Assembly: GCA_002429245.1 (NCBI GenBank)
Contig: DIZA01000002.1
Coordinates: 44,350 to 108,349, forward strand
Reading direction: 5' to 3'
Length of the DNA: 64,000 bases
From: Candidatus Saccharibacteria bacterium UBA6040
GTDB lineage: Bacteria > Patescibacteriota > Saccharimonadia > Saccharimonadales > Saccharimonadaceae
Shown: positions 1-64,000 of the stretch, one piece after another
How positions within the stretch are numbered: position 1 is the stretch's first letter
How the letters are laid out: each line of letters starts with the position of its first letter
Program-made: the position numbers and the translations under genes
Notes under the pieces: model-generated
The model's input: the letters and a program-made list of their open reading frames with translations, nothing else
Told to the model about the DNA's origin: nothing
The model's database searches: none

Positions 1-1
1 A

Positions 2-241
2 CGAGTCCGAAACGAAGCGATCGAAAGCGGTTCTACCAAAGGTAAGCCAGCTGATATCGCTGAAAAGATCATTGATGGTCAGGTAAAGAAGTATTTTGCT
101 GAAAAGGTTCTTTTGAACCAACAGTACATCATGGATGATTCTATGACTGTCGGTACGTACTTGAAGCAGACTATTGGGCAAGTTGGTGAAAACATCATCG
201 TTCGTCGCTTCAAGCGAATCGAACTTGGTGTGAACGACTAA
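2..241 (+). CDS. tsf: Elongation factor Ts, C-terminal part (truncated by window edge)
   Basis: Manual translation RVRNEAIESGSTKGKPADIAEKIIDGQVKKYFAEKVLLNQQYIMDDSMTVG...FKRIELGVND*; typical EF-Ts C-terminus, upstream of frr. Confidence 0.9.
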   Translation, partial: RVRNEAIESGSTKGKPADIAEKIIDGQVKKYFAEKVLLNQQYIMDDSMTVGTYLKQTIGQVGENIIVRRFKRIELGVND

Positions 242-259
242 TCAGTACACGCAAAAACG

Positions 260-292
260 AAAAAGACCTCTTGTCCACAGGAGGTCTTTTTT
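260..292 (+). terminator. Intrinsic (likely bidirectional) terminator
   Basis: AAAAAGACCTC-N10-GAGGTCTTTTT inverted repeat after tsf stop. Confidence 0.85.
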
Positions 293-333
293 AATAGCTA
301 TATAAGAGGTGAGTTTGATATACTAGGGGTATT

Positions 334-888
334 ATGTTTGATACGAAATCCTATGAAGACCGATTTAGTGCTGCTGTCAGTCACTTTGAAGATGAACTAA
401 AGAAAGTCCGTACTGGACGCGCGCATCCAGGGATGCTCGACGGTGTCCATGTCGAGGTGTACGGCCAGCGAATGCCGCTGAATCAGGTTGCGAACGTGAC
501 TGCGTCCGAATCACAGATGCTGACGATTACACCCTTTGACCCAAGTAATATTCAGCCAATTGCGGCTGCGATTCGTCAGGATCAATCACTAGGCCTCAAT
601 CCAAGCGATGATGGGCGAGTAATTCGTGTCCCTATCCCACCGTTAACCGAAGAACGTCGTAAGCTCCTCGTAAAGCAGACCAGTGAAAAGGTTGAAGAAG
701 CCCGTATTGCCCTTCGAAACGTTCGTCAGGACGCTCTCAAAGAAGCAAAACGCAAGAAAGACGCCAAAGAACTGTCAGAAGATGACTTGAAGGGAATCGA
801 AAAGTCTATCGACGCCAGTATCGTGACCTATAACGGTAAACTCGATGCTGCTTTTAAAGAAAAAGAGAAAGACATTCTCACGCTCTAA
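334..888 (+). CDS. frr: Ribosome recycling factor
   Basis: RTGRAHPGMLD and DDGRVIRVPIPPLTEERR motifs. Confidence 0.98.
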   Translation: MFDTKSYEDRFSAAVSHFEDELKKVRTGRAHPGMLDGVHVEVYGQRMPLNQVANVTASESQMLTITPFDPSNIQPIAAAIRQDQSLGLNPSDDGRVIRVPIPPLTEERRKLLVKQTSEKVEEARIALRNVRQDALKEAKRKKDAKELSEDDLKGIEKSIDASIVTYNGKLDAAFKEKEKDILTL

Positions 889-1589
889 TGCCTGACTCTG
901 AAAAACCCGCTATTCCGCGGCATGTCGGGTACATTGTTGACGGAAACAGGCGCTGGGCGAAGAAGCACGGTCTTCCTGCGTATGAAGGACACTTGGCCGG
1001 CTACAATACGCTGAAAGATATTGGTATCGCAACGCTTGAAGCGGGTGCTGAGTACGCCAGTGCCTATGTATTTTCGACCGAGAACTGGAAGCGAAGTGCT
1101 GATGAGGTAAAGCGATTGATGAGCCTGACGCTAAAGGTTGTTCCCTCTGACGTGCCGTTCTTTAATAAGAAAAACGTACGTCTTAAGTTTATTGGCACAC
1201 GCGAAGGGGTAAACCCAAAGATCATTAAAGAAATCGAAAAAGCCGAAGAAGCGACTGACAAAAACACTGGTGGAACGCTCATATTGTGCTTCAATTATGG
1301 TGGTCAACAAGAGATTGCTGATGCGGTTAAAAAAATTGTTCAGTCGGGTATTAGTGAAGACAAGGTAACGCCGGAACTTATTAGCGAAAACCTTTACTCA
1401 CCGGACCTTCCACCTGCTGACGTCATTATTCGTACCAGCGGTGAACAGCGCATTAGTAACTTCATGTTGTGGAGATCAGCTTATAGTGAATTTATTTTTC
1501 TTGATAAGCTTTGGCCGGACATGACAAAAGACGATGTCACCGCTATAATGAAAGAATATTCGCGCCGACAACGACGCTTCGGATCATAA
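888..1589 (+). CDS. uppS: Undecaprenyl diphosphate synthase
   Basis: HVGYIVDGNRRWA, FSTENWKRS, RTSGEQRISNFMLW. Confidence 0.97.
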   Translation: MPDSEKPAIPRHVGYIVDGNRRWAKKHGLPAYEGHLAGYNTLKDIGIATLEAGAEYASAYVFSTENWKRSADEVKRLMSLTLKVVPSDVPFFNKKNVRLKFIGTREGVNPKIIKEIEKAEEATDKNTGGTLILCFNYGGQQEIADAVKKIVQSGISEDKVTPELISENLYSPDLPPADVIIRTSGEQRISNFMLWRSAYSEFIFLDKLWPDMTKDDVTAIMKEYSRRQRRFGS

Positions 1590-1600
1590 GTGGAGGATAC

Positions 1601-2740
1601 ATGGATCTAGTACTGGGCATCATCATTGGGATTATTGTACTTGTCGTTTTAGTGGCAGTGCATGAACTTGGACACGGGATTGTTGCGATGCGTAACGGCG
1701 TTGTTCTCGAAGAGTTCGGTATTGGCTTTCCGCCGCGAGCATGGAGTCGAAAGCTAAAGAATGGTGTATTGTTCAGCCTTAACTGGCTGCCTCTGGGCGG
1801 TTTCGTGAAACTTCAGGGTGAGAACGATTCAGCATCGAAAAAGGGTGATTTTGGCGCAGCGACGTTCTGGCAAAAAACTAAGATTATGTTTGCGGGAGTA
1901 GTTGTTAACTGGCTGGTTGCTGTTGTTATTCTTACCATTCTTGCGTTAATTGGACTTCCGAAAATTCTTCCAAATCAATTCTCGATTCCCGCTGATACAC
2001 AGCAGGTTTCGGCACCAGTTGTTCTCTCGTCTCTGGTAAAGGGGTATCCGGCAACGGATGCGGGACTAAAGAGTGGCGACAAGATTGTCAGTGTGAACGG
2101 CCAAAAAATAGATACAGTTGACACCTTTATTGCGGTCACAAAAGCGAATAGGGGCAAAACGATTACTATCGACTACACACGTAACGGTCAGAGTGAAACA
2201 GCATCAGTGCCACTTCGCAATGCGGATAGTGCCGTCTTTGGTTCGACGCTATCACAACAGCAATCGATCCGTGCAACGTGGTCTGCGCCAATTGTTGGCA
2301 TTGCGACGACAGGGCAGTTTACCTGGGCAACGATTCAAGGGCTTGGCCAATTAGTCGGCAACCTTTTCTCTGGTATTTTCCTTCATTTCAGTCCTGATGC
2401 CGCGACACGCAAGCAAGCGGATACGAATCTGGCCGCAGCAGGGGACGGCGTCGCTGGTCCAATCGGTATTCTTGGAACTATCTTCCCGGCGGCCAGTAAG
2501 GCAGGACCAGTTGAGGTCCTATTCCTGGCTGCGATCATTTCACTCACGCTGGCAGTTATGAACGTACTTCCTATTCCTGCGCTGGATGGTGGAAGTTGGT
2601 TCCTGATGGCGCTGTATAAGCTTCGGAAGAAGACGCTGACGAAAGAGCGCGAAGAGAAGGTCAAGGGAATCGGATTTGCAGCGCTCATGATATTAATTTT
2701 GGTGGTTACTATCGGCGATGTCACAAAACTCTTTAAGTAA
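1601..2740 (+). CDS. rseP: RIP metalloprotease RseP (M50, PDZ)
   Basis: HELGH and NVLPIPALDGG motifs, PDZ segment; start moved to ATG 1601 after GGAGG. Confidence 0.93.
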   Translation: MDLVLGIIIGIIVLVVLVAVHELGHGIVAMRNGVVLEEFGIGFPPRAWSRKLKNGVLFSLNWLPLGGFVKLQGENDSASKKGDFGAATFWQKTKIMFAGVVVNWLVAVVILTILALIGLPKILPNQFSIPADTQQVSAPVVLSSLVKGYPATDAGLKSGDKIVSVNGQKIDTVDTFIAVTKANRGKTITIDYTRNGQSETASVPLRNADSAVFGSTLSQQQSIRATWSAPIVGIATTGQFTWATIQGLGQLVGNLFSGIFLHFSPDAATRKQADTNLAAAGDGVAGPIGILGTIFPAASKAGPVEVLFLAAIISLTLAVMNVLPIPALDGGSWFLMALYKLRKKTLTKEREEKVKGIGFAALMILILVVTIGDVTKLFK

Positions 2741-3473
2741 GAAACTCTTTACCAAACCCCAGGACTTTAAGTGGTGGATGGGGATCGTGCTACCCGTATG
2801 GGTGCTGGCTGGCTTTGTCTTGGCGCAAGTCATCGTAGGGCTTATCCTTGTTCTTTTAAAGACGTTCGGCGTTACGTTCCAAGGCGTGAACGAATCGACT
2901 TTCCAGACGGTGGTATCGGCGGTTATTTATGTCCTGTCAATCTCGCTTGTCATCGGAGTGCCGTGGTTAGTTCGTCACTATCGAACGACGAAACAAGACC
3001 TTGGTGTCGATCAACCAGTTGCGTGGACGGATTTATTGTTGGCCCCAGCGGGCTTTATTGTCTACATACTTTTGTCGTTTGTTTTGACGACAATCGCGCC
3101 ACACATTATTCCGTTTTATAACGTTGATCAAGTGCAAGATACTGGCTTCACGGGACTTAGTCAGGGGTTTGAATACGTATTAGCCTTTGCGACACTGGTT
3201 ATTATCGCGCCGATTTCGGAAGAGCTTTTGTTCCGTGGCTATCTGTTAGGGAAGCTTCGTAAGCACGTTTCGACGTGGGTAGCGGTGCTTCTGACGAGTC
3301 TTTTATTTGGTGCAATCCACTTAGCTTGGAATGTTGGCGTTGATGTTTTTGCGCTCAGCATCGTGCTGTGTTTGCTTCGCATTCAAACTGGTCGCTTGTG
3401 GCCATCGATCTTACTTCACATGATTAAAAATGCGATCGCTTTCTACTTCCTCTTTATTAATCCACTTCTTTAA
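2718..3473 (+). CDS. CPBP (CAAX/Abi) family intramembrane metalloprotease
   Basis: EELLFRG, FGAIH, HMIKN motifs; multiple TM helices. Confidence 0.9.
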   Translation: MSQNSLSKKLFTKPQDFKWWMGIVLPVWVLAGFVLAQVIVGLILVLLKTFGVTFQGVNESTFQTVVSAVIYVLSISLVIGVPWLVRHYRTTKQDLGVDQPVAWTDLLLAPAGFIVYILLSFVLTTIAPHIIPFYNVDQVQDTGFTGLSQGFEYVLAFATLVIIAPISEELLFRGYLLGKLRKHVSTWVAVLLTSLLFGAIHLAWNVGVDVFALSIVLCLLRIQTGRLWPSILLHMIKNAIAFYFLFINPLL

Positions 3474-3493
3474 ATTAAAGTAGGGGATAGATT

Positions 3494-4732
3494 ATGAGAG
3501 TTACTAAGTTATTTACAAAGACAACCAAAGACGCACCTGCTGACGAAGTCGCTAAGAATGCGCAGCTTTTGATCCGTGCTGGCTACGTTTACAAGGTCAT
3601 GGCCGGTGTATATGCATATACACCACTTGGCCTTCGTGTCGTCGAAAATATTAAACAAATTGTTCGTGAAGAAATGAATGCTGTTGGCGGCCAAGAATTG
3701 ATCATGACGAACCTTCAGCCGAAAGAGGACTGGGAAATCACCACACGTTGGGATGACAGTGTCGTCGATATTTGGTTCAAGACGAAATTAAAAGACGATA
3801 CCGAAGTTGGGCTCGCGTGGTCACACGAAGAAGCCATCATGACTATGATGAAAAATTACATCAAGAGTTATAAAGATCTTCCTGCGTACGTGTATCAGTT
3901 CCAAACGAAGCTTCGTAACGAGGTTCGTGCGAAGAGCGGTATTATGCGCGGTCGTGAGTTCGTTATGAAAGATATGTACTCGCTTAGTACGGATGCTGAC
4001 CAACACGAGAAGTTCTATCAAGCGACAATTGGTGCCTATAAGAAAGTCTATGACCGCCTTGGGTTAGGCGAAGACACCTATGTGACATTTGCAAGCGGTG
4101 GTGCATTTACGCAGTTCAGCCACGAATTCCAAACAATTTGTGAAGCAGGCGAAGATGTCATTTACGTGAACCGCGAAAAGGGCATTGCAGTGAATGAAGA
4201 GGTGTTGAACGACGAAACGCTCGCGACGCTAGGCGTGACTCGGGATGAGTTAACGGAGACAAAAAGTGCTGAAGTAGGGAACATCTTTAACTTCGGAACT
4301 GAAAAGTCTGAGCAAATGGGTATCTATTACACCGATGAAAACGATCAAAAGGTACCTATCTTCCTTGGTTCGTACGGAATCGGTATTACTCGTGTCATGG
4401 GCGTGATCGTCGAGAAATTTGGCGACGACAAGGGTCTTGTTTGGCCGGAGAGCATTGCGCCGTACAAAGTCTACCTCGTGAGTATCGGAGATGTTGCAAC
4501 TCAGGCAGATGCACTGTATGATGAATTGACCTCAAAGGGAATCGAAGTATTGTACGACGATCGTGATGAGCGAGCGGGTGCAAAATTTGCCGATGCTGAA
4601 CTTCTCGGAATCCCATTCCGTGTCACTATCAGCGAACGACTCATTGCGGACCAAAAATTTGAATTCACCCCACGAAAAACTGGTGAATCAGAGGTATTGA
4701 CAGGTGATGAACTGCTTGCTAAACTAAGCTAA
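3494..4732 (+). CDS. proS: Prolyl-tRNA synthetase, short form without editing insertion
   Basis: YQFQTKLRNEVRAKSGIMRGREFVMKDMYS, GSYGIGITR, anticodon domain; 412 aa. Confidence 0.96.
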   Translation: MRVTKLFTKTTKDAPADEVAKNAQLLIRAGYVYKVMAGVYAYTPLGLRVVENIKQIVREEMNAVGGQELIMTNLQPKEDWEITTRWDDSVVDIWFKTKLKDDTEVGLAWSHEEAIMTMMKNYIKSYKDLPAYVYQFQTKLRNEVRAKSGIMRGREFVMKDMYSLSTDADQHEKFYQATIGAYKKVYDRLGLGEDTYVTFASGGAFTQFSHEFQTICEAGEDVIYVNREKGIAVNEEVLNDETLATLGVTRDELTETKSAEVGNIFNFGTEKSEQMGIYYTDENDQKVPIFLGSYGIGITRVMGVIVEKFGDDKGLVWPESIAPYKVYLVSIGDVATQADALYDELTSKGIEVLYDDRDERAGAKFADAELLGIPFRVTISERLIADQKFEFTPRKTGESEVLTGDELLAKLS

Positions 4733-4748
4733 ATAGAGATGCAAAGCG

Positions 4749-4780
4749 GGCGTCCTACGCTATATATGGTGTAGGGCGCC
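4749..4780 (+). terminator. Stem-loop after proS
   Basis: GGCGTCCTAC...GTAGGGCGCC stem; weak U tail. Confidence 0.55.
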
Positions 4781-4833
4781 TTCAAAACAAAGATTTTGAG
4801 TCGCAAAGCCACCTATTTGAAGAAAGAGAACTT

Positions 4834-5289
4834 ATGAAGAAACACTATCAAATCACTAGCGAAGGACAGAAGGAACTCGAAACCGAGTTAACTTCTCTTA
4901 AATCACGCCGCGGCGACGTTGCAGACAAGATTGCAGAAGCTCGTGACTTTGGTGACCTTAGCGAAAATGCCGAATATGACGCCGCTCGCGAAGAGCAGGG
5001 TCTTCTTGAAACCCGTATCGCTGAAATCGAAGACATCCTACGTAATGCAGACATCATCAAGGGCGGCCCCAAGGCACTTGTTGGACTTGGAAGCAAAGTC
5101 GCACTGAAGATGGGAAACAAGACCGTGACATACACGATTGTTGGTCCTGTCGAAGCAAACCCGCTTGAGGGTAAGATTAGCAACGAATCACCAATCGGAC
5201 TCGCGCTTTTCGGACGCAAGGTTGGCGATGACGCTGAGATTACGACTCCCAAAGGTACTGTTAAGTACAAGATCGCTCAGATTAACTAG
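4834..5289 (+). CDS. greA: Transcription elongation factor GreA
   Basis: GDLSENAEYDAARE, ISNESPIGLAL. Confidence 0.98.
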   Translation: MKKHYQITSEGQKELETELTSLKSRRGDVADKIAEARDFGDLSENAEYDAAREEQGLLETRIAEIEDILRNADIIKGGPKALVGLGSKVALKMGNKTVTYTIVGPVEANPLEGKISNESPIGLALFGRKVGDDAEITTPKGTVKYKIAQIN

Positions 5290-5298
5290 AAGTATTAA

Positions 5299-5487
5299 GG
5301 CAAACCTGAGTTACTTCAGGCTCCTCTTAAACCAATTCGAAAACACGATATAACTCATGTCGTGTTTTCTTGTATTCTGCGTAACTCGACTTCGTCTCAA
5401 ACATACTCGAATAGGCATGAAAACCCTCCATGAGTTATTCGGTTTTCTCACAGGTTTATTCGTAGCCTGAAGTAGCTCGGGTTTGCC
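5299..5487 (+). ncRNA. Candidate 6S RNA-like rod (189 nt)
   Basis: 24-bp closing stem 5299-5322/5464-5487 with two G-U pairs on + strand; 16x16 central internal loop; second stem 5339-5359/5429-5447; apical stems. Confidence 0.55.
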
Positions 5488-6090
5488 CAGCGCAACCTTT
5501 TTGTTATGATGAATCAATGAAACATGCAGTTATTGTTCACGGTTTTAAGGGTGCGCCTGACACAAACTGGAAGCCTTGGTTGAAGCGTGAGCTGGAAGCT
5601 GGTGGCTTCCGTGTGGACGTACCAACGATGCCGGATACCGAACATCCCGATGTCTCAGCTTGGGTGGATATGCTCGCTCGGACAGTCGGCGGTGCTGATG
5701 CTGAAGAGGTATATCTTATAGGTCACAGTCTTGGATGTATCACGATACTGAAATATCTTGAGAGTCTCGGCAACCAACAGAAAGTGAAAGCGTGTGTATT
5801 TGTCGCAGGATTCAGCCAAAGATTCGATGGATACGAAGGTGGACATGATAGCTTTTTTGCTAAATCACTTGATTGGGAGAAGGTTAAAAGTCATTGTGAT
5901 ACTTTTATTGCAGTTCACTCAAAGGACGACCAGAATGTTGGATTTGATCAATTGAAGATCTTTGAAGATAATCTAGGTGCGAAAGCAATTTTGGTTGATG
6001 GGATGGGACACTTCGGTTCGGCAGATGGCGTTTTCGAAGTTCCGCTTATCAAGGAAGTGCTAGTGAACATATAGATTTGCCCAGCGCAAC
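5482..6090. repeat. 15-bp direct repeat TTTGCCCAGCGCAAC at 5482-5496 and 6076-6090 flanking the hydrolase gene
   Basis: Exact match read from sequence. Confidence 0.95.
5517..6074 (+). CDS. RBBP9/YdeN family alpha/beta hydrolase
   Basis: VHGFKG, GHSLG nucleophile elbow, HSKDD, GMGHF. Confidence 0.9.
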   Translation: MKHAVIVHGFKGAPDTNWKPWLKRELEAGGFRVDVPTMPDTEHPDVSAWVDMLARTVGGADAEEVYLIGHSLGCITILKYLESLGNQQKVKACVFVAGFSQRFDGYEGGHDSFFAKSLDWEKVKSHCDTFIAVHSKDDQNVGFDQLKIFEDNLGAKAILVDGMGHFGSADGVFEVPLIKEVLVNI

Positions 6091-6187
6091 TTGGTGCCTG
6101 GTTGTGAAACATCTGGACCCCGTGATTTAAAGGGAGCGACAGCCCCGCTAAATCCGGCGGGAAGCCGTTTCACGAACAGGCACCAAG
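6090..6187 (+). ncRNA. Unassigned structured RNA (three-way junction with complementary loops) upstream of lysS
   Basis: 21-nt arms 6090-6110/6167-6187 (1 mismatch, 1 G-U); CCCGC/GCGGG hairpin; loops GATTTA (6124-6129) and TAAATC (6149-6154) complementary. Confidence 0.5.
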
Positions 6188-6231
6188 CTGGGGTGGAGAC
6201 TCAAGGGGATTATGGTATACTTTAACCTGAT

Positions 6232-7743
6232 ATGGCAACACTAAAAGACTTCCGTGACGAACGACTTCGCAAGCTCGAAGACCTAAAAGGATTAGGATTT
6301 AATCCTTATCCTGCTGAATCGCATCGAACGCACAATGCGGGTGCGGTTATTGCTGACTTTGATGCACTTGAAAACCAAACCGTTACCGTTGCAGGGCGTA
6401 TTACCGCAATTCGTAAGTTCGGAAAGCTCGCATTCATCGTTGTTAAAGACTTTAGCGGTCAAGTACAACTGTATTTGAACGAATCTGAAGTTGAAGGACG
6501 GGATGTTCCTTCGAATCGTCTTGGTATCGAAGACCTACCGCTACTTGATACCGGCGACTTTATTGAAGCCACTGGATCTGTTGGGAAGAGTAAGACTGGC
6601 GAGATCTCTGTCTTCGTCAAGCAAATCCGCTTGCTTACTAAAACGCTTCGCCCAATGCCAAGCGCACAAGAAGGCTTTACGAACAAAGAAGAGCGCATGC
6701 GTCGTCGTTACATCGATATGAACGTGAACCAAGAGGTTCGTGATCGCTTTATTCGTCGCAGTAAGTTTTGGCAGGCGACTCGTGATTTCTTGAACACAAA
6801 TGATTTTATTGAAGTAAACGTTCCTGTGCTTGAGCACACCACCGGTGGCGCTGATGCGACTCCTTTTGTGACACACATGGATGCTTTGGACCAAGACTTT
6901 TACCTACGTATTAGTCATGAACTTCCTTTGAAACGTCTTATCGGTGCTGGCTTTGAAAAAGTCTACGATATTGGTGCACGATTTAGGAACGAAAACTACA
7001 GCGACGAACACCTTCCTGAGCACGTTGCGATGGAATGGTACTGGGCATACGCTAACTGGCAAGACGGCCGTAAGTTTATGGAAGACATGTACAAAGATGT
7101 TTTGAAAAAAACATTTGGGACACTGCAATTTAAGCTTGGTAAGTTCGATGTGAACATGGACGGCGACTGGGAGATCTGGGACTACGCGACCGTTATTAAA
7201 GAACGATATGGCATCGACGTGTTTGAATCGTCCCTCGATGATGTCAAGAAAGCACTGGCTGATAACAAACTTGAAGTTGAACAAACTGAAAACCGCGCTC
7301 GCGGTATCGACAAGCTTTGGAAGAACATTCGTAAGGATGTGGCGGGACCTGTCTGGCTGGTTAATACACCGACATTCATTAGTCCTTTGTCTAAAACAAA
7401 TCCTGACGATGCGCGTACGGTACAACGTTTTCAGCCTGTCATTGCTGGGTCTGAACTCGGTAACGGATTCTCTGAATTGAACGACCCGGTTGACCAACTG
7501 GATCGTTTCGTCGAGCAACAAGGTATGCGCGACAGTGGTGATGATGAAGCAATGATGCTTGATATCGATTACGTTGAAATGCTCGAATACGGTATGCCAC
7601 CAGCTGTAGGTTGGGGATATAGTGAACGTGTCTTCTGGATCTTTGAAGGTGTCACTGCTCGGGAAGGCGTGCCTTTCCCGCAACTTCGTCACGAATACGA
7701 CGAAGTCACCAAGGGTCTCTACCCTGATGTCAAATTCGACTAA
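6232..7743 (+). CDS. lysS: Lysyl-tRNA synthetase (class II)
   Basis: OB-fold anticodon domain, GGADATPFVTH, YLRISHEL, ELGNGFSELNDP, YGMPP. Confidence 0.98.
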   Translation: MATLKDFRDERLRKLEDLKGLGFNPYPAESHRTHNAGAVIADFDALENQTVTVAGRITAIRKFGKLAFIVVKDFSGQVQLYLNESEVEGRDVPSNRLGIEDLPLLDTGDFIEATGSVGKSKTGEISVFVKQIRLLTKTLRPMPSAQEGFTNKEERMRRRYIDMNVNQEVRDRFIRRSKFWQATRDFLNTNDFIEVNVPVLEHTTGGADATPFVTHMDALDQDFYLRISHELPLKRLIGAGFEKVYDIGARFRNENYSDEHLPEHVAMEWYWAYANWQDGRKFMEDMYKDVLKKTFGTLQFKLGKFDVNMDGDWEIWDYATVIKERYGIDVFESSLDDVKKALADNKLEVEQTENRARGIDKLWKNIRKDVAGPVWLVNTPTFISPLSKTNPDDARTVQRFQPVIAGSELGNGFSELNDPVDQLDRFVEQQGMRDSGDDEAMMLDIDYVEMLEYGMPPAVGWGYSERVFWIFEGVTAREGVPFPQLRHEYDEVTKGLYPDVKFD

Positions 7744-7796
7744 GGGTTCAAACAAGCACTAACACTTAGCCTGATTTTGCTCTATAGTAGAACCAT

Positions 7797-8501
7797 ATGA
7801 TTGAGATTAAGGGCATTACGAAAACGTACGGGAAAAAGCAGAATGCTTTTTTGGCACTGGATAATATTAGTTTTGAAATTCCAGATGGAACGACAATTGC
7901 GATTATCGGAAAATCGGGAAGTGGTAAATCCACTTTGATGCACGCCATGAGCGGACTCGATCGTCCTGAAATTGGTGAAGTTGTGATTGATGGCGAAAAT
8001 ATTTTGACGCTAAAACAGCGCCAGATTGATGCCTTCCGTGCCTCAAAAATGAGCTTTATTTTCCAGAGTTTCTTTATCCAGCCAAATGAAACGTGTTATG
8101 ACAACGTCGTATTGCCACTTGAAATCGCCGAAGTTCCCCGCGGAGAACGACGCGCCAAAGTCGAAGCGGCGCTTGCTGCGGTTGAACTGACGGACAAGAT
8201 TAAATCGAAAGCCGCGAATCTTTCTGGTGGCCAAAAACAACGCCTTGCGATTGCCCGTGCCATTGTGAACGAACCAAAGATTTTATTTGCTGACGAACCG
8301 ACTGGAAATCTCGACTCGACAACAGGTGAGGTGGTTGAAGATTTCTTATTTAACTATTCGAAAGAAAACAACGCTACGCTGATTGTGGTGACGCACGACG
8401 CTGACCTTGCAAATAAATGTGACGCGCAAATTGAAATCGTTGACGGTAAGATCCACTCAACCAAGGGTTTGAAGAAAACTAGTGAAGGGAAGGCGGCATA
8501 A
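7797..8501 (+). CDS. ABC transporter ATP-binding protein (LolD/MacB type)
   Basis: GKSGSGKS, LSGGQKQR, FADEPTGNLD. Confidence 0.95.
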   Translation: MIEIKGITKTYGKKQNAFLALDNISFEIPDGTTIAIIGKSGSGKSTLMHAMSGLDRPEIGEVVIDGENILTLKQRQIDAFRASKMSFIFQSFFIQPNETCYDNVVLPLEIAEVPRGERRAKVEAALAAVELTDKIKSKAANLSGGQKQRLAIARAIVNEPKILFADEPTGNLDSTTGEVVEDFLFNYSKENNATLIVVTHDADLANKCDAQIEIVDGKIHSTKGLKKTSEGKAA

Positions 8502-9781
8502 TGAAAATTACCGATACGATTCGACGCGCTGGACGAAGCCTTCGCCAAGCAAAAGCCCGGACACTCTTAACGAGTCTTGCGATTGGTGTGGGCGCCTTTA
8601 CGATTACCCTCAGCCTCGCTGGAGGACAAGGTGGACGTGATTATACTGATGCGATTGTCAAAGCAAACACCGATGTCAACGAATTAGTCGTGACGAAAAA
8701 AGCGCCAGTCTCGTCAACGATTCAAGAATATTCTAATGATGGCAGTGCAACCACCACAGGGACATTTGGACGGACGGTGCCAACTATTAAAGACGCCGAT
8801 ATCGCCGTAATCCAAAAAGTCGATGGCGTGAAAAGTGTGACACCAAACTATTCACCATCGGTGAACTATGTGACGGCAGGTCAAAAGAAGTATGTTGCGG
8901 CGCTGAGTACATTTGCTCCAAGCGTGACGCTAACCTATGCGGCGGGCTCAGTTAGCGGTGATCTGAAAGATAGTGAAATCATTTTGACCGAAGAGTATGC
9001 TTCAGTACTTGGCTTTGCAAGTCCAGCCGATGCGATTGGCAAAACAGTGACGATTAATGCGACCATGCTTTCAACTATTTTTGCAGTGGCTCCAACAACT
9101 GAGGATGTTGCCTTTACAGTAAAAGCGGTAAGTAGCGCATCTGGCCTGGCATTTAGATCACAAAGCTCAATGCTTATCTCAACGAGCGAAGCCAAGGATA
9201 TCTATACATTTGTGAACCAAGGAACGGCAGCTTACGGCCAATTTCAGTTAGCATCAGTTGAAGTGAACGACGCAAGTAAAGCGAACGACGTGAAAAGTGT
9301 CCTCGAAGGTAAAGGCTTTGATGCCCAGACTGCAGCCGATGTCCTTGGAACGGTGAACACATTTATTAATGTGCTCCAGGGAATCTTACTTGGATTCGGT
9401 TTTCTGGCGGTACTGACATCAATCTTCGGCATCATTAACACGCAGTACATCAGCGTGCTCGAACGAACTCAGCAGATTGGGTTGATGAAAGCTCTCGGTA
9501 TGAGCGCCCGTGACGTTGGACGACTGTTTAAGTACGAAGCAGCCTGGGTTGGCTTCCTCGGTGGTGCAATTGGTTCTGCCTTCGCATTCATCGTTGGAAC
9601 GGCCGCGAATCCTCTCATCACAAAAGCGCTCAACCTTGGTGATATTTCACTCATAAAGTTCACGCCACTGCAAATAGTCATCGTCATTGCTGGTCTGATG
9701 CTGGTATCTGTGGGTGCAGGAATCTTACCAGCCCGAAAAGCATCTCGCCTTGATCCAATTGAAGCTCTTCGGACAGAGTAG
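8501..9781 (+). CDS. ABC transporter permease (MacB/FtsX family)
   Basis: RTLLTSLAIGVG, ERTQQIGLMKALG, ASRLDPIEALR; coupled to the ATPase. Confidence 0.92.
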   Translation: MKITDTIRRAGRSLRQAKARTLLTSLAIGVGAFTITLSLAGGQGGRDYTDAIVKANTDVNELVVTKKAPVSSTIQEYSNDGSATTTGTFGRTVPTIKDADIAVIQKVDGVKSVTPNYSPSVNYVTAGQKKYVAALSTFAPSVTLTYAAGSVSGDLKDSEIILTEEYASVLGFASPADAIGKTVTINATMLSTIFAVAPTTEDVAFTVKAVSSASGLAFRSQSSMLISTSEAKDIYTFVNQGTAAYGQFQLASVEVNDASKANDVKSVLEGKGFDAQTAADVLGTVNTFINVLQGILLGFGFLAVLTSIFGIINTQYISVLERTQQIGLMKALGMSARDVGRLFKYEAAWVGFLGGAIGSAFAFIVGTAANPLITKALNLGDISLIKFTPLQIVIVIAGLMLVSVGAGILPARKASRLDPIEALRTE

Positions 9782-9801
9782 GGATCTGGTACAATAGTCC
9801 T

Positions 9802-11052
9802 ATGTTAGATATCCGCTTTATCCGAGAGAATCCCGAACTCGTCCAAGATCACGCCAAGAAGAAAGGCTACACCGTTAATGTTGCCGAGGTTCTTGAGCTG
9901 TATGCAAAAGCCGTTGAAATGGGTCAAAAGCAAGACGTTCTTCGTGAAGAGAAAAACAGCTTGGCTGCCGAGACTAAAAACGGTGGACGTCCCTCTGATG
10001 AAGTGATTGAGCGCGGTCGTGCGATTCGTGATGAAATTCAACAGAATGATGAAGCATTCTTGGCTGCAACAAAAGCGTATCAAGATGTATTGTGGCAAAT
10101 TCCGAATATCCTTCAAGACGACGTACCAATTGGCGGTGAAGAAGACAGTGTTGAGATCAAGAAATGGGGTGAACAAACGTCAGGTGCAATCGATCACCTC
10201 GATTTTGCAACCAAACGCGATTGGGTTGATTTCGAACGTGGCGCAAAAGTTGCCGGTGCGAAGTTCTACTATCTCAAAGGCGACCTCGCCCTGCTTGAGA
10301 ATGCGATCACACAGTACGCGCTAAACCTCGTCCTTTCAAAAGGCTTTACATACCTGACAGTTCCTTCACTCGTGAACAGCCGAACAGCTACGGGAACAGG
10401 CTTTGCACCTCGCACCAGCGACCAGAGTGATGAATACTACATCGAAGGCGAGGACCTGACGCTTATTGGTACGGCTGAGATTCCTATTACTGGCTATCAC
10501 GCTGACGAAATTATCGACGAAGCAAAACTGCCATTATTCTATGTTGGCTACAGCCCGTCATTCCGCAAAGAGGCGGGGACCTACGGCAAGCATGCCCGTG
10601 GACTCTTCCGTGTACACCAATTTAATAAACTCGAAATGTACGCCTTCACAACGCCCGAACAAAGTAACGAAGTGCATGAGAAAATTCTTGCGATCGAAGA
10701 AGAGATCTGGCAAGCAATCGGTATTCCATACCACGTCATCAATATCGCCAGTGGCGACCTTGGTGCACCTGCGACCAAGAAGTATGACCTTGAATACTGG
10801 TCGCCAGTCGATAGTGTTTACCGCGAACTCACCAGCGCCTCAAACTGCACCGACTTCCAGGCGCGTAATCTGAACATTCGTGTTCGACGAACGGAATCAG
10901 CCAAGGTTGAAGTGCTACACACGCTGAACGGAACCGCCGTTTCCCTGGCTCGTTCGTTAGTAGCCATTATCGAACACTACCAAAATCCAGATGGGACACT
11001 ACGTGTGCCAGCGGTATTGCAACCATACTTGAACGGCCGAGAAGTTCTATAG
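9802..11052 (+). CDS. serS: Seryl-tRNA synthetase
   Basis: MLDIRFIRENP, GLFRVHQFNKLE, HTLNGTA. Confidence 0.98.
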   Translation: MLDIRFIRENPELVQDHAKKKGYTVNVAEVLELYAKAVEMGQKQDVLREEKNSLAAETKNGGRPSDEVIERGRAIRDEIQQNDEAFLAATKAYQDVLWQIPNILQDDVPIGGEEDSVEIKKWGEQTSGAIDHLDFATKRDWVDFERGAKVAGAKFYYLKGDLALLENAITQYALNLVLSKGFTYLTVPSLVNSRTATGTGFAPRTSDQSDEYYIEGEDLTLIGTAEIPITGYHADEIIDEAKLPLFYVGYSPSFRKEAGTYGKHARGLFRVHQFNKLEMYAFTTPEQSNEVHEKILAIEEEIWQAIGIPYHVINIASGDLGAPATKKYDLEYWSPVDSVYRELTSASNCTDFQARNLNIRVRRTESAKVEVLHTLNGTAVSLARSLVAIIEHYQNPDGTLRVPAVLQPYLNGREVL

Positions 11053-11053
11053 C

Positions 11054-11302
11054 ATGAGTAAAAAGTTCGTAATGATCAGACAGCAAGATCAAGGCGGCGT
11101 ATCCGGTGTAGGTCATGTTCTTGACGGAATAGAATTTAGCAACAAGAAAGTTGCAGTCGCATGGTTAGGTAAGGGTACCGTCCATGGCGATAGCGTCGCT
11201 GTGTATGACAACTTTGCCGACTTTATGGCAATACATGTTGATAGTCATCCTGCGAATGGCACTATTATTTTATGGGAAGACGATCCAGACTTTCCTTCGT
11301 AA
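11054..11302 (+). CDS. Small hypothetical protein (82 aa)
   Basis: Starts 1 nt after serS stop; globular-looking sequence with GVSGVGHVLDGIEF and IHVDSH motifs. Confidence 0.75.
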   Translation: MSKKFVMIRQQDQGGVSGVGHVLDGIEFSNKKVAVAWLGKGTVHGDSVAVYDNFADFMAIHVDSHPANGTIILWEDDPDFPS

Positions 11303-11318
11303 GAACTTGGTATCGCAG

Positions 11319-11434
11319 GGAGCGACTGTACTTCACCCGAAAAATATCTGGAACCCGAGCTTTTCCCGGTACTGAAACAGAGAAAAGCCCGGAGTGAAGC
11401 GTTTTGAGAGTGAAGTACAGGCGATCTCCGCTCC
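11319..11434 (-). ncRNA. Unassigned rod-like structured element between serS operon and hpf
   Basis: Nested stems CTGTACTTCAC/GTGAAGTACAG (11 bp perfect), 11355-11365/11382-11392, GGAGCG/CGCTCC; mismatches become G-U on the - strand; minus-strand TATACT at 11450-11455. Confidence 0.45.
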
Positions 11435-11500
11435 TCTTATGCTAATGAGAGTATAATAAGACCATCAATAACCGACAGTTCTTAAGAAACGGAGGCTAAG

Positions 11501-11875
11501 ATGATAGCATCAATTGATATCACCGGCGTGAAGTATACAGCAGGCGACCAAGTACAAAAATACGTCATGCGTAAAATCGCAAAACTAGACAGGTACTTGC
11601 CGCGCCACGCTCGCAAAAGCGTGACCGCAGATGTAAAACTCAAGCAGGTAAATCGAGACCACGGTAACAAATACGAAGCCGAGATTATCATCAACGTCCC
11701 CGAAAAGCGACTGACCGCCAAAGACTCAACCGTCAACATGTTCGCTGCAATCGACATTGTCGAAGCAAAACTTATTAATCAAATGCGCAGATACAAGCAC
11801 GCGAGTATCACCCATATGGGCAATCGGCGAGTCTTGAGTCGCTTCAAGCGCACACAGCGTCCAGAACAGGAGTAG
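11501..11875 (+). CDS. hpf: Ribosome hibernation promoting factor (RaiA/HPF)
   Basis: N-terminal IDITG, KIAKLDRYL, NMFAAIDIVEAKL; GGAGG RBS; upstream of secA. Confidence 0.92.
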   Translation: MIASIDITGVKYTAGDQVQKYVMRKIAKLDRYLPRHARKSVTADVKLKQVNRDHGNKYEAEIIINVPEKRLTAKDSTVNMFAAIDIVEAKLINQMRRYKHASITHMGNRRVLSRFKRTQRPEQE

Positions 11876-11984
11876 ATCGCTTAAAATTGCGTCAAAAATC
11901 CTTGTTAAGTACCCCGTAAGATCGTATAATAATACGAAAGAGCAAATTGACTGAAGAATTTCCTGAAAGGCGAGGGTACGTGTA

Positions 11985-14609
11985 ATGATTAGTAGGCAGG
12001 GTGCGCTCACCAAAATTTTTGGTGACCCGCAAGCAAAGACGCTAAAGCGACTACAGAAAAAAGTAGTCTCTATTAATGAGCTTGAAGATAAATACAAGAA
12101 ACTATCGAAAACTGATCTTAAGAAGCAAACAGAAGTCCTAAAAAAGCGACTTCAAAAGAAGGGCGAGTCACTCGACACTATCCTGCCTGATGCCTTTGCG
12201 CTTGTTCGTGAAGCGAGCAACCGTGTTCTTGGCATGCGTCACTTCGACGTTCAGCTTATTGGTGGTATGGTGCTCCATGAAGGCAGTGTTGCTGAAATGA
12301 AGACCGGTGAAGGGAAGACGCTTGTTGCCACTTTGCCAGCCTACTTGAACGCACTTGAAGAAAAAGGCGTCCACGTCATCAGTGTGAACGATTACCTTGT
12401 TCAACGTGATGCTGCTTGGATGGGTGAGTTATATCACTTCCTTGGCCTGACGACTGCCGTTATTATTAACGAAGCCTCATTTATCTTTGATCCTAGCTAC
12501 ACAGCTGACGCATCACATGATGACCCACGCCTGTTGCACCTTCGCCCCGTTACACGCAAAGAAGCCTACGCTGCTGATATTACTTACGGCACAAACAATG
12601 AATTCGGATTCGACTATCTTCGCGACAACATGGTGAACGAAGTTGATCTGCTTCGCCAGCGTGATCTTCACTACGCGATCGTCGATGAGGTTGACTCGAT
12701 TCTGATCGACGAAGCCCGAACGCCACTTATCATTAGTGCGCCGGCCGCTGAAAACCCTGAAAGCTATATTCAATTTGCTAAAGTTGCCGCAAAACTCGTA
12801 CCAGATGACTATGTTCTCGACGAAAAGCGCAAAATGGTTGCTTTGACTGACGATGGTGTCGACAAGATTCAACGTCTGCTTGGGGTAAAGAACCTTTACA
12901 GTCCTGAGTACGTTCGTTCTGTCTATCACCTTGATCAAGCGCTTCGCGCGCAGACACTATTCCGCCGTGATAAAGACTACGTCGTGACAAAAGACGGTGA
13001 AGTCGTGATCGTTGACGAATTTACGGGTCGTCTGATGCAAGGTCGTCGTTATAACGAAGGACTGCACCAGGCAATCGAAGCAAAAGAAAAGGTAGAAGTG
13101 CTACAAGAGAGCATGACCCTTGCGACTGTCTCATTCCAAAACTACTTCCGTTTGTATACGAAGCTATCTGGTATGACAGGTACAGCCTTTACTGAAGCCG
13201 AAGAATTTCAACAGATCTACAAGATTGATGTGATTCAAATTCCTTCAAACAAGCCAATTGCGCGTGAAGATCGCCAGGATTTGATCTTTAAGACCGAAAA
13301 AGGCAAGCTCAAGGCTATCGCTGATGTCATCGCTGAGTACCACAAAGAAGGACGTCCTGTCTTGGTCGGTTCTGCATCAATTTCAAAGAATGAATTGATT
13401 GCCGACTGGTTAAAGAAATCAAAGATTCCTTACGAAATCTTGAACGCTAAAAACAACGAACGTGAAGCAGCGATTATTGAAAAAGCTGGTGAAAAGGGCG
13501 CGATTACCCTCGCAACCAACATCGCGGGACGTGGTACTGACATCAAACTTGGTGAAGGTGTGACAGAACTCGGCGGACTGGTTGTGATCGGTTCAGAGCG
13601 ACACGAATCTCGTCGTATCGACAATCAGCTTCGTGGTCGTGGTGGTCGTCAAGGTGACCCAGGACTGACTCAATTCTACGTTTCAACCGAAGACGATTTG
13701 ATGCGCATTTTCCAGGGTGAACGCATTGCTTCACTGATGGGCCGTATTGGTATGGACGACGAAACGCCGATCCAACACAAGATGGTTTCAAATACCCTCG
13801 AAGCAGCTCAAAAGCGTGTTGAAGGCTTTAACTTTGATATTCGTAAGAACGTCGTCCAGTACGACAACGTGATTAACCGTCACCGTCGTGTGGTCTACGT
13901 GATTCGTCGCAAGATTCTCGAAGGCGCTGATATCAAATCCGAAATTGAACGCTTGATTGAAGCAAAAGTTCGTGAATTGACCTTACTTCCAGCGAAGAAC
14001 AATCCAAACTTTAATTCTCAATTTGAAGATATCTTCCCATTAAACGACAAGCGCCTCAAGGCAATTGGTGCCGAGAAGAACGACAAAGCTCGTTTCAACC
14101 TTGCGATGAAAGAAGTTGCGAAACTCTACAAAGCAAAAGAGGAAGAAGTGGAAGTTGATGCACTTCGAAAAGTCGAACGTGAAGTCTATCTTCAAGTCCT
14201 CGACACGCTTTGGATGCAACACCTCGAGAACATGCAGCACCTTCGTGACGGTATTCACTGGCGAAGTGTTGGACAACGTGACCCACTTGTTGAATACCGT
14301 AGCGAATCTCAAAAACTATTCGATAGTTTGCAATCAACGCTTCGTGATGAAGTGCTTCGTGCTGTGACGCATGTGACTGCTCGTGATGCGGCTATTCGTG
14401 CCGAGGAAGAGCATGACACCGAACTGACACGTTTGGCTGAGTCCGCTGTTATTAAGGGCGTCAATGAAGTCACCTCTGGTGAAGCAAACCGCGACAAAGA
14501 CTTTAAGGTGAAAAAAGCCGAATCAGCTTCTGAAGCAAGTCAAAAGAAGAGCCAGGCTCGTAAGAAAAAGAAAAGTCAGCGCCAAAATCGTAAAACTGGC
14601 CGTAAATAA
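11985..14609 (+). CDS. secA: Preprotein translocase ATPase SecA
   Basis: EMKTGEGKT, IVDEVDSILIDEARTPLIISA, TNIAGRGTDI. Confidence 0.99.
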   Translation: MISRQGALTKIFGDPQAKTLKRLQKKVVSINELEDKYKKLSKTDLKKQTEVLKKRLQKKGESLDTILPDAFALVREASNRVLGMRHFDVQLIGGMVLHEGSVAEMKTGEGKTLVATLPAYLNALEEKGVHVISVNDYLVQRDAAWMGELYHFLGLTTAVIINEASFIFDPSYTADASHDDPRLLHLRPVTRKEAYAADITYGTNNEFGFDYLRDNMVNEVDLLRQRDLHYAIVDEVDSILIDEARTPLIISAPAAENPESYIQFAKVAAKLVPDDYVLDEKRKMVALTDDGVDKIQRLLGVKNLYSPEYVRSVYHLDQALRAQTLFRRDKDYVVTKDGEVVIVDEFTGRLMQGRRYNEGLHQAIEAKEKVEVLQESMTLATVSFQNYFRLYTKLSGMTGTAFTEAEEFQQIYKIDVIQIPSNKPIAREDRQDLIFKTEKGKLKAIADVIAEYHKEGRPVLVGSASISKNELIADWLKKSKIPYEILNAKNNEREAAIIEKAGEKGAITLATNIAGRGTDIKLGEGVTELGGLVVIGSERHESRRIDNQLRGRGGRQGDPGLTQFYVSTEDDLMRIFQGERIASLMGRIGMDDETPIQHKMVSNTLEAAQKRVEGFNFDIRKNVVQYDNVINRHRRVVYVIRRKILEGADIKSEIERLIEAKVRELTLLPAKNNPNFNSQFEDIFPLNDKRLKAIGAEKNDKARFNLAMKEVAKLYKAKEEEVEVDALRKVEREVYLQVLDTLWMQHLENMQHLRDGIHWRSVGQRDPLVEYRSESQKLFDSLQSTLRDEVLRAVTHVTARDAAIRAEEEHDTELTRLAESAVIKGVNEVTSGEANRDKDFKVKKAESASEASQKKSQARKKKKSQRQNRKTGRK

Positions 14610-14666
14610 CCGCGATTCTGCGCATCCGAACCAACATTAATTAGTAAAAAAGAAAAGTTACCGTTT

Positions 14667-15962
14667 ATGAACCATACCGTTGAAGAAGTGAAGCTAAAAA
14701 ATGGCGCAAAAGGCCTGTTTATCAATATTCCTGGCGCCACCGTCATGAGCATGCAGTTTCAGTTCAGAGCCGGTAGTCGATATGCGAAAAATAAGGATAT
14801 CGAGCAAGTTGCGCACATTATGGAGCACATGGCTTTCGGTGCCAACGCGCAGTTTAAGTCTGAACATGATTTTGAGTCAGAGTTCACCAAAAACGGCGCT
14901 TACCATAACGCCTATACCAGCGACCTTTCGATGGTGTATGACACAGACTGTGCTGACTTTGAATGGGATCGTATTCTTGATCTACAAAAAGTCAGTATTT
15001 GTCAGCCTCGATTTAACGCCGTTGAGCTTGAAGCCGAAAAGGGAAATGTTCGAAGCGAACTTACCAACTATTTGAACGATCACCACCGTATTTTGTGGCC
15101 TCGTGTCCAACAACTGCTTGGTGAAGACGTTTTGACCTATCGTCAGGCGATTCCAACGATCGCAACCGTGACATTGGCTGATATTCGTGAACATCACCGG
15201 CGCACGCACACAACGCGTAATATGCGCTTTGTGATCGCTGGAAAGCTTCGCGGACGCAAGAGTGACATCATTCGCCAGCTCGAATCATTCGAACTTCCTG
15301 AAGGTGAACGCTTTGAGGTCCCGCGCGACGAACTTAGTAGTGCGCGCCCAACGGTGATTCGCCGTAAGGACGCAACAAACCTTACCTTTGGGTTGACGCT
15401 GAGCGTGCCACGTGAACTTTCTGATGAAGAACTGGATGCGATGCACAACTTGAATCATATTTTGACGGGGACAACGCATTCGCGCATCTTTGGAAAAGCT
15501 CGTGCCAAAGGCCTCGCGTATAGTGTTGGTTCATACACTGGTGCTGGCTTCTACGACAGTGCTTGGGATATCTCTGGCCAAGTAAATCACGACACGGCGC
15601 CTGCCTTATTCGACATTATCGCGAATGAAATTAAAGATGTCCTCGACGGTAACCTTACTGAAGAAGAAATCGATGCTGCGAAGTCATTCGGACTTGGTCG
15701 CTACCAAATGGGCGCGCAAACGGTATCGCAAATTAGTGGCTTCTACACGAATCGCTATTTCGCCGATGACTTTATTAAAGATTACGAAAAAGTGCCTGAT
15801 ATGATCCGTAAAGTTACCCGTGAAAAGATTATGGTGACCGCAAAAAGTTTTGTTGAAGCGAACACTTGGGTACTAGCTGCAGTGAGTAATGGTGACCGCG
15901 ACGAAATCGTCGAATTAAATGATAAGCTTACAGGATTGTTTAATTCACCCGAAGCCGAGTAG
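14667..15962 (+). CDS. M16 (pitrilysin/insulinase) family zinc peptidase
   Basis: Inverted zinc motif HIMEH, NAYTS, second M16 domain. Confidence 0.9.
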   Translation: MNHTVEEVKLKNGAKGLFINIPGATVMSMQFQFRAGSRYAKNKDIEQVAHIMEHMAFGANAQFKSEHDFESEFTKNGAYHNAYTSDLSMVYDTDCADFEWDRILDLQKVSICQPRFNAVELEAEKGNVRSELTNYLNDHHRILWPRVQQLLGEDVLTYRQAIPTIATVTLADIREHHRRTHTTRNMRFVIAGKLRGRKSDIIRQLESFELPEGERFEVPRDELSSARPTVIRRKDATNLTFGLTLSVPRELSDEELDAMHNLNHILTGTTHSRIFGKARAKGLAYSVGSYTGAGFYDSAWDISGQVNHDTAPALFDIIANEIKDVLDGNLTEEEIDAAKSFGLGRYQMGAQTVSQISGFYTNRYFADDFIKDYEKVPDMIRKVTREKIMVTAKSFVEANTWVLAAVSNGDRDEIVELNDKLTGLFNSPEAE

Positions 15963-15971
15963 AATAGAATT

Positions 15972-17270
15972 ATGAAGATTGCTATCGCGGGTTATGGGGT
16001 TGAGGGTGAAGCAAATTACAACTATTGGTCCGCTGATTCAGCCAATGAAATAACGATTGTTGATGACTCTGAGACACCGAAATTTGCTGTTCCAGAAGGG
16101 GTGAAAACACTTCTTGGTGAGGACGCTTTTCAAAAACTCGATGGCTTTGATCTGGTGATACGAACGCCTGGACTGTCGCCACACCGCATCAAGACTGACG
16201 GTAAGATCTGGTCTGCAACGAATGAATTCTTTGAAAAATGTCCCGCGCCAATCATTGGTGTGACTGGCTCAAAAGGCAAGGGGACAACAGCCAGCCTGAT
16301 TGCTTCGATTTTGCAGGCTGCTGGCCGTACAGTATACCTTGTTGGTAATATCGGACAGCCTGCGCTTAACCTCCTCCCGCACATTCAACCAAGCGATATT
16401 ATTGTGTACGAACTCTCTAGCTTTCAGCTGTGGGACATTGAGCGCTCACCTCAGACGGCAGTCGTGCTGTTTATTGAACCAGAGCACCTTGATGTTCATA
16501 CAGATATGGCAGAATACGTTGCCGCAAAAGCGAATATTGCTCGTTTTCAGTACACGAGCGAAGACATTATTATCTATAACAACGAGAATGAATACTCTCG
16601 TACAATTGCCGACCTCTCCTCTGGTATAAAAATAGGATATCCGAGTGAAAGTACGACGCATATTAAAGAGGGTAGCTTCTATAATGGTGAACAAAAAATT
16701 TGTTCAGTCGATGTTTTACGGATACGGGGTGCACATAATCAATCGAATGCCATCGCGGCTATCGATGCTGCCTGGAAGTTCGTCAAAGACCCTGAAACCA
16801 TTGAGGTGGGGCTTCGTACGTTCAGAGGATTGCCACACCGACTCGCTTTTGTCCGTAACGTGAAAGGTGTTGATTTCTACGATGATAGTATCGCAACGAC
16901 GCCAACGAGTGCCGTGGCCGCAATCGCAGCATTTGAGCAACCGAAAGTACTTATTATCGGTGGATCTGACAAGGGTGCCGATTACAAACCACTCATAACA
17001 GCCATTGCTGGGAGTGGCTCTATCCGTGCCATCATTTCAGTAGGGGCGAATGGTGCTCACATTACAGGCATGCTTGATGATCACAGCCTTCCAAAAGTAC
17101 ACCGTGTCGACTCGACGGATATGAGTGAGATCGTTAAAACAGCGGCTTCACTCGCAAAACCAAATGATGTCGTTATCTTAAGTCCTGCTGCAGCAAGCTT
17201 TGATATGTTCAAGAGTTATGTTGATCGCGGTGAGCAGTTTGTTGCTGCCGTGAATGCACTCGAAGACTAG
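15972..17270 (+). CDS. murD: UDP-N-acetylmuramoyl-L-alanine--D-glutamate ligase
   Basis: GVTGSKGKGTT, VGNIG, ELSSFQL, YDDSIATTP, LSPAAASFDMF. Confidence 0.97.
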   Translation: MKIAIAGYGVEGEANYNYWSADSANEITIVDDSETPKFAVPEGVKTLLGEDAFQKLDGFDLVIRTPGLSPHRIKTDGKIWSATNEFFEKCPAPIIGVTGSKGKGTTASLIASILQAAGRTVYLVGNIGQPALNLLPHIQPSDIIVYELSSFQLWDIERSPQTAVVLFIEPEHLDVHTDMAEYVAAKANIARFQYTSEDIIIYNNENEYSRTIADLSSGIKIGYPSESTTHIKEGSFYNGEQKICSVDVLRIRGAHNQSNAIAAIDAAWKFVKDPETIEVGLRTFRGLPHRLAFVRNVKGVDFYDDSIATTPTSAVAAIAAFEQPKVLIIGGSDKGADYKPLITAIAGSGSIRAIISVGANGAHITGMLDDHSLPKVHRVDSTDMSEIVKTAASLAKPNDVVILSPAAASFDMFKSYVDRGEQFVAAVNALED

Positions 17271-17920
17271 ACGCTTTCACTTCCCAGTAAACTAATAATT
17301 CGACTACCAATCGCATCGGATGGTTCGAGGACAAGTGCACGTGATCCAGCTTCGGTGACGGCTCGTTCTTTAAGCCAGTGGTAGTGGGTGCAAGCAAGTA
17401 CGATGATGTCGACGTTTTGTTCGATCAGTTGAAAGACGGTTTCTTCGATAGGGACTTCATCCGCTTTTCCTGCTTCAATGAGTGATGCCCATGAGGTGGT
17501 GTCGGGTTCTAAAACGATGACGCCTTCGGCCCAGGTTTCTTTTAGAAGTTTGTAAGAATGACTCGCTAAAGTAACAGGAGTGGCGAGTACTGCAATAACG
17601 CCAGATTTGGTTTGGGTAGCGGCAGGCTTGACCATTGGCTCGATGCCGACGAAATTCATGTCGGGGTATTCAGTGCGTAGGTGCGTAATGGCAACCGTCG
17701 TGACGGTATTACAGGCAATGACGATCGCGTCACACTTCGCATCGATCAGGGGGTGAATCGCCGTATCGGTCAGTTGGATGATCTCTTCCTCGGGGCGACT
17801 GCCGTAGGGGACGTGTTCGTGGTCGTCGACGCAGATAATCTCGGCATCGGGCAATAGTTCACTGAGCCGCTTTGCAACCGCTCGTCCGCCAATACCAGAA
17901 TCAAAAACGCCAATCTTCAT
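17267..17920 (-). CDS. murI: Glutamate racemase
   Basis: IGVFDSGIGG, VIACNT, LACTHY. Confidence 0.97.
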   Translation of the reverse strand: MKIGVFDSGIGGRAVAKRLSELLPDAEIICVDDHEHVPYGSRPEEEIIQLTDTAIHPLIDAKCDAIVIACNTVTTVAITHLRTEYPDMNFVGIEPMVKPAATQTKSGVIAVLATPVTLASHSYKLLKETWAEGVIVLEPDTTSWASLIEAGKADEVPIEETVFQLIEQNVDIIVLACTHYHWLKERAVTEAGSRALVLEPSDAIGSRIISLLGSESV

Positions 17921-17984
17921 CTATAAGCAGTATAGCAAATATATTTGTTTGAAATATTCGCTACTTATTTTTCGTATAATGAGC

Positions 17985-18506
17985 ATGATGGACGAACAAC
18001 GATACATAAATCGAATATTAAAAGGGGACGCGGACGCTTATCGTCATTTAGTGGAGCGGTATCAAACCGGTCTCATTATTCATTGTGAAAATATTTTAAA
18101 AGATCGCCAAGATGGGGAAGATATTGCGCAGGAATCTTTTATTAAGGCTTATAGAAATCTTCATAAATTTTCAAATGAAAAAGCTAATTTTTCAACCTGG
18201 TTATATCGTATTGCAACAAACCTTTGCATTGATCTACTCCGTAAGAATAAGAAACAAGTTATCGTCAAGGATGTTGAAGCATTTCTCGAAGTAACAAACC
18301 CTCAGCACATTAAAGAGGACGAAATTCACCGTCTTCGTCAATTGATCGAAGAACTCGAACCGCCAAAGTATGCGGAAGTTATTAAAGCGTATTTTTGGGA
18401 AGGCAAAAGTTACCAGGAAATTGCGAGTATCTATAAAACCTCTACAAACACTATTGGTACGTGGATGAGCCGTGCAAAACAGCAACTAAAGGAGAATCTT
18501 GTATGA
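17985..18506 (+). CDS. ECF-type RNA polymerase sigma-70 factor
   Basis: Region 2 (AEDIAQESF-like GEDIAQESFIKAY, FSTWLYRIATN) and region 4.2 (SYQEIA, TIGTWMSRAK); start placed at ATG after TATAAT. Confidence 0.93.
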   Translation: MMDEQRYINRILKGDADAYRHLVERYQTGLIIHCENILKDRQDGEDIAQESFIKAYRNLHKFSNEKANFSTWLYRIATNLCIDLLRKNKKQVIVKDVEAFLEVTNPQHIKEDEIHRLRQLIEELEPPKYAEVIKAYFWEGKSYQEIASIYKTSTNTIGTWMSRAKQQLKENLV

Positions 18507-19783
18507 AAGATACTTATTTTGATGCTTTAATGGCTGCTACACGACCAAAAAGCTACCACGCAAAGACGGATTTTACGGATAGAGTTATGACATCGATTCG
18601 TTCGCCTGAAATATTATCGTCGCAGTTTCGTAAAAAGAGTGTCAATAAAAAGGAGACACTATTTATGAAACTTCGTCATTTACCAAAGTTTGCTATCGTG
18701 GCTATCGCTATCGGTGCACTCTTGGTTGTATCAGGAAGCGCCTTTGCGGCGTATCAATTGTTGTGGCCAAAACCTGAGGTCCATGTTTCGCAGCCAACTA
18801 CTTCCGCAAGTGGTCGCAAGGAAGTCGCAATTTCATTTGCACAGTGTGGATCAACGACACTGGCATCTCACTACGAGTTAAAATCTAACGCGACGATAAC
18901 GATTGACGAGGTGCCGATGGTGTTGAAGGCGCACTGTGAACTTGATGCAATTGGGGCTTGGGCAGATACGACCTTTCCACATGATGGCCCAGGAATGGGA
19001 ATCGGTGCCGGTGGGGCAAGTATGACCGAACACGACTCAACTTATGTAAATGTCTCGCTCGCAACTCATGTGAAAGCGAAAGATGCGCAGTCCATTACCT
19101 TTGAAGGCCTGACGAAATATAATCAGACTGATACAACGATGACACCGACCTCAGCAACAAGGTATATTGCAGATGGTCGTGATGTTACGGCGGATGGGAT
19201 ACAGGTAGGAGATGCGGTAGCGTATGTGACGAGTAATGTGGCTCATTACACACCAAGTAGCACTTGTAATGCAACGACTTGTAGCATGACGGGAAAGCCA
19301 GTGAGCTCAACACTTGTTGCGGTCGTAAAGCTCGACCAACCTTTCCAATATTACGATCAATTGGCATGGCAATCACTCAGTGAAGTCACGGTATGTAGTG
19401 GTAACCCAGAAGATACCTGTACTGCTGGGTATGGTGGCGCGATTGATTTATATAACGGAAATGCCGTCTTTAAAGATAAAGGCGATCAAATGAAAGAAAT
19501 ACAAGGTGTCGTGACGCAGTTAAACGGTCCATCGACGGTGATTCGTTCGACATCAGGGACGCTCTTTACGATTGTGACTAATACCGACGTTGTGTCGACA
19601 TATAATACACAAAAAGCCGCTCAGTACTACAACAACCAGGTGGTCAAAATTGGAAGCACACTCTTTGTACGCTACGTCGAAAGTGCTGATCAACACAACC
19701 ATACGTTATACGCGGATCAGCTGAGTTCATTTCAGCTTAGCCTCGAACTTGTTGGGAAGAGTGATCTGCCAAAAGCCTACTAA
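18503..19783 (+). CDS. Putative anti-sigma factor (N-terminal cytoplasmic part, one TM helix, large Cys-containing extracellular domain)
   Basis: ATGA overlap with sigma stop, AAGGAG RBS, TM AIVAIAIGALLVVSGSAFAAY. Confidence 0.7.
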   Translation: MKDTYFDALMAATRPKSYHAKTDFTDRVMTSIRSPEILSSQFRKKSVNKKETLFMKLRHLPKFAIVAIAIGALLVVSGSAFAAYQLLWPKPEVHVSQPTTSASGRKEVAISFAQCGSTTLASHYELKSNATITIDEVPMVLKAHCELDAIGAWADTTFPHDGPGMGIGAGGASMTEHDSTYVNVSLATHVKAKDAQSITFEGLTKYNQTDTTMTPTSATRYIADGRDVTADGIQVGDAVAYVTSNVAHYTPSSTCNATTCSMTGKPVSSTLVAVVKLDQPFQYYDQLAWQSLSEVTVCSGNPEDTCTAGYGGAIDLYNGNAVFKDKGDQMKEIQGVVTQLNGPSTVIRSTSGTLFTIVTNTDVVSTYNTQKAAQYYNNQVVKIGSTLFVRYVESADQHNHTLYADQLSSFQLSLELVGKSDLPKAY

Positions 19784-19803
19784 CTTCCTGTATAGTAGAG
19801 GTA

Positions 19804-20886
19804 ATGCAACCCCTGATAAAACGACTGAATGAACTCCGCCTTCAAGTAGATGCCGCTTTGGCACGACTGGATATTGAAACCAAAAAAGGTGAGGTTGAAG
19901 CGCTTGAAGCGCAACTCGCCACACCTGAAATTTGGAATAATCCTTCCAATGCACAAAACTTGAGTAAACAACTCGCCGCCGTCAAATCGATGGTGGATCC
20001 GTGGCTGACGCTCCATGCGCAGACCAGCGACATGGTAGAACTGATGGACTTGGACGACGACAGTCTATTGGGTGAATTCGAAGGTCAGATTATCGCCCTT
20101 GAAAAAGAGTTTGCCAGCCTTCGAAAAGATCTACTATTCGACGGTGAATTCGACGATCACAATGCAATCCTGCGCCTCAGTGCCGGTGCTGGCGGAACCG
20201 ATGCACAAGACTGGACGGAGATGCTGGAACGCATGTATCTTCGTTGGGCAGAAAAGTCAGGCATGTCGGCATCAACCATTGAACGATCGGCAGGTGAAGA
20301 AGCTGGCGTAAAATCAGTCGTGATCGAAATTACAGGCGGATTTGCCTACGGGAAGTTACGGAGCGAAAACGGCGTACACCGCTTGGTGCGACTGAGTCCA
20401 TTTAACAGTGACAATCTTCGCCAGACCAGCTTTGCGCTTGTTGAAGTGCTGCCACAAATTGATCGTCCTGACGAACTCAAAATCGACGATAAAGACCTCA
20501 AAATTGATGTCTATCGTGCTGGTGGCCATGGTGGCCAGTCGGTTAATACGACCGATAGCGCTGTTCGCGTGACGCATATTCCAACAGGTATTGTCGTTGC
20601 GATTCAAAACGAACGCTCACAGCTACAGAACAAAGAGACAGCCATGAAGATTCTTCGCTCAAAGTTAGCGCAGATGCAACTTGATCAGCACACCAGTTCA
20701 ATTACAGAACTACAGGCAGGGGAGTCAGCCAATTGGGGGAGCCAAATTCGTAATTATGTCCTGCATCCATACACCCTCGTTAAAGACACTCGGACCAAGT
20801 TTGAGACCAACAACATCCAGGGCGTATTGGACGGTGACCTTGATCCGTTTATGGAAGCTTTTCTCGAAGCACCGACTAAGGACTAG
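19804..20886 (+). CDS. prfB: Peptide chain release factor 2 (single uninterrupted ORF)
   Basis: SPF anticodon motif (LVRLSPF), GGQ motif. Confidence 0.98.
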   Translation: MQPLIKRLNELRLQVDAALARLDIETKKGEVEALEAQLATPEIWNNPSNAQNLSKQLAAVKSMVDPWLTLHAQTSDMVELMDLDDDSLLGEFEGQIIALEKEFASLRKDLLFDGEFDDHNAILRLSAGAGGTDAQDWTEMLERMYLRWAEKSGMSASTIERSAGEEAGVKSVVIEITGGFAYGKLRSENGVHRLVRLSPFNSDNLRQTSFALVEVLPQIDRPDELKIDDKDLKIDVYRAGGHGGQSVNTTDSAVRVTHIPTGIVVAIQNERSQLQNKETAMKILRSKLAQMQLDQHTSSITELQAGESANWGSQIRNYVLHPYTLVKDTRTKFETNNIQGVLDGDLDPFMEAFLEAPTKD

Positions 20887-20891
20887 AACTC

Positions 20892-20920
20892 TTGAATAAT
20901 TCTGCCAACTATGGCATAAT
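20892..20920 (+). promoter_or_regulatory. Sigma70-like promoter of Clp-N module
   Basis: TTGAAT-17 bp-CATAAT. Confidence 0.55.
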
Positions 20921-21034
20921 ACGCTAATCGAAATGACAGTTTCGTGAAACTTTACATCACCTATCTATAGATACGGGGCCTTAAAACCTCGAAACAAACT
21001 CAGTTCTTTCACTACGACACATCTAGGAGCATCA

Positions 21035-21496
21035 ATGGACTTTCTCCAGCTTTCCCCAGTTATCGAACAGGCTCACAAGCACGCGGGCTTCGAGGCTGGC
21101 GCGCTCAATCATGAGCTGCGAGAGCCGGGACATCTGCTACTTGGGATCTTGAAGATCCTGGGAAGCAATAACACCGCAAGAACCGCTCTGACGAGCTACG
21201 GGATTACCTATGAGGTGGTCTTCAAAGCCGTCGGAGGCTGGTACAAATCGGCTGAGACTTCAAGTAGTTTCGTCGAGCTGGACAGCCCGGACACGATCGA
21301 TGTGTTGCTCCTCACAGATCAGCTGGCGCAACAGGACGGGGATCACATCGCATATCAGCGACTCGACCACCTCCTGCGCGTACTCATTGAGCACGACATC
21401 GACAACCGAATCAGGGTCCTCCTGACCAATGCCGGCATTTACTACGGGGATATGCTTTGGCGCCTCGACATCGAAGTCGCGAACAGTTCGAACTGA
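21035..21496 (+). CDS. Stand-alone Clp repeat (N-terminal) domain-like protein
   Basis: AGALNHELREPGHLLLGIL and a second LDHLLRVLI repeat; AGGAG RBS. Confidence 0.7.
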   Translation: MDFLQLSPVIEQAHKHAGFEAGALNHELREPGHLLLGILKILGSNNTARTALTSYGITYEVVFKAVGGWYKSAETSSSFVELDSPDTIDVLLLTDQLAQQDGDHIAYQRLDHLLRVLIEHDIDNRIRVLLTNAGIYYGDMLWRLDIEVANSSN

Positions 21497-21553
21497 GTTC
21501 ACCCTGGGGAAGGGCCTGCCGTACAAACGGTACGGTCCTTCCCTGGGTAACTC
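21495..21553 (+). terminator. Long imperfect hairpin after Clp-N gene
   Basis: GAGTTCACCCTGGGGAAGG...CCTTCCCTGGGTAACTC with inner CCGTAC/GTACGG, then AACTTTT. Confidence 0.7.
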
Positions 21554-21624
21554 AACTTTTGAGACCTTGTATCTATTGATATCTCCATTTCGGAGGTAGT
21601 GTTTATGCTATACTAACTACAGAA

Positions 21625-22308
21625 ATGATTCTGTTAGATAGGGTAACAAAGACATACGGAAAGGACACAGCACCGGCATTAAGTCGGCTGAGTCTCTTTA
21701 TTGAACCACGAGAATTCGTGATTATTGTTGGTGCCTCTGGAGCAGGGAAATCAACGCTCTTAAAACTCCTCACGCGTGAAGAGAAACCAACCAGTGGCAA
21801 GATCGTTGTTGGTGGTATTGACTACGACACGCTCAAAGATAGCCAAATTCCAATGCTTCGTCGCAAGATCGGTGTTGTTTTTCAGGACTTTAAACTTTTG
21901 CCACAACGAACGGTGTTCGAAAACATCGCTTTTGCCCTTGAGATCGCTGGTATGACTGGCCGCGAAATTAAGAATACCGTACCAAAGGTGATTGACTTGG
22001 TCGGGCTATCTGGCAAAGAAAAGAACTTCCCAAGTCAGCTTTCTGGTGGTGAACGACAGCGTGTTGCGATTGCTCGCGCGGTGGTTCGTCAACCAAAAAT
22101 TCTCATCGCCGATGAGCCAACGGGAAACCTTGACCCAAAGCACTCTTGGGACATTGTAAGACTTTTGGAGAAAATCAATAAGTACGGCACTACAGTCCTC
22201 TTGACGACGCACAATGCGGAGATCGTGAACAAGCTGAAACGGCGAGTCATCACGATTGAAGGCGGCAAAATTACTGGTGACCAGGCCGAAGGAAGTTATC
22301 GTCAGTAG
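21625..22308 (+). CDS. ftsE: Cell division ATP-binding protein FtsE
   Basis: GASGAGKST, RRKIGVVFQDFKLL, LSGGERQRVAIARA; adjacent to ftsX. Confidence 0.97.
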   Translation: MILLDRVTKTYGKDTAPALSRLSLFIEPREFVIIVGASGAGKSTLLKLLTREEKPTSGKIVVGGIDYDTLKDSQIPMLRRKIGVVFQDFKLLPQRTVFENIAFALEIAGMTGREIKNTVPKVIDLVGLSGKEKNFPSQLSGGERQRVAIARAVVRQPKILIADEPTGNLDPKHSWDIVRLLEKINKYGTTVLLTTHNAEIVNKLKRRVITIEGGKITGDQAEGSYRQ

Positions 22309-22325
22309 GGCGCAAAGGAATAGAT

Positions 22326-23309
22326 ATGGCTAAGGGAAAAAAGAAACTCGACTCAAAAACCTACGCGAAGCAGAAGCGTCACCACCGACAGTGGACGACG
22401 TTCATGCGCATGATCCGTTACGGTGTTAATAATTTTACCCGTAATGCATGGCTAACGATTGCCGCCACGGCAATTATGACGATCACACTGCTTGTGATCT
22501 TTACGAGCGTTGTTTCACGTAATGTCCTTATTGATACGCTGACAAACCTTCGTGATAACGTCAGCATGTCGATTTATCTTAAGACTGAAACGACGCAGGA
22601 TGACGCAAGCAAGATTGCAAATGAACTCCGCAAAGAGTCGAGTGTCATTACGGTTGCTGTTGTCACGCCAGAACAAGCCCGTGACAAATATATTGAACAA
22701 AACAAAGTTGATCCACAGTCACTTGATGTTTTGAAACAAGCGACGAATAAATTCCCATGGACGCTTGATATTAAAGTCCAAGATATTAACGATACGAAAC
22801 AATTATCTGATTTCGTGAAGACGAATGAAACATATAAAGCCAATGCCGATCCAGATCACGCACCATCCTTCGCGGGAACACGGAGGGCAACGATTGAATC
22901 AATCGGAAATGCGGCCAACTTTGCGCAAAAGATCGGTATCGTGGTGAGCGCTGTTTTCGTAGTTGTCTCAACTTTGATTATCTTTAATACGATTCGTATG
23001 GCGATCTTTAACCGACGCGAAGAAATTCAAATGATGAAACTCATTGGCGCTGAACGATCCTTTATTCGTGGTCCATTCGTGGTAGAAGCAATCGTGTACG
23101 GCTTCTTCGCGGCATTGATTGCGACAGTGATTGGTGGGGGAATGTTACTCCTTGCCGCACCGTCGCTATCGAACTACTTCAATATTCAGCCGACGATTGA
23201 CGGACTGACATTATATGCGGGATTTGTCTTGCTTGCTATGATTCTGATCGGCGCGTTTATCGGCATTATTTCGTCCCTCATGGCGACCCGTCGTTACCTC
23301 AAGCTGTAG
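22326..23309 (+). CDS. ftsX: Cell division permease FtsX
   Basis: FNTIRMAIFNRREEIQMMKLIGA, FIRGPFVVEA. Confidence 0.96.
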   Translation: MAKGKKKLDSKTYAKQKRHHRQWTTFMRMIRYGVNNFTRNAWLTIAATAIMTITLLVIFTSVVSRNVLIDTLTNLRDNVSMSIYLKTETTQDDASKIANELRKESSVITVAVVTPEQARDKYIEQNKVDPQSLDVLKQATNKFPWTLDIKVQDINDTKQLSDFVKTNETYKANADPDHAPSFAGTRRATIESIGNAANFAQKIGIVVSAVFVVVSTLIIFNTIRMAIFNRREEIQMMKLIGAERSFIRGPFVVEAIVYGFFAALIATVIGGGMLLLAAPSLSNYFNIQPTIDGLTLYAGFVLLAMILIGAFIGIISSLMATRRYLKL

Positions 23310-23363
23310 GCCAGCTGAGAGAGGTTGACTAAGCTTCTCGCTTATGCTAAAGTTGGAGCAGGT

Positions 23364-24536
23364 ATGAAACTGCGCACCACCACACCAGTCTCAATTTCTC
23401 GAATATCTAAGGGTATCTTGCTTGTTGCTATCTCGGCATTAATGGTTGTTGGAACGATTCCAATCGTTAAACCTGCCGCAGCCGACCAGTATGATGACAA
23501 GATCGCCGCACTGACGGCCGACATGGCGCAGTACCAAGCGCAAGCTGACGCATTGAATGCACAGGCGAACACCCTCGCAAACGCCGTTGCCCAACTCGAC
23601 AACGAACGGAGTGCGCTCCAATCACAAATCGACTTGAACCAAGCGCAGTCTGACAAGCTTGTCGTTAGTATTGCGGACACGACGAAACAGATTAAGGACA
23701 ATCAGGACGCACTCGGAAAAACGATTGCCGATCTCTATATCGATGACGACACATCACCAATTGAACTACTCGCAAGCAGCACTAATATCGGTGATTTCCT
23801 CAACAAGCAAGAGTACCGAACTTCTGTAAAGAACCAATTGAATGACACGATCGTCAAAGTGAAAGCTTTAAAGGTCCAACTTGATACTCAGAAATCCGAT
23901 CTTGATAAAGTACTGGCTCAACAAAAAGATGCTCGTGACACATTAGTCGCAAAGCAGAATGAACAGCAAGCGCTGTTGAACCAAACGCAGAGTAACGAAG
24001 CGAACTACCAGACGATGATCCAAAGCAACTCTGCGCAAATTGCCGCAGCGAAAGCAACTCAAGCAGCCCTACGTGCTCGATCCAATGCAACCGGTGGCTA
24101 CACATTAGTTGACGGCGGTTCTTTGCCAGACTACCCATGGAACAGTTCAAACTGTCCAATGTCTGGCTACATGTCAACCGAAGGGTCTGACGGTAACGGT
24201 GGTGATGGTCATGGCTATGGCTGCCGTCAATGTGTCAGCTACGTTGCATACCGTGTTGCGAAGGCAACAGGCGTGTACTACAACGACCTCGGTAACGGTG
24301 GGCAGACTGCGCAAAACCTCGTCAGTAAGCATGGTTGGACGAACCTTGGCAGCACTCCAGAGGCCGGCTCGGTTGCGTCACTGTGGGGAAACCCAGGACA
24401 CACCGCATATGTCGAAGCAGTTGACGGTGGAAAGATCCTTGTTACTCAATATAACTACGACTACGGTACTGGATACGGTATGTATAGCGAAATGTGGTTA
24501 TCTGCTAACTTCTTTAACCAATACGTAAAACCTTAA
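23364..24536 (+). CDS. Secreted coiled-coil + CHAP murein hydrolase (PcsB/CwlO-like)
   Basis: Signal peptide, long coiled coil, C-terminal CRQCVSYV...PGHTAYVE; follows ftsEX. Confidence 0.88.
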   Translation: MKLRTTTPVSISRISKGILLVAISALMVVGTIPIVKPAAADQYDDKIAALTADMAQYQAQADALNAQANTLANAVAQLDNERSALQSQIDLNQAQSDKLVVSIADTTKQIKDNQDALGKTIADLYIDDDTSPIELLASSTNIGDFLNKQEYRTSVKNQLNDTIVKVKALKVQLDTQKSDLDKVLAQQKDARDTLVAKQNEQQALLNQTQSNEANYQTMIQSNSAQIAAAKATQAALRARSNATGGYTLVDGGSLPDYPWNSSNCPMSGYMSTEGSDGNGGDGHGYGCRQCVSYVAYRVAKATGVYYNDLGNGGQTAQNLVSKHGWTNLGSTPEAGSVASLWGNPGHTAYVEAVDGGKILVTQYNYDYGTGYGMYSEMWLSANFFNQYVKP

Positions 24537-24564
24537 AAATAATTTCTTAAGCAAAGCATAACTT

Positions 24565-24596
24565 TTATAGCGTACTCTTGGTCAGGTACGCTATAA
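24565..24596. repeat. Perfect 11-bp inverted repeat overlapping the ctpA -10 box
   Basis: TTATAGCGTAC-N10-GTACGCTATAA; TATAAT at 24592-24597. Confidence 0.85.
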
Positions 24597-24631
24597 TTGT
24601 ATGAAGAAATCAACAAGGGGAGTTACACTAC

Positions 24632-25852
24632 ATGGCCGATCATCTACCAAAATTACGACGTGTCCGAAAGGATAACGAACGTCGCATTCCACCAGCTGTT
24701 TTAACGATCGGACTTGTCTTTGTCGTTGGCCTCGGCTACATCGCAGGAACGTTTAATAACCAGATCGTCAGCATGATTGCGCCCGCTTTTGGGATTAAGT
24801 CATCATCGGCGACACTCGACCTCTCAAGCCTGCAGACAACGTACCAGGCCTTAAAAGCGAACTACGATGGCACGCTTGATGACTCAAAGTTGATTGAAGC
24901 TGCGAATAAGGGCATGGTGGATTCACTAGGTGACCAATACACAGTCTTCTTTAATAAAACTGAAGCAGCTAGCTTTAACAATGACCTGACCGGAACTATC
25001 GGTGGGGGAATTGGCGTTGAATTAAGCCTTCGTAACGGCCAGATCACAGTTGTTCGTGTCCTAGCCGACAACCCAGCTGAAAAAGCAGGCGTTGCCGTCG
25101 GTGATGTGATTGCAAAGGTGAACGATGAAGTAATTCCTTCGACGATGACTATCGATAGTGTTGTGACGAAGATCCGTGGTGACGCAGGGACGACCGTCAA
25201 AATTACCGTGACTCGCGGAACTGATATGAAAGACTTCACGATTACTCGTGCAGAAGTGACGAACCCAAGCGTGTATAGCTCAGTTCAAGATGGTATCGGC
25301 ATCATGACCATTACTCGATTTGATGATCAAACAGGACAGCTCGCACGAGCTGCCGCACAGAGCTTCAAGAGCCAGAACGTAAAGTCGGTCATTCTCGACC
25401 TTCGTGGCAACGGTGGCGGCTATCTGACGGCTGCACAGGACGTTGTTGGCATTTGGGAGAACAACAAGACGGTAGTAACCGAAAAAACCAACGGTAAGGT
25501 CGTTGATGAGCTTAAATCAGGGACTGACCCAATCCTTGGCGGCATCCCAACGGTTGTTCTAGTCAACTCAAGCACTGCCAGTGCAAGTGAAATTACTGCG
25601 GGCGCATTGCAGGATTACGGGACTGCAAAACTTGTCGGTGAAACAACATTTGGAAAGGGAGTAGTGCAAAAACTCGTTAACCTTCCTGAAGGTGCGGTCC
25701 TCAAAGTGACCATTGCGAAATGGTACACTCCGAACGGTAAGAACATCTCAAAGCAAGGTATTGCACCGGATAAGGCAGTCCAACTGACAACCGACGATAT
25801 CAATGCCGGACGTGACCCGCAACTTGACGCAGCAAAGGCGTTGTTACAGTAG
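24632..25852 (+). CDS. S41 carboxy-terminal processing protease (CtpA/Prc-like)
   Basis: PDZ domain, ILDLRGNGGG, TASASEI, TFGKG. Confidence 0.95.
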   Translation: MADHLPKLRRVRKDNERRIPPAVLTIGLVFVVGLGYIAGTFNNQIVSMIAPAFGIKSSSATLDLSSLQTTYQALKANYDGTLDDSKLIEAANKGMVDSLGDQYTVFFNKTEAASFNNDLTGTIGGGIGVELSLRNGQITVVRVLADNPAEKAGVAVGDVIAKVNDEVIPSTMTIDSVVTKIRGDAGTTVKITVTRGTDMKDFTITRAEVTNPSVYSSVQDGIGIMTITRFDDQTGQLARAAAQSFKSQNVKSVILDLRGNGGGYLTAAQDVVGIWENNKTVVTEKTNGKVVDELKSGTDPILGGIPTVVLVNSSTASASEITAGALQDYGTAKLVGETTFGKGVVQKLVNLPEGAVLKVTIAKWYTPNGKNISKQGIAPDKAVQLTTDDINAGRDPQLDAAKALLQ

Positions 25853-25896
25853 AGGCAACACGGAAAAGCACACTGCTTGTGCTTTTCTTTGCCTCT
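25851..25896 (+). terminator. Long hairpin after S41 protease
   Basis: AGAGGCAA/TTGCCTCT plus GAAAAGCACA/TGTGCTTTTC. Confidence 0.7.
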
Positions 25897-25915
25897 GTAG
25901 TACAATTGAACCAAT

Positions 25916-26314
25916 ATGGATACAAAGAAAAAAATCCTCCTTGTCGAAGATGACGAAGCACTGGCCTCAGTCTACAAGTCTCGCCTTGATATCGAAGGCT
26001 TCGAAACCAGGGGTGTCTTCAATGGCGAAGATGCGTTATCTGCAGCCATGGACTTTAAGCCTGACCTTATCTTGCTCGATGCGATGATGCCAAAGATTAG
26101 CGGATTTGATGTCCTTGATATCCTTCGTAACACTCCTGAGACATCTCAGACTCGCGTCATTATGTTGACCGCACTCAGCCAGCCAAAAGACAAAGAGCGT
26201 GCCGAAGCACTTGGTGTTAACGATTACCTCGTGAAATCACAAGTCGTCATCGGTGACGTTATTGAACGCGTCAAGTTCCACCTTGGCATGCTTGCCGAAA
26301 AACCAACAGAATAG
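25916..26314 (+). CDS. Single-domain response regulator
   Basis: ILLVEDD, LILLDAMMPKISG, YLVK. Confidence 0.95.
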   Translation: MDTKKKILLVEDDEALASVYKSRLDIEGFETRGVFNGEDALSAAMDFKPDLILLDAMMPKISGFDVLDILRNTPETSQTRVIMLTALSQPKDKERAEALGVNDYLVKSQVVIGDVIERVKFHLGMLAEKPTE

Positions 26315-26325
26315 GAGAAACCGCC

Positions 26326-26556
26326 ATGAGCCCTGAATCATTTAGTCCTAAAGCCACAGTCGCCGCTGAAAGCATTATTGGTCCGCTACCAACAGCAACG
26401 GCCGAGCAACTCGCCGCCGCCGAAGCAGGTATAAAGGCAGCAGGTTCTTATGAAGCTCCTCAACAAAAGCCCACTGAGCCACTGCAGGATCCAAATCTCA
26501 ATGAACATACTCAGAACGTGCATATAACAACTATTATTGCTCAACCTCCTAAATAG
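26326..26556 (+). CDS. Hypothetical protein (76 aa), possibly the 5' part of a frameshifted gene
   Basis: AGGAG RBS; frames overlap with the next ORF. Confidence 0.5.
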   Translation: MSPESFSPKATVAAESIIGPLPTATAEQLAAAEAGIKAAGSYEAPQQKPTEPLQDPNLNEHTQNVHITTIIAQPPK

Positions 26557-26563
26557 CACCCTC

Positions 26564-27628
26564 ATGCCTGAAGCACTACCTGACGAACTTGAAAAAGGTC
26601 CCGAAACTGCAAAATCAGTTAGTTTAACTGGTGCAGAGAATCTTCAGATGTTCATGGGCGATCCTGAGAGTTCTGAGACGAAAGCTATCATGGAAGCGCA
26701 TGGTATTGCTTTTGGTGACACTGTCGTTGTGAACGTTGAAGGCCAGAAGCCTATGGTGGTCAAAGCGGACAAGGAAGATTTCTGGACGCGTGATAAGGCA
26801 GCTTCTGAAGTGATTGCCGCAACGGTTGAGGTTTCAGAGCCCCAACCAACAGAGCTTCACGAGACGGCTAGCCTTGCCAAGATGATGATGGGTGAAACCG
26901 CACCAGACGCTGTCGAGAAGCATGAAGAACTCGTTGCCGATGCAATTGAGCCACTTGGTGAGGAGGCACTTGAGGTGACACTTGTGAATGCCGAGGCATT
27001 TGCCGAAGAGGTACCATCTGAGGGGGCTACGCCTGTAGTTGAAAACAAATCAGAGACGCCACCAAAAGAAGAACTTATTCCCGAAAAGGACGCAAACCTT
27101 GCAGGCTCGGTGGTGAACAAGATGGCAACAATGGCAGAGTCGTATCGTGACGGCTTTGAACCTGGCGAGGGCGATCATTTGCAGGCTCGGTTCATTAAAG
27201 GTGTCGCACATGACATGACAGAGATGCTACAGAAAAGTGAGCTTGGCGCTGAAGCCTATGCATTTGTGATGGGCTCACTGATTGGTGGACTTAAAGAACA
27301 GGGTTCGATGCAGGAAGTTGCACAGCTCATGCATACTTCGGGTGACTTTTCGGAGGAAGACATAAATAGGGTTCACGATCACTTTTATGCGCTTGATAGA
27401 ATTGGGAGAGAAGCTGGTCCGGACGCTGATAGCAGAAGGAGTCGGTATATATTTGACCTTGAGCAAGAGGCTAATTCGATGATTGAGCATAACGGAAACG
27501 TGCCGGATAAAGTCGCACTCAGCACCCTGGGTATTATCGCCGGCCTGACGACACACATGCAAAGTCAGTATGATGGTGGCATGAAACGATATGGACTCAT
27601 GGAGTACGTCGCAAAGATGAAAAAATAA
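26564..27628 (+). CDS. Acidic hypothetical protein
   Basis: Long ORF (track start 26537 TTG; first ATG 26564), Glu-rich; no recognised family. Confidence 0.75.
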   Translation: MPEALPDELEKGPETAKSVSLTGAENLQMFMGDPESSETKAIMEAHGIAFGDTVVVNVEGQKPMVVKADKEDFWTRDKAASEVIAATVEVSEPQPTELHETASLAKMMMGETAPDAVEKHEELVADAIEPLGEEALEVTLVNAEAFAEEVPSEGATPVVENKSETPPKEELIPEKDANLAGSVVNKMATMAESYRDGFEPGEGDHLQARFIKGVAHDMTEMLQKSELGAEAYAFVMGSLIGGLKEQGSMQEVAQLMHTSGDFSEEDINRVHDHFYALDRIGREAGPDADSRRSRYIFDLEQEANSMIEHNGNVPDKVALSTLGIIAGLTTHMQSQYDGGMKRYGLMEYVAKMKK

Positions 27629-27653
27629 CCTCCGTATCAACGGAGGTTATTTT
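27622..27653. terminator. Bidirectional terminator between convergent genes
   Basis: Perfect AAAATAACCTCCGT-ATCA-ACGGAGGTTATTTT. Confidence 0.9.
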
Positions 27654-27669
27654 ATATGTCGGCGAGTTA

Positions 27670-27942
27670 TTAAATAACGCTGACTTCGGTTCGTTGTGCA
27701 GTTTTACCTGTGAAACGAGTTTTCTTAATTTTAGAGAAGGTAACAATACCGTCTTTTGCAGCGTGGATAGTGAAGTTACGGCTGATAAATGTACCAGGTC
27801 CAGAAACTTTAGTGCTACCAGTCTGACGAACAAGAATTTCGCCAGTATTTACTGTTTGGCCACCAAAGCGTTTCACACCAAGACGTTGTCCGGCATTGTT
27901 GCGGTTATTTTTACTTGAACCACCAGCTTTTACGTGTGACAT
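27670..27942 (-). CDS. rpmA: 50S ribosomal protein L27
   Basis: MSHVKAGGSSKNNR...RLGVKRFGGQ...ILVRQ. Confidence 0.97.
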   Translation of the reverse strand: MSHVKAGGSSKNNRNNAGQRLGVKRFGGQTVNTGEILVRQTGSTKVSGPGTFISRNFTIHAAKDGIVTFSKIKKTRFTGKTAQRTEVSVI

Positions 27943-27996
27943 ATATTATTTCTCCTTATGGCGAGGCTCTTTTGCTTCGCTCATTCAATCTGTTCA

Positions 27997-28025
27997 ATTT
28001 TACTCGAAAACAGGGGAATAGTCAA
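27997..28025 (-). promoter_or_regulatory. Sigma70 promoter of rpmA
   Basis: TTGACT-17 bp-TAAAAT on the - strand. Confidence 0.7.
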
Positions 28026-28107
28026 GGGGTTGGCTGGAGGGTTTATGTTTAGCTCGTTCCGTCGGGGCTTAATAAGAAGTTAATGATTGGTGTGCTACAA
28101 TCGAGGG

Positions 28108-28326
28108 TAGCATTTCGGTGCCAATAACAATTCGGCAAACAACCTAACCCATTTCTTACTAAAGAGGTGGCATGGTCAAAAAAACGCGTAAACCATACTG
28201 ATCCCGTCGTTCAGGTTCGTTTACGCGTCATGGAGGGAAACTTTCATGGGGCCCTTAAAAAGGTCCGCTTAGCGGCGGGTTTTGTGTACCCTCGGCTAAG
28301 CAACTTTTAAAGGGTTAGGAGGATAT
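28108..28326 (+). ncRNA. Highly structured 5' leader or ncRNA upstream of a small membrane peptide
   Basis: TGC-TACAAT at 28093-28101; four abutting hairpins 28183-28228, 28229-28248 (GAAA loop), 28249-28266, 28267-28301; CCTAACCC 28143-28150 pairs with GGGTTAGG 28312-28319 over the SD. Confidence 0.6.
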
Positions 28327-28473
28327 ATGCAAAACCAAAAGACGCGTACACGAATATTAGGGATCGAATCGGATAGCCGATTAGAAACTGCAGCAGTTAT
28401 TGGAACACTCATACTTTTTGCCGTCGTGGCAGTCATCGCATGGATTGCGATTGATATGCAGGCGCGGCCGTAG
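28327..28473 (+). CDS. Unannotated 48-aa single-TM peptide
   Basis: AGGAGG RBS; MQNQKTRTRILGIESDSRLETAAVIGTLILFAVVAVIAWIAIDMQARP*. Confidence 0.75.
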   Translation: MQNQKTRTRILGIESDSRLETAAVIGTLILFAVVAVIAWIAIDMQARP

Positions 28474-28478
28474 CGAAC

Positions 28479-29672
28479 TTAATTTTTAACGAGAACAAGA
28501 ATTTCACGCGCCACAATTTGGTCGGGGCGGAAATACAGCAGCTGATCGGGACGAACGTTACGCAGTTCAACGTAACTAAATCCAAGGTCTTCTACTTTTG
28601 TTAACAGCGGCAGGTGAGTGAAGCGACCGTCGATATCTTTCCAGGCAGGGACGCCGAACACGACGGGTGTTCCTGGTTCAATTTGGCCAGCGAGGTTTTT
28701 CAAGAACTCTGAAAGAATATGGTTGGTATTACCACGTACTTCGGTCAGCTTTGAGTTTGATGGTGGCGCACTGAATGGTTGTCCAAGGTAGCCTTCGGCA
28801 ACAACGGCATCAATCTTCAACTTCTGTGGAGTATCGTTAATGTTGCTTTGCCACGTCGTTGTCGTTGCGTCACCAACGGTCCATTCGGCAGTCTGATTCT
28901 TAAAATCGTGATTGTTCTCGAGCCACTGAATATTGGCTTCGGTGTATGAGATCATTTTTTCAGCAATGTCACTTCCGAAGACGTTGTAGCCCATCAGAAG
29001 TCCTTCTTGAAGGATGACACCAGTACCACAGAACGGGTCGAGGATGAGGCCTTTTTCAAGTCCAGCGAGGTTGATCATAATCTGTGCCAGCTTTGGAGGA
29101 AGCATGCCGACGAAGGCGTCACGCTTCGGACGACCTTGGTCACGAGCGGCGAGAGCAGTGATATTCTGCGCACCAGTGCTTTCGGCGATGACGATGCCCG
29201 ATTGTCCTTTAACGACGATTAACTCAACCTTATTATCAGCAAGCCCAAGTTTATTATGGTGCGACGTCGCCGTTGAAAGGGCAGCTTCTTGGTTTGGGAT
29301 AAGGCGAAGACTGGTGCCAGTTGGCTTTAGTTTACTTTTTAAAACAAGCCCAGTTTTTTGAATGTCACGAGGGCCCTCACTAAATCCATAGGCGCTGATA
29401 CCGAGGGTGATTTTGCCGTCTTTTTTAGCCCAAGCTTTTGAATAGTGTTGAACAATCTTTAGCGAGGCGGCGCGCCAGTCACGGCCAGGAACCTGTAAGA
29501 CAACTTTGCCTGCTTTTTGAGAACCACCGAGTCGCTGGATATCGATGTAGTCGGCTTCAGCCGATGGTTGGACGAGGGCGCTGATTTCTGAAAACCAGCT
29601 AACATCGCCGTATACTCGTTCGAGTTCGGCGATCGAGATTGCTGGCTGGCGTCCCAAGATGGCGATGTGCAT
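28479..29672 (-). CDS. Putative RNA methyltransferase (Trm11/Trm14-like, UPF0020)
   Basis: LPPKLAQIMINL, ILDPFCGTG, EGYLG. Confidence 0.8.
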   Translation of the reverse strand: MHIAILGRQPAISIAELERVYGDVSWFSEISALVQPSAEADYIDIQRLGGSQKAGKVVLQVPGRDWRAASLKIVQHYSKAWAKKDGKITLGISAYGFSEGPRDIQKTGLVLKSKLKPTGTSLRLIPNQEAALSTATSHHNKLGLADNKVELIVVKGQSGIVIAESTGAQNITALAARDQGRPKRDAFVGMLPPKLAQIMINLAGLEKGLILDPFCGTGVILQEGLLMGYNVFGSDIAEKMISYTEANIQWLENNHDFKNQTAEWTVGDATTTTWQSNINDTPQKLKIDAVVAEGYLGQPFSAPPSNSKLTEVRGNTNHILSEFLKNLAGQIEPGTPVVFGVPAWKDIDGRFTHLPLLTKVEDLGFSYVELRNVRPDQLLYFRPDQIVAREILVLVKN

Positions 29673-29709
29673 AGCTTTAGTATACCTGAATGCTATATAA
29701 TGAGGCCAT

Positions 29710-30762
29710 ATGCGAAAGATGTCCCAAAAATTGTCATTTCGGGGTTGGTTGACAACGATAACACTTCTACTGCTTGCAGTAGTCGTTTTTTTTGCTTGGC
29801 CAGAGATCGTAAAGGCCTACCGTTTGCTCGACCGAGTCGACCTGCGTATCCTCGCACTTCTGATTCCCGTTCAGTTCTTTAGTTACTATGCCGGTGGCGG
29901 CATGATTTTTTCATATCTGCGCTCAAAAGGTGATTTAAAAACAATGTCACATTGGCGCATTACTCGGATCGCACTCGAACTTAACTTCGTGAACCACATT
30001 CTTCCCAGCGGGGGAGCGGCCGGTTTTTCATACCTTGGCTGGGTACTTGGTAAATATGGGGTCAAGGCAAGCCGTGCGACAATTTCGCAGTTGATTCGTT
30101 TTACCTTAACCTTCCTTGCCTTCGTCATTATTTTGATTGTTGCGGTGGTATTCCTTGCGTACGATGGTCGTATCAATCGTCTGATCATTGTTCTCGCGAG
30201 TCTGATTGCAGTGGTGAGCCTGACGGTTATTTTTGGAACGGTTTATATTATTGGTAACGCCCGTCGTTTGACGAAGTTTTCGACATGGCTGACGAATCTT
30301 GCCAATGGCTTTGTAAGCAAAATTACTCGGGGTAAAAAGCCACAGATACTAAAAGAAAACGTGATTCCAGATTTCTTCGGAGAACTGCATCAAGATTATC
30401 TTGCGATTCGAAAAGATGCGCGAATTCTCATCAAGCCATTTATTTGGGCAATTTTTGTGAACCTCGCGGATGTGGCGTTGATCTGGATCGCCTTCTTCTC
30501 ACTTGGCTACGAAGTCAGCCCTTCGATCCTATTCGTTGCTTTCGGCGTTTCGTCGCTCGCCAGTGCCTTTTCCGTGACACCAGGTGGCGCAGGTGTCTAT
30601 GAGGCGATTATGATCGCATTCCTTGCATCAAGTAATGTGCCACCGGATGTGGCGATTGCCGGAACGTTGCTTGCTCGTGTGACGCTGGTTCTTGGAACGA
30701 TTATCTTTGGCTACGTGTTCTATCAATTGACGGTATTGAAGTATGGAAAACGTACTACTTAG
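29710..30762 (+). CDS. Lysylphosphatidylglycerol synthase TM / flippase-like protein (UPF0104)
   Basis: Multi-TM; NHILPSGGAAG, TPGGAGVYEA, LLARV. Confidence 0.85.
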   Translation: MRKMSQKLSFRGWLTTITLLLLAVVVFFAWPEIVKAYRLLDRVDLRILALLIPVQFFSYYAGGGMIFSYLRSKGDLKTMSHWRITRIALELNFVNHILPSGGAAGFSYLGWVLGKYGVKASRATISQLIRFTLTFLAFVIILIVAVVFLAYDGRINRLIIVLASLIAVVSLTVIFGTVYIIGNARRLTKFSTWLTNLANGFVSKITRGKKPQILKENVIPDFFGELHQDYLAIRKDARILIKPFIWAIFVNLADVALIWIAFFSLGYEVSPSILFVAFGVSSLASAFSVTPGGAGVYEAIMIAFLASSNVPPDVAIAGTLLARVTLVLGTIIFGYVFYQLTVLKYGKRTT

Positions 30763-31834
30763 CGTCAGCGATTTTGTCGCGCTCACCAATCAAACACTTG
30801 AATACGCGTATCCAACCGTCCAGGTCGAGGGTGAAATCGCAGAGTTCAAAATTATCCAAAACAAATGGGTGAGTTTTAAATTAAAAGATGACGGCGCTCT
30901 CGTTAGTTGTTTTACGACGCTGTTCCAAATGCGGACGCCCCTTGAGGATGGCATGAAAGTCATCGTTGTTGCCGCACCTCGTTTAAACAACAAGGGTTTC
31001 TTTACGCTGAACTTGAAATCGGTCAAACCAGTTGGTGAAGGCTCTATTAAAAAAGGCTTTGAATTACTGAAAGCAAAACTTGAAAAGGAAGGACTGTTTG
31101 CGGAGGAGCGAAAGCGAACCTTACCTCGTGTTCCAAAACGCGTCGCAGTGATTGCGAGTACAGAATCAGCCGGCTACGCAGACTTTATCAAAATCATTAA
31201 CGAACGGTGGAGCGGACTTGCGGTTGAAGTCGCACATACCCAAGTACAAGGTGTTCCTGCACCCGATCAAATGATCCGTGCGATTCGCTATTTCAATAGT
31301 CTTGAAGTTTTACCTGAAGTGCTCGTTATCATCCGTGGTGGAGGAAGCGCCGAAGACCTTTCGACCTTTAACGACGAGCCGTTAGTACGAGCAATTGCTG
31401 AAAGTCGTGTTCCAACACTGGTTGGCGTGGGGCATGAGGTTGACCATACGCTTGCCGACATGATCTCTGACGTCCGAGCGGCGACGCCAACCAATGCGGC
31501 GCAGATTTTGGTACCAGACAAACAGGAAATTATTCGTGGTGCCTGGGCACAGGCGAATTCGGTCGGCAATCTCGTTACGCAAGCGATTGATAGTTACTCA
31601 CGTCAGACGAAAGAAAATCTTTCGATGGCGTTTACACGGACTCAGCAAAAACTTGACGACACGTTTGAGCGATTGGGGATTTTGCGTGTTGCGATTTCAC
31701 AACTGAATCCAGAGAATGTGCTGAAACGAGGCTATGCACTGTTACGCGGATCGCAGACGGTCGGGGCAGTACTAGAAATTGAAACAGTAGAGAATATTAT
31801 AAAAGCGGAGGTTCAACATGTCAGAAGCAAATAA
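30743..31834 (+). CDS. xseA: Exodeoxyribonuclease VII large subunit
   Basis: VEGEI, IIRGGGSAEDL, VGVGHEVD, ATPTNAA. Confidence 0.97.
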   Translation: MENVLLSVSDFVALTNQTLEYAYPTVQVEGEIAEFKIIQNKWVSFKLKDDGALVSCFTTLFQMRTPLEDGMKVIVVAAPRLNNKGFFTLNLKSVKPVGEGSIKKGFELLKAKLEKEGLFAEERKRTLPRVPKRVAVIASTESAGYADFIKIINERWSGLAVEVAHTQVQGVPAPDQMIRAIRYFNSLEVLPEVLVIIRGGGSAEDLSTFNDEPLVRAIAESRVPTLVGVGHEVDHTLADMISDVRAATPTNAAQILVPDKQEIIRGAWAQANSVGNLVTQAIDSYSRQTKENLSMAFTRTQQKLDDTFERLGILRVAISQLNPENVLKRGYALLRGSQTVGAVLEIETVENIIKAEVQHVRSK

Positions 31835-32039
31835 TGATGCAAAGAAAAAATCAGTCCAAGAAAAATTAACTGATCTATCAGAACTCGTCGGGTGGTTTCA
31901 GGGTGACTCATTCAAACTTGAAGACGCACTGGATAAGTTCAAAGACGCCGAGGCGCTGGCTGAAGAGATCGAAAAGGATCTGACGAAACTTAAAAATGAT
32001 ATTCAAGTCGTCAAAAAGCGATTTGATACACAAGAATAG
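31818..32039 (+). CDS. xseB: Exodeoxyribonuclease VII small subunit
   Basis: Helical 73 aa with LEDALDKF, follows xseA. Confidence 0.9.
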   Translation: MSEANNDAKKKSVQEKLTDLSELVGWFQGDSFKLEDALDKFKDAEALAEEIEKDLTKLKNDIQVVKKRFDTQE

Positions 32040-32048
32040 GGGGTATAA

Positions 32049-32579
32049 GTGATTTCACCAAGCGCTGTCATTATTTTTATCATCGTCTGCTTGGTGGTGT
32101 TCTTTGGGCTGGTTGTTTTCGTCGGTGCGCCATATGTGCCTAGTCAGAAAAAGTATGTCAAACGGGCTTTCGATTATCTTGGTATTGATTCGGCCGATTT
32201 GCTTGTCGATGTTGGCAGTGGTGATGGGATTATTCTGCGCATCGCCTCCAACTATGGTGCAAAAGCGATAGGATACGAGATTAACCCTGTATTGGTCGCG
32301 ATTTCACGGTTACTTTCTTTCCGTGATCCGCACGTAAAGGTATTGATGCAAAATTTGTGGCTGGCAAAATTGCCCGATGAAACAACGATCGTATACGCAT
32401 TTGCTGTTCAGCGTGATGAAAAGAAATTACGAACGCTTTTGCAACGTGAAGCGAATCGGCTGGGGCGACCTCTGAAATTACTGTGTTTTGGGAGTCCATT
32501 TAAGCATATGCAATCGGTTGATACGTTCGAAGCGTACCATCTTTATATATTCCAACCTTTACAGCCAAAAAATGCTTAA
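32049..32579 (+). CDS. Membrane-anchored class I SAM-dependent methyltransferase-like protein
   Basis: N-terminal TM, GAPYVPS, LVDVGSGDG, GYEINP. Confidence 0.8.
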   Translation: MISPSAVIIFIIVCLVVFFGLVVFVGAPYVPSQKKYVKRAFDYLGIDSADLLVDVGSGDGIILRIASNYGAKAIGYEINPVLVAISRLLSFRDPHVKVLMQNLWLAKLPDETTIVYAFAVQRDEKKLRTLLQREANRLGRPLKLLCFGSPFKHMQSVDTFEAYHLYIFQPLQPKNA

Positions 32580-32593
32580 GGTATAATGGCGAT

Positions 32594-33256
32594 ATGACTC
32601 ATATTCTTGCAGCGCATAAAAACGAAGTCGGAGCAGTAAATACCTGGCTGGTTATCAGTATCGCCTTTATCGTGGCGACTGTTGCGCTTGGGGGAGCGTT
32701 TGCTTGGGCGCTGATTAACTATTTTGATCAAAAAGATACTGTCGACACCAAAGTATCAACTGCTGTGACGACTGCAGTCAAGAAACAAGCCGATACAGAT
32801 GCGGCAAACTTTGAAGCAAAAGATAAGCAACCAAACCGCCAGTTTGCTGGTCCAGAAGACTTTGGATCGCTGAGCTTCTCTTACCCAAAGACATGGAGCA
32901 CGTATATCAACAAAGATGCTTCAACGGGAACCTTTCAGGCCTATTTGAATCCCGTCTCTGTCCCAACTATTAACTCTTCGACGCAGTATGCATTAGAAGT
33001 GACTATCGAGACAAAGAATTACGACACAATCCTTAACACATACACCGCGCTGGTGAAAAAAGGTGACCTAAAATCAAGCACGGTCAGGATTAACGGCGTT
33101 GATAGTGCTCGACTCGACGGTGTATTTTCGAAAGATATTCGTGGTTCAGCAGTGATCTTTAAAATCCGCGACAAAACGGTCACGATTCGTACTGATGCCG
33201 ACACATTCAAGCCTGATTTTGAAGCATTAGTTGCCTCAATCAAGTTCAACCAATAA
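32594..33256 (+). CDS. Membrane-anchored hypothetical protein (possible pilin-like leader, PsbP-like C-terminus)
   Basis: NEVG/AVN then hydrophobic helix; beta-rich C-terminus; fold is inference. Confidence 0.65.
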   Translation: MTHILAAHKNEVGAVNTWLVISIAFIVATVALGGAFAWALINYFDQKDTVDTKVSTAVTTAVKKQADTDAANFEAKDKQPNRQFAGPEDFGSLSFSYPKTWSTYINKDASTGTFQAYLNPVSVPTINSSTQYALEVTIETKNYDTILNTYTALVKKGDLKSSTVRINGVDSARLDGVFSKDIRGSAVIFKIRDKTVTIRTDADTFKPDFEALVASIKFNQ

Positions 33257-33319
33257 TCTTCTAAAATCAATCACGCTCATCTTTGTCACAGGCTACCAGC
33301 TGATGCTACACTAAAGTAT

Positions 33320-34060
33320 ATGAAAAAGAGTGAGGGACTCGGAGTCGAATCTTCTGAGAAGGTGATTGATGCTACAGAAGTATCTTCACTGACGGCAGCT
33401 GCTCACGAGCTTAAATCTCCTCTTGCATTGGTACGCCAATTAGCACTTCGATTGGATGCCAGTGATGTCTCGGACGAGCAACGACGTCTTATTCAACAAA
33501 TTACACTGACCAGTGAACGTGCACTGCGTCTGACGAGTGATCTGACACGTGTTGCGAGGCTTGATGATGCTATGTTTGAGCTGGAACCGATTAATCCTGA
33601 ACAGTTGTGTCGAGACATAGCCACGGAGCTTGCACCGCTATTTGAAGCTCATGGCAGGTCGCTTGCGGTGAGTCACCGAGTTCATCCTTTACTACTGGTT
33701 GCCAACCGAGATTTACTCCGTCGTATCATTATGAATTTTAGCGATAACGCATTGTATTATAGTCAGCCAGGAACGGCGGTGCATATGCAGATTCAAGCGC
33801 TGACAAAAGCAGGAACGATTCGTGTGGGAATTCGTGATTTTGGACCGGCACTATCGAATGATATGTGGCGAAAACTCCAAAAGAAATTAAAACATTCACC
33901 GCAAGCAATTCACGCGCGTCCGCAAAGTAGTGGGCTGGGGCTTTTCATCGCTAGCCAGTTTGCTGAGGTGATGAACGGCACGATTGGGGCAACCAGGCAC
34001 CGTGACGGCGCAACCTTTTACGTTGAACTGCAGGCATCAAGGCAACTTAGCCTGTTATGA
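33320..34060 (+). CDS. Cytoplasmic histidine kinase (HisKA + HATPase, no sensor or TM)
   Basis: AHELKSPL H-box, NFSDNAL N-box, SGLGLFIA G2 box. Confidence 0.88.
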   Translation: MKKSEGLGVESSEKVIDATEVSSLTAAAHELKSPLALVRQLALRLDASDVSDEQRRLIQQITLTSERALRLTSDLTRVARLDDAMFELEPINPEQLCRDIATELAPLFEAHGRSLAVSHRVHPLLLVANRDLLRRIIMNFSDNALYYSQPGTAVHMQIQALTKAGTIRVGIRDFGPALSNDMWRKLQKKLKHSPQAIHARPQSSGLGLFIASQFAEVMNGTIGATRHRDGATFYVELQASRQLSLL

Positions 34061-34434
34061 CAAATGTACTACTGGTCGAAGATGATCCGTGGTTGGCTGA
34101 GCTCGAGGCTGGCGTGCTGGTTGGAGCTGGATTTACGGTTGTTCATTCACCGCACGCACCATCTGCGATCGCCAAGATTGATGAAACGCAACCAGATATT
34201 ATTATTCTTGACGTGCTTTTAACGGGCAGCACAGCGTTTGCGTTATTGCATGAATTGCAGTCCTACGGTGACACCAAAACGATCCCCGTTATTCTGTGTA
34301 CGAATATGGCCGAGAGTCTAAAACTTGAAGACTTGAAACAATATGGTGTTCGTAGAATCGTTGATAAGACGACGATGCAACTTGACGACCTACCTGCGGC
34401 GATTAAAGCCGTGCTTGGAAAAGTGATGTTATGA
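34057..34434 (+). CDS. Single-domain response regulator
   Basis: VLLVEDD, IIILDVLL; ATGA overlap with the kinase. Confidence 0.9.
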   Translation: MTNVLLVEDDPWLAELEAGVLVGAGFTVVHSPHAPSAIAKIDETQPDIIILDVLLTGSTAFALLHELQSYGDTKTIPVILCTNMAESLKLEDLKQYGVRRIVDKTTMQLDDLPAAIKAVLGKVML

Positions 34435-35105
34435 AAACAACGACAACACGTGCAATTGTCTTACGGCGAACGAACTACGGCGAAGCTGATCGGATACTAC
34501 AATTGTTAACACCCGAAGGTCGACGTAGTGTTATGGCCCGAGGTGTGCGCAAGCAAAAAAGTAAACTCGCAGGGGGCATCGAGTTATTCGCAATCTGCGA
34601 CGTTGTATTAGGGGAAGGGAAGGGGCAGCTTGGCGTGTTGACGTCATCGCGGCTGGTTCACTTCTATCGCCATATTATCGAGGATTATGACCGCTTACAA
34701 TTCGGCTATTTCGTGATTCAACAGGTGACAAAGGCGAGTGAAAATGTCGATGAGCCAGAGTGGTTTGATCTGATGTCGGAGATTTTGATGGGGCTCGATG
34801 TTGCGACGATTCCGCTTTCGTTGACGCAGACTTGGTTTTATTTGAAGTTTGCGGGCTTGCTGGGACACCAACTCAACTTAGAAATTGATACTAATGGCGA
34901 AAAGCTAGATCCAGAACGGTTTTATCGCTACGACGTTGGTGAACAAGGACTGCGCGAAGTACCGAATGGTGAAATCACGGGCGAGCATATTAAGCTTTTG
35001 CGGCTGATCTCAACCAGGTCGATTAAAATTCTTGCCCAAATCGGGGGAGTCGAGGCTATTTTACCCGCTTGTTTGCAGGTGGCACGAGAGCATGCTTCTA
35101 TCTAG
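34431..35105 (+). CDS. recO: DNA repair protein RecO (no Zn-finger Cys cluster visible)
   Basis: AIVLRRTNYGEADRIL...ARGVRKQKSKL. Confidence 0.93.
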   Translation: MKTTTTRAIVLRRTNYGEADRILQLLTPEGRRSVMARGVRKQKSKLAGGIELFAICDVVLGEGKGQLGVLTSSRLVHFYRHIIEDYDRLQFGYFVIQQVTKASENVDEPEWFDLMSEILMGLDVATIPLSLTQTWFYLKFAGLLGHQLNLEIDTNGEKLDPERFYRYDVGEQGLREVPNGEITGEHIKLLRLISTRSIKILAQIGGVEAILPACLQVAREHASI

Positions 35106-35132
35106 AGGCTTGTGGTATAATCAACCCCAGTT

Positions 35133-36488
35133 ATGGCTACAGAAAAAAACGAAAAAATGGAGCAGATTGTCTCACTCGCAAAGCGACGTGGATTTATCTA
35201 TCCTGGATCAGATGTCTATGGTGGATTAAGTGGTACGTGGGACTTTGGTCCTCTTGGTGTCGCATTAAAGCGAAACGTTATGCAACTTTGGTGGAAACTG
35301 TTTGTTGAAGACCGTGAAGATATGTACGGTGTCGACGCAGCGATCCTTATGAACCAAAAAGTGTGGAAGGCGAGTGGGCACGTCGATACGTTTACTGACC
35401 CGTTGGTTGAAGATCTTGAAACAAAGCAACGATTTCGTGCTGACCACCTCTTAAAAGATGCCGGTTTTCCCGTAGATGGATTAAGCCTTGATCAAATGTC
35501 ACAGTTGATCAAAGACAACGATATTAAAAGTCCGAACGGTAACGCTTTATCTGAAGTGCGAACATTTAACATGATGTTTAAAACAACCGTTGGTCCAATT
35601 GATGACGAAGCCAGCATTAGCTATCTTCGTCCTGAAACTGCCCAGGGAATCTTCACGAACTACAAAAACGTGCTGGATAGCTTTTACCCCGACTTACCAT
35701 TTGGGTTAGCACAGCAGGGCAAGGCTTTTCGTAATGAAATTAGCCCGCGCGACTTTATTTTCCGTTCTCGCGAGTTTGAACAAATGGAGATTGAATACTT
35801 TGTTGATCCAGCCAAATGGGAAGAAGCATTCGAGCATTGGCGTCAGCAAGTCTGGAAGTGGACACAGGCGTTGGGACTTCCCGACGAGAACGTTCACGAG
35901 CTAGAAGTACCAGAGGCGGATCGCGCGCATTACAGCAAGCGAACTATCGACTTTGAATTCGATTTTCCTATCGGTAAAGAAGAGCTTTTGGGCCTTGCCT
36001 ACCGTACTGATTTTGACCTAATGAATATTCAGAATGCTACTGGCAAGAATATGGATTACCTGGTTAAGGGAACGAACACAAAATTTGTTCCTCATGTTAT
36101 CGAACCTTCATTTGGTGTTGAGCGCGCGATTATGGCAGTCCTTACTGCTGCGTATACAGAAGACGAGGTAAACGGTGAAACACGAACATTCTTGAAGCTC
36201 CCAGAGCACCTTGCGCCCGTTAAATATGCTGTTTCGCCACTAGTACGTAATAAGCCCGAGTTGGTTGCCAAAGCTCGTGAAGTCTATAATGCCCTTAAAG
36301 CGAAACACGGTGCAGTCATGTGGGATGACAACGGCAACATCGGAAAACGGTATCGTCGTCAGGATGAAATTGGAACGCCACATTGCGTGGTTGTCGACTT
36401 CGAAACACTGGAAGACAATACTGTCACCGTTCGTGAACGTGATACGACCGAACAGCACCGAATTAGTATCGAAGAGTTGATTAAATAA
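35133..36488 (+). CDS. glyS: Glycyl-tRNA synthetase, alpha2 (archaeal/eukaryote-like) type
   Basis: YLRPETAQGIF, RNEISPR, VIEPSFGVER, IGKRYRRQDEIGTP. Confidence 0.97.
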   Translation: MATEKNEKMEQIVSLAKRRGFIYPGSDVYGGLSGTWDFGPLGVALKRNVMQLWWKLFVEDREDMYGVDAAILMNQKVWKASGHVDTFTDPLVEDLETKQRFRADHLLKDAGFPVDGLSLDQMSQLIKDNDIKSPNGNALSEVRTFNMMFKTTVGPIDDEASISYLRPETAQGIFTNYKNVLDSFYPDLPFGLAQQGKAFRNEISPRDFIFRSREFEQMEIEYFVDPAKWEEAFEHWRQQVWKWTQALGLPDENVHELEVPEADRAHYSKRTIDFEFDFPIGKEELLGLAYRTDFDLMNIQNATGKNMDYLVKGTNTKFVPHVIEPSFGVERAIMAVLTAAYTEDEVNGETRTFLKLPEHLAPVKYAVSPLVRNKPELVAKAREVYNALKAKHGAVMWDDNGNIGKRYRRQDEIGTPHCVVVDFETLEDNTVTVRERDTTEQHRISIEELIK

Positions 36489-37615
36489 TGGCGAAGGGTG
36501 GGACCGACACAGTGAGCAAAGGAGCAAAGTCAGCTTTCACTATTGTTGAGCTACTCATCGTGATTGTCGTGATTGGTATATTGGCCGGCATTATACTGGT
36601 TGGCTATAGCGCAGTGATCAATAATGCAAATGATAAGTCCGTACAGGCCGATATATCAAAACTGGCTGATTCCGTAAAGTTGTTAACTCTTGATAATAAT
36701 GGCGTGCCTGACGGGGGCGCTACTTCATCAAACACGGGTGACTCGACAGTGTTAAACGGTATCAGGTTTAAAACTAACGTTGTCTCATATGATCAAACCG
36801 TGGCAAATCTATATTATTGCTCGGGGATGATCAATGGCACCGAGGAGTTTACTATTGTTGCACGTTCAAAATCAGGGAATGCTTACTCTTACAGTTCAAA
36901 AAGTGGTGTTGCTGGCTTCAGTGGCTACACGTGGACGGGTTCAAACAATGGGGTAGCGGTGTGTGGACTGGCTGGGTATACTGCACCATTTACTTGGTCG
37001 TATGGCTATAACCCGGCTGCGAATTACGGATGGTATGCCTGGGCGTTCAATGGAGAAGTTCTCACTAATTTGGCAACAAACCCGTCAATCGAATCCAATA
37101 CGACTGGTTGGGCAAAATATACAGGCGTCAGTGCTAGCATGACGAGGGTCACTTCTGGCGGCTGGTCTGGCACATCGTACCTTTCGACCGTCGGTGATAA
37201 TACAAACACGATTCCACGAGTATATACGGATATTCCGACTTCGGATGGAGATGTTATATCGGTGATCTTCCATGTTAAGAGTACCGGTCAAGCCGCAACG
37301 AGTGCACTACTAGCAGCAAAACTTGTCTCGGGTGGCACGGAAATCAGTACGTTTAATACGTCGTATCCTTCGTGGAGCCCAGATGCAAATGGATGGTCTA
37401 CTGCGACCGCTACATTTACAGTACCAGCAGGAGGTGATCACGTTCGTCTTAGCATGGGTCTTACGAGTGCCGCAAATTATACAGGAACAATGGGTATTGA
37501 TGGCGTGATGGCCGTGAAGAGTAGTACGGTGCCTACTTATGCAGACGGCAATACGCCAAGGTGGGTATGGACGGGGACTGCTAATAACTCCGCTTCAACA
37601 GGCCCTGCGCTGTAA
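36488..37615 (+). CDS. Type IV pilin-like protein with C-terminal carbohydrate-binding-like domain
   Basis: A/FTIVELLIVIVVIGILAGI class III signal; C-terminal TNLATNPSIE...GW and YADG...WVWTGTANNS. Confidence 0.85.
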   Translation: MAKGGTDTVSKGAKSAFTIVELLIVIVVIGILAGIILVGYSAVINNANDKSVQADISKLADSVKLLTLDNNGVPDGGATSSNTGDSTVLNGIRFKTNVVSYDQTVANLYYCSGMINGTEEFTIVARSKSGNAYSYSSKSGVAGFSGYTWTGSNNGVAVCGLAGYTAPFTWSYGYNPAANYGWYAWAFNGEVLTNLATNPSIESNTTGWAKYTGVSASMTRVTSGGWSGTSYLSTVGDNTNTIPRVYTDIPTSDGDVISVIFHVKSTGQAATSALLAAKLVSGGTEISTFNTSYPSWSPDANGWSTATATFTVPAGGDHVRLSMGLTSAANYTGTMGIDGVMAVKSSTVPTYADGNTPRWVWTGTANNSASTGPAL

Positions 37616-37722
37616 AGTAATAACGTATTGGCACATTGAAGTTACTGAATAAATCACACAAAATATAAGCCTCTTTTCAGAATGTAGCAGTACCCTTTAT
37701 ATATAAAGGAGAATTAACTACT

Positions 37723-38235
37723 ATGGCTGAAAAAGAACAGAAAATTGAAGAAGAGACCGCGGAAACGAAACCAACTTCTGCACATGCTTCAAAAAGACCG
37801 GCTTCAAAGTGGATACTATGGGTCGTTATCGGCATTGTTGCTGTCTATGTCATCTTGATGGTGATTGGTTTTGGGGTATTCCGTGCAATCGCTAACCGTA
37901 ACGGAAACAGTATGATGAATGGCGCGCGAACAGCACAAATGATGGATCGTCCACGATTTTCTAATGAACGCTCATACAACGTTCAGCAGAGTAGTTCGGA
38001 TGGATTGACCACAACGACCACGAATACTACTTACACGCAGACACAAGGCGTCGTGACGGCCGTGAATAGCGATAGTATCGTTGTTGCTGGTGGCGGAAAG
38101 ACGCAGACGATCAAGACGAACTCATCGACCACGTATGCTAGCGACACGAAGCCTGCAGTCAATGACACGGTTGTCGTTGTAGGAACAAAAGACGGTGACA
38201 CAATCACCGCAACTCAGATCGCCGTCTACAATTAG
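37723..38235 (+). CDS. Membrane-anchored Thr-rich hypothetical protein (DUF5666-like OB domain)
   Basis: One TM; C-terminal GVVTAVNSDSIVV...DTVVVVG...ITATQI. Confidence 0.7.
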   Translation: MAEKEQKIEEETAETKPTSAHASKRPASKWILWVVIGIVAVYVILMVIGFGVFRAIANRNGNSMMNGARTAQMMDRPRFSNERSYNVQQSSSDGLTTTTTNTTYTQTQGVVTAVNSDSIVVAGGGKTQTIKTNSSTTYASDTKPAVNDTVVVVGTKDGDTITATQIAVYN

Positions 38236-38255
38236 ATAGTGTAAAATGGTGAGTA

Positions 38256-38696
38256 ATGATTATTTACTATACCGACGGAAGCTGTAGCCCGAATCCAGGA
38301 CCTGGAGGCTTCGCAGTGATAAAAGAAATGCAACCATCGATCGTTGGTCATGAACTAAATTCAACGAATATTCGTATGGAAGGTCAAGCGCTGATCGCCG
38401 CCATGAAAGATGCTGGTGGACAAGAGTGTGAGATATATACTGACAGTGAGTTTTGGATCAACGTGATTACGAAATGGGCCCCTGGATGGGAAGCAAAAAA
38501 CTGGGTAAAAAAAGGTGGCGAAATCAAGAACCTCGAGATCGTCAAAGAGGCGCTAGCGTTATATCAGACGTCTCAAGCGATTTTGACATGGGTGCGCGGA
38601 CACGAAGGTGATCCAGGTAACGAACTTGCCGATGAGTGGGCAAATTATGCTCGTAGCAAACGTTTGACTGGCGCCGTTGATCCAGCAAGTGTCTAG
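38256..38696 (+). CDS. rnhA: Ribonuclease HI
   Basis: YTDGSCSPNPGPGG, TNIRME, YTDS, WVRGHEGDPGNELAD. Confidence 0.96.
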   Translation: MIIYYTDGSCSPNPGPGGFAVIKEMQPSIVGHELNSTNIRMEGQALIAAMKDAGGQECEIYTDSEFWINVITKWAPGWEAKNWVKKGGEIKNLEIVKEALALYQTSQAILTWVRGHEGDPGNELADEWANYARSKRLTGAVDPASV

Positions 38697-38755
38697 ATAT
38701 TACTGAGTTGTGTATACTGAAATGAATATACCGGTGGGAGAAGTGGAGCGGGGTT

Positions 38756-39925
38756 GTGCCGGAACGAGAGTGGCAGCTATCATTAGACGCCGAGAATGAT
38801 CAAAAAATGCAACTTCTTTCAAGGCTTACTTCGCAAGTTGTTCGAGCTAACTCGGAGACGATCCCTGCGCAACTCTTTGAATCCCACTATGCTTACGAGG
38901 ACGAAGACATTCTCGATATGGTCGACGAATATCTCAGCGGTGAATTTTACGCGTCTCTGACGGCAGAACAGAAAGAGTATGTATCTCGAGCAATCAGTTT
39001 GCCCGCCGACAGAACATGGCGATATGGCAACAAACTATACACCGATGGACTTTGGGATGCAGAGGGAGCTGCTTTCGTGCACCCCTTACAGTCGCAAGAT
39101 ACACTGATCTTAACCGGGCTCGCAGGTGCGGATTTGTTTGGCTTGAGTAAGCGACTTGATCGACTGGCAGCCGGTATTGAACCCGATGTTTTAAAACGTG
39201 CAGTATTACTCGGTGGGGTTGCGCTTGCAAGTCCACATATGCGATATAGCCAACCCGGTGTCGCATACAGAGGAGAGGCTCAGGATGAAATGGTACCCGA
39301 AACGTATATTGGCGGAACACATCATGGTGACTTTTGGACGTCTCGTGGCGTACGATTTGAACACGATGCCTTATCGCCAATAGGTGAGCCATCGACTTTT
39401 GCGCCCGCAGTAGAAAAGGTCCACATACCTGGCTATCACGGTACTGAAACAGGCGTTATGCGGGCATTGTTGGCATATCGGGCAGGATACCAAGGCGCTG
39501 ATCGCTTGGAGGTATTTCAAAAGATTGCAGGATACTTACAGGAGCAACCAACAAAGGGTGCGGGAAACTTTGCTGATTTTGGCGATGACGATGGCTTTCG
39601 TGACGCATCCGTTTTGGGTGATGTACTTGAGGGCGAGATAAAAGAAAATGATGTGCTTCTTAATACTTTAGTAACACCAGACAATCACGACCTACGGCTG
39701 CAGCTTGCAGTGAGGAAAGAGGGTGTTGAATTTGCGTTCATGTCAGACATGGGTGAGACAATTCGCTCATTTGTCTTGCCTTCGAATGAAATTGAGATGT
39801 ACGCCGCGCAGCTAATAGGTTCCGGATACGGAAGAACATCGCAATGGGCATTGGTGAATATCGTGAAAGTACTCCGCGACGGTAAACCTGCTCGCCGTAG
39901 CGATGGATACGATATCGACGAATAG
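38756..39925 (+). CDS. Hypothetical protein (389 aa)
   Basis: Long ORF, GTG start with GGAG; no recognised family. Confidence 0.75.
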   Translation: MPEREWQLSLDAENDQKMQLLSRLTSQVVRANSETIPAQLFESHYAYEDEDILDMVDEYLSGEFYASLTAEQKEYVSRAISLPADRTWRYGNKLYTDGLWDAEGAAFVHPLQSQDTLILTGLAGADLFGLSKRLDRLAAGIEPDVLKRAVLLGGVALASPHMRYSQPGVAYRGEAQDEMVPETYIGGTHHGDFWTSRGVRFEHDALSPIGEPSTFAPAVEKVHIPGYHGTETGVMRALLAYRAGYQGADRLEVFQKIAGYLQEQPTKGAGNFADFGDDDGFRDASVLGDVLEGEIKENDVLLNTLVTPDNHDLRLQLAVRKEGVEFAFMSDMGETIRSFVLPSNEIEMYAAQLIGSGYGRTSQWALVNIVKVLRDGKPARRSDGYDIDE

Positions 39926-39999
39926 TTGTGTTTTTTATCATTGACCCCGCAAGTCGCTAACGGCTATAGTAAACAACGCTAGCTAAACGAAAGAGAACC

Positions 40000-41109
40000 A
40001 TGGAAGATACGTCCGAACCCACTCCCGAAATTGTAGATACTTCAGAAGTTCCTGATATCGATGCGCCCGTTGAAGCATTTGCCGCGGTGAATGTTCCAAC
40101 CGAAGTTGCTGAACATGTTGAAAAAATTGAGACTGCTAGTGAAGACCAAGATTATACTGACATTTTCCAATGGGCGAACTCGACCGATGCTGTAAAGAAC
40201 GAACTTGACGTTGAATTTTTTCTTTTCAATCGAAATTACACGCCGTACACGACGACACTAGGAAATGACCTCGATACGCAGATTAAGCCTGTTTTTTTGT
40301 TTGACCTTGTTAACCAAGTGATCTTGGGTGCCGGGACAGGGCTTTCGGTTCGTGATTATGAACTGACTGAGAAAGAAGAGAACACGTTGCTACGGACTGA
40401 TCTTGAAAAAGTTGGTCGTGCAAATACGCTGATTCACCTGATTGAACACGAACGTAAAGACATCGTGGAATTCTCTGAAGAAGAGCATGAATTCAAACGC
40501 ATCAAAGGAATTATTGCGCGCTTCTCGAGCAAGGATAAGAAAAAAGTATTCTACGTCGTCAAACAGGTGAGTAGTGGCCAAGCTTTGAAGGGCGTCAATG
40601 CATGGGAATTCCGCGACGGTAAGTTTGAACTATTCAAGGCTGACCTTGGTTGGAAAGTGCCAACTGATAACCAGGTGTTGATTACCGGTAAGGACATCTT
40701 TATTTTTGCGCAGAGTAAATTTGAGCGTTTATTCAACTACGAATTTAAAAAGCAATTACTGGCTGATCAAAAAGTTGCCGAAATCGAAAAACTCTACAAA
40801 CTGAGTTTCCCTGATGGTATGGATCTGCAATCTGCGGTTATGGAACGCAAGAAAGTCGTCAACAAACTACAGAAACTTGAAGTTGGTGTCGTGTCGCAAG
40901 AACAGGCGATTGAATACGCTGATGTCATGCAACTCGAACTAATGACCGACGATGAAGGCGCGATTATCATCATGGATGGCAACGATCTTGATATGTTTGT
41001 AAACTTGATTAACGAAGACTATATCACGAATGAGATCACTGGTCGTCGCTATGAAATTAAGGGCAAGCGACTGCTTGATGATCCCGAAGGCGAGCCACCA
41101 CGAGGCTAG
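40000..41109 (+). CDS. DUF4868 / KwaB-like domain protein
   Basis: Recalled similarity of DNQVLI...IFIFAQSKFERLFNY segment to DUF4868; not computed. Confidence 0.5.
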   Translation: MEDTSEPTPEIVDTSEVPDIDAPVEAFAAVNVPTEVAEHVEKIETASEDQDYTDIFQWANSTDAVKNELDVEFFLFNRNYTPYTTTLGNDLDTQIKPVFLFDLVNQVILGAGTGLSVRDYELTEKEENTLLRTDLEKVGRANTLIHLIEHERKDIVEFSEEEHEFKRIKGIIARFSSKDKKKVFYVVKQVSSGQALKGVNAWEFRDGKFELFKADLGWKVPTDNQVLITGKDIFIFAQSKFERLFNYEFKKQLLADQKVAEIEKLYKLSFPDGMDLQSAVMERKKVVNKLQKLEVGVVSQEQAIEYADVMQLELMTDDEGAIIIMDGNDLDMFVNLINEDYITNEITGRRYEIKGKRLLDDPEGEPPRG

Positions 41110-41137
41110 TGCTGGGTAGTGGTTACGCTTTAATCAC

Positions 41138-41166
41138 TTGCAAATATATAGCGTTCGGGTTTTAAT
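41138..41166 (+). promoter_or_regulatory. Sigma70-like promoter of module B
   Basis: TTGCAA-17 bp-TTTAAT. Confidence 0.55.
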
Positions 41167-41223
41167 AGATGTAGGAAGCGACACCCCGTCGCAGCACATC
41201 GAAACGAAGGACGGTGAGATACC

Positions 41224-41640
41224 GTGTTGAAAAAAACCAAGTTTTTTGATGTTGAATGCGCCTATGGCCGCGCATACGACCTCAAACAACTTCGTCGAAT
41301 CCTCGATAAAGTGATTGGCACGCGCGTGCGAGAATTGCGAGTGGTCCGCATGGGCCGTCGTACTGTGCGCGCTGTTGTCGAGCTACACGACTACACAGAG
41401 GTGAACTTTAAGGCAATTCAGCAAAATATGCTGAATGACCAAGGAGTGATCCTGATCGAGGTCGCACTCGATGGAAGCAGCCAATCCATGCAAGTGGATC
41501 CAGAAACGGTTGCTCCGTCGACCATTCCGGTGAAAATTATTCCACCATCGGCGGTACCGGTAACAATCGAGGTGATAAAGCAGCCTGCTGCCAAACCACG
41601 TCGTTCACCACGTCCCGCTCGTCACCCAGCTGCGGCATAA
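41224..41640 (+). CDS. Hypothetical protein (138 aa), module B
   Basis: Own promoter, UTR hairpin and 3' hairpin; Pro-rich tail. Confidence 0.7.
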   Translation: MLKKTKFFDVECAYGRAYDLKQLRRILDKVIGTRVRELRVVRMGRRTVRAVVELHDYTEVNFKAIQQNMLNDQGVILIEVALDGSSQSMQVDPETVAPSTIPVKIIPPSAVPVTIEVIKQPAAKPRRSPRPARHPAAA

Positions 41641-41669
41641 ATGCCTTCCGCGCCCGTGGCAATGAAGTC

Positions 41670-41701
41670 GAGAGCCTGCTCCTTCATTGGTGCGGGCTCT
41701 C
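41670..41701 (+). terminator. Module B 3' hairpin
   Basis: GAGAGCCTGC...GCGGGCTCTC then TTCGCTTT. Confidence 0.75.
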
Positions 41702-41731
41702 TTCGCTTTAAGTCAGACATTTTGGTTGTGC

Positions 41732-41760
41732 TTGCTAGATGAGAAAGTAAACGCTATAAA
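41732..41760 (+). promoter_or_regulatory. Sigma70-like promoter of module C
   Basis: TTGCTA-17 bp-TATAAA. Confidence 0.55.
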
Positions 41761-41811
41761 ATAGATATACCCAAACGTGTTTCTAGAGATCCTGAGAGAG
41801 TGGAGTGAAAT

Positions 41812-42045
41812 ATGGCGAAAACAGTGACCGTACTGATGAATATCGAAAAGGCATCTGTGTGGGTGCTGATGACGGATCTCGTGGAGAAGCATGAGGCAGA
41901 ATTTAAGAGGAATGTACTGGTAAGATTGCAGTACGTGAGGTTCCTGAAATTCGGCCATACGCATCTTCGGGTGATCTGCGAGCAGTATCCCTATGAAGTC
42001 GTCGAGAAAGTCGTCGAAGAGGTCCTTCTCGAGCTGGAGGTATAA
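41812..42045 (+). CDS. Hypothetical protein (77 aa), module C
   Basis: GGAG RBS, own promoter and 3' hairpin. Confidence 0.7.
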   Translation: MAKTVTVLMNIEKASVWVLMTDLVEKHEAEFKRNVLVRLQYVRFLKFGHTHLRVICEQYPYEVVEKVVEEVLLELEV

Positions 42046-42046
42046 T

Positions 42047-42102
42047 GCCCGCCCGATAAGTAGAGCAGTCGCCTTGTGTGACACCGCTCCTTGTGGGCGG
42101 GC
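42047..42102 (+). terminator. Module C 3' hairpin
   Basis: GCCCGCCC/GGGCGGGC base, inner GAGC/GCTC, then TCTTCTTATTTTT. Confidence 0.75.
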
Positions 42103-42153
42103 TCTTCTTATTTTTAATAATTCTAATCGGTTTATTCGGGTATAATAGAAGTA

Positions 42154-43680
42154 ATGAATCAGGGGTTAGCACTCGAGATAATGCTCTCGGGACAAAGCGT
42201 TCTTTTAACTGGTCCTGCGGGGGCCGGTAAGACTTTTGTGTTGAATCAATTTATCAAGCTTGCCAAGTATGAAGGTAAGCATGTATCGGTCACGGCAACG
42301 ACCGGCCTGGCCGCAACGCACTTGGGCGGAACGACCATTCATAGCTGGGCAGGGATTGGTGTTCATGACTCAATCGGCCACGGTTTCGTCGATCACATCG
42401 CCAAGGGCCGTCGTGAAATTATTGAAAAGACCGATGTACTGATCATCGATGAGATCAGTATGCTTCATGATTTCCGCCTTGATATGGTGGATGAGGTGTG
42501 TCGCATCGTCCGCAAAAAAGATGAACCATTTGGTGGTGTCCAGATTATTATGTCGGGTGATTTCTTTCAGTTGCCTCCAATCAACAGAGGTGACTCGCGG
42601 GCCGGCGGTTTCGTGGTGAATTCGGAAGTCTGGCGTGAACTTGATCCAGTTATTTGTTATCTGCAAGAACAGCACCGACAAGACGACGAGCAACTACTTG
42701 ATATCTTGAACGCAATGCGCGCAGGTGATGTTCGTCGTCATCACGCCGAACTACTCTTGGCGCGATCTGAAGTTTTCCCTGATGACCTTGAGCAATTAAC
42801 GGAGCTACACACAGTAAACGTTGATGTCGATAAGATTAACGAGGCAAAACTTGAAACACTCGAAGGCGACGAAGTGGTGTATAGCCAAATGACAACCGGT
42901 TCTGAAAGTTATGTTGAAACCTTGCAACGATCTGTTCTGGCGCCTTCTGCATTGAAAGTAAAAAAGGGTGCGTTAGTCATGGCGGTGAAAAATAGTCCTG
43001 AGCGCAAGTACGTGAACGGGAGTATCGGAACAGTGATCGACTTCGAACCATACACCGATTATCCAATCGTTGAATTCAAGAATGGCAAAGAAGTATCGAT
43101 GGTTCCTGACACATGGGAACTGCGTGATGGTGATAAAAAACGGGCCAGTATTAGCCAGATCCCACTGCGTCTCGCATGGGCAATTACGATTCACAAGTCG
43201 CAAGGAATGACGCTCGACGCTGCTCGAATTGACCTTCGCAAAGCGTTTGTCGAAGGCATGGGATACGTTGCTTTAAGCCGAGTAAAAAATTTGAACAATC
43301 TTTATTTAACAGGTATTAACCAAATGGCACTGAAGGTCAGCGAGGATGCGCAGACGATTGACGGAATCCTTCGCGACAAGGCCGCATCAGACGCGAAACG
43401 CTTTGCTCCACTGCAAAAGAAGGCCGAAGAGCGTGCCAAGAAACCAGTTGTTGAAAAAACAACGTCTGACAAAAAAAGTGGCTGGAATGAAAAGATCGCC
43501 AAGATGCGTGAGACGTATCCAAACGCTTATAAACCTTGGGAAGACAGTCAAGATGCTGAATTGAAGCAAGAGTTTCAGCAGGGTCTGACGATTGAAGAGC
43601 TCAGTAAATTGCTGGGACGACACGAGGGCTCGATCAAAATGCGTCTGCAAAAGCATTTCGGTGAAGACGTTGTTCAATAG
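42154..43680 (+). CDS. PIF1-family 5'-3' DNA helicase with C-terminal HTH-like domain
   Basis: GPAGAGKT, IIDEISM, GDFFQLPP, AWAITIHKSQGMT, YVALSR. Confidence 0.93.
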   Translation: MNQGLALEIMLSGQSVLLTGPAGAGKTFVLNQFIKLAKYEGKHVSVTATTGLAATHLGGTTIHSWAGIGVHDSIGHGFVDHIAKGRREIIEKTDVLIIDEISMLHDFRLDMVDEVCRIVRKKDEPFGGVQIIMSGDFFQLPPINRGDSRAGGFVVNSEVWRELDPVICYLQEQHRQDDEQLLDILNAMRAGDVRRHHAELLLARSEVFPDDLEQLTELHTVNVDVDKINEAKLETLEGDEVVYSQMTTGSESYVETLQRSVLAPSALKVKKGALVMAVKNSPERKYVNGSIGTVIDFEPYTDYPIVEFKNGKEVSMVPDTWELRDGDKKRASISQIPLRLAWAITIHKSQGMTLDAARIDLRKAFVEGMGYVALSRVKNLNNLYLTGINQMALKVSEDAQTIDGILRDKAASDAKRFAPLQKKAEERAKKPVVEKTTSDKKSGWNEKIAKMRETYPNAYKPWEDSQDAELKQEFQQGLTIEELSKLLGRHEGSIKMRLQKHFGEDVVQ

Positions 43681-43722
43681 CTGTTACTTGGGTGAGACGT
43701 CTTAGCAGGGTATAATGAAGAG

Positions 43723-44991
43723 ATGACTGCTGACCAGAAACAACCGAATCGGGGATTTCCAAAGCACTTCTTATGGGGAGCAGCCACTGCTGCACACCAA
43801 GTTGAGGGTGATAATCACAATCAGTGGACAGTGTGGGAGTTAGAAAACGCAAAAGCGAAAGCAGCGCAGGCTGATTTTCATCTTCACGATTATCCGACCT
43901 GGGACAAGATAAGGGTTGAGGCGAACATGCCAGAGAACTATGTCTCGGGCGAATTGGCTGACCATTACCACCGGTATAAAGAAGATTTCGACTTTCTTGA
44001 AAAGATGAATATGAATGCCTACCGCTTTAGTGTGGAATGGTCACGCATTGAACCGAAAGAGGGGACTTGGAATAGTGAAGCGATTGCTCATTATAAAGAC
44101 TATCTTGAAGAGTTACGTCGCCGAGATATTGAACCGGTTGTGACGTTATTGCATTTTACGTTACCTGTCTGGTTTGCTGAAATGGGTGGCTTTGAAAAAC
44201 GAAAGAATGTGAAGTACTTTGTTCGCTACGCTGAAAAAATCATGAGTGAACTTGGCAACAGTATTCGTTTTATTATCACGATTAACGAACCGGAAGTGTA
44301 TGGCTTTGAGAGTTATTACCTGCAAAACTGGCCGCCGAACAAATCGAGCCTCTTTAAAGTCTGGCGCGTCGGAGTGAATCAAGCCGTTGCGCACCGTAAG
44401 GCGGCCAAAGTACTCCATAGTCTTAACCGTCGGTACAGGATTGGTATCGCAAAGAATACGGTCTACTTTTTTCCCGGTGATAGTGCATGGGTCAGTCGAC
44501 TGAGCGCCAATCTTTTCCAGTTTTTCCAAGATGATTACTTTATTAGAAAATATATTAAACACAGCGATTTCCTCGGGGTAAATTACTATCAGTCGGCTCG
44601 ACTATTGGGGTACCGTGTGCACAACTCCGAAAAACTAGATTACAGCGATGTTGACTGGCCACTTGCACCGGCTGACATTGAATATGCACTTGAACGACTC
44701 AGTAGGAAATATAAAAAACCACTGATGATTACCGAAAATGGGCTTGCTGATGCAGACGATGAACACCGTGAGTGGTGGATTAAAGAAACGATTATCGGGA
44801 TGCAAAAAGCACTAAAGGGTGGCGTTGATTTGATTGGTTACTTCCATTGGAGCCTCATGGATAATTTTGAGTGGGCTTATGGAAAATGGCCACGATTTGG
44901 TCTGATTGCGATAGACTATAAAACAGGAAAGCGAACACTTCGCCCAAGCGCTGCTTGGTTCGGCCGAGTCATTAAGAAACTGAAGGATTAA
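43723..44991 (+). CDS. Glycoside hydrolase family 1 (beta-glucosidase-like)
   Basis: FLWGAATAAHQVEG, TINEP acid/base, ITENG nucleophile. Confidence 0.96.
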   Translation: MTADQKQPNRGFPKHFLWGAATAAHQVEGDNHNQWTVWELENAKAKAAQADFHLHDYPTWDKIRVEANMPENYVSGELADHYHRYKEDFDFLEKMNMNAYRFSVEWSRIEPKEGTWNSEAIAHYKDYLEELRRRDIEPVVTLLHFTLPVWFAEMGGFEKRKNVKYFVRYAEKIMSELGNSIRFIITINEPEVYGFESYYLQNWPPNKSSLFKVWRVGVNQAVAHRKAAKVLHSLNRRYRIGIAKNTVYFFPGDSAWVSRLSANLFQFFQDDYFIRKYIKHSDFLGVNYYQSARLLGYRVHNSEKLDYSDVDWPLAPADIEYALERLSRKYKKPLMITENGLADADDEHREWWIKETIIGMQKALKGGVDLIGYFHWSLMDNFEWAYGKWPRFGLIAIDYKTGKRTLRPSAAWFGRVIKKLKD

Positions 44992-44992
44992 G

Positions 44993-46012
44993 ATGAAAGA
45001 CCCGTTTGCAAAGAGCGAGATTAAAATTGCGGTTATCGGTGGGGGAACGGGCAGTTTCACGATGCTTTCGGCTTTGAAGGGCTACACGTCGCAAATCGCG
45101 GCAATTGTCAGTATGGCCGATGACGGCAGTAGTACAGGGGTGCTTCGCGATGAACTGGGTACATTGCCTGCGGGTGACGTACGTCAGTGCCTTGTTGCGT
45201 TGAGTGATTCTCCAAAAGTTCGTGACTTGTTCGACTATCGATTTGAAGAGGGGACATTTGCTGGACACTCATTTGGTAACCTTCTTTTGACAGCACTTGA
45301 GAAAGTGACTGGTGATTTTTCAGAAGCAGTTGAGACAGCTTCTGAAATTTTGCGCGTCAACGGCATAGTTATTCCTGCGACACTCGACAACGTTCGATTA
45401 AAGATGGAATGGCCTGAAAAGAGCCTGATTCTTCATGGCGAGCGAGTGATTGACGCCGAGTTTTTTAAACATGATCCACGAAAAGCTGAATTATCATTGG
45501 TTCCGGCCGCGAAAGCGAACCCAACTGCTATCGCAGCCATTGAGCAAGCTGACCTAGTCGTTATCGCACCGGGTGACTTGTATACGTCACTTGGTCCACT
45601 GCTCGTTATCGGTGGTATTGGAGAAGCACTACAGAAAACGAAAGCCTTGAAAGTCTATGTTTCGAACTTAGTGAGTAAACAAGGTCAGACTGATGGATTT
45701 ACGGTTGGAGATCACGCTGCAGAAATTGAACGGTTTGCAGGAAGTGAGTTTTTGGATTACGTTGTCTATAACGACGAAGAACCTTCGGAACACATTGCGG
45801 CTGCCTATAAATCTGAAGGGGGTTATGTCACTGAAATCGACAGCGAACACCTTGCGCAGTCGCATTTCAAGGTAGCGAGTGGTAAACTGCTTGGTAAGAT
45901 GGCAGATGCACCAACCACGAATGGTATTTCAATTCACCGAACGCTGATTCGTCACGATACACGGCAAGTCGCAAAACTCTTAATGGAACTTTATACTCGT
46001 GAACAACAATAA
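44993..46012 (+). CDS. YvcK/UPF0052 (gluconeogenesis factor, CofD-like) protein
   Basis: IGGGTG, ADDGSSTG..R, GHSFGNL, PGDLYTSL. Confidence 0.92.
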   Translation: MKDPFAKSEIKIAVIGGGTGSFTMLSALKGYTSQIAAIVSMADDGSSTGVLRDELGTLPAGDVRQCLVALSDSPKVRDLFDYRFEEGTFAGHSFGNLLLTALEKVTGDFSEAVETASEILRVNGIVIPATLDNVRLKMEWPEKSLILHGERVIDAEFFKHDPRKAELSLVPAAKANPTAIAAIEQADLVVIAPGDLYTSLGPLLVIGGIGEALQKTKALKVYVSNLVSKQGQTDGFTVGDHAAEIERFAGSEFLDYVVYNDEEPSEHIAAAYKSEGGYVTEIDSEHLAQSHFKVASGKLLGKMADAPTTNGISIHRTLIRHDTRQVAKLLMELYTREQQ

Positions 46013-46676
46013 CCTTGCCGCTTATTACATTCTTGACCTCGACCGAACCCTTTTCAATACCGAAAAGGCGATGGATGTCATGCGTGGCGTGGTCGCATTG
46101 CACGATTCTAATCTTGCGTCAGCACTAGCGCAACGATTCGAAGAATACACTTTGCTGGGAGAGTCTTTCTCTGTTCGAGACTTTATCATCGAGAATGTTG
46201 GTGAAGAAGAAATGGCGAAAATTGAAGTGAAGTATCACGAAGTAGGGTTGCAACAGGACTTGCTTCACGATGGTGCCACAGAACTCCTGGCGTATATCCG
46301 TGCGAAGGACAACACCGAACTAGGGATTTTGACGTACGGCTCACCACAAGGGCAGACGATGAAAATCAACGCTGCGACAGGACTTGAAGGGATTCCATTT
46401 CTCGTCACGTCTGAGACCTTCAAGGGTGCGCTGATTGCTAGTTGGCGCCAAGATGATGATCTATACCATTTACCGGAAGAATTGGGCGGATTTATCACGG
46501 ATAGTATTGTTTTTGTTGATGACAAGCCGTTCTCGTTTAAGGGGCTGCCAATCGATATTGTCGGGTATCTTGTGGACTCAGGCTACGATGCCGGTATTCA
46601 GAATATTCCAGTCAATGTGACGATCGTAAAAAGCTTGAACGAAGTGATAACGCTGGAAAAAGCGCGTCTCGCCTAA
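45999..46676 (+). CDS. HAD-superfamily hydrolase-like protein
   Basis: DLDRTL motif I, LTYG motif II, FVDDK motif IV. Confidence 0.8.
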   Translation: MNNNNLAAYYILDLDRTLFNTEKAMDVMRGVVALHDSNLASALAQRFEEYTLLGESFSVRDFIIENVGEEEMAKIEVKYHEVGLQQDLLHDGATELLAYIRAKDNTELGILTYGSPQGQTMKINAATGLEGIPFLVTSETFKGALIASWRQDDDLYHLPEELGGFITDSIVFVDDKPFSFKGLPIDIVGYLVDSGYDAGIQNIPVNVTIVKSLNEVITLEKARLA

Positions 46677-46734
46677 ATTTCGCCACCTCTGTTATCAAAT
46701 TGACAAACCATAAGTGGTATGCAAAAGTGGAGAC

Positions 46735-46956
46735 ATGGCAAAAGCAACTTCTAAAAAAGCAGCAAAAAAGACAGCAAAAAAAGTACTCTCCGGCTGGTTT
46801 CCTGCGCCACGTCAGGCAAGTACATTGAACGATGTAAAGACGGCGGTACTACTTGTTTCACTGACGTTGAACCTTGTGGTATTTATTGCATGGCTTATTC
46901 TTCGAATAACGACTGTTTACGACCAGCAAGTCTACAACTTTTTGTTCGTCCGCTAG
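46735..46956 (+). CDS. Small membrane protein
   Basis: TTGACA promoter, GGAG RBS, basic N-terminus plus one TM. Confidence 0.75.
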   Translation: MAKATSKKAAKKTAKKVLSGWFPAPRQASTLNDVKTAVLLVSLTLNLVVFIAWLILRITTVYDQQVYNFLFVR

Positions 46957-46977
46957 ACATCTATAGCAGACAAAATT

Positions 46978-47008
46978 ACCACGCTTTCCAAGATAGGGGC
47001 GTGGTTTT
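46978..47008 (+). terminator. Intrinsic terminator
   Basis: ACCACGC...GCGTGGT followed by TTT. Confidence 0.65.
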
Positions 47009-47045
47009 GGTTTACCCCTTAAAACGTAAGAGTTATTCGCAAAAC

Positions 47046-47054
47046 TGTGGATAA
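47046..47054 (-). promoter_or_regulatory. Perfect DnaA box upstream of mraZ
   Basis: TGTGGATAA = reverse complement of TTATCCACA. Confidence 0.6.
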
Positions 47055-47084
47055 ATCAACAGGTATAAATAATTCTGTCAAAAT

Positions 47085-47110
47085 TGGGGGTTGTAGTGGG
47101 TAATAGTGGG
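47085..47110 (+). promoter_or_regulatory. Putative MraZ-binding direct repeats
   Basis: (T/G)GGG at 10-nt period (47087-90, 47097-100, 47107-110), like known MraZ operators. Confidence 0.7.
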
Positions 47111-47220
47111 TTGTATGATGAGTCCAAGTGGCAAACAAAAAGAGCCCACTAAAACAAACAATTACATTAAAAAATAACCTATACAAAATCCATCGAATTA
47201 ATCGAGGAGAAGAACACATA

Positions 47221-47589
47221 GTGGCAAGCGTAGATTATTTTGAGCGAAGACTCGATGACAAGCGTCGTTTGACGATCCCATCTGAGCTCCGTACGGAATT
47301 TATCTCCGGAGTCGTTCTTACTCGTGGATTCGGTCGTTATCTGCATCTCTATCCTAAAGATATTTGGGACGGGGAAGTCGAAACCGCACTCAGCGCTAGC
47401 TCTAGTATTCTCGATGAGAAAACTGCTGACGTCAACGTGCAATTTCGCCGTGGCAAGACCGAAGCCGAACTTGATCAAAAACAGGGACGTATAACGATCG
47501 AACAGCATCTTTTAGACTATGCTGGCATTGGTCGTGATATTGAAGCTGTTCGAGCGGGTAAGTACTGGCGTTTAATGACGTCTGAGTAG
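47221..47589 (+). CDS. mraZ: Transcriptional regulator MraZ (compact)
   Basis: LDDKRRLTIP and LDQKQGRITI AbrB-like repeats; GTG start after GAGGAG. Confidence 0.92.
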   Translation: MASVDYFERRLDDKRRLTIPSELRTEFISGVVLTRGFGRYLHLYPKDIWDGEVETALSASSSILDEKTADVNVQFRRGKTEAELDQKQGRITIEQHLLDYAGIGRDIEAVRAGKYWRLMTSE

Positions 47590-47662
47590 TATAGGCCGTT
47601 TCCCGACATTCCGTAATTGTTAATCATTCGTTCTTTAACAAACAAACACAAGAGAAACACTC

Positions 47663-47910
47663 TCGAGATCAACTATCTGGTAGTGAGGCGTGGATTCTAG
47701 GAACACATTAACCAACCTAGAGCACCTTCCTCAAAAAACAACACCTCCCAAACTCCACCTCACATAAGTCTCTCAACAAGTTTTAGTCCTGAACGTTAAA
47801 TGGGTATGAGTTGCATTCTGCAGCCCCCATGTTCTTCACTAAAACTGACTTTTTAAAACAAACACACCTTGCGAAAACAAACAGCTTCACTATCAGTTAG
47901 GTGATCTCGA
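47663..47910 (+). ncRNA. Unassigned 248-nt structured element between mraZ and rsmH
   Basis: 27-nt arms 47663-47689/47884-47910 (23 WC, 2 G-U on +, 2 mismatches); internal hairpins 47696-47721 and 47779-47846. Confidence 0.55.
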
Positions 47911-47946
47911 ACGTCTTACAGCGTACCAAATGGTATACTGTAGGCA

Positions 47947-48840
47947 ATGAGTAAAGAATATCCACCACATCATATTCCGGTTCTGCTTGATGCAACCCTA
48001 AAAACCCTTGATCCCAAGGAAGGCGAGACATATCTCGACCTGACTGCAGGCTACGGAGGTCACGCGGGTGAAATCTTAAAGCTAACAGGAAATTTCGAGG
48101 GTAGCGTTCTTGTTGATCGTGATGACTATGCTATTGAGCATTTGTCTGACTACGAAAACAAAGGCGTCCGTCTTATGCATACCGACTTTGAATCCGCTGC
48201 ACGTCAGCTGGTCTTGGAAGGGAAGACATTTGACCTTATCCTGATAGATCTGGGGGTGTCGTCACCACAGCTCGATCAGAGCAACCGAGGGTTTTCTTTT
48301 AAAAATAGTGGTCCGCTAGATATGCGCATGGATCGTCGACAACCATTGTCGGCACACGATCTGATACAAGGTGCATCTCTAGATGAACTGACAAGGATTA
48401 TTCATGAATACGGTGAAGAACCGTACATGAATGCAAAGCATATTGCTGAGCTGATCATTGCCAATCGACCATTCAGTTCCACTGAAGACCTCGCTAGACT
48501 GATCGCAGAAAACCAACGAGGCGCACGATGGACGCAAAGAATCCATCCCGCCACGCGCACATTCCAATCGCTCCGCATTGCCGTCAACGACGAGCTCGGG
48601 CAAATTGAAAGAACCTTACCGTTACTTCCGAAACTGCTCACAAAGCAGGGGAAAGTAGCAGTGATCAGCTTTCACAGCCTTGAAGACCGACTCGTTAAGC
48701 GTTTTTTCAAAGATCAATTTGAGCTAGGCCTTGAAGCCGAACTCGAACCAATCACGAAGAAGCCGATTCCAGGAGCCACTGAAGACGTTCACAATCCGCG
48801 TTCTCGTAGTGCAAAGCTACGGGTCGCCGTGAAAAAATAA
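47947..48840 (+). CDS. rsmH: 16S rRNA m4C1402 methyltransferase
   Basis: HIPVLL, DLTAGYGGH, DLGVSSPQLD, GPLDMRMD, NPRSRSAKLR. Confidence 0.98.
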   Translation: MSKEYPPHHIPVLLDATLKTLDPKEGETYLDLTAGYGGHAGEILKLTGNFEGSVLVDRDDYAIEHLSDYENKGVRLMHTDFESAARQLVLEGKTFDLILIDLGVSSPQLDQSNRGFSFKNSGPLDMRMDRRQPLSAHDLIQGASLDELTRIIHEYGEEPYMNAKHIAELIIANRPFSSTEDLARLIAENQRGARWTQRIHPATRTFQSLRIAVNDELGQIERTLPLLPKLLTKQGKVAVISFHSLEDRLVKRFFKDQFELGLEAELEPITKKPIPGATEDVHNPRSRSAKLRVAVKK

Positions 48841-48867
48841 ACAAAAACAGGGAAAGGGCAAAACACC

Positions 48868-48933
48868 ATGCCAATTCACATCACAGTACAGTACTCAGAC
48901 CAACCACAAATTGTGGCAGTTCGAGTAAAGTAA
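48868..48933 (+). CDS. Unannotated 21-aa ORF MPIHITVQYSDQPQIVAVRVK
   Basis: Purine-rich GGGAAAGGG upstream; followed by a 14-bp hairpin. Confidence 0.4.
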   Translation: MPIHITVQYSDQPQIVAVRVK

Positions 48934-48943
48934 CCAGAACAGT

Positions 48944-48974
48944 CTAACCAGGGGGCGGTGCGCCTCCTGGTTGG
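48944..48974 (+). terminator. GC-rich hairpin without U tail inside the dcw cluster
   Basis: CTAACCAGGGGGCG-GTG-CGCCTCCTGGTTGG. Confidence 0.6.
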
Positions 48975-49070
48975 GCACCATATACACGCACCAAAAACCA
49001 CCACAAAAATAAACAAAGAAAATACACTGCACGCTCTCATTCTATGATTGCGCTGCGCGCAAATACCACT

Positions 49071-49421
49071 ATGTCGCAAACACAAAATAATTATTACACG
49101 AGCCGTCGACAGCAGAATTGGTCCAGGAACCAAAACACAACTCGATTTAAATCGTCAGTGAAACTCGGGCCAGTTGCGCATACTGTTCTTGTTGCGTTGA
49201 TGATTACCGTTCTCGGTCTTATCTATTTAACTCAAGCAACGAGGGCGACAGGCTACGACTACCAATCACAAAAGATCGATAGTCAGATCGCTGACCTCAA
49301 CAACCAGAAGAGCGATCTTCAAATTGAAAACGCTCGTCTGACTGCACTATCGACAGTCAAGGATAGCAGTGTCGCCCGTGAAGTGACGACCCCCGCTAGT
49401 ACAGATTACGTCCAACAATAA
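49071..49421 (+). CDS. ftsL: FtsL-like cell division protein
   Basis: Position between rsmH and PBP; TM followed by coiled coil. Confidence 0.7.
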   Translation: MSQTQNNYYTSRRQQNWSRNQNTTRFKSSVKLGPVAHTVLVALMITVLGLIYLTQATRATGYDYQSQKIDSQIADLNNQKSDLQIENARLTALSTVKDSSVAREVTTPASTDYVQQ

Positions 49422-49437
49422 GTTATAATAATACACA

Positions 49438-51192
49438 ATGAACCTAGAACTGCTTAAGGGAAGCCGCACCCGAATATTGGCTACCGTGATACTTGTTATC
49501 GTAGCTATTTTTGTCGTGCGCCTTTTTTATCTACAGGTGATTAGGCATGACTATTATGTCGGAGTCGCAAAACAAACTCAGGAGAGTCGGTTCATCATTC
49601 CAGCTAGTCGCGGCGAGATCTACGCAATGAATGGTGATATACCGGATCAAATCGTGATGAACGAAAGTGTCTACACCGTCTTCGCTGACCCGTTTACCGT
49701 CGACGATAAGACTAAGGTCGTTGACTCTCTAAAACAAATTGCCGGTGGCAATGTTCGCCCGAATTTTGATCAACTTCTTGATTTGAAACAAACACGCTAT
49801 CAAATACTCGCAAATAAGCTGACGCGTACACAAGCTGACAAGCTAAAGGCACTTAACCTTCAAGGTATTGGCTTTCAAGAAGTGAGTCAGCGTGTTTATC
49901 CTGAGGGTGCGCTGGCAGCACAGGTGCTTGGATTCGTCGATACGAACGGAGCTGGTCAGTATGGCATCGAGCAATATGAAAATGATGCGCTGAATGGTAA
50001 AAACGGACTTTTACAGGCAGTGACAGACGTCAGTAAAGTGCCACTTACAATTGGTAAGGACAATACGAGTATTCCTGCGCAAAATGGAAAAAATATTGTG
50101 TTGACGATTGATAGGAATGTACAGTCACAGGTCGAAAATATCCTTGCTACTGACATGCAAAAATTGAACGTTAAAAATGGGAGTGTGTTAGTCATGAACC
50201 CAAACAATGGGAAAGTGCTCGCCATGGCAAATAACCCATCTTTTGATCCCGCAAACTACGGACAAGTAGCCGATCCTGCCGACTTTAATAACAATACAGT
50301 TTCTGCACCTTACGAACCGGGTTCAGACGTGAAAACCTATACCTTGGCAACGGGCATCGACAAAGGTGTCGTAAAGGCAAGTGATACCTACAATAACACC
50401 GATCACATCAAAGTCGAGGATATTACTGTTTCAAACGCGACGCTTGGTCATACGGGTAATATTACTTTCCAAACGGCCTTAACGTGGTCACTCAATACAG
50501 GATTTGTAACGGTTGCTGAGAGACTTGGAGATGGAAAGAATATTACCAAGAGTGCCCGTGACGTCATGTACGACTACTTTCATAATCGATTTGGACTGGG
50601 AAGCCTGACGGGAATTGAGCTGGCAAATGAGCAAGCTGGAACAGTTATCTCGCCCGACGATCCAAGTGGGCAGGGTAATGCGGTACGTTACTCTAACATG
50701 GCCTTTGGTCAGGGGCTCGACGCAACCTTGATTCAAGTTTCTTCTGGGTTTAGTGCGATCGTTAATGGTGGGAACTACTACAAACCAACAGTGATCAACG
50801 GCTATATGAGTGATGATGGGACATTCCAGAAAGTTGCAGATCCCTCGCCGCTCCGTACGAACATTATTCAGAAATCAACTTCTGCTCAAATTAAAGAGGC
50901 AACTCATGATGCGCGGGCTGTGTCATTTGGTCGGACAGACAAGCCTGGCTACTACATCGGAGGAAAGACCGGAACTTCACAGGTGATCGTAAATGGGCAG
51001 TATAGTAATACCGAAACAGTCGGCACGTATCTCGGTTTTGGTGGAGGTAGTGAAGATTCGACGCAATATGTCATAATGGTACAAGTATCAGGCAAAGATC
51101 AGATTCTTGGAGGGGCTCAAGAAGCGCTCCCGATTTTCACTGATATCTCTAACTGGATGCTTGGATATTTAAAGATCCAACCGAAAGGCTAA
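49438..51192 (+). CDS. ftsI: Class B penicillin-binding protein (FtsI/PBP2-like)
   Basis: ASRGEI, YEPGSDVK (SxxK), SLN (SxN), KTGT. Confidence 0.92.
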   Translation: MNLELLKGSRTRILATVILVIVAIFVVRLFYLQVIRHDYYVGVAKQTQESRFIIPASRGEIYAMNGDIPDQIVMNESVYTVFADPFTVDDKTKVVDSLKQIAGGNVRPNFDQLLDLKQTRYQILANKLTRTQADKLKALNLQGIGFQEVSQRVYPEGALAAQVLGFVDTNGAGQYGIEQYENDALNGKNGLLQAVTDVSKVPLTIGKDNTSIPAQNGKNIVLTIDRNVQSQVENILATDMQKLNVKNGSVLVMNPNNGKVLAMANNPSFDPANYGQVADPADFNNNTVSAPYEPGSDVKTYTLATGIDKGVVKASDTYNNTDHIKVEDITVSNATLGHTGNITFQTALTWSLNTGFVTVAERLGDGKNITKSARDVMYDYFHNRFGLGSLTGIELANEQAGTVISPDDPSGQGNAVRYSNMAFGQGLDATLIQVSSGFSAIVNGGNYYKPTVINGYMSDDGTFQKVADPSPLRTNIIQKSTSAQIKEATHDARAVSFGRTDKPGYYIGGKTGTSQVIVNGQYSNTETVGTYLGFGGGSEDSTQYVIMVQVSGKDQILGGAQEALPIFTDISNWMLGYLKIQPKG

Positions 51193-51197
51193 CAAAC

Positions 51198-52232
51198 ATG
51201 AATATAACTGTCCAAATCCTCACCAGCGAATTAACCCGAACCTTCCTTCTGAGTGTCGGCGCATTCCTTTTTGCTATGTTCTTGACGCCGATTTATACGT
51301 TTGTTGCGTATCGTTTTAAATTCTGGAAAAAGCAACGCAAAACCAGTACGACAGGGGAAGTGCTGTCTGTCTTCACAAAGCTTCACGCCGATAAGTTCAA
51401 ACGTAATATTCCAACGATGGCGGGAATCATCTTTGTCTTTGCAATTACTTTTATCACGTTCTTCTTTAACCTTGATCGAAAAGAGACATGGTTGCCACTG
51501 GCTGCACTTCTTGGGGGCGCAGCTGTCGGACTGCTTGATGACATCATTAACCTTCGAGGAACAGGACAGGGTGTTGCAGGGCTTCGTTCGAGCTTGAAGT
51601 TTATGATGATCACCGTTGTTGGTCTTGTGCTGGGCTGGTTCTTCTATGCGAAGCTTGGTATTGATGCTGTTCACATTCCATTTCTCGGCGACATTGCACT
51701 TGGATGGGGGATCGTTCCTCTGTTTGCCTTTGCGGTTGTTGCGGCCGGTAACGCAGTCAACATTAGTGATGGGCTTGATGGACTCGCTGGTGGCTTGGCA
51801 GTGATTGCCTATGGCGCTTTTGGAACGATTGCCATTTTACAGGGGACGCCGTTAATCGCTGGATTTTGTTTCACGGTTGCTGGTGCGCTGTTGAGCTATC
51901 TTTGGTTTAATATTCACCCGGCTCGCTTCTTTATGGGTGACGTGGGAAGCTTCGCGCTCGGTGCTTCACTGGGTGTTGTCGCAATGTTAACAAATACATT
52001 ATTGCTTCTGCCGGTGATCGGGATTGTCTTTGTGGTTGAAGCGGGTTCAAGTGCGCTTCAGATCTTTAGCAAGAAAGTCTTTAAGCGAAAAATCTTCCTA
52101 TCTGCACCGGTTCATCATCACTTGGAAGCAAGTGGTTGGCCTGAAACAAAGGTCACGATGCGTTTCTGGGTCATCGCTGCCGTCGCCGCATTCTTTGGAG
52201 TTATGCTGGCAGTTGCTGGAGGCAACATTTAA
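51198..52232 (+). CDS. mraY: Phospho-N-acetylmuramoyl-pentapeptide transferase
   Basis: PTMAG, NAVNISDGLDGLA, FMGDVGS, APVHHHLE. Confidence 0.98.
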   Translation: MNITVQILTSELTRTFLLSVGAFLFAMFLTPIYTFVAYRFKFWKKQRKTSTTGEVLSVFTKLHADKFKRNIPTMAGIIFVFAITFITFFFNLDRKETWLPLAALLGGAAVGLLDDIINLRGTGQGVAGLRSSLKFMMITVVGLVLGWFFYAKLGIDAVHIPFLGDIALGWGIVPLFAFAVVAAGNAVNISDGLDGLAGGLAVIAYGAFGTIAILQGTPLIAGFCFTVAGALLSYLWFNIHPARFFMGDVGSFALGASLGVVAMLTNTLLLLPVIGIVFVVEAGSSALQIFSKKVFKRKIFLSAPVHHHLEASGWPETKVTMRFWVIAAVAAFFGVMLAVAGGNI

Positions 52233-53536
52233 TGTCCCTCCGGAGTGGTGGGGGTGGGCGTCATTCACTTCGGTCAAAAGAGACTGTTAATGGAATTGTC
52301 ACTCGTCGGCATCGTCCCGATTACATGATTGTCCTTTTTATGGGGCTGTTGATGTTGATTGGACTGATCACGCTCTATGCCATTGGGCCACAGCGTGCAA
52401 ATGTCCTAAATAACTCATATGGAAGTAGTTATGGTTCGACGTACTTCTTTGTAAAGCAGATCATTAGCCTAGCAATTGCCTTGATTGGCTTTTTTATATT
52501 TTCAACGATTCCTTATGAACGGGTTATCAAACAGGGTAAAAAACTACTTTGGATTGGTTTTGGGCTATGTACGGTTTTATTTCTTGCAGGCGCAGCTCAC
52601 CTGAGCATTGCACCAGCAACACTTGGTGCGGTGAGGTGGTTTCAGCTCGGTACGATCGGAAGTGTCCAGCCAGCTGAAATGCTTAAATTTGGCATTCTTG
52701 TATTCCTTGGAGGATTTATTGGAACTCGCGCCAAACAGGGCCTCATCAATGACCGCTATAAAACGCTTATACCTGTGGCAGCGGTGACGATGCTCGCGTT
52801 GCTGTTCGTTGTCGTGTTACAAAAAGACCTCGGTACTGGTGTCGCGATTGCGGGTATGATTGCTGCAATGATGATGATCGCGGGAGTAAACAAACGTATC
52901 GGAGTTATCGCCCTCGCTGCATTGCTATTGATTGGTGTTATCTTTATCTTGATCGCCCCACACCGTGTGCAGCGAATTGTCACCTATGTTGGTGGTTCGG
53001 ACTCAACAGGCGGGAGTAGCTATCAAATAGATAATGCCTTAATCGCAATTGGCACCGGTGGCCCCTTCGGTGTCGGTATTGGGAATAGCGTACAGGCAAG
53101 CGGGTATCTGCCCGAAGCAACAAATGACTCCGTCTTTGCAATCATGGGAGAGATCTTTGGATTTGTTGGATTAATGATTATTCTGTTGATCTTGTTCAGC
53201 CTCTTAATGCGCCTCTTGTCGATTATGGATCACTTGGTTGATATTCGCCTCAAACTGCTCGTTGCGGGCGTGTTTGGCTGGTTTGGTGCCCATGTTATTC
53301 TTAATATATCGGCAATCATCGGTGTATTCCCGCTGACAGGTATTACACTGCCGTTACTGAGCTTTGGTGGTACCAGTATGATATTCCTTACAGCAGCACT
53401 CGGGCTGGTATTTCAATTATCTAGGTACACCGTACATTCATCAAGATTATCAAACGTAGGAGACAACAAGCATGAAGATTCTCGCAGTGGGCGGCGGATC
53501 GGGCGGACACGTTACGCCAGTCGTCGCAGTTCTTAA
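52232..53536 (+). CDS. ftsW: SEDS peptidoglycan glycosyltransferase FtsW
   Basis: RWFQLG, QPAEMLK, QKDLGT, LPEATNDSVF, GITLPLLSFGGTS. Confidence 0.95.
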   Translation: MSLRSGGGGRHSLRSKETVNGIVTRRHRPDYMIVLFMGLLMLIGLITLYAIGPQRANVLNNSYGSSYGSTYFFVKQIISLAIALIGFFIFSTIPYERVIKQGKKLLWIGFGLCTVLFLAGAAHLSIAPATLGAVRWFQLGTIGSVQPAEMLKFGILVFLGGFIGTRAKQGLINDRYKTLIPVAAVTMLALLFVVVLQKDLGTGVAIAGMIAAMMMIAGVNKRIGVIALAALLLIGVIFILIAPHRVQRIVTYVGGSDSTGGSSYQIDNALIAIGTGGPFGVGIGNSVQASGYLPEATNDSVFAIMGEIFGFVGLMIILLILFSLLMRLLSIMDHLVDIRLKLLVAGVFGWFGAHVILNISAIIGVFPLTGITLPLLSFGGTSMIFLTAALGLVFQLSRYTVHSSRLSNVGDNKHEDSRSGRRIGRTRYASRRSS

Positions 53537-54623
53537 AGAAATCAGGGCTATGCATCCAAAAGCCGAGCTTCGCTTTTGGTGTGACACGAAGTTTGCTCCT
53601 CAAGCACGGGCAACCGTTGAGGCATTTGATGCTACCATTCCCGTGCACACGATTGTGGCAGGAAAGTTTCGTCGCTATTATCACTTAACTGTATTCCAAC
53701 AATTAACCTGGCCATCATTAGTGCTTAAGAATGTAGGTGATGCGTTCAAGGTTGGCATCGGCTTTGTTCAGAGTTTCTTTAAGCTCATTTTTTGGCGTCC
53801 TGACGTCGTCTTCACTAAGGGCGGGTATGTCTGTTTGCCTGTTGGATTTGCAGCTCACTTGTTGCGGATTCCGTTGGTGATTCATGATTCCGATGCGCAT
53901 CCGGGTCTGACGAATCGTGTTCTATCGAAGTGGGCGACTGCGATTGGCACTGGTGCGCCATTAGAATACTATCCATACCCTAAGTCAAAAACGACCTATG
54001 TTGGTATCCCGATTGCGGCTGAATTTCACCCCTATACGGCCTCTGAGCAAATTGCGGCAAAAAAAGAGTGGGGAATTGCTACTGATCGACCGTTGATTGT
54101 TGTGACTGGCGGTGGGCTTGGTGCAACAAGAATTAACGAAGTAGTGGCAGAATCGTTGCGTTCATTACAACAATTAGGTTCAGTCGTGTTAGTTGCTGGA
54201 GCAGGGCAGTATGATGAACTTCGCTCTTTGATGCCAGCTGACAGTGAGCATTTTCAGCTGTATCCATTCGTCACAAATATGCATAGTTTGCTAGGAGCCT
54301 CTGATATTGTTGTCACGAGAGCCGGGGCAACGACGATTCTTGAACTTGCGGCCCTTGAAAAGCCAACGATCCTGATTCCAAATGGCAAACTTACCGGTGG
54401 ACACCAGCTGAAAAATGCGGCCGTGTATCAAGAAGCTGGGGCAGTTTCCGTACTTGATGAAGAGTTTCTCGTCGCTAATCCACAGCTATTAGCGAAAGAA
54501 ATTAAACTCCTTTTCTCTGAACCAAAAGAAACTGCCGCAATGGCACATCGTTTCAAAGCGTTCAGTAAACCTGACGCGTCGAAAGATATGGCAACAATGA
54601 TTATCAGGGCAGTGCGTTCGTAA
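53472..54623 (+). CDS. murG: MurG glycosyltransferase
   Basis: GGGSGGHVTP, KGGYV, GGGLGA, RAGATT, HQLKNA. Confidence 0.97.
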   Translation: MKILAVGGGSGGHVTPVVAVLKEIRAMHPKAELRFWCDTKFAPQARATVEAFDATIPVHTIVAGKFRRYYHLTVFQQLTWPSLVLKNVGDAFKVGIGFVQSFFKLIFWRPDVVFTKGGYVCLPVGFAAHLLRIPLVIHDSDAHPGLTNRVLSKWATAIGTGAPLEYYPYPKSKTTYVGIPIAAEFHPYTASEQIAAKKEWGIATDRPLIVVTGGGLGATRINEVVAESLRSLQQLGSVVLVAGAGQYDELRSLMPADSEHFQLYPFVTNMHSLLGASDIVVTRAGATTILELAALEKPTILIPNGKLTGGHQLKNAAVYQEAGAVSVLDEEFLVANPQLLAKEIKLLFSEPKETAAMAHRFKAFSKPDASKDMATMIIRAVRS

Positions 54624-54641
54624 GCTATAATAAACATAACT

Positions 54642-55562
54642 ATGATAAAGTTCAGATCTAAAGCGAAAAACGACGCTCCTCGTCGCAGGCAACATAATGG
54701 CGATTTTGTTCGTACTCCTGCTGTTCCAGACGCCGGGACGCAGTTTCGTCGCAATCAGACTCTGAGCGGTGTCCGTCGCCCCGAATCTGAACCCGTGTCT
54801 GAACGGACTCGCATGCACGCACTGGCGCGTCGTCGTCGGAACGTTGGGGCGATCTTTACGCTTGTCGTCGGCGTTATCATTGTGCTGGCTATCCTTTTGA
54901 GTCAGTTTACGGGGAACGTGATTGTCGCCGGCTCTTCACAAGCCGTTACACGTACCATTCAACCTTCGGCTTATGCGAAAGCGATTAACGACTATCTGGC
55001 GATTCACCCCGTCGAAAGACTTCGGTTTGCTTTAAATGAAACCGCGCTTAGTTTATACGTAACGGGCATTCTTCCTGAGGTATCGCACGTTTCTTTGACG
55101 AGTACGAGTAATGTCGTTGAGTCGAACTTTACCTTAACCTTCCGTAAACCTGTTGCTGGTTGGCAGATTAATGGGCATCAATACTACGTTGACGAGACGG
55201 GGGTCGTTTTTCAGAATAACTATTACGAAACCCCCACGGTGCAGATTGTTGACCAAAGTGGTGTCTCGCCAGAGCAAGGGACGATTGTTGCGAGTGCTCG
55301 CCTCCTGAGCTTCGTGGGAAGGGTTGTTGCGCTGGCAGGGCAGGGGAGTTATACCGTGACGCAGGCTATCCTTCCGTCTGGTACAACTCGTGAAATCGAT
55401 ATCCAATTAAAAGATGTACAGCCGTTAATAAAATTATCGATCGACAGGGGAGCGGGGGAGCAGGTTGAGGATATGACTCGGTCACTGAATTACTTGAAGT
55501 CTGTGGGGCGTGGTGCGCAGTACGTTGATGTACGCGTGTCGGGCCGAGCCGTATACCAATAA
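54642..55562 (+). CDS. ftsQ: FtsQ/DivIB-like cell division protein
   Basis: One TM, POTRA-like region, C-terminal YVDVRVSGRAVY; follows murG. Confidence 0.75.
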   Translation: MIKFRSKAKNDAPRRRQHNGDFVRTPAVPDAGTQFRRNQTLSGVRRPESEPVSERTRMHALARRRRNVGAIFTLVVGVIIVLAILLSQFTGNVIVAGSSQAVTRTIQPSAYAKAINDYLAIHPVERLRFALNETALSLYVTGILPEVSHVSLTSTSNVVESNFTLTFRKPVAGWQINGHQYYVDETGVVFQNNYYETPTVQIVDQSGVSPEQGTIVASARLLSFVGRVVALAGQGSYTVTQAILPSGTTREIDIQLKDVQPLIKLSIDRGAGEQVEDMTRSLNYLKSVGRGAQYVDVRVSGRAVYQ

Positions 55563-56228
55563 GCAAGCTCGTGACTATGTAGTAAAAATCATAGCCCCCC
55601 GCTCCTCTCTTTTCTCACACTCAATGTTCTATTTTTGTTCTACTGGTGTGTGTTTGTGAAAAAAACATATAACAATACACAAAACGCAAAATGTCAAAAA
55701 GCAGGGTAGTGGAGGAGAATAGGGGGAGTAGGAATTATTTCACGGGCCATGGTTAGGCCGCGGCGATTTGGATAAGTGTGGATAACTTATGTTGTAGTAT
55801 GTATTAAATGCGACATTAAATACAACACGATATAGACCTAAGGCTACATGCCATACATAGGCGTGGATATGATCGTAAATAACAGTGTAACAAGTATGTT
55901 TGTAAACGCATGCGTACAATAACAGTGGCAAACCTCCAGTACTACACTACTCCAGAGGTATAAGTAATCAACTATGATTAGTATAGTCTATGTCGTAAAA
56001 GATATATTGTGCGACGTTAAATCTATATTCATGTAGCTACCTACTAATCACACTTGCACTCGATTTATCCCACTGACTTTCGTGTTTTTGTTTTTAATTA
56101 TTGCTACTACGTCCTATCGCACTATGCATTCCGTTTCGTGGAATTGCCTGCGCGTTTATATATGTACGTAGCTTTGTTTTTATGGCTGTTCGATTATGTT
56201 CTATTTTTGTTCTATAAACTTTCAGAAC
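55563..56228. promoter_or_regulatory. AT-rich non-coding region with DnaA boxes and direct repeats
   Basis: TGTGGATAA 55777-55785, TTTGGATAA 55767-55775, TGTGAAAAA 55655-55663; 19-bp repeat 55624/56196; 13-bp near repeat 55809/56010. Confidence 0.55.
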
Positions 56229-56253
56229 AAAAAAAGCCTGTATGACGAGGCTT
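56229..56253 (-). terminator. Terminator of the zeta operon
   Basis: AAGCCT/AGGCTT stem followed by a T run on the - strand. Confidence 0.75.
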
Positions 56254-56281
56254 CCCTTTTGCGTATTGATTTACTTAGGCA

Positions 56282-56458
56282 CTAGCTTGCTTGGGCTTCA
56301 TGCACTCGTTTAAGAAGTTCTAATCTTTTTTCCATAGATCCCTTAACGGCTTCTTCTACATTGGATTTATCCTGGACATAATTAATAAGATCACGTTGTG
56401 ATAGCGTGGTTTTTGTTTTAGTATTTTTTAGTCCAAGTAGTTCAAAAAGTTTTTTCAT
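56282..56458 (-). CDS. Unannotated 58-aa protein translationally coupled to the zeta-like gene
   Basis: ATGA overlap at 56455-56458; MKKLFELLGLKNTKTKTTLSQRDLINYVQDKSNVEEAVKGSMEKRLELLKRVHEAQAS*. Confidence 0.75.
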   Translation of the reverse strand: MKKLFELLGLKNTKTKTTLSQRDLINYVQDKSNVEEAVKGSMEKRLELLKRVHEAQAS

Positions 56459-57192
56459 AACATTCTTTCCAATTCTTCAATATTATAACCTTGTTTGAGA
56501 AATGTGTCAATATCTTTGTCTTCATCTATGATATCATACTCTCTGATTCTTAATTCTTTCTGTTTTACGATCGTGATATCAAACCATTCATTCTTTTTAA
56601 ACCGCTTCACTGCCTCGCGGATATTTATGAATACATTTGAACATGATTCGAGAAACCCTGCTTTATCGATCCCTCTCTCTGTTTCGACTTCTCGAGATTG
56701 TGTGTACTGCCACGCTACTTCTGCTCTATCGTACATAAACACTAACAGTACCGCATAGCCTGCATCTAGAAGTCTTCCGACATTAGTAATTGATGCACCA
56801 GATTTTCCGGAAAATGTTCCGTCAATCAGCATATTATATCTACCTTTACGTAACGCGTCCACACATCTGGCAACTACCAGATTACCCTGACTGCGAAATA
56901 GTTTGTCGGTTTTTGGGGTATATTCTGGATAGAGTGATACGATTTGATCTAAATCAATATCTACAAATTTCAGATTCCCATAGGACTCGTCTTGCGAAAG
57001 CTTCTCCATGTACGATTGGAGGAATTCTGTTTTACCGGCGCCCGGGATTCCGGCCATAATGATAGCAACAGGGTGCTGACCGTCCTCTACGGGTTTTGCC
57101 TCGGAGTTTCGAATAAGTAGGTTAACGACATAGCGTTTTTGTCCTTCTTTGGAAAGTTTACTAAACTCGTCAGCGCCTATGTCTCGTTGCAT
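56455..57192 (-). CDS. Zeta-toxin family P-loop kinase
   Basis: AIIMAGIPGAGKT, IDLD, NMLIDGTF, R...ERGI; AT-rich. Confidence 0.8.
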   Translation of the reverse strand: MQRDIGADEFSKLSKEGQKRYVVNLLIRNSEAKPVEDGQHPVAIIMAGIPGAGKTEFLQSYMEKLSQDESYGNLKFVDIDLDQIVSLYPEYTPKTDKLFRSQGNLVVARCVDALRKGRYNMLIDGTFSGKSGASITNVGRLLDAGYAVLLVFMYDRAEVAWQYTQSREVETERGIDKAGFLESCSNVFINIREAVKRFKKNEWFDITIVKQKELRIREYDIIDEDKDIDTFLKQGYNIEELERML

Positions 57193-57231
57193 TCTCTAAT
57201 TATATCATCGTAAGATTAAAGACTGATGTCC

Positions 57232-59865
57232 TTAGTCTGAAGTAGTTGTTGGTTTTTTCTTCCGCGTTCGTGTTCGCTTGCGCTTTGGCTTGTCAGTAGG
57301 AGTCCCCTGCTCTGGCCCTGTTGGCGCCTCAGATCCAAAGGCAGGACTCACGACTTGTTGCACGGCCACTGCCCCGCTATCGACAGGCCAGATACGCTCT
57401 TGTGCTAGGGCCTGAGGCTGTGGCCTCGACTGTTGCGCACCTTGTTGTTGGACGGCGATTGCCTCTGAGATTTCGACTTCTACCTCTGAGCGAGGACGGC
57501 TGTAGTTACGGCGAGTATTCTCGATAATCCGACCAGTGTTATCAATCTGTTCGGGGGGAAGTGTCAATGTAGTCGCACTAAAGGCCGGTGCTTTCTCACC
57601 AGCAATCACCATGTTGATGATGAAGTGACGGTTGTGCATTTGTAAGAGATCTTGCGGCTCAAACTGCGGTTCGAACTGCTTTGACAGGATTGGTGCATCG
57701 TCAGCTGAGACACGGAATGAGATCATGGTTCCAACGTTACCAAAGACGGCGTCACGGACAGTCTCGGTCATCTGTGAGATGTATTGGTTGGCCACAGTCA
57801 AATTCAGTCCGTACTTACGAGCTTCAGAAAGAATCGTTGCAAATGAGTCAGTCGCAAAGTTCTGGAATTCGTCCACGTACAAGTAGAACGGACGGCGGTC
57901 TTCGATGTTAGGAATGTCGCTTCGGCTCATAGCAGCAAGTTGGATTTTGGTCACCAGGAAGGCACCAAGAATTGCGGCGTTGTCTTCGCCGATTAACCCC
58001 TTTGAGAGGTTGACGATCAGGATCTTTCCTTCGTCCATAATTTCACGGATGTTGAAGGTCGATTTTGGTTGGCCGATAATGTTACGGATGATTGGGTTGG
58101 CCGTGAAGGCACCAACTTTGTTCAAGACTGGAGCGATTGCTTCAGATTGGAACTTCTCGTTCCAGCTGGCGAACTCAACATTCCAGAATTGCAAGACGAC
58201 GGTATCGGTTGAGTATTCGAGCGTTTCTTTACGGAACTTTTTGTCCGTCAGCATGCGGGTAATATCGAGCATCGTTGTCGATGGGCGGTCCAGCAAAGCT
58301 AAGATTGTGTAACGTAGAATGTATTCCAGGCGTGGTCCCCATGACTCACCGAACATACGCTTCAAGACCCCGATGACTTCAGAGCTAATGTTCGTCTTTT
58401 GGCTTGGGTTGGTAACCTCTAATGGGTTAAATCCTAATGGGAAGGCGGTATCGGCTGGGTTGAAGTAGACGACGTCGTCCATACGACTACCAGGGATAAA
58501 GCGCATGTTATCGACGGCAAAGTCACCGTGCGGGTCGATAATCGCGTAGCCGTGGCCATGGAAGATGTCACTAAGTGCAAACAGTTCGAGCGTTCCTGAC
58601 TTACCTGCACCGGTTTGTCCGATGATATAAACGTGACGAGAGCGGTCAGATCGCAGCATGCCAAACTGGTGGTTGATCCCGCGGAAGTTTGTCAGTCCAA
58701 AGGCGCTGATGTTCTCGTCGATCGATGGGTCACCTGTGATGATAGGAAGCTTTGCAGGCGGTTCTGCGGTCTTTGACGATGCCCAGACGATATTTGGTGT
58801 CTCAACGTTCGTGTGTGGCAAGTGGAAGACCGAGGCGAGCTCTTCGATGTTCAAAATAAAGCCACCGCGTCCAAAGGCGCGTTTTCGATACTTGATAAGA
58901 TCTTCAGATTTAAAGCTGGCGCCTGAAATCTTAAATCCGTTCAAGTTGGTTGAGTTGTACTGTTTGAATGTTCCAACCAATGCTTGCATACGTTGACGGG
59001 CATTTACTTGGTCTTCACCAAGATATGCCAAGCGAATCTTGACTTCGTAACCAAGTTTTGTTGCCTTCTTCTCTGCTTCGGCGATACGTGTTTTGTCGCG
59101 GTCGGATAGTTCTTTCGGTGCTGCAGTTTTGGTTGCTTCTTCAGGCGGTTTCCAAAGGGCTTCGAAGACGCCACTCAGAAAAGAAGCTCCCCCGCCCTTT
59201 CCAAATCCAAAGCCACCAGACTTACCCTCTTTGACAGATTTGATCCACTTTTCAGACCCTTTGTGCCAGTCGTCAGCGATTGGTTTTGCAAGGATTTGGA
59301 TCCAGACTTCTTCACCAGCTGTTTCGAGTTTTGCGAGCGTTCCCGTAATACCCGCCAGAGGGTCCACTTCAAAGTTCTGGAATGTTTTAATCGGCAACAT
59401 TTGATTGTCGGTCAGGACGATTTCGGCAGTATAGACCACGCTATGTTCGCGTTCGTGAGCGACGTAATCTTCTTCAGCGTCACGAATTTGAACGGTTGGG
59501 TATTGAGAATAGATCTGGCTCTCAACAAAGCTACGGAGTGTCTTTGGTACCCAAGTGTAGAAACGGATCTGACCATTAACCGAGGCAACCTCGAGGCTGA
59601 CATGTTCTTGGACGCCGGCGTTGTCGCGTAGTTCGGTTCGATCACGAAGAATACCGTGCAGACTGGCGAATAGCTGTTCAGCGGCAAGTTCTTGCTTGTC
59701 ATTAGTCTTTGGAATCTCAAGAATTAAGAGGTCGGCTTCGACTTCTTTTTCAACGATTTCCGCACGTTTATAATTGCGCCAGGTTAAGAATGCGAGGATT
59801 AAAACGATCGGTAGCCAAACGTATACCTGCAAGAAAAAGTTAATAATGATTCCGATGATACTCAT
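57232..59865 (-). CDS. VirD4/TraD/HerA-like membrane-anchored ATPase
   Basis: N-terminal TM, IIGQTGAGKS, IIDPHGD, LYVDEFQNF, EARKYGL. Confidence 0.85.
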   Translation of the reverse strand: MSIIGIIINFFLQVYVWLPIVLILAFLTWRNYKRAEIVEKEVEADLLILEIPKTNDKQELAAEQLFASLHGILRDRTELRDNAGVQEHVSLEVASVNGQIRFYTWVPKTLRSFVESQIYSQYPTVQIRDAEEDYVAHEREHSVVYTAEIVLTDNQMLPIKTFQNFEVDPLAGITGTLAKLETAGEEVWIQILAKPIADDWHKGSEKWIKSVKEGKSGGFGFGKGGGASFLSGVFEALWKPPEEATKTAAPKELSDRDKTRIAEAEKKATKLGYEVKIRLAYLGEDQVNARQRMQALVGTFKQYNSTNLNGFKISGASFKSEDLIKYRKRAFGRGGFILNIEELASVFHLPHTNVETPNIVWASSKTAEPPAKLPIITGDPSIDENISAFGLTNFRGINHQFGMLRSDRSRHVYIIGQTGAGKSGTLELFALSDIFHGHGYAIIDPHGDFAVDNMRFIPGSRMDDVVYFNPADTAFPLGFNPLEVTNPSQKTNISSEVIGVLKRMFGESWGPRLEYILRYTILALLDRPSTTMLDITRMLTDKKFRKETLEYSTDTVVLQFWNVEFASWNEKFQSEAIAPVLNKVGAFTANPIIRNIIGQPKSTFNIREIMDEGKILIVNLSKGLIGEDNAAILGAFLVTKIQLAAMSRSDIPNIEDRRPFYLYVDEFQNFATDSFATILSEARKYGLNLTVANQYISQMTETVRDAVFGNVGTMISFRVSADDAPILSKQFEPQFEPQDLLQMHNRHFIINMVIAGEKAPAFSATTLTLPPEQIDNTGRIIENTRRNYSRPRSEVEVEISEAIAVQQQGAQQSRPQPQALAQERIWPVDSGAVAVQQVVSPAFGSEAPTGPEQGTPTDKPKRKRTRTRKKKPTTTSD

Positions 59866-59935
59866 ACTGTCTATGTTATTCTCTCACCTCTTTAGAGATA
59901 AGGCAACGACCTCTCGTAAAGGTTTAATCCAAAGA

Positions 59936-61012
59936 TTACTTTTGTTCGAGTGTGTAAGTCGCTTTTGCAACTCGCTTGAACTGTGGTTTGCTTTGCAAGT
60001 TAAGAAGGATCGTTGTCTCTTTCACTTGGCGACTTTTCAGCACGCGTTTGACGATTTCGTCGCGGTGAAGAGGTTCGGTTGAGTCACGAAGGACTTGCGC
60101 GATGATGTCAGAGACAGTTCCCTTGCTGTAGCCCCAGTTATCGAGGGCGTAGATGCCACGGCCGATAAGGACGAATCGCTTGTCTTTAATAAGTTCGTTG
60201 TGAATTGCTTGTGTGGTAACGTCTTTTCGTTTGAAGCTTGAGTCTTTGATGCTTTTAGCGATCTCTGAAAAGTGAAGTGGCTTTTTGTTATCAGCGAGGA
60301 TGACGTAGATCTTGTCGCGGATATTCTTTGGGTTAACGGTTGGCCACTTAGTAAGTCCCCAACTGTCACGAAGGTGTGCAAGTTGCTTGCTGATGCTGGC
60401 AAGTGCAGATACGTGGCTAGGGTGCTCGTAGTTAAGCTTGTCGTGGAGTTGGTCGAGAGACATAGGCTCTTTGTTCTCTTTGATGACACGAACGATGTCG
60501 TCAACTTCGCTACGGATTTTCTTTTCGTCACCGTATTCTGCGATTCCCACAGCGTGGAAGTAGTTATCGTTTTCATCGATAACAGTCAGTCCGGGTGCAA
60601 GTGTCGCAATAAATGCAACATGAGCACGTTCCTGAAGATTAGTTGCACGACCATAGATTTTGTCGGCCAAGTCTTGGACACGAGCGACACGTCCCATTTC
60701 GCTCAGGGTGCGAATGAATGTCTTTTCAAGAGTGGTAACGACTTCAGTCTTCCCTTCTTCTGCAGCAATTTTTAGACGAATAAGAATCGCTTTTTCAAGC
60801 TGACGAACACGCTCACGAGTGATGCCAAGCAACTCACCGATCTGCTCGAGTGTTTCGCGACGGTCATAAAGCCCAAAACGACGTGTAATAATTTCACGCT
60901 CACGTTCTTGCTCGATAAGTGCTAAAACGTCACTCACGCCTGATTTCAGGTCGATAGTTGGCTGTTTTTGGTCAGTCGCGTCGCTCATATATTGTCTTTC
61001 TTCCTGCGCCAC
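59936..61012 (-). CDS. Sigma-70 region 4 HTH protein with C-terminal winged-helix (HARE-HTH / RNAP delta-like) domains
   Basis: RRFGL...ETLEQIGELLGITRERVRQLE; C-terminal PLHFSEI...AIHNELIKDKRFVLIGRGIYAL. Confidence 0.85.
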   Translation of the reverse strand: MAQEERQYMSDATDQKQPTIDLKSGVSDVLALIEQEREREIITRRFGLYDRRETLEQIGELLGITRERVRQLEKAILIRLKIAAEEGKTEVVTTLEKTFIRTLSEMGRVARVQDLADKIYGRATNLQERAHVAFIATLAPGLTVIDENDNYFHAVGIAEYGDEKKIRSEVDDIVRVIKENKEPMSLDQLHDKLNYEHPSHVSALASISKQLAHLRDSWGLTKWPTVNPKNIRDKIYVILADNKKPLHFSEIAKSIKDSSFKRKDVTTQAIHNELIKDKRFVLIGRGIYALDNWGYSKGTVSDIIAQVLRDSTEPLHRDEIVKRVLKSRQVKETTILLNLQSKPQFKRVAKATYTLEQK

Positions 61013-61048
61013 CTCAGGGGGTTAATTTGCTATCCAAATATGCTTATC

Positions 61049-61077
61049 ATTATACAAGATTATGTAATTTATGTCAA
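61049..61077 (-). promoter_or_regulatory. Consensus sigma70 promoter
   Basis: TTGACA-17 bp-TATAAT on the - strand; a second TGCTATAAT lies upstream. Confidence 0.8.
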
Positions 61078-61147
61078 ACATTTTGTATGGTTAATTTATT
61101 ATAGCATGAAGTAGACACCCACTGTAAATAGTGTTCTCAGACTTTAG

Positions 61148-61156
61148 TTATCCACA
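61148..61156 (+). promoter_or_regulatory. Perfect DnaA box
   Basis: TTATCCACA. Confidence 0.55.
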
Positions 61157-61187
61157 ATATGTGGTATTGGTGGTAGCGACGAGAATG

Positions 61188-61406
61188 CTAGCAACTGTAC
61201 TGTTTTAGCTTCAAGTCCTCTGTTATATGCCACTTGTCGGAGTCGCCGCAACCCGTAATGTAGGCATTGGTGACGCCACTTTGGTTGACGCCTTTGCCTT
61301 CGCTCTCACTGACAAGGTCCTGACAAATCTGGGCTAATAAGACACTATTTTGCACTGCAGTCACGTTGCTGTAATGGTTAATGGTGCCTGATTTTTGAGC
61401 ACCCAC
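61188..61406 (-). CDS. Possible small ORF or gene remnant (72 aa)
   Basis: Only open frame in this gap; weak RBS; no motif. Confidence 0.25.
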   Translation of the reverse strand: MGAQKSGTINHYSNVTAVQNSVLLAQICQDLVSESEGKGVNQSGVTNAYITGCGDSDKWHITEDLKLKQYSC

Positions 61407-61449
61407 TCTTATCCCTTATCCGTAGCCCTAGCTTACCATGAGCGGAACT

Positions 61450-61507
61450 AAAAGAGCCCGCATCGTCGACACGAGTTCCATTAGGTCGTCGCGGACGGTG
61501 CGGGTTC
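61450..61507 (-). terminator. Module F 3' hairpin
   Basis: GAACCCGCACCGTC...GACGATGCGGGCTC-TTTT on the - strand. Confidence 0.75.
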
Positions 61508-61526
61508 AGTTCCCTGCTCTGGTGGT

Positions 61527-61826
61527 TTAGAGGTCGGTGTCGAGGTTGAGTGCGTATCGAAGCCCGAAGGCGTCGATACCGCTGGTGTCGTAGGCCTCGT
61601 GCGCTTTTCGCACTCTCCAGCTTCGACGCTGTGGCTTGATGTTGACGATGTGCCATAGCTGAACGCGGTGACGTGCCCCTCGTAGTCCACTTTGCGGCGG
61701 ATAGATGAAGAGAACTCCTTTCCTGTTGGGTGTTTCGACGACGCTGAACGGCTCACCTTCAGGGTAACTGTTGATGAAACTCGGCTCATCGGGGATGAGT
61801 ACAACTGGTTTTGCGCTGGTTTGCAC
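61527..61826 (-). CDS. Hypothetical protein (99 aa), module F
   Basis: AGAGAGG RBS, GTG start (in-frame ACG just before), own promoter and hairpin. Confidence 0.6.
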   Translation of the reverse strand: MQTSAKPVVLIPDEPSFINSYPEGEPFSVVETPNRKGVLFIYPPQSGLRGARHRVQLWHIVNIKPQRRSWRVRKAHEAYDTSGIDAFGLRYALNLDTDL

Positions 61827-61892
61827 CGTGGCGGCCTCTCTCTAAATTGTGGAGTGCATGCAGAATGTGCAGTGTTCAAGGGAACTGTCTAT

Positions 61893-61921
61893 ATTATAGC
61901 ATAAATATAACAGGAAAGCAA
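61893..61921 (-). promoter_or_regulatory. Sigma70 promoter of module F
   Basis: TTGCTT-17 bp-TATAAT with TG extension. Confidence 0.75.
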
Positions 61922-61953
61922 TATCTGCCTCTGTGAAATGTCCTAAGAAAGCG

Positions 61954-61999
61954 AAAACCCGCGCCATTCGAAGGAAATGAATCCTTGAACGACGCGGGT
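61954..61999 (-). terminator. Module G 3' hairpin
   Basis: ACCCGCG...CGCGGGTTTTCGCTTT on the - strand. Confidence 0.75.
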
Positions 62000-62030
62000 C
62001 TTCCCGCAGAGGGCGGCCACAGGGCGTTTG

Positions 62031-62579
62031 TTACGACGCCCCGACCAGTTCACTGTCGCCGATGAGCACTTCCGTAGCGGTCAGCATCGACTCGCGGATG
62101 GCAGGATCGGTGATGATCTCGTCGTCGAAGCAGATGCGTGCCTGCGTGACGTCGAGTGCTGCACGGAGCACCGGGTCTTTCGTGATGTCCGGGATGTTGC
62201 TGACCTCGCTGACCGCGAGACCGATGTTGTAGACGAGCCGGAGCTTGACCCAGATCTGGTAGGTGTCCTTCGATAGGACCTCTTCCAGCGCTGCGACTAG
62301 CTGTGCCGATCGTTCGTCGGCGTTCTTGTAGAGCTGTTTGCTGTACAGGGTGGTCACGACGAGTCGGATCACCGGCAGGGGGTTCTCGGCCTCCTGGTCG
62401 ATGACGACGTCAGCTTCGGGTTCGTAGATCGCTGCGTCTGCGAAGACGACATCGTCAGAGGACCACGGGTACTTCTTGGTGCTGAAGATCACGGGGATCA
62501 TCTCCTCGCTGCAGATCTTGATGCCGTCGATGATCGACGATTCGAGGTCTGAGGAGGAGTAGAGTTCTGCAGTCAACAT
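62031..62579 (-). CDS. Hypothetical protein (182 aa), module G
   Basis: GC-rich ORF (36/60 GC in 62101-62160); own promoter and hairpin. Confidence 0.75.
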   Translation of the reverse strand: MLTAELYSSSDLESSIIDGIKICSEEMIPVIFSTKKYPWSSDDVVFADAAIYEPEADVVIDQEAENPLPVIRLVVTTLYSKQLYKNADERSAQLVAALEEVLSKDTYQIWVKLRLVYNIGLAVSEVSNIPDITKDPVLRAALDVTQARICFDDEIITDPAIRESMLTATEVLIGDSELVGAS

Positions 62580-62643
62580 GGGGTGAAGCCCTTCTATGCG
62601 GGGGATGCACTTTTCAGCGCATTTGTTCGTGTTGAACCTGTGT

Positions 62644-62672
62644 ATTACACCAGATCACAGAAAAGATGTCAA
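62644..62672 (-). promoter_or_regulatory. Sigma70 promoter of module G
   Basis: TTGACA-17 bp-TGTAAT. Confidence 0.7.
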
Positions 62673-62677
62673 TAATG

Positions 62678-62736
62678 AAAATCCCGCGCCGTATACCTGG
62701 CGGGGACTTTCATCCTTTCAGGGGTTAGGCGCGGGT
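62678..62736 (-). terminator. Module H 3' hairpin
   Basis: CCCGCGCC/GGCGCGGG base followed by ATTTTC on the - strand. Confidence 0.75.
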
Positions 62737-62771
62737 ATTCCCACACATGGAGGCGTCGATGCGACAGGGTG

Positions 62772-63242
62772 TCAGTGCGACGAGGCGTGTGCCAGTGCTT
62801 TGGCACGAATGCCTTGCATGGACGACACCTCTTGATCGATGATCGCGAGGTCGTTCTCGTTGATAGTGCCGATGACCAGAGGTCGGGCATTGAAGCGCTC
62901 GATCTGCATGTCGAACGACAGCAATACATTGAACAGGGCGAAGTCAGGATAGACACGCGCAATGGCGCCCTCGATCAGTCCGCGAAGGGCCAATCGATTG
63001 TCTTCCGTCAGACGCTCGTCTTTCGACTCCACCGAAGCAGAGACGATGATCATGACCTGTCTCGTGCTGAGCTGTCGTGCGTTGGCTCGCTGGGAGCTGA
63101 CGGTGACGAGCCGAGGGTTGATCTTGCTTGAAGGCCTGACGACGGTGTTGAGCGCAGCCACGACAAGTCGACGGCTGACGAGCTTCAACTCGTCGACAGA
63201 ACCTTTGAAGCTGGGACCATAAACAACGGTGATGCTGAGCAT
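62772..63242 (-). CDS. Hypothetical protein (156 aa), module H
   Basis: AAGGAGAG RBS, own promoter and hairpin; beta-alpha-beta pattern. Confidence 0.75.
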   Translation of the reverse strand: MLSITVVYGPSFKGSVDELKLVSRRLVVAALNTVVRPSSKINPRLVTVSSQRANARQLSTRQVMIIVSASVESKDERLTEDNRLALRGLIEGAIARVYPDFALFNVLLSFDMQIERFNARPLVIGTINENDLAIIDQEVSSMQGIRAKALAHASSH

Positions 63243-63323
63243 GACGGCTCTCCTTGAATTGTGTGAGGACGCGCGACGAATTGTCGCGTGGGTTTTGGGG
63301 GTTCAGAAGTGAACTTGAAGTAT

Positions 63324-63352
63324 ATTATAGCATAAGTATTATAAAAAAGCAA
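63324..63352 (-). promoter_or_regulatory. Sigma70 promoter of module H
   Basis: TTGCTT-17 bp-TATAAT with TG extension. Confidence 0.75.
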
Positions 63353-63379
63353 TAACCCCCTCTGTTTGGAGGGGGTTAT
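63352..63379 (-). terminator. Terminator of topA
   Basis: ATAACCCCCTC/GAGGGGGTTAT then GCTTTTTT. Confidence 0.85.
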
Positions 63380-63382
63380 GTA

Positions 63383-64000
63383 TTACTTTTTCTTTGCTGC
63401 TGGTTTGCGTTTGGCAGTGACTTTTCTCGCTGCAGGCTTCTTTGTTGTTGTGGTTGCACCTCGCCTGGCGAAACGTCCCTTCCCCGCTGCGGGAGCCTCG
63501 GCGATCATTTGCTTGGCTTGGTCGTGCGTAATTTCTTCAGGCTTTTGGTCCTTTGGAATCTTGGCGTTCTTTTTGCCGTCGGTGATGTATGGACCGTAAC
63601 GGCCATTCAGGACTTTGATGCCATCACCAAAGTCAGTGATGTTCTTTTCCGCTTCAGATTTGAGTTTGGCAGCATACAGTTCTTGCGCCTGTCCGAGGGT
63701 AATATCGTGCGGATCGAGCGGTTTAATGCTGACGAAAAGCTTGTCGATTTGGATATAAGGACCAAAGCGACCGATGTTAGCTTTGATCTCTTTACCATCA
63801 TCCGTCGTTCCAACAACACGTGGCAATTGGAATGCGATCAACGCTTGTTCAAGGGTGACAGTTTCGATACGAGCACCCGCTGGCATAGGGGCGAATTGCA
63901 GTTTTTCTTCCTTATTTTCAGGATCACCAAGTTGAAGCATTGGGCCGAAGCGACCAAAACGAGCCGAGATTGGTTTGCCAGATTTAGGGTCGATACCGAT
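63383..64000 (-). CDS. topA: DNA topoisomerase I, C-terminal repeats and basic tail (partial)
   Basis: Repeated GRFGPM/GRFGPY/GRYGPY motifs, Lys/Ala-rich tail; frame open to the window edge. Confidence 0.88.
   Translation of the reverse strand: MGIDPKSGKPISARFGRFGPMLQLGDPENKEEKLQFAPMPAGARIETVTLEQALIAFQLPRVVGTTDDGKEIKANIGRFGPYIQIDKLFVSIKPLDPHDITLGQAQELYAAKLKSEAEKNITDFGDGIKVLNGRYGPYITDGKKNAKIPKDQKPEEITHDQAKQMIAEAPAAGKGRFARRGATTTTKKPAARKVTAKRKPAAKKK

Follow-up and report, generated by a model that had tools for sequence, protein, structure and literature searches.

A 15-bp direct repeat at the probable joints of a hydrolase cassette in a variable slot between greA and lysS of Saccharibacteria

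Two exact copies of a 15-mer, TTTGCCCAGCGCAAC, lie between greA and lysS of a Saccharibacteria genome and probably mark the joints at which a promoter-plus-hydrolase cassette is present or absent in an accessory-gene slot. On the same reading, and with the same confidence, the two apparent RNAs on either side of the cassette are members of two sporadic families of long hairpins that mark module boundaries. The locus was analysed within a 64,000-nt stretch of DNA (the window) from a genome of 866 kb (865,748 bp) in seven contigs, referred to here as G000, which belongs to a soil genus of Saccharibacteria, with protein-cluster names pointing to Candidatus Microsaccharimonas and relatives; the features of the locus are listed in gene order in Table 1. 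The closest genome compared, G044 (98.7% identity in GreA, 95% in LysS), reads greA-RNA1-TTTGCCCGACACAGC-RNA2-lysS, the two hairpin rods abutting via one homologue of the 15-mer, and no homologue of the hydrolase was found in it, either at the locus or throughout its 99%-complete genome. The filled allele of G000 and the empty allele of G044 differ by exactly 579 bp and one copy of the repeat. The first-pass annotation of this DNA had predicted an empty site with one 15-mer, and G044 supplies such an allele.

Table 1. Features of the greA-lysS locus of G000, with positions in the window
Feature	Position	Strand	Description
proS	3494-4732		
greA	4834-5289	+	PF03449 and PF01272; left conserved flank of the variable slot
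RNA1-type long hairpin	5299-5487	+	189-nt rod; dG -83 kcal/mol, z = -10.6
Candidate greA terminator	5339-5369	+	terminator-like hairpin and T-run within the 5' half of RNA1
15-mer copy 1	5482-5496	+	final 6 nt of the RNA1 rod plus 9 nt; holds the -35 hexamer TTGCCC
Cassette promoter (promoter-like site)	5483-5510	+	TTGCCC at 5483, 16-nt spacer, TG-extended TATGAT ending at 5510
Predicted alpha/beta serine hydrolase (cargo)	5517-6074	+	YdeN/RBBP9-type, 185 aa; PF06821, E = 5e-25
15-mer copy 2	6076-6090	+	begins 1 nt past the hydrolase stop; foot of the RNA2 rod
RNA2-type hairpin	6081-6196	+	about 116 nt; dG about -69 kcal/mol, z = -4.9
lysS promoter-like site	6194-6221	+	TGGAGA, 16 nt, TG-extended TATACT; 3' of RNA2
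lysS	6232-7743	+	PF00152 and PF01336; right conserved flank of the slot

Two assemblies made independently, one an ENA contig and the other a Logan contig built from a different run, agree fully in sequence over the G000 locus, which rules out an assembly artefact as the source of the repeat. The two copies are spaced 594 bp apart, the identity between them ends abruptly on both sides, and a search of the entire genome, as the first-pass annotation had proposed, returned no third copy with one mismatch allowed. Since about 1-2 exact direct repeats of at least 15 bp within 3 kb are expected per Markov-shuffled genome, the repeat by itself is not decisive; genome-wide, short-range exact repeats of this length are about 20 times commoner than in the shuffles, and among them are many promoters or terminators that recur around a single gene. 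The boundaries of the G044 indel coincide exactly with the 15-mer, which ties the repeat mechanistically to the indel and rules out a chance repeat.

The slot itself is highly variable. In relatives it is empty, holds hairpins only, or carries one of at least eight unrelated cargos, in line with the first-pass expectation of different cargo in this interval. Many of the 30 relatives compared have a greA-lysS gap of 12-105 nt in which neither hairpin is present. RNA1 stands alone in G002; it is accompanied by an unknown 156-aa ORF in L091, by a 130-aa ORF on the opposite strand in L095, by an LMW phosphatase and a second, inverted RNA1-type hairpin in G007, and by three genes and an inverted RNA1-type hairpin in L144. 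The interval holds an ABC transporter and a lysS paralogue in G016, a 467-aa ORF in G013, a pilin-like gene in G008 and L148, and unknown ORFs in G009 and L146, and a choline-kinase-like gene is a further cargo among the slot alleles. greA adjoins the slot in 30 of 31 relatives. ProS of G044 is just 71% identical to that of G000, beside a GreA that is 98.7% identical, so the flanks are mosaic. Conserved flanks with varied or no cargo and signs of recombination in the flanks were both found, and the alleles compared mark the slot as an evident accessory-gene hotspot.

Only a promoter-like site and the hydrolase ORF lie between the copies of the 15-mer, and no recombinase is encoded inside the unit, as the first-pass annotation had said of what it described as a gene-only unit within a 15-bp duplication. 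The translation matches the PF06821 Ser_hydrolase profile with 88.8 bits against a cut-off of 22 over residues 5-182 and contains a GHSLG nucleophile motif, which places the product, as predicted from sequence, in this family. The ATG follows the -10 box by 6 nt, making the gene near-leaderless. Boundaries of this TTTTTGnTAnnAT type occur 23 times in the genome, mostly directly after a hairpin, and the fused border of hairpin, T-run, TGnTAnnAT, about 8 nt and ATG (the same number of occurrences) is the norm there.

Orthologues of the hydrolase occupy the slot in L086 (89% amino acid identity) and L087 (66%). L086 has the full RNA1-promoter-hydrolase-RNA2 layout with junctions as in G000, while L087 and L088 read greA-RNA1-promoter-hydrolase-lysS, the hydrolase being 66% identical, and lack both RNA2 and the repeat. 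The three slot hydrolases group as one clade (support 95/82) in a tree of 45 homologues; homologues with 62-64% identity sit in other, unrelated contexts. Because the slot hydrolases, at 66-89% identity, form a single clade, the gene has evidently long resided in the slot in one allele lineage, and the earlier picture of the hydrolase as an inserted newcomer does not hold, since the same promoter and slot recur in L086 and L087. The first-pass insertion reading was to be given up if relatives had the hydrolase as ancestral and lacked an empty site: the hydrolase does look ancestral to the slot, and an empty allele nonetheless exists. No second copy of the unit DNA was found in the G000 genome, and no copies of the unit or its ends were seen at another genomic site in relatives.

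The last 10 nt of 15-mer copy 2 pair with positions 6187-6196, and the homologues in G044 and L086 pair likewise. In L086 copy 1 reads TTTGCCGGGTAAAGT and copy 2 TTTTCCCAGCACAGT, matching one another at 10 of 15 positions. Since 4-7 of the 15 positions differ between lineages, which corresponds to drift at about the neutral rate, the 15-mer is under no strong sequence constraint. A homologous tail, with the promoter, follows RNA1 in L086, L091 and G007, before the same or other cargo, and the repeated 15-mer presents itself in these alleles as a boundary sequence and not a transposon sequence. An alignment of the sequence after copy 2 (the left arm of RNA2) with the promoter after copy 1 gave similarity too weak for a larger original duplication. 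The idea that the RNA1 tail forms a mini terminator hairpin is a weak one: the modelled fold is weak (-2.5 to -5.2 kcal/mol) and its z score is significant in L091 only.

Synonymous divergence places the history of the cassette apart from that of its neighbours. Between G000 and G044 dS is 0.34 for greA and 0.75 for lysS, and between G000 and L086 it is 1.33 for lysS and 0.50 for the hydrolase, all of these being noisy estimates from 150-380 codons. Given the hydrolase dS of 0.50 against 1.33 for lysS, the cassette has passed between lineages since their split. Both G000 copies of the 15-mer carry a G at position 11 and an A at position 14 that occur neither in G044 nor in either copy of L086. 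A repeat dating back to the split of the G000 and L086 cassettes would be expected to show decay, as the one in L086 does with 10 of 15 positions matching, and the shared, G000-specific substitutions likewise indicate that recombination at the 15-mer was recent in the G000 lineage. The duplication or homogenisation is thus younger than the split of G000 and G044. As to polarity, in an argument that rests on three RNA2-bearing alleles and on noisy short-gene dS, we lean slightly towards the cassette having been gained or regained at an empty RNA1-RNA2 junction in the G000 lineage; that the cassette was retained and homogenised, with G044 as the deletion product, falls a little short of an even chance. 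A sliding-window comparison for a hybrid of G044-like backbone and L086-like insert found RNA2 about equally similar to both, with no clear breakpoint.

The rods on either side of the cassette are real structures by their z scores, as had been proposed in the first-pass annotation. In RNA1 an apical core of about 50 nt and a CTCACAG internal loop are conserved, and the outer stem varies. Of 40 genomes of the genus, 5 have the core, and G002, G007 and G016 have two to three copies, with extra loci, some of them inverted; inverted RNA1-type pairs surround cargo in G007, L144 and G016. Across 16 copies the core and the CTCACAG loop are common and the long stems wholly different. A strand test on these 16 copies gave no sense-strand G-U excess (32 G-T versus 56 A-C mismatches). 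The first rod had been described as 6S-like, and an identity with 6S RNA was rejected on the lack of an Rfam match, the sporadic distribution, the multiple copies and the missing G-U strand bias.

RNA2 has a conserved GC-rich core, GAAAC...GTTTC, at positions 6106-6171, with locus-specific arms. The core (66-68 nt, GAAAC...GAAGCCGTTTC) recurs within leuS of G000 at 81% identity, and cores of this type occur in leuS, cysS and mnmA of relatives, always in frame. The inserts are found in either orientation at the same site, and both orientations stay open. Their arms are inverted repeats of 16-22 bp, different at each locus, that follow the host gene's own codons, and an alignment of 13 copies describes one long rod with three to six pair types per arm position. 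The G000 genome contains two RNA2-type copies, and the known range is one Saccharibacteria family; at the greA-lysS locus the element occurs only in G000, L086 and G044 among the sampled slot alleles.

Neither rod matched an Rfam family at E ≤ 1 when positions 4000-8000 were searched, and at the gathering score the entire window returned a LOOT RNA elsewhere and nothing for the two hairpins; an Rfam search of the leuS locus likewise returned no family for the RNA2-type core. An exact-pattern scan of metagenomes for a lysS-linked RNA2 core gave two chance matches in unrelated high-GC coding DNA. SRP RNA and a T-box or lysS leader were rejected as identities of RNA2 on the lack of an Rfam match, its position upstream of the lysS -10 box and the presence of the core inside coding genes. 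Both hairpin types are sporadic and are probably selfish elements, or else accessory RNAs. The first-pass annotation had viewed the pair as an ancestral tandem ncRNA locus, which is contradicted by the short, hairpin-free greA-lysS interval in most genomes of the genus, the rarity of the RNA1 core, the dispersal of RNA2 in leuS, cysS and mnmA and the absence of Rfam matches.

Host-mediated recombination at short boundary repeats is the most economical reading of the cassette polymorphism. The filled alleles (G000 and L086) and the empty allele (G044) differ exactly by the cassette and a single repeat copy, and the two states would interconvert by recombination across the 15-mer. Loss would proceed by replication slippage or short-homology deletion, and gain by Campbell-like or homology-facilitated illegitimate integration of DNA from a related strain, with host functions and natural transformation presumably acting in place of a dedicated integrase or transposase. 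Short-homology recombination alone does not explain the perfect, sharp-edged copies of G000: a Campbell-type event between non-identical 15-mers would yield chimeric copies, and gene conversion is not known to work efficiently over 15 bp. Nor does this reading explain how the second copy, beside RNA2, came about.

In a pure-loss history, which we consider unlikely, the filled state was ancestral to G000, G044 and L086, G044 deleted the cassette by slippage between the repeats, and the G000 copies owe their identity to conversion or chance, with no insertion in G000. Such a history would suit the single old clade of slot hydrolases and the complete layout common to G000 and L086, but the hydrolase (dS 0.50 for the pair G000 and L086) shows no greater age than the G000-G044 flanks (0.34-0.75), so that the composite allele need not predate the split of G000 and G044. 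The restriction of RNA2 at the locus to G000, L086 and G044 among the sampled alleles is also in its favour, as is the contiguity of tail and promoter in four to five allele types, by which the G044 tail-RNA2 junction looks derived; deletion between short direct repeats is, moreover, a well-established process. What a loss alone accommodates poorly is the repeat of G000, in which both copies carry the two G000-specific substitutions and for which the calculated probability of neutral 15/15 identity, from the cassette dS of 0.5 and with a minimum of 0.25 substitutions per site, is about 5e-4.

The main rival to host-mediated recombination, to which we give a low probability, below that of pure loss, is a site-specific mobile cassette, with the 15-mer as an att-like core, a circular form of the cassette and a recombinase encoded elsewhere. 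This enzyme would be a single Xer-like tyrosine recombinase or an unrecognised one, as in integrons or Xer-dependent modules. Its attraction is that a cassette carrying no recombinase would leave an empty site with a single copy and a perfect, sharp-edged repeat with lineage-specific substitutions in both copies; the junctions of G000 and L086, identical despite a flank dS of 1.33, would also fit a system of this kind, and hairpins border cargo, with inverted pairs in G007, L144 and G016. However, the genome has one tyrosine recombinase (PF00589), on a different contig, and no further 15-mer, and by inspection the 15-mer does not surround other cargos (none in L091 and L087; an inverted match at 11 of 15 positions in G007). 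The 15-mer moreover drifts about neutrally between lineages, the L086 repeat has decayed to 10 of 15, and promoter function accounts for copy 1.

Less probable again, and at best speculative, is a broader reading in which the hairpin families and the 15-mer form a cassette-exchange system of Saccharibacteria, either free of a recombinase or served by one in trans. Long DNA hairpins would be the module borders and short foot sequences the crossover sites, repeated excision and re-insertion would keep the flanking repeat perfect, and cores would move into coding regions with an inverted arm copied from the sequence beside the site. A transposon-like insertion, with a 15-bp target-site duplication from a staggered cut at the base of two adjacent cruciforms, is very improbable: a perfect, sharp-edged repeat does span the exact junction of both rods, but no transposase, further unit copies or terminal inverted repeats were found (the ends, CTTTTTGTTAT... 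and ...ACATATAGA, were judged by inspection), a 15-bp duplication is atypically long, L086 has the same junction with a decayed repeat, and copy 1 and the promoter are contiguous and homologous before other cargo, so the unit's left end is resident and not incoming.

The locus is a new example of a known phenomenon, an accessory-gene hotspot with a short-repeat indel. Flexible genomic islets and hotspots of horizontal transfer, with replacement and additive islands, have been described for marine bacteria, and the concept of hotspots between conserved core genes is reportedly treated by Oliveira and colleagues in work of 2017. The slot resembles flexible islets in its conserved flanks (proS-greA to the left, lysS and an ABC transporter to the right), its many unrelated cargos or none, the mosaic ancestry of the flanking genes and the lack of a mobility gene within it. 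It differs in its tiny scale, with one 0.6 kb gene, and in its borders, which are long hairpins and a fused terminator and promoter, with an exact 15-bp repeat at the joints.

Deletion and duplication between short direct repeats, by slippage or RecA-independent recombination, are established in E. coli genetics. The present alleles are similar in that they differ by one repeat and the intervening DNA and in that the repeats, about 600 bp apart, adjoin strong hairpins; unlike in such systems, the repeat is perfect here though the cassette is old, and slippage accounts for loss, not gain. Islands at tRNA and tmRNA 3' ends, with which the first-pass annotation had compared the site, share with it a direct repeat that runs into the 3' end of a structured element and is present once in the empty site. 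The comparison goes no further, since there is no integrase beyond the one tyrosine recombinase, the target is not a conserved RNA gene (the 'RNA' occurs in 5 of 40 genomes), the repeat contains a -35 box and the cargo consists of one gene long resident there.

Integron cassettes and pdif modules also comprise single-gene units without a recombinase of their own, bordered by hairpins, with varied cargo at one site. In contrast to them, no IntI-type enzyme was found, the cassette includes a promoter for its gene and the 15-mer does not recur beside other cargos; by inspection, neither R'/R'' core sites nor 28-bp dif-like sites nor a GTTRRRY/RYYYAAC pair were recognised at the joints, and attI/attC core sites were likewise not seen. 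Saccharibacteria have tiny genomes with few recognisable mobile elements, yet variable gene content. At the locus described here, accessory-gene turnover can be followed at base-pair resolution, in a fixed slot with hairpin borders, 15-bp joints and exchange between lineages, and the greA-lysS slot offers a concrete model of how genes come and go in episymbionts that are reduced and naturally competent.

Of these results the hairpin-element families were less expected, and an in-frame hairpin element in aminoacyl-tRNA synthetase genes may matter more than the hydrolase indel; no description of such an RNA2-type element was found in the Saccharibacteria and Patescibacteria literature searched. 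The nearest likeness is to the palindromic elements of Rickettsia, which, as reported by Ogata and colleagues in 2000, are said to insert in frame into genes. RNA2-type elements are similarly short and palindromic, dispersed both between genes and in frame in leuS, cysS and mnmA, open in both orientations with a peptide tolerated in a surface loop, variable in presence and subject to decay by internal deletion. They differ in that sharing is limited to the core of about 68 nt and does not extend to the whole element with terminal repeats, the arms being site-specific, and in their low copy number. Among the 30 leuS segments read from the 40 genomes of the genus, 11 contain the insert and 19, including that of G044, do not; the remaining 10 genomes give the same split-match pattern as the insert-free genes, which suggests that they too are without it. 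In several lineages the leuS insert is partly deleted.

The hairpin core of the second RNA family of the slot (RNA2-type), a GC-rich element of ~68 nt that runs from GAAACATCTGCAGCCCGAG to GCGAAGCCGTTTC, is scattered across the Saccharibacteria family to which the window genome belongs. It also lies in frame within protein-coding genes, namely leuS (after EIEF), cysS (before GFPGWHLEC) and mnmA. At one same site the core is found either way round, and its inverted arms of 16-22 bp repeat codons of the host gene itself. In leuS it is carried by 11 of the 40 genomes of the genus, and is partly deleted in several. In LeuRS of G000, the window genome (leuS, L061 1682-4609), the editing domain is followed by an insertion, a NUDIX domain (PF00293, residues 398-519).

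In other alleles of the slot and at another locus, the long hairpins of the first family (RNA1-type) form inverted pairs with cargo, or a short spacer, between them. The inverted copy in the relative G007 also has a match to the 15-mer tail, likewise inverted, at 11/15 positions. In contig L087, where the hydrolase is present without RNA2, RNA1-type elements flank the hydrolase and lysS as one block; a partial, inverted RNA1-type core is found downstream of lysS (5215-5272).

Table. Coordinates of hairpins, repeats and gene borders.
Feature	Location	Remark
RNA2-type core	window 6106-6171	
RNA2-type core	C6:2390-2457 (L061)	G000 contig
RNA2-type core	L064-L073, L105, L151	
RNA1-type inverted pair	L083 2561-2698 and 3180-3341	G007
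RNA1-type inverted pair	L144 ~255-430 and ~2295-2465	
RNA1-type inverted pair	L137 ~1440-1625 and ~1655-1830	G016
Direct repeat	C5:223415-223451 and 224187-224223	37 bp, G000
Short-range repeat	C5:219989/221328	36 bp
Short-range repeat	C7:35289/37169	23 bp
Short-range repeat	window 55624/56196	19 bp
Gene border	window 5497-5510	
Gene border	C4:29315, 33360, 37256	

The flanks of the slot are mosaic. ProS of the empty-site sister genome G044 is only ~70% identical to that of the window, against 98.7% for the adjoining GreA (L063/L082); between these two genes there must be a recombination breakpoint. In L087 the pattern is reversed (ProS 92%, LysS 79%).

Further short-range direct repeats occur in G000. 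The 37-bp repeat, which is exact and itself a terminator-like palindrome, flanks a ~770-bp module located just upstream of the second PF06821 hydrolase paralogue (C5:224237-224767, 30% identical). The usual gene border in this genome consists of a terminator hairpin whose T-run passes directly to a TG-extended -10 box (TTTTTGnTAnnAT). In its strict form the motif occurs 23 times genome-wide; the borders in the table are examples. The ATG follows ~8 nt on, which implies that the mRNAs would be mostly leaderless. In the window, LOOT RNA (RF03000; 28141-28266, 68.8 bits) was the only Rfam family found.

The slot cargo of G016 (L074 3159-4493) comprises an ABC-transporter operon and a second class II LysRS-like gene. 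The latter, immediately upstream of the normal lysS, is very divergent (27% identity, 444 aa).

Follow-up and report, generated by a model that had tools for sequence, protein, structure and literature searches.

A LOOT RNA ahead of a conserved small membrane-peptide gene in a soil Saccharibacteria genome: a candidate two-state leader

What is the folded RNA that precedes a gene for a very small membrane peptide in the soil Saccharibacteria genome UBA6040, and could it control that gene? The locus lies in the window, by which we mean the whole stretch of 64,000 nt that was analysed. A preliminary description, made from the sequence, had reported a promoter-proximal and highly structured leader directly ahead of a small membrane-peptide gene, and this holds: both the leader and a real gene are there. 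The gene, its signals and its neighbours are arranged as follows.

27670..27942, minus strand: rpmA (ribosomal protein L27), divergent; Pfam PF01016, E = 5e-22
28093..28101, plus strand: extended -10 element TGCTACAAT, read from the sequence, with an inferred transcription start near 28108
28110..28121, plus strand: UUCG-capped 5′ hairpin GCAUUUCGGUGC, an insert that separates the transcription start from the LOOT 5′ box
28317..28322, plus strand: Shine-Dalgarno sequence (SD) AGGAGG, 4 nt before the ATG
28327..28473, plus strand: 48-aa peptide gene, with a basic N-terminus, one transmembrane helix and a C-terminal AIDxQARP motif
28479..29672, minus strand: UPF0020/Trm11-like methyltransferase, convergent; Pfam PF01170 and PF01555

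Judged by sequence comparison, the peptide gene is real and conserved. The 48-codon frame and the AGGAGG 4 nt upstream of it are present as first described, and homologues of the peptide occur at 91% and 81% identity. The frame had been called unannotated, which is true of this record; a 91%-identical 48-aa protein is nevertheless annotated as hypothetical in an NCBI Candidatus Saccharibacteria metagenome-assembled genome (MAG). Substitutions in the hydrophobic stretch are conservative in the family alignment, and positional homologues across the genus are 35-54 aa long. The order rpmA-LOOT-peptide-methyltransferase is fixed in 23 related genomes with the peptide gene in single copy (rpmA is found upstream of LOOT in 21 related loci, and the methyltransferase downstream of it in 20). 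No Pfam family was found for the peptide or for the 363-aa upstream protein.

The leader itself contains a full-length LOOT RNA (Rfam RF03000). A cmscan search of the whole window matched 28141-28266 to model positions 1-121 of 121 with 68.8 bits, above the gathering score of 46.4 (E = 8e-11), and membership of this hairpin cluster in the family is virtually certain. The element is a further copy of a catalogued family and not a new RNA class. The preliminary description had stated that the leader matches no family and might represent an unknown riboswitch class, and this was wrong; a match to a known Rfam family is the very outcome that it had named as counting against its claim. In the literature, LOOT appears as a "metagenomic-based RNA" in Rfam 14 (PMC7779021) and as a structure of 43 bp in six helices with 28 cross-covariations (PMC7657543), and the motif is not discussed in the main text of Weinberg et al. 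2017 (PMC5737381). Rfam types RF03000 as "Gene; sRNA", and its model ends at P4.

LOOT belongs to ultra-small (CPR/Patescibacteria) bacteria. We found it in 33/37 genomes of the genus and in 76/401 genomes across the phylum, and a search of 14 well-known control genomes gave no match. The 866-kb genome studied here carries one copy. Housekeeping RNAs (6S, SRP, RNase P) were considered as an identity and dropped, because LOOT is lacking in ~80% of the phylum genomes and present in up to four copies in some others. An Rfam scan of relatives for an extra inverted-repeat element near rpmA returned nothing except LOOT.

The core has four paired elements, all on the plus strand.

28141..28266: LOOT core as covered by the Rfam RF03000 model, comprising P1, P2, P3 and P4
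28141-77: P1, with a receptor-like internal loop of CCUAAC (28143-48) opposite CAUGG (28171-75)
28184-28228: P2, with its apex at 28196-28214, preceded by an A7 linker
28229-48: P3, with a GAAA loop at 28237-40
28250-66: P4, with a 7-nt loop in the window

A 241-nt stretch folds at -83.8 kcal/mol, compared with -61.4 +/- 4.8 for shuffled sequences (z = -4.6). Three hairpins of the preliminary description (28183-28228, 28229-48 with the GAAA loop, and 28249-66) are recovered in the minimum free energy (MFE) structure as P2, P3 and P4 of LOOT and covary in 60 relatives. The "competing local hairpin" at 28149-70 also exists, merely as the inner stem of P1. Conservation and covariation in relatives had been proposed as a check, and P1-P4 do covary: when 60 sequences were aligned by MAFFT, independently of the structure, P1-P4 alone have 85% of cells paired, versus 65% in shuffles and 29-41% in slid controls, and 30 of the 34 pairs have changed on both sides. 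By this column-based test the local apical P2 hairpin has only 67% of cells paired, because columns are misaligned outside the genus, and the P2 apex was instead assessed by per-sequence folding. The P2 helix evolves fast and is nearly free of wobble pairs. It includes ACGCGU, a palindrome that inflates apparent complementarity.

The internal loop of P1 appears to have a structural partner within the core. CCUAAC is the invariant receptor-like strand of P1 in 112/119 copies, and the receptor sequence matches 9-10 of the 11 positions of the 11-nt GAAA receptor in 112/119 copies. The sixth receptor base and its partner change together: 48 copies have AAA opposite CAU, and 35 have AAC opposite UAU. 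The combination in the window, CCUAAC with CAUGG, is a minority type of 10 copies. The GAAA loop of P3 is invariant or nearly so in relatives; the loop of P4, 7 nt long in the window, is GNRA or UUCG in most of them. From the resemblance to the established motif CCUAAG/UAUGG, we infer that the P1 internal loop CCUAA(C/A)...(U/C)AUGG docks with the P3 GAAA loop.

Comparison of 120 relatives extended the family beyond the Rfam model on both sides (all features on the plus strand).

28127..28137: 5′ box ACAAUUCGGCA (ACAAY box), family-conserved
28267..28288: 3′ tail GCUUAGCGGCGGGUUUUGUGUA, conserved, lying beyond the Rfam model and ending in a U-rich run
28267..28301: local hairpin GCUUAGC...GCUAAGC, clade-specific and part of the window MFE structure, which can also sequester the tail

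On the 5′ side, ACAAY lies 10-16 nt ahead of the Rfam match in 87/120 loci. Outside the genus, a TAnnnT hexamer stands 4-9 nt upstream of the box in 32/49 loci, and from this spacing the RNA there probably begins with ACAAUU. On the 3′ side, the tail (28269-86) is complementary to the P2 apex (28196-28214), with which it would form a long-range helix or pseudoknot of ~17-22 bp. This helix covaries across the phylum and was chosen by RNAalifold without prompting; its 17 pairs have 88% of cells paired, and 14 of the 15 core pairs have changed on both sides. Taken together, P1-P4 and the tail helix have 88% of cells paired in the 60 sequences, versus 70% in shuffles and ~40% in slid controls, with changes on both sides at 41/47 pairs. 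Moreover, the tail pairs with its own P2 apex at -26.7 kcal/mol, compared with -18.2 for permuted tails (117 loci). The P2 hairpin averages -21 kcal/mol and the tail duplex -27, and the tail-apex helix is so long that P2 cannot be closed at the same time, which gives the RNA two states or more.

The two strands of the tail helix are ~55 nt apart and enclose P3 and P4, and the helix is GC-rich and followed by a run of U. Such a run (at least 6 in 8) follows the tail in 60/76 loci outside the genus and in 21/43 within it, versus 7/76 and 0/43 in a control zone. Within the genus the run is interrupted, as UUUUGUGU or UUCUGUGU (the window has UUUUGUGU), and would therefore make a poor terminator; a terminator scan of 28090-28480 found none. 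We consider a role of the tail helix in termination somewhat unlikely. As for the local hairpin at 28267-28301, the fourth in the original description, it does fold in the window, and the only relatives to share it are the two nearest, L121 (with one wobble pair) and L123 (in weakened form); L013, L015 and L066 lack it.

Two further pairings are predicted between the leader and the start of the gene, through the following features of the plus strand.

28278..28336: tail-to-start hairpin, in which 11 bp between GGUUUUGUGUA (28278-88) and UAUGCAAAACC (28326-36) take in the AUG
28340..28356: near-copy of the P2 5′ strand, AGACGCGUACACGAAUA, in codons 5-10, complementary to the P2 3′ strand at 28214-28230

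Nucleotides 28278-86 are shared by the tail-to-start hairpin and the tail-apex helix, which are therefore mutually exclusive, and CCUC at 28290-93 pairs in addition with GAGG of the SD (28319-22). Mutually exclusive pairings that touch the translation start had been anticipated, and they are predicted for the leader, on other strands than those proposed. RNAalifold gives the tail-to-start hairpin as the consensus for the four nearest sequences, and it is the MFE structure of the isolated segment in six of seven related loci (the window, L121, L123, L013, L066 and L075; -17 to -23 kcal/mol). L066 retains it through wobble changes, and L075 has the identical AUGCAAAACC start on an unrelated pilin gene. 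The U-run pairs with the start window at -12.3 kcal/mol, a value equalled by only one of 341 background genes. It is the U-run against the start codon alone that is unusual: the wider tail region against the ribosome-binding site (RBS) ranks only 27/341 in the window, and across the family pairing of the tail with the RBS is not above permuted controls (p ~0.1).

The second complementarity involves P2. Its 3′ strand is predicted to pair with codons 5-10 at -21.7 kcal/mol, compared with -19.3 for the P2 hairpin itself, and only one of 341 background genes does as well. The pairing is kept at 14/15 in L013 and at 13/15 in L066, where a matching G-to-A change occurs in all three strands. At 14/118 loci the start region carries a direct copy of the P2 5′ strand, versus 0.34% of permuted pairs, a ~35-fold enrichment. 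Furthermore, the LOOT core pairs more strongly with its own start region than with permuted ones (p = 1.5e-4), with the window in the top five. These comparisons used ungapped repeat scoring and short-window duplexes, which replaced RNAduplex runs of the whole LOOT against 200 nt downstream; the latter gave giant interleaved duplexes with similar energies for own and permuted pairs. In nested-fold energies for the window, the standard fold is ~13-16 kcal/mol more stable than the forced alternatives. General sequestration of the SD by the leader was considered separately and rejected, predicted RBS accessibility being 0.44 with the leader and 0.48 without it. The complementary stretches of the start region are partly coding (MQNQ, TRTR), and protein constraint could mimic RNA constraint there.

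The position of the element bears on whether it acts in cis. The extended -10 had been noted before, and TGCTACAAT at 28093-28101 is kept in the five nearest relatives (the same in L121, L123 and L013, and TGTTACAAT in L015); TGnTAnAAT stands at the matching place in most loci of the genus. The UUCG hairpin, also present as described, is clade-specific: GCAUUUCGGUGC is kept in the nearest relatives, other hairpins occupy the 5′ site elsewhere in the genus, and there are none outside it. Divergent rpmA has a promoter-like site of its own at 28025-27997. The promoter scan found no such site between 28267 and 28326. Across the family, an ORF of at least 70 aa in the same orientation starts within 80 nt of LOOT in 68/114 loci, versus 8/114 in a divergent control, and in the genus most loci without one have a peptide ORF of 35-54 aa at that place. 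The median distance from LOOT to the gene is 60 nt; in the window, the peptide gene starts ~40 nt beyond LOOT and its tail.

The genes downstream are diverse, and include small peptides, pilin-like and zinc-ribbon proteins, DNA methyltransferases and lipoproteins. Their sole common thread is a hydrophobic segment (78/105 versus 410/1287 background ORFs), and most encode membrane or secreted proteins. Two RNA-labelled soil runs, one of them with a "genomic" library source, yielded low-depth contigs of relatives that cannot place 5′ or 3′ ends; one contig spans LOOT into the convergent methyltransferase gene. Read depth peaks at LOOT in these runs, which sequence conservation can explain. We consider it quite likely that the leader is co-transcribed with the peptide gene.

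Our best explanation, to which we give somewhat better than even chances, is that 28093-28473 forms one transcription unit, consisting of promoter, clade hairpin, LOOT with its 5′ box and tail, and peptide gene, in which the RNA serves as a two-state cis-acting leader. The unit would start at the strong extended -10 promoter and run through the short clade-specific hairpin and LOOT into the gene. With the tail on the P2 apex, the start region would be free; with the tail off the apex, the U-run and CCUC would fold back on the SD and AUG (28278-93 / 28319-36) and initiation would be blocked. For this tail-based control of initiation we put the chances a little short of even. A second layer may exist in which an opened P2 pairs through its 3′ strand with codons 5-10. 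Candidate triggers are ion- or temperature-dependent compaction via the tetraloop-receptor contact, a ligand, or a protein, and the U-run might make the tail helix a fold-dependent terminator.

An alternative that we hold to be unlikely is that LOOT is a free-standing sRNA made from the extended -10 and ending at the U-run at ~28284-28290, with the tail-apex helix as its closing or terminator helix; the peptide would then be made by read-through or from a weak promoter of its own, and the complementarities at the start would be due to chance or coding. The Rfam typing agrees with this, as does the conserved sequence of GC-rich tail helix and U-run, yet the run is interrupted in the genus and the terminator scan is negative. 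At ~8 loci in the genus the next gene after LOOT is yebC, equipped with a TATAAT promoter of its own, which leaves LOOT without an adjacent gene to lead; the U-run of these copies is longer, and they suggest that LOOT can stand alone. Set against them is the bias in orientation and distance of downstream genes across the family (68/114 versus 8/114). In one related locus (L080) the peptide gene is retained although its LOOT has decayed, which implies that expression of the peptide does not require an intact copy. In the window no promoter-like site was found in 28267-28326. Finally, pairing of the tail with the RBS lacks family-wide significance, whereas the copies of the P2 strand lie exactly over start sites and the core pairs better with its own start regions than with permuted ones.

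The two-state leader could also be refined into a true sensor, either a ligand riboswitch or a device that responds to ions or temperature through tetraloop-receptor compaction, whose bound state would hold the tail against the apex of P2. The compactness of the fold, its pseudoknot-like helix and its tetraloop-receptor combination would suit such a role, and so would two nearly isoenergetic states (-21 kcal/mol for the P2 hairpin versus -27 for the tail duplex). The 5′-UTR position typical of riboswitches is seen here, with a promoter directly upstream and a bias towards co-oriented genes; the genes downstream of LOOT, however, are functionally diverse and form no functionally coherent set. 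The conserved nucleotides, moreover, are nearly all explained by known structural motifs, leaving no obvious ligand pocket, and we regard a sensor as quite unlikely.

The preliminary description had its own switch, in which a helix between CCUAACCC (28143-50) and the following segment hides the SD and alternates with the hairpin at 28149-70, as a new riboswitch-like class.

28312..28319, plus strand: GGGUUAGG, proposed partner of CCUAACCC

The 8-bp complementarity is indeed perfect and located as reported, none other of the 341 ribosome-binding regions of the genome pairs as well with the CCUAACCC strand, and in the nearest-neighbour model forcing the helix costs nothing (-92.4 versus -92.5 kcal/mol for the MFE structure). 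As a conserved feature it was nonetheless rejected. Both nearest relatives have GGGUAAGG, in which a U in mid-helix has become A without compensation, leaving 7/8 pairs, and the intact helix is confined to the window, being lacking in L013, L015 and all other loci. UUAGG occurs near the SD in 4/70 LOOT loci versus 10/341 background genes, which is no enrichment in the family. The 5′ strand is conserved for another reason, since its CCUAAC is the invariant P1 receptor; the inner stem of P1 need not be displaced by the helix; and the class is already known as RF03000. We judge this switch very improbable.

Least probable of all is that the peptide is a type I toxin, kept from translation by the leader until processing and countered by an antisense RNA, for instance one formed by the 3′ end of the transcript of the convergent methyltransferase. 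The small size, hydrophobicity and basic N-terminus of the peptide agree with this, and its SD and AUG are predicted to be open to sequestration; the methyltransferase stop codon, moreover, is 5 nt from that of the peptide (in L121 the two frames share 4 nt), and the scan placed no terminator between them. Against it, the gene is single-copy and holds a fixed place in the core genome in 23 genomes of the genus, instead of being patchy and multi-copy; no minus-strand promoter-like site was found in 28300-28480; the peptide has no homology to any family; and LOOT, standing also ahead of pilins, methyltransferases, zinc-ribbon proteins and lipoproteins, is not a toxin-specific leader. The resemblance to toxin mRNAs that had been suggested finds no specific support.

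Extended from this locus to the family, the two-state leader would make LOOT a widespread CPR class of cis-acting, fold-dependent gate and not a small RNA, a generalization that we offer as speculative and somewhat unlikely. The tetraloop-receptor-braced core would decide whether the 3′ tail zips onto the P2 apex, and on that decision would depend both read-through at the U-run and whether the following gene's start codon is accessible, the P2 helix and tail serving as locus-specific "addresses" matched to each gene's start region. The device would have been fixed in the core genome of the genus ahead of the 35-54-aa membrane peptide, with extra copies before type IV pilin genes, and LOOT would thereby be linked to regulation of the cell envelope.

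Since its cataloguing LOOT has stayed an orphan, listed in the papers searched only as a metagenome-derived family whose cross-covariation is unusual. Should the leader model hold, LOOT would gain a first function that can be put to the test, and CPR bacteria, for which very few regulators are known, a gene-control mechanism specific to them. The window offers a good test case, with a single copy at a fixed chromosomal position and a tiny gene; the tail nucleotides engaged in the family-wide helix are also complementary to its start codon. Furthermore, it adds a conserved family of small membrane peptides to Saccharibacteria gene lists.

Compared with LOOT as catalogued (RF03000), the copy described here shares the P1-P4 set, the invariant CCUAA...AUGG and GAAA sequences, and hosts among the ultra-small Patescibacteria. 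It differs, together with 120 relatives, in adding the 5′ ACAAY box and the 3′ tail that pairs with the P2 apex and carries the U-run, both beyond the Rfam model, and its loci normally lie just upstream of a co-oriented gene whereas Rfam treats the family as an sRNA. The window copy also sits at a fixed position in the core genome and not in a variable region, and has a 7-nt P4 loop in place of a tetraloop.

Among known riboswitches, SAM-II and preQ1-II act on translation, with the SD contained in the pseudoknot itself, and the ligand turns the gene off. In the window, the 3′ strand of a pseudoknot-like helix is likewise predicted to overlap functionally with the translation start region, but the LOOT tail would release the start region on joining the core, and LOOT has diverse downstream genes and a platform that varies by locus. 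The 11-nt GAAA tetraloop receptor (CCUAAG...UAUGG) is known from group I and II introns and RNase P, and a tetraloop-receptor clamp from c-di-GMP-I riboswitches; LOOT resembles these in placing CCUAA(C/A) of P1 opposite (U/C)AUGG and in its invariant P3 GAAA loop, with 9-10 of 11 positions matching and docking proposed from sequence likeness. Long structured 5′ leaders are also found on type I toxin mRNAs such as hok, tisB and zorO, and convergent antisense RNAs accompany those of the Bacillus txpA/bsrG type. The window is similar in that a small hydrophobic peptide stands behind a long folded leader able to hide the SD and AUG, with a convergent neighbour that could supply an antisense RNA. 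Unlike those systems, LOOT leads many non-toxin genes, and the peptide gene here is single-copy and syntenic across the genus.

The 48-codon peptide gene is preceded by a 241-nt leader with a folding energy of -83.8 kcal/mol, compared with -61.4 ± 4.8 kcal/mol in shuffles (z = -4.6). The region holds the following features.

28093-28101: promoter sequence TGCTACAAT, read from the sequence
28110-28121: UUCG-capped hairpin, read from the sequence
28143-28150 and 28312-28319: strands CCUAACCC and GGGUUAGG, a perfect complement
28183-28228, 28229-28248 (GAAA loop) and 28249-28266: three abutting hairpins
28267-28288: conserved 3′ tail GCUUAGCGGCGGGUUUUGUGUA, directly 3′ of hairpin P4 of the RNA family described below
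28267-28301: fourth hairpin
28317-28322: AGGAGG, the Shine-Dalgarno (SD) sequence upstream of the ORF
28327-28473, plus strand: 48-codon ORF

The promoter, hairpins, AGGAGG, ORF and perfect complement are present as given in the preliminary description, which likened the RNA to a type I toxin mRNA or an unknown riboswitch class. The unknown class falls by the criterion set there, a hit to a known Rfam family: a scan of the whole window against Rfam returns LOOT RNA (RF03000) alone, on the plus strand at 28141-28266. The match spans model positions 1-121 of 121 and scores 68.8 bits, above the gathering score of 46.4. The element adds a copy to an existing family rather than defining a class of its own. 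The window's genome (866 kb, 7 contigs, a near-complete assembly) encodes one copy, and the DNA runs containing the window are soil metagenomes. Within the genus, 33 of 37 genomes have LOOT; across the phylum, 76 of the 401 sampled genomes have it, with one to four copies each. One phylum genome, G246, carries equal-scoring copies at contig ends (C25:1-121, C88:1-121, C25:3537-3658 and C40:4900-5021), an indication of almost identical repeats that fragment the assembly.

We gathered and oriented 120 LOOT loci with their flanks, and found four conserved features outside the 121-position model: a 5′ box, a receptor-like loop in hairpin P1, the 3′ tail and a U-rich run. The 5′ box, ACAAY, lies 10-16 nt 5′ of the Rfam match in 87/120 loci. 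Of 49 loci outside the genus, 32 have a TAnnnT hexamer, frequently preceded by TG, 4-9 nt 5′ of ACAAY, so that LOOT RNA there probably starts with ACAAUU; within the genus the promoter is farther upstream and a variable hairpin, the UUCG hairpin in the window, is inserted between start and box. The P1 internal loop has CCUAA(C/A) opposite (U/C)AUGG in 112 of 119 copies, its sixth base and the partner of that base covarying (48 copies combine AAA with CAU and 35 AAC with UAU), and the P3 loop is invariably GAAA. The 11-nt GAAA receptor is CCUAAG/UAUGG, and by this analogy we infer that P1 and P3 dock in a tetraloop-receptor contact.

The tail has a partner within the family core. In a MAFFT alignment of 60 sequences (A1) that was fitted to no structure, RNAalifold, unprompted, paired the tail with the P2 apex (28196-28214 in the window) in a helix of 17 pairs with 88% of cells paired and both-side changes in 14 of 15 core pairs. 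Covariation among homologues, proposed as a check in the preliminary description, extends over the whole structure, with 88% of cells paired in A1 versus 70% in shuffles and ~40% with slid partners. Sequence by sequence (117 loci), the tail pairs with its own P2 region at -26.7 kcal/mol and with permuted ones at -18.2 kcal/mol. The duplex covers the entire P2 apical hairpin, about 22 nt, and closed P2 has a mean MFE of its own of -21 kcal/mol; because a continuous helix of this length is incompatible with closed P2, the family has two or more similarly stable states. The lower stem of P2 is the most variable helix in A1 yet has few wobbles (~6% of paired cells, versus ~17% in P3), as one would predict were each P2 strand also constrained to match a third strand. 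A U-rich run (6 or more U in 8 nt) lies 3′ of the tail in 60/76 loci outside the genus and 21/43 within, compared with 7/76 and 0/43 in a control zone.

In 68 of 114 loci the Rfam match is followed within 80 nt (median 60 nt) by the start of a co-oriented ORF of 70 aa or more, against 8/114 in the mirror-image divergent control, and most other loci of the genus have an ORF of 35-54 aa at that spot. A hydrophobic 19-mer falls within the first 100 residues of 78/105 downstream products versus 410/1287 background ORFs (odds ratio 6), a rough background composed of ORFs of the window's genome. Seven secondary copies of the genus (L020, L062, L063, L070, L072, L075 and L079) directly precede genes that encode the N-terminus of a type IV prepilin (GFTIVELLIVIVVIAILAA); in the Rfam scan, the pilin gene of the window itself (36488-37615) has no LOOT match. 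A direct copy of the P2 5′ strand with an A-rich linker recurs 35-62 nt past the match, on or next to the start codon, scoring at least 11 in 14/118 loci and in 0.34% of permuted pairs. Pairing of the LOOT core with its own start region is also stronger than with permuted start regions (p = 1.5e-4); the window, L013 and L066 rank in the top five. Position bias, short ORFs, hydrophobic products, P2 copies and own-start pairing together point to a leader probably co-transcribed with the gene that follows.

Other copies speak against a leader, as LOOT can also end at its tail. About eight genus copies (L010, L022, L028, L030, L069, L073, L074 and L076) precede a yebC-type gene (MSGHSKW...) that has a TATAAT box to itself, carry a longer tail U-run (GUGUUUUU) and look like stand-alone units. 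At the syntenic rpmA/methyltransferase site of genome G027, moreover, the decayed copy L080 (29 bits) retains P1 and P2 but no longer has P3, P4 or the tail, and the peptide gene is still there, as a 41-aa membrane peptide ORF directly 3′ of P2; G027 carries two intact copies besides.

The peptide gene itself has public homologues at 91% and 81% identity, the closest from an NCBI 'Candidatus Saccharibacteria bacterium' MAG and annotated as hypothetical, and Pfam contains no family for it. The nearest peptides have in common MQNQxTRKRI, a glycine within the hydrophobic segment and AIDxQARP at the C-terminus, and their membrane-segment substitutions are conservative (I/V/L/M). All or part of the arrangement rpmA (-), LOOT, small ORF, UPF0020/Trm11-like methyltransferase (-) is found in 23 genus loci. 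Given the homologues, the conservative substitutions and this shared arrangement, the peptide is encoded by a real, conserved gene. Its end lies 5 nt from that of the convergent methyltransferase gene (28473-28481), and the two overlap by 4 nt in L121 (1644-1647); as we found no terminator-like site between them, their transcripts probably overlap in antisense. At three loci (L004, L024 and L025) an extra element of ~100 nt, closed by the 17-bp inverted repeat cctgtctgaagagctac ... gtagctcttcagacagg and with the conserved core CTGCAGCCCGAGCGAGAAAGGCGCCGAGGCCC..., separates the LOOT promoter from the divergent rpmA promoter; Rfam finds nothing in it at gathering score, and the window, with only 65 nt at 28026-28090, lacks it. 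Upstream of rpmA, a 363-aa acidic protein (26537-27628, plus strand) has no Pfam family and relatives of 28-36% identity in two genus loci only.

The preliminary description had CCUAACCC and GGGUUAGG form a switch helix that hides the SD, which we consider very improbable: the complement is the best among 341 ribosome-binding regions of the genome and the helix can be forced at no cost (-92.4 vs -92.5 in the nearest-neighbour model), but the two nearest relatives, L121 and L123, carry an uncompensated GGGUAAGG, the helix is missing from L013, L015 and L066, LOOT loci show no excess of UUAGG near the SD (4/70, against 10/341 background genes), and pairing would destroy the P1 receptor loop, to which the supposed anti-SD strand CCUAAC belongs and owes its invariance.

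RNAalifold on the four nearest sequences instead folds the tail back onto the start region.

28278-28288 with 28326-28336: GGUUUUGUGUA with UAUGCAAAACC, 11 bp including the AUG
28290-28293 with 28319-28322: CCUC with GAGG

Since the tail-apex helix of the whole family takes in 28278-28286 as its 3′ part, the two pairings are mutually exclusive. When the segment is folded in isolation, this tail-start hairpin is the MFE for the window, L121, L123, L013, L066 and L075 but not for L015; L066 retains 14 pairs via wobble changes, and L075 has the same AUGCAAAACC start at the head of an unrelated pilin gene. The U-run pairs with the start window at -12.3 kcal/mol and the P2 3′ strand (28214-28230) with codons 5-10 (28340-28356) at -21.7 kcal/mol, as strongly as P2 itself, each equalled by only 1 of 341 background genes, although both targets are partly coding sequence and ACGCGU is palindromic. 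The latter duplex keeps 14/15 positions in L013 and 13/15 in L066, where the same G-to-A change appears in all three strands. The wider tail is ordinary against the ribosome-binding site (rank 27/341 in the genome; family-wide p about 0.1), whose predicted equilibrium accessibility is barely altered by the leader, and nested folds forcing the alternatives lie 13-16 kcal/mol above the MFE. A third, clade-specific tail partner in the window is the hairpin 28267-28301. In one genus sub-clade (L004, L006, L007, L011, L012, L020, L024, L025, L026 and L029) the tail core (CGRCGG) is repeated 8-14 nt 5′ of the SD in an otherwise unalignable spacer; the repeat, absent from the window, might offer the P2 loop CCCGUCG a second partner.

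We propose, from sequence comparison and predicted folds, a LOOT leader whose 3′ tail would have two exclusive partners. With the tail zipped on the P2 apex, the start region would be open; with the tail free, SD and AUG would be covered, and if P2 opened, its 3′ strand could further clamp codons 5-10. The U-run may also turn the tail helix into a fold-dependent terminator. Nearly all conserved nucleotides are explained by structural motifs, and hence compaction by ions or temperature, or a protein trigger, seems as likely as a metabolite.

We found no published function for LOOT in the searchable literature. Rfam 14 lists it as a 'metagenomic-based RNA' (PMC7779021), Rfam 15 includes it in a table (PMC11701678), and its presumed source, a 2017 paper (PMC5737381), does not take it up in the main text; elsewhere it is an extreme case of cross-covariation, with '43 basepairs in six helices, 28 cross-covariations' (PMC7657543). 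Our proposal would give this orphan RNA a testable function. Three things are particular to the present copy: it lies beside rpmA in a syntenic, core-genome position, its cargo is a conserved small membrane peptide, and the start codon of that cargo is complementary to tail nucleotides of the family-wide helix.

Follow-up and report, generated by a model that had tools for sequence, protein, structure and literature searches.

The KwaB-like/PIF1 locus

The window analyzed here, a 64,000-nt stretch of the genome of Candidatus Saccharibacteria bacterium UBA6040 (contig DIZA01000002.1), contains a 1-kb gap between a KwaB-like gene and a gene for a PIF1-like helicase. Two small open reading frames, orfA and orfB, are located in this gap, and each is accompanied by a putative promoter and a downstream hairpin (Table 1). 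The neighboring genes at the locus are rnhA, the KwaB-like gene, PIF1, and GH1. No phage genes were found near the slot, and its flanks are chromosomal genes across the same-genus genomes examined. The KwaB-like and PIF1 genes bound the slot in 20 congeners and also in L033, L034, L038, and G044. In relatives without orfB, homology resumes at position 42140 before PIF1, which has its own TATAAT box (42141-42146) with the ATG 7 nt downstream. An Rfam search of 40900-42300 gave no match.

Table 1. Coordinates (window positions) of the genes and predicted signals in the KwaB-like/PIF1 gap and its flanks.
Feature	Position	Strand	Remarks
KwaB-like (DUF4868) gene, left flank	40000-41109	+	adjoins PIF1 in 20 of the same-genus genomes examined
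orfA promoter (putative)	41138-41166	+	TTGCAA (41138-41143), 17 nt, TTTAAT (41161-41166), then AATAGATGTA; read from sequence
orfA 5' UTR stem-loop	41178-41192	+	GCGAC-ACCCC-GTCGC; folded; about 5 nt past predicted transcript start
orfA	41224-41640	+	GTG start, 138 aa; coordinates confirmed by reading the sequence
orfA terminator T_A (predicted)	41652-41709	+	16-bp helix 41652-41667/41682-41697, tail TCTCTTCGCTTT; fold
orfB promoter (putative)	41732-41760	+	TTGCTA (41732-41737), 17 nt, TATAAA (41755-41760); read from sequence
orfB	41812-42045	+	77 aa; coordinates confirmed by reading the sequence
orfB terminator T_B (predicted)	42047-42116	+	GCCCGCCC...GGGCGGGC clamp enclosing a three-tier hairpin, tail TCTTCTTATTTTT
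PIF1-like helicase gene, right flank	42141-43680	+	Pfam PIF1, E 1.7e-35

The KwaB-like protein matches the Pfam KwaB family (E 2.2e-5) with 25 bits, slightly below the cut-off of 26.3, and the PADLOC KwaB model with an E-value of 1.1e-9, and its PHROG matches are weak only. PIF1 matches several PADLOC helicase models. The Kiwa system requires KwaB (DUF4868) and the membrane protein KwaA, whereas here the KwaB match is weak and a KwaA partner was not detected by PADLOC, so that the locus does not qualify as Kiwa. A 389-aa ORF upstream of the KwaB-like gene has no PADLOC or Pfam match and is lacking at this place in G044.

The orfA and orfB genes

Judged by their sequences, orfA and orfB are real genes: both have metagenomic homologues, dN/dS values of about 0.2 indicative of purifying selection, and an excess of differences at third codon positions. 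For orfA, dN/dS is 0.20-0.25 and the differences by codon position are 19/11/42; for orfB, the values are 0.22 and 16/9/32. An antisense ORF of 123 aa (41713-42084) was rejected as a real gene, as L038 does not retain this ORF and the distribution of differences over codon positions agrees with orfB. The original prediction had called both ORFs ORFans. This label is nearly right, although not strictly so, because, among 1.84 billion representatives, the tiny orfA family comprises 11 clusters at 50% identity, and orfB has one known homologue, which is 71% identical and located on L038 at the same position before PIF1. The eight homologues of orfA are metagenomic and 54-99% identical, and no relatives were found in GTDB species representatives. 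In comparisons that rest on few sequences, pS of orfA amounts to 0.45-0.58 versus 0.72-0.80 (saturated) in both flanking genes, and the non-synonymous evolution of orfA is 2-6 times faster than that of the flanks.

Neither protein has a Pfam, PHROG, or PADLOC match. The AlphaFold2 (AF2) model of OrfA (pLDDT 71) shows a beta-alpha-beta-beta-alpha-beta order, and the predicted layout comprises a ferredoxin-like N-terminal domain (residues 1-88), a disordered Pro/Thr/Val-rich segment, and a basic tail ending in AAA. A Foldseek search of the PDB with this model retrieved generic ferredoxin-like folds only (best E 0.04). The family also has a KFFDVECA motif, and nearly all homologues end in -AA, a C-terminus that may recall a proteolysis tag. 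The AF2 model of OrfB has a pLDDT of 44 and is therefore unreliable and too poor for a structure search.

Promoters, 5' hairpin, and terminators

Each unit also has a Shine-Dalgarno site, and a 5' stem-loop is present in orfA only. Of the predicted sigma-70 promoters with 17-nt spacing, the positions could be verified for both genes, and that of orfA is conserved in at least eight relatives, among them L033, L034, L038, G044, G013, G016, and G007; L038 keeps the orfB -35 element, and the -10 element is less conserved. However, neither promoter is called by a consensus scan, since A2 or T6 is missing from each -10 hexamer, and this deviation of both -10 boxes at a strongly conserved position would count against their reading as promoters. 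The number of promoter-like hits of the consensus scan in the region (three) compares with 4.4 +/- 2.3 expected. A 10-nt repeat, AATAGAT(G/A)TA, is present at all three promoters of the KwaB-like/PIF1 gap.

The 5' UTR hairpin of orfA had been likened to that of module H, another small unit in the window. The hairpin is indeed present, and GCGAC-N5-GTCGC has two copies in the genome, each in the 5' UTR of a module. The stem-loop persists in L033 and L034, where it has a G-U pair or a loop of 4 nt. In G013, G016, G007, G044, and L038, however, different hairpin sequences (GGACG..CGTCC or AGGTGA..TCACCT) occupy the same place in the 5' UTR. It is thus the structure that is conserved, and the exact match to module H is probably a coincidence.

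T_A and T_B are stable GC-rich stem-loops on the sense strand just past the stop codons, as expected of intrinsic terminators. T_A folds with -29.8 kcal/mol (z -4.1) and T_B with -33.7 kcal/mol (z -5.25, rounded -5.3), and in both cases none of 200 shuffled sequences folds as well. Covariation and G-U wobble pairs in aligned sequences identify T_A as a real RNA hairpin on the plus strand: across 11 genomes, its 16-bp helix is 94.7% paired (about 45% in slid controls), and eight pairs changed on both sides in a compensatory manner, which none of 500 shuffles reached. T_A is 87-94% identical in G013, G016, G007, and G005. Its conserved loop GAGAGCCTGCTC can alternatively pair with GCGGGCTCTC; this second helix is conserved but uninformative for covariation. 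An H-type pseudoknot was considered and dismissed: the helices interleave, but the linkers measure only 0-3 nt and covariation is confined to the long helix. Because of these short linkers, the two helices were treated as alternative structures. T_B is conserved in L038 with wobble-compatible changes, and the terminator scan called only its inner hairpin. The tail of T_B (TCTTCTTATTTTT) is good and that of T_A (TCTCTTCGCTTT) moderately T-rich, with CTCTTCATTTTT in relatives. No RNA runs containing this sequence were found; it occurs only in DNA runs of soil metagenomes, and a soil metagenome is also the source of the genome.

The original prediction was correct that GCGGGCTC lies at the end of both 3' hairpins (41692-41699 and 42097-42104). 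Its further claim of a terminator tail, TTCGCTTT, shared with module G could not be upheld, because TTCGCTTT has about 80 copies in the genome, mostly inside genes, so that the match is due to chance and the motif was discarded as a shared signal.

Variability of the slot

The space between the KwaB-like gene and PIF1 is empty (13-56 bp) in nine of the 20 congeners and filled with 600-1900 bp of differing cargo in the other 11. Besides the empty sites, at least six unrelated cargo types exist, among them unrelated small ORFs, coiled-coil proteins, and a prephenate dehydratase on the opposite strand (G024 and G006). A prephenate dehydrogenase-like gene is found in G017, a 261-aa gene in G013, and a 192-aa gene in G005, the latter two without hairpin or repeat. 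Both ORFs are non-core and form self-contained units, as had been predicted, and the content of the slot varies between congeners.

The cargo is always placed exactly between two genes with matches to PADLOC models, and orfA and/or orfB could be accessories of a KwaB-like/PIF1 defense module, acting as regulator, antitoxin-like inhibitor, or specificity factor. Their rapid turnover would then reflect an arms race with phages, in line with the fast non-synonymous evolution of orfA and, conceivably, with the tag-like -AA terminus of its homologues. Yet nine of 20 congeners have the KwaB-like gene and PIF1 with nothing in between, other genomes carry metabolic cargo in the slot, and the KwaA partner was not detected. 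Moreover, orfA and orfB have no defense, anti-defense, or phage family matches, both are equipped with a promoter and a terminator of their own, so that the units appear insulated rather than co-transcribed, and such units also occur between housekeeping genes (rpoC-rpsL and topA-sigma). Taken together, a role as defense accessories is improbable.

The two genes do not form a pair either, contrary to what had been assumed. L033 and L034 carry orfA alone in the same slot, L038 has orfB without orfA, and all four combinations of the slot-1 content (orfA or family 2, see below) with presence or absence of orfB exist. A toxin-antitoxin pair would need co-occurrence and co-transcription, whereas orfA and orfB occur separately with a promoter and terminator each, and no toxin-antitoxin family matches were found for them in Pfam or PADLOC. 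Neither gene is an obligate partner of the other, nor of the KwaB-like/PIF1 genes.

The closest relative, G044, has flanks 89% identical (range 88-92%) to those of the source genome. Homology to G044 and L038 is lost at 41174/5, close to the predicted transcript start, and returns at 41652-41672 in the terminator. Between these breakpoints, G044 and L038 carry an unrelated ORF of 148/138 aa (family 2) with the same promoter and terminator, and hhalign did not detect homology between orfA and family 2 (probability 0.3%). Alternatively, orfA and family 2 might be one hyper-divergent orthologous gene that was inherited vertically, and the frame would be conserved for this reason. Such an origin would agree with the shared promoter, 5' hairpin position, pre-start context (GATAC(C)-GTG/ATG), and terminator, and with the common size of about 140-150 aa, the similar beta-alpha-beta-beta-alpha-beta pattern, and the Ser/Thr/Pro-rich segment suggested by sequence reading and the orfA model. 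However, family 2 has its low-complexity segment at the N-terminus and orfA at the C-terminus, the breakpoints are sharp, and the coding part lacks any DNA or profile similarity, although the adjoining neutral-looking intergenic DNA aligns at 70-78%. The slot content also disagrees with the relatedness of the flanks in the few sequences available for this comparison: the source genome and G044, with their 88-92% identical flanks, share neither gene. Hyper-divergence is thus very improbable. An ancestral tandem array that underwent differential loss would produce the same pattern as replacement within a frame. Synonymous divergence dips weakly toward the slot (0.53 over the first 60 codons of PIF1; 0.68-0.71 at the KwaB end), a gradient too weak to serve as proof of a recombination tract.

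Similar units elsewhere in the genome

Modules F, G, and H, located between topA and a sigma factor gene, are likewise non-core units at a variable site. Further such units occur between rpoC and rpsL and in an island bounded by tRNA genes (tRNA-tRNA), and these sites vary alike. In this genome, long CCCGC...GCGGG(CTCT) terminators follow accessory units at about five variable loci, whereas core genes have short A-tract/T-tract terminators. Because the ORFs are non-core and lie in a variable slot, and the motif is not equally common after core genes, this part of the original prediction was not refuted. The proposed dispersed mobile "module family" did not: T_A exists in a single copy per genome at this one locus in 40 congeners and was rejected as a dispersed repeat, the proteins are dissimilar, and no recombinase is nearby. 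No paralogy of orfA, orfB, F, G, and H was detected: tblastn, blastp, and hhalign revealed no similarity among the five proteins.

A system for gene capture could also account for the array-like arrangement. The CCCGC...GCGGGCTCT hairpin would then be a recombination site, either attC-like or the target of a hairpin-specific enzyme, and cassettes, either circular or single-stranded, would integrate at resident hairpins and accumulate in tandem arrays (A-B, and H-G-F 20 kb away). Indeed, the units are arranged in tandem, and six terminators share GCGGGCTCT, each after an accessory gene in a variable region. Some terminators resemble each other more than shuffled sequences do (for example, A-B, B-C5, and C7-C5, 0/300). 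On both sides of the orfB unit lies an imperfect direct repeat of about 40 nt: one copy is the 3' half of T_A and the other that of T_B (42084-42124), and both align to the same segment of G044, its single terminator. However, the similarity between A and B does not exceed that between unlinked terminators, the hairpins of G and H fall outside the GCGGGCTCT class, and T_A is bound to its locus. Other insertions into the slot (the genes of G013 and G005) lack hairpin and repeat, the empty sites have no hairpin, and the units carry their own promoters. No capture machinery was found in searches of the genome for PF00589 and Y1 proteins: the only tyrosine recombinase (PF00589) is encoded on another contig (C3), near neither array, and a Y1 (IS200/IS605) transposase is lacking. 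A dedicated capture system is therefore highly unlikely.

Integron cassettes likewise form tandem single-ORF arrays of unrelated neighbors with an imperfect hairpin after each gene. In integrons, however, IntI and attI are adjacent, whereas no integrase or attI is present here, and the RYYYAAC/GTTRRRY cores of attC are absent at the boundaries, where hairpin arms of the type CCCGC/GCGGG(CTCT) are found instead. Integron cassettes are also usually promoterless, whereas each unit here has a -35/-10 pair; the hairpins have T-rich terminator-like tails, and that of orfA is locus-bound.

A probable replacement-type hotspot with single-gene units

Phage morons are independent promoter-gene-terminator units between conserved phage genes. 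At the sequence level, orfA and orfB resemble them in that each is a single gene that brings along a promoter and a terminator and is placed between genes that adjoin in relatives, and in both cases composition and presence vary. Morons reside in phage genomes, however, whereas orfA and orfB are located on a bacterial chromosome, have no PHROG match, and barely deviate in GC content (52 and 48%) from the genome (47%). The concept of chromosomal hotspots of horizontal gene transfer (HGT), reportedly that of Oliveira and co-workers in 2017, fits a slot with non-homologous genes at the same bounded chromosomal position in different genomes. Replacement flexible genomic islands (Lopez-Perez et al., 2014; PMC4033161), which are HGT hotspots located between core genes, share with this slot a fixed position between conserved genes, a content of non-homologous genes that depends on the strain or species and appears incongruent with the clonal frame, the lack of mobile-element genes, and an exchange credited to homologous recombination. 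They differ in that they hold multi-gene clusters for surface structures, as compared with one or two tiny genes (0.4-1 kb) here, and in that their flanking genes recombine, whereas the "arms" of slot 1 appear to be the promoter and terminator of the unit itself.

With a probability of roughly 70%, we regard the gap as a replacement-type hotspot, or flexible "islet", with two independent moron-like single-gene units that are exchanged by recombination, which is also the most likely mode of their exchange. Each unit would consist of a sigma-70-like promoter, a Shine-Dalgarno site, a small ORF, and a long GC-clamped hairpin followed by a T-rich tail, a layout that should insulate it from the KwaB-like gene upstream and PIF1 downstream. 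The units may be gained, lost, and exchanged between lineages through DNA uptake and subsequent recombination via the conserved flanks; competence and homologous recombination are established in Saccharibacteria (PMC10633639), and the exchange of replacement islands by homologous recombination is a known concept (PMC4033161). In slot 1, recombination could proceed through the conserved promoter and terminator of the unit, so that the 5' UTR and coding part would be swapped inside a constant frame. The orfB unit may be a later addition, inserted at or within T_A. Its origin by tandem duplication of the orfA unit was rejected, as the likeness is limited to the consensus promoter boxes and the 3' half of the terminator. 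By analogy with other replacement islands, orfA and orfB most likely encode fast-evolving accessory proteins related to niche or conflict.

The GGCGGGCTCTT arm is common to unlinked accessory units and not accounted for by the recombination model. Tentatively, and with a probability well short of even, accessory genes of these naturally competent, ultra-small bacteria may travel as minimal promoter-to-terminator units in a cassette system without a machine. The -10/discriminator box and the long GC-clamped terminator ending in GGCGGGCTCTT would serve as portable homology arms or insertion points and would allow coding parts to be exchanged or added in tandem at numerous intergenic sites with no dedicated recombinase. 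If true, this would explain why the breakpoints at the predicted transcript start and in the terminator are sharp, why a terminator repeat of 40 nt surrounds orfB, why unlinked accessory units have a terminator style in common, and why the AATAGAT(G/A)TA repeat is found at the three promoters of the gap.

Implications

The locus reveals no new molecular machine. The gap is most likely an ordinary accessory-gene hotspot, notable only for a coding part swapped inside a conserved promoter/terminator frame. The orfA family is a small new protein family. Together with the topA-sigma, rpoC-rpsL, and tRNA-tRNA sites, the locus provides a simple marker of accessory units in this genus, namely long GC-clamped terminators, as opposed to the short A/T-tract type of core genes. 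The genomes of Saccharibacteria are tiny and highly syntenic, and the sites and means of gene uptake in them are poorly described. The KwaB-like/PIF1 gap shows variation at its finest scale, with single genes apparently exchanged in a conserved regulatory frame, and the site lends itself to comparison among dozens of species.

The slot between the KwaB-like gene and PIF1

The KwaB-like/PIF1 gap of the window (1,044 bp) holds two small genes, orfA and orfB, and the promoters, 5' UTR hairpin and two 3' hairpins listed in the original prediction are all present there, at the coordinates it gave. The host genome comprises 866 kb on 7 contigs with 46-47% GC, and the sequencing runs containing the window sequence are soil metagenomes only.

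Features of the KwaB-like/PIF1 gap and related loci (window positions unless a contig of the same genome, C5-C7, is named)
Feature	Position	Strand	Details
389-aa ORF	38756-39925		between rnhA and KwaB-like gene
KwaB-like gene	40000-41109		Pfam E 2.2e-5 (just below cut-off), PADLOC E 1.1e-9
orfA promoter	41138-41166		TTGCAA, 17 nt, TTTAAT
AATAGAT(G/A)TA	41164-41173, 41760-41769, 42144-42153
GCGAC-N5-GTCGC, 5' UTR hairpin	41178-41192
orfA	41224-41640	+	138 aa, GTG start
T_A (orfA terminator), 16-bp helix	41652-67/41682-97
3' arm ends of both 3' hairpins	41692-99, 42097-104		GCGGGCTC
orfB promoter	41732-41760		TTGCTA, 17 nt, TATAAA
orfB	41812-42045	+	77 aa
PIF1-like helicase	42154-43680		Pfam E 1.7e-35
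GCGGGCTC terminator arms	orfA, orfB, module F, C5:315.4 kb, C6:107.0 kb, C7:163.6 kb
rpoC-rpsL mini-unit	C6:106990-107245		TGCTATAAT promoter, 40-aa GC-rich ORF (MGEDKPEADVFDAADEAMLAAMRVAEATKEQKDAIRIKGD), AAAGAGCCCG...CGGCGGGCTCTTT terminator
3-kb island between two tRNA genes	C5:313960-317000		tRNAs 48 bp apart in G013

The KwaB-like and PIF1 genes are adjacent in all 20 same-genus genomes examined. The slot between them is empty in nine (13-56 bp) and filled in 11 with 600-1900 bp of varied cargo: unrelated small ORFs, coiled-coil proteins, a 300-aa ORF, a prephenate dehydratase (274-278 aa, opposite strand; L020 from G024, L021 from G006) and, in G017, a split prephenate dehydrogenase-like gene. 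For genomes this reduced, cargo concerned with aromatic amino acids is unexpected. Two metagenomic contigs, L033 and L034, carry an orfA homologue in this slot without orfB; in L038 an unrelated 138-aa ORF comes before the orfB homologue; and G044, the closest species representative (flanks 88-92% identical), has a 148-aa ORF of a second family and lacks orfB. As originally interpreted, orfA and orfB are non-core, self-contained units resembling modules F, G and H at the likewise variable topA-sigma locus. Immediately upstream of the KwaB-like gene is a second variable slot. Its 389-aa ORF, without a match in Pfam, PHROG or PADLOC, is missing from G044 (rnhA to KwaB-like, 66 bp) and replaced by a 278-aa ORF in L033 and a 182-aa ORF in L034. 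A KwaA-like partner of the KwaB-like (DUF4868) gene was looked for and not detected; the KwaB-like/PIF1 pair could be a functional unit separate from canonical Kiwa.

Genes and terminators of the two units

Judged by sequence comparison, orfA and orfB are genuine genes. orfA has eight homologues (54-99% identity), a dN/dS of 0.20-0.25 and codon-position differences of 19/11/42; orfB has one homologue (71%), with values of 0.22 and 16/9/32. An antisense 123-aa ORF overlapping orfB was rejected as a gene because it is not kept in the relative. Searching 1.84 billion representatives with a profile returned only 11 clusters of the orfA family, all of 115-156 aa and with a conserved N-terminus, KFFDVECA...LRR. 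Neither protein matched Pfam, PHROGs or PADLOC. AlphaFold2 predicts a beta-alpha-beta-beta-alpha-beta N-domain for orfA residues 1-88 (pLDDT 71), for which Foldseek found generic ferredoxin-like folds only (best E 0.04), and a disordered, basic, Pro/Thr/Val-rich C-tail; for orfB no reliable model was obtained (pLDDT 44). In almost all orfA-family members (P0001-P0016) a basic Arg/Pro-rich tail finishes with -AAA, -SAA, -TAA (Thr-Ala-Ala) or -VAA, an ending that recalls C-terminal Ala-Ala degradation tags.

Both 3' hairpins, T_A and the orfB terminator T_B, are real. Their fold z-scores are -4.1 and -5.3, and none of 200 shuffles was equally good. T_A is the sole non-flank gap DNA found in congeners by BLAST (87-94% identity). 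In an 11-genome alignment its helix is 94.7% paired with eight pairs altered on both sides, a value matched by 0 of 500 shuffles, while slid controls gave ~45%. Since many of the changes are G-U wobbles, valid on the + strand alone, T_A acts as RNA. Its loop, GAGCCYGCTCC, is almost invariant and could alternatively pair with the 3' arm, with no covariation for or against that helix. T_B is kept in L038 with changes compatible with pairing. The hairpins matched no Rfam family.

The 10-mer AATAGAT(G/A)TA, or AATAGAAGTA, follows the -10 box in all three gap promoters (orfA, orfB, PIF1), and TATAATAGA is the usual -10 context upstream of PIF1 in congeners too. The 10-mer is probably a genus-wide extended -10/discriminator motif, and possibly a short-homology site for unit loss.

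Probable replacement inside a conserved frame

Homology of the window to G044 and to L038 covers the KwaB-like end and the orfA promoter, breaks at 41174/5, close to where the transcript is predicted to start, and restarts at the terminator (41652-41672). Alignment persists at 70-78% in the adjacent intergenic DNA; the coding part was therefore replaced and not simply worn away. Profile comparison gave a 0.3% probability that the orfA family and the second family are related. The orfA-type promoter and terminator also enclose ORFs in G013, G016, G007 and G005, and diverged T_A versions lie 3' of other ORFs in G004 and G022. Each of the four possible pairings of a slot-1 allele (at the orfA position) with presence or absence of orfB occurs, in conflict with the relatedness of the flanks. 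The pS of orfA (0.45-0.58) is well under the 0.72-0.80 (saturated) of the genes on either side, and the flank synonymous-divergence gradient approaching the slot is weak. Slot contents were probably exchanged among lineages through recombination, which is plausible because natural competence has been demonstrated in the Saccharibacteria phylum (PMC10633639). Alternatively, an ancestral tandem array with differential loss would give an identical pattern, the repeated -10 box AATAGAT(G/A)TA (repeat D2) or the similar terminators offering a route for loss. We infer the mechanism of exchange, like transcription of the units and protein function.

In contigs without orfB, the alignment with the window ends at 41704 and picks up at 42140. 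The single G044 terminator aligns twice, to the T_A 3' half (41672-41712) and from the T_B 3' half onward (from 42084). The orfB unit is thus flanked by an imperfect ~40-nt direct repeat, which suggests insertion at or within the terminator. However, the similarity of T_A and T_B is not above that of unlinked same-style terminators.

Terminator style across the genome

CCCGC-N8-60-GCGGG occurs at ~17 loci genome-wide, and the intergenic, sense-oriented ones are mostly the modules. GCGGGCTC has 12 copies, six of them terminator arms. Since all six lie in variable regions and core genes (e.g. tuf, rpoC) use short A-tract/stem/T-tract terminators, the style is a true marker of accessory units. 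The topA-sigma spacing is 46-2400 bp among congeners, and F/G/H are missing from G013. Within the genus, rpoC and rpsL are separated by anything from 160 bp to 5.5 kb; the mini-unit between them is found in G044 and G016, and G013 retains a terminator match only. The tRNA-tRNA island contains GC-rich ORFs of 151 aa (58% GC) and 108 aa (55% GC) and encodes a 147-aa protein with two helix-turn-helix motifs, and the 151-aa unit terminator, GGCGGGCTCTTCCCATTTTT, is 90% identical to T_B over 21 nt. Another such region holds a patchily distributed YitT-like gene adjoining a tRNA.

The original prediction was largely right about the features, and right that the units are non-core and self-contained, but its dispersed module family, partly borne out by the terminator style, overreaches. 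Against a mobile family, T_A is single-copy and confined to its own locus across 40 congeners, no relatedness was detected among module proteins, the only tyrosine recombinase of the genome is on a different contig, Y1 transposases are absent, and other inserts of the slot lack hairpins or repeats. Nor do two of the supposedly shared motifs hold: the TTCGCTTT tail, with ~80 genome copies, is a chance match, and GCGAC-N5-GTCGC, with just two genome copies, both within module 5' UTRs, is replaced in relatives by a hairpin of different sequence at the orfA position. Thus, the 5' stem-loop is conserved, not this motif itself. From the sequence comparisons, the slot is best described as a single-gene replacement hotspot holding moron-like units, and its exchange would fit the concept of the 'replacement flexible genomic island' (PMC4033161).
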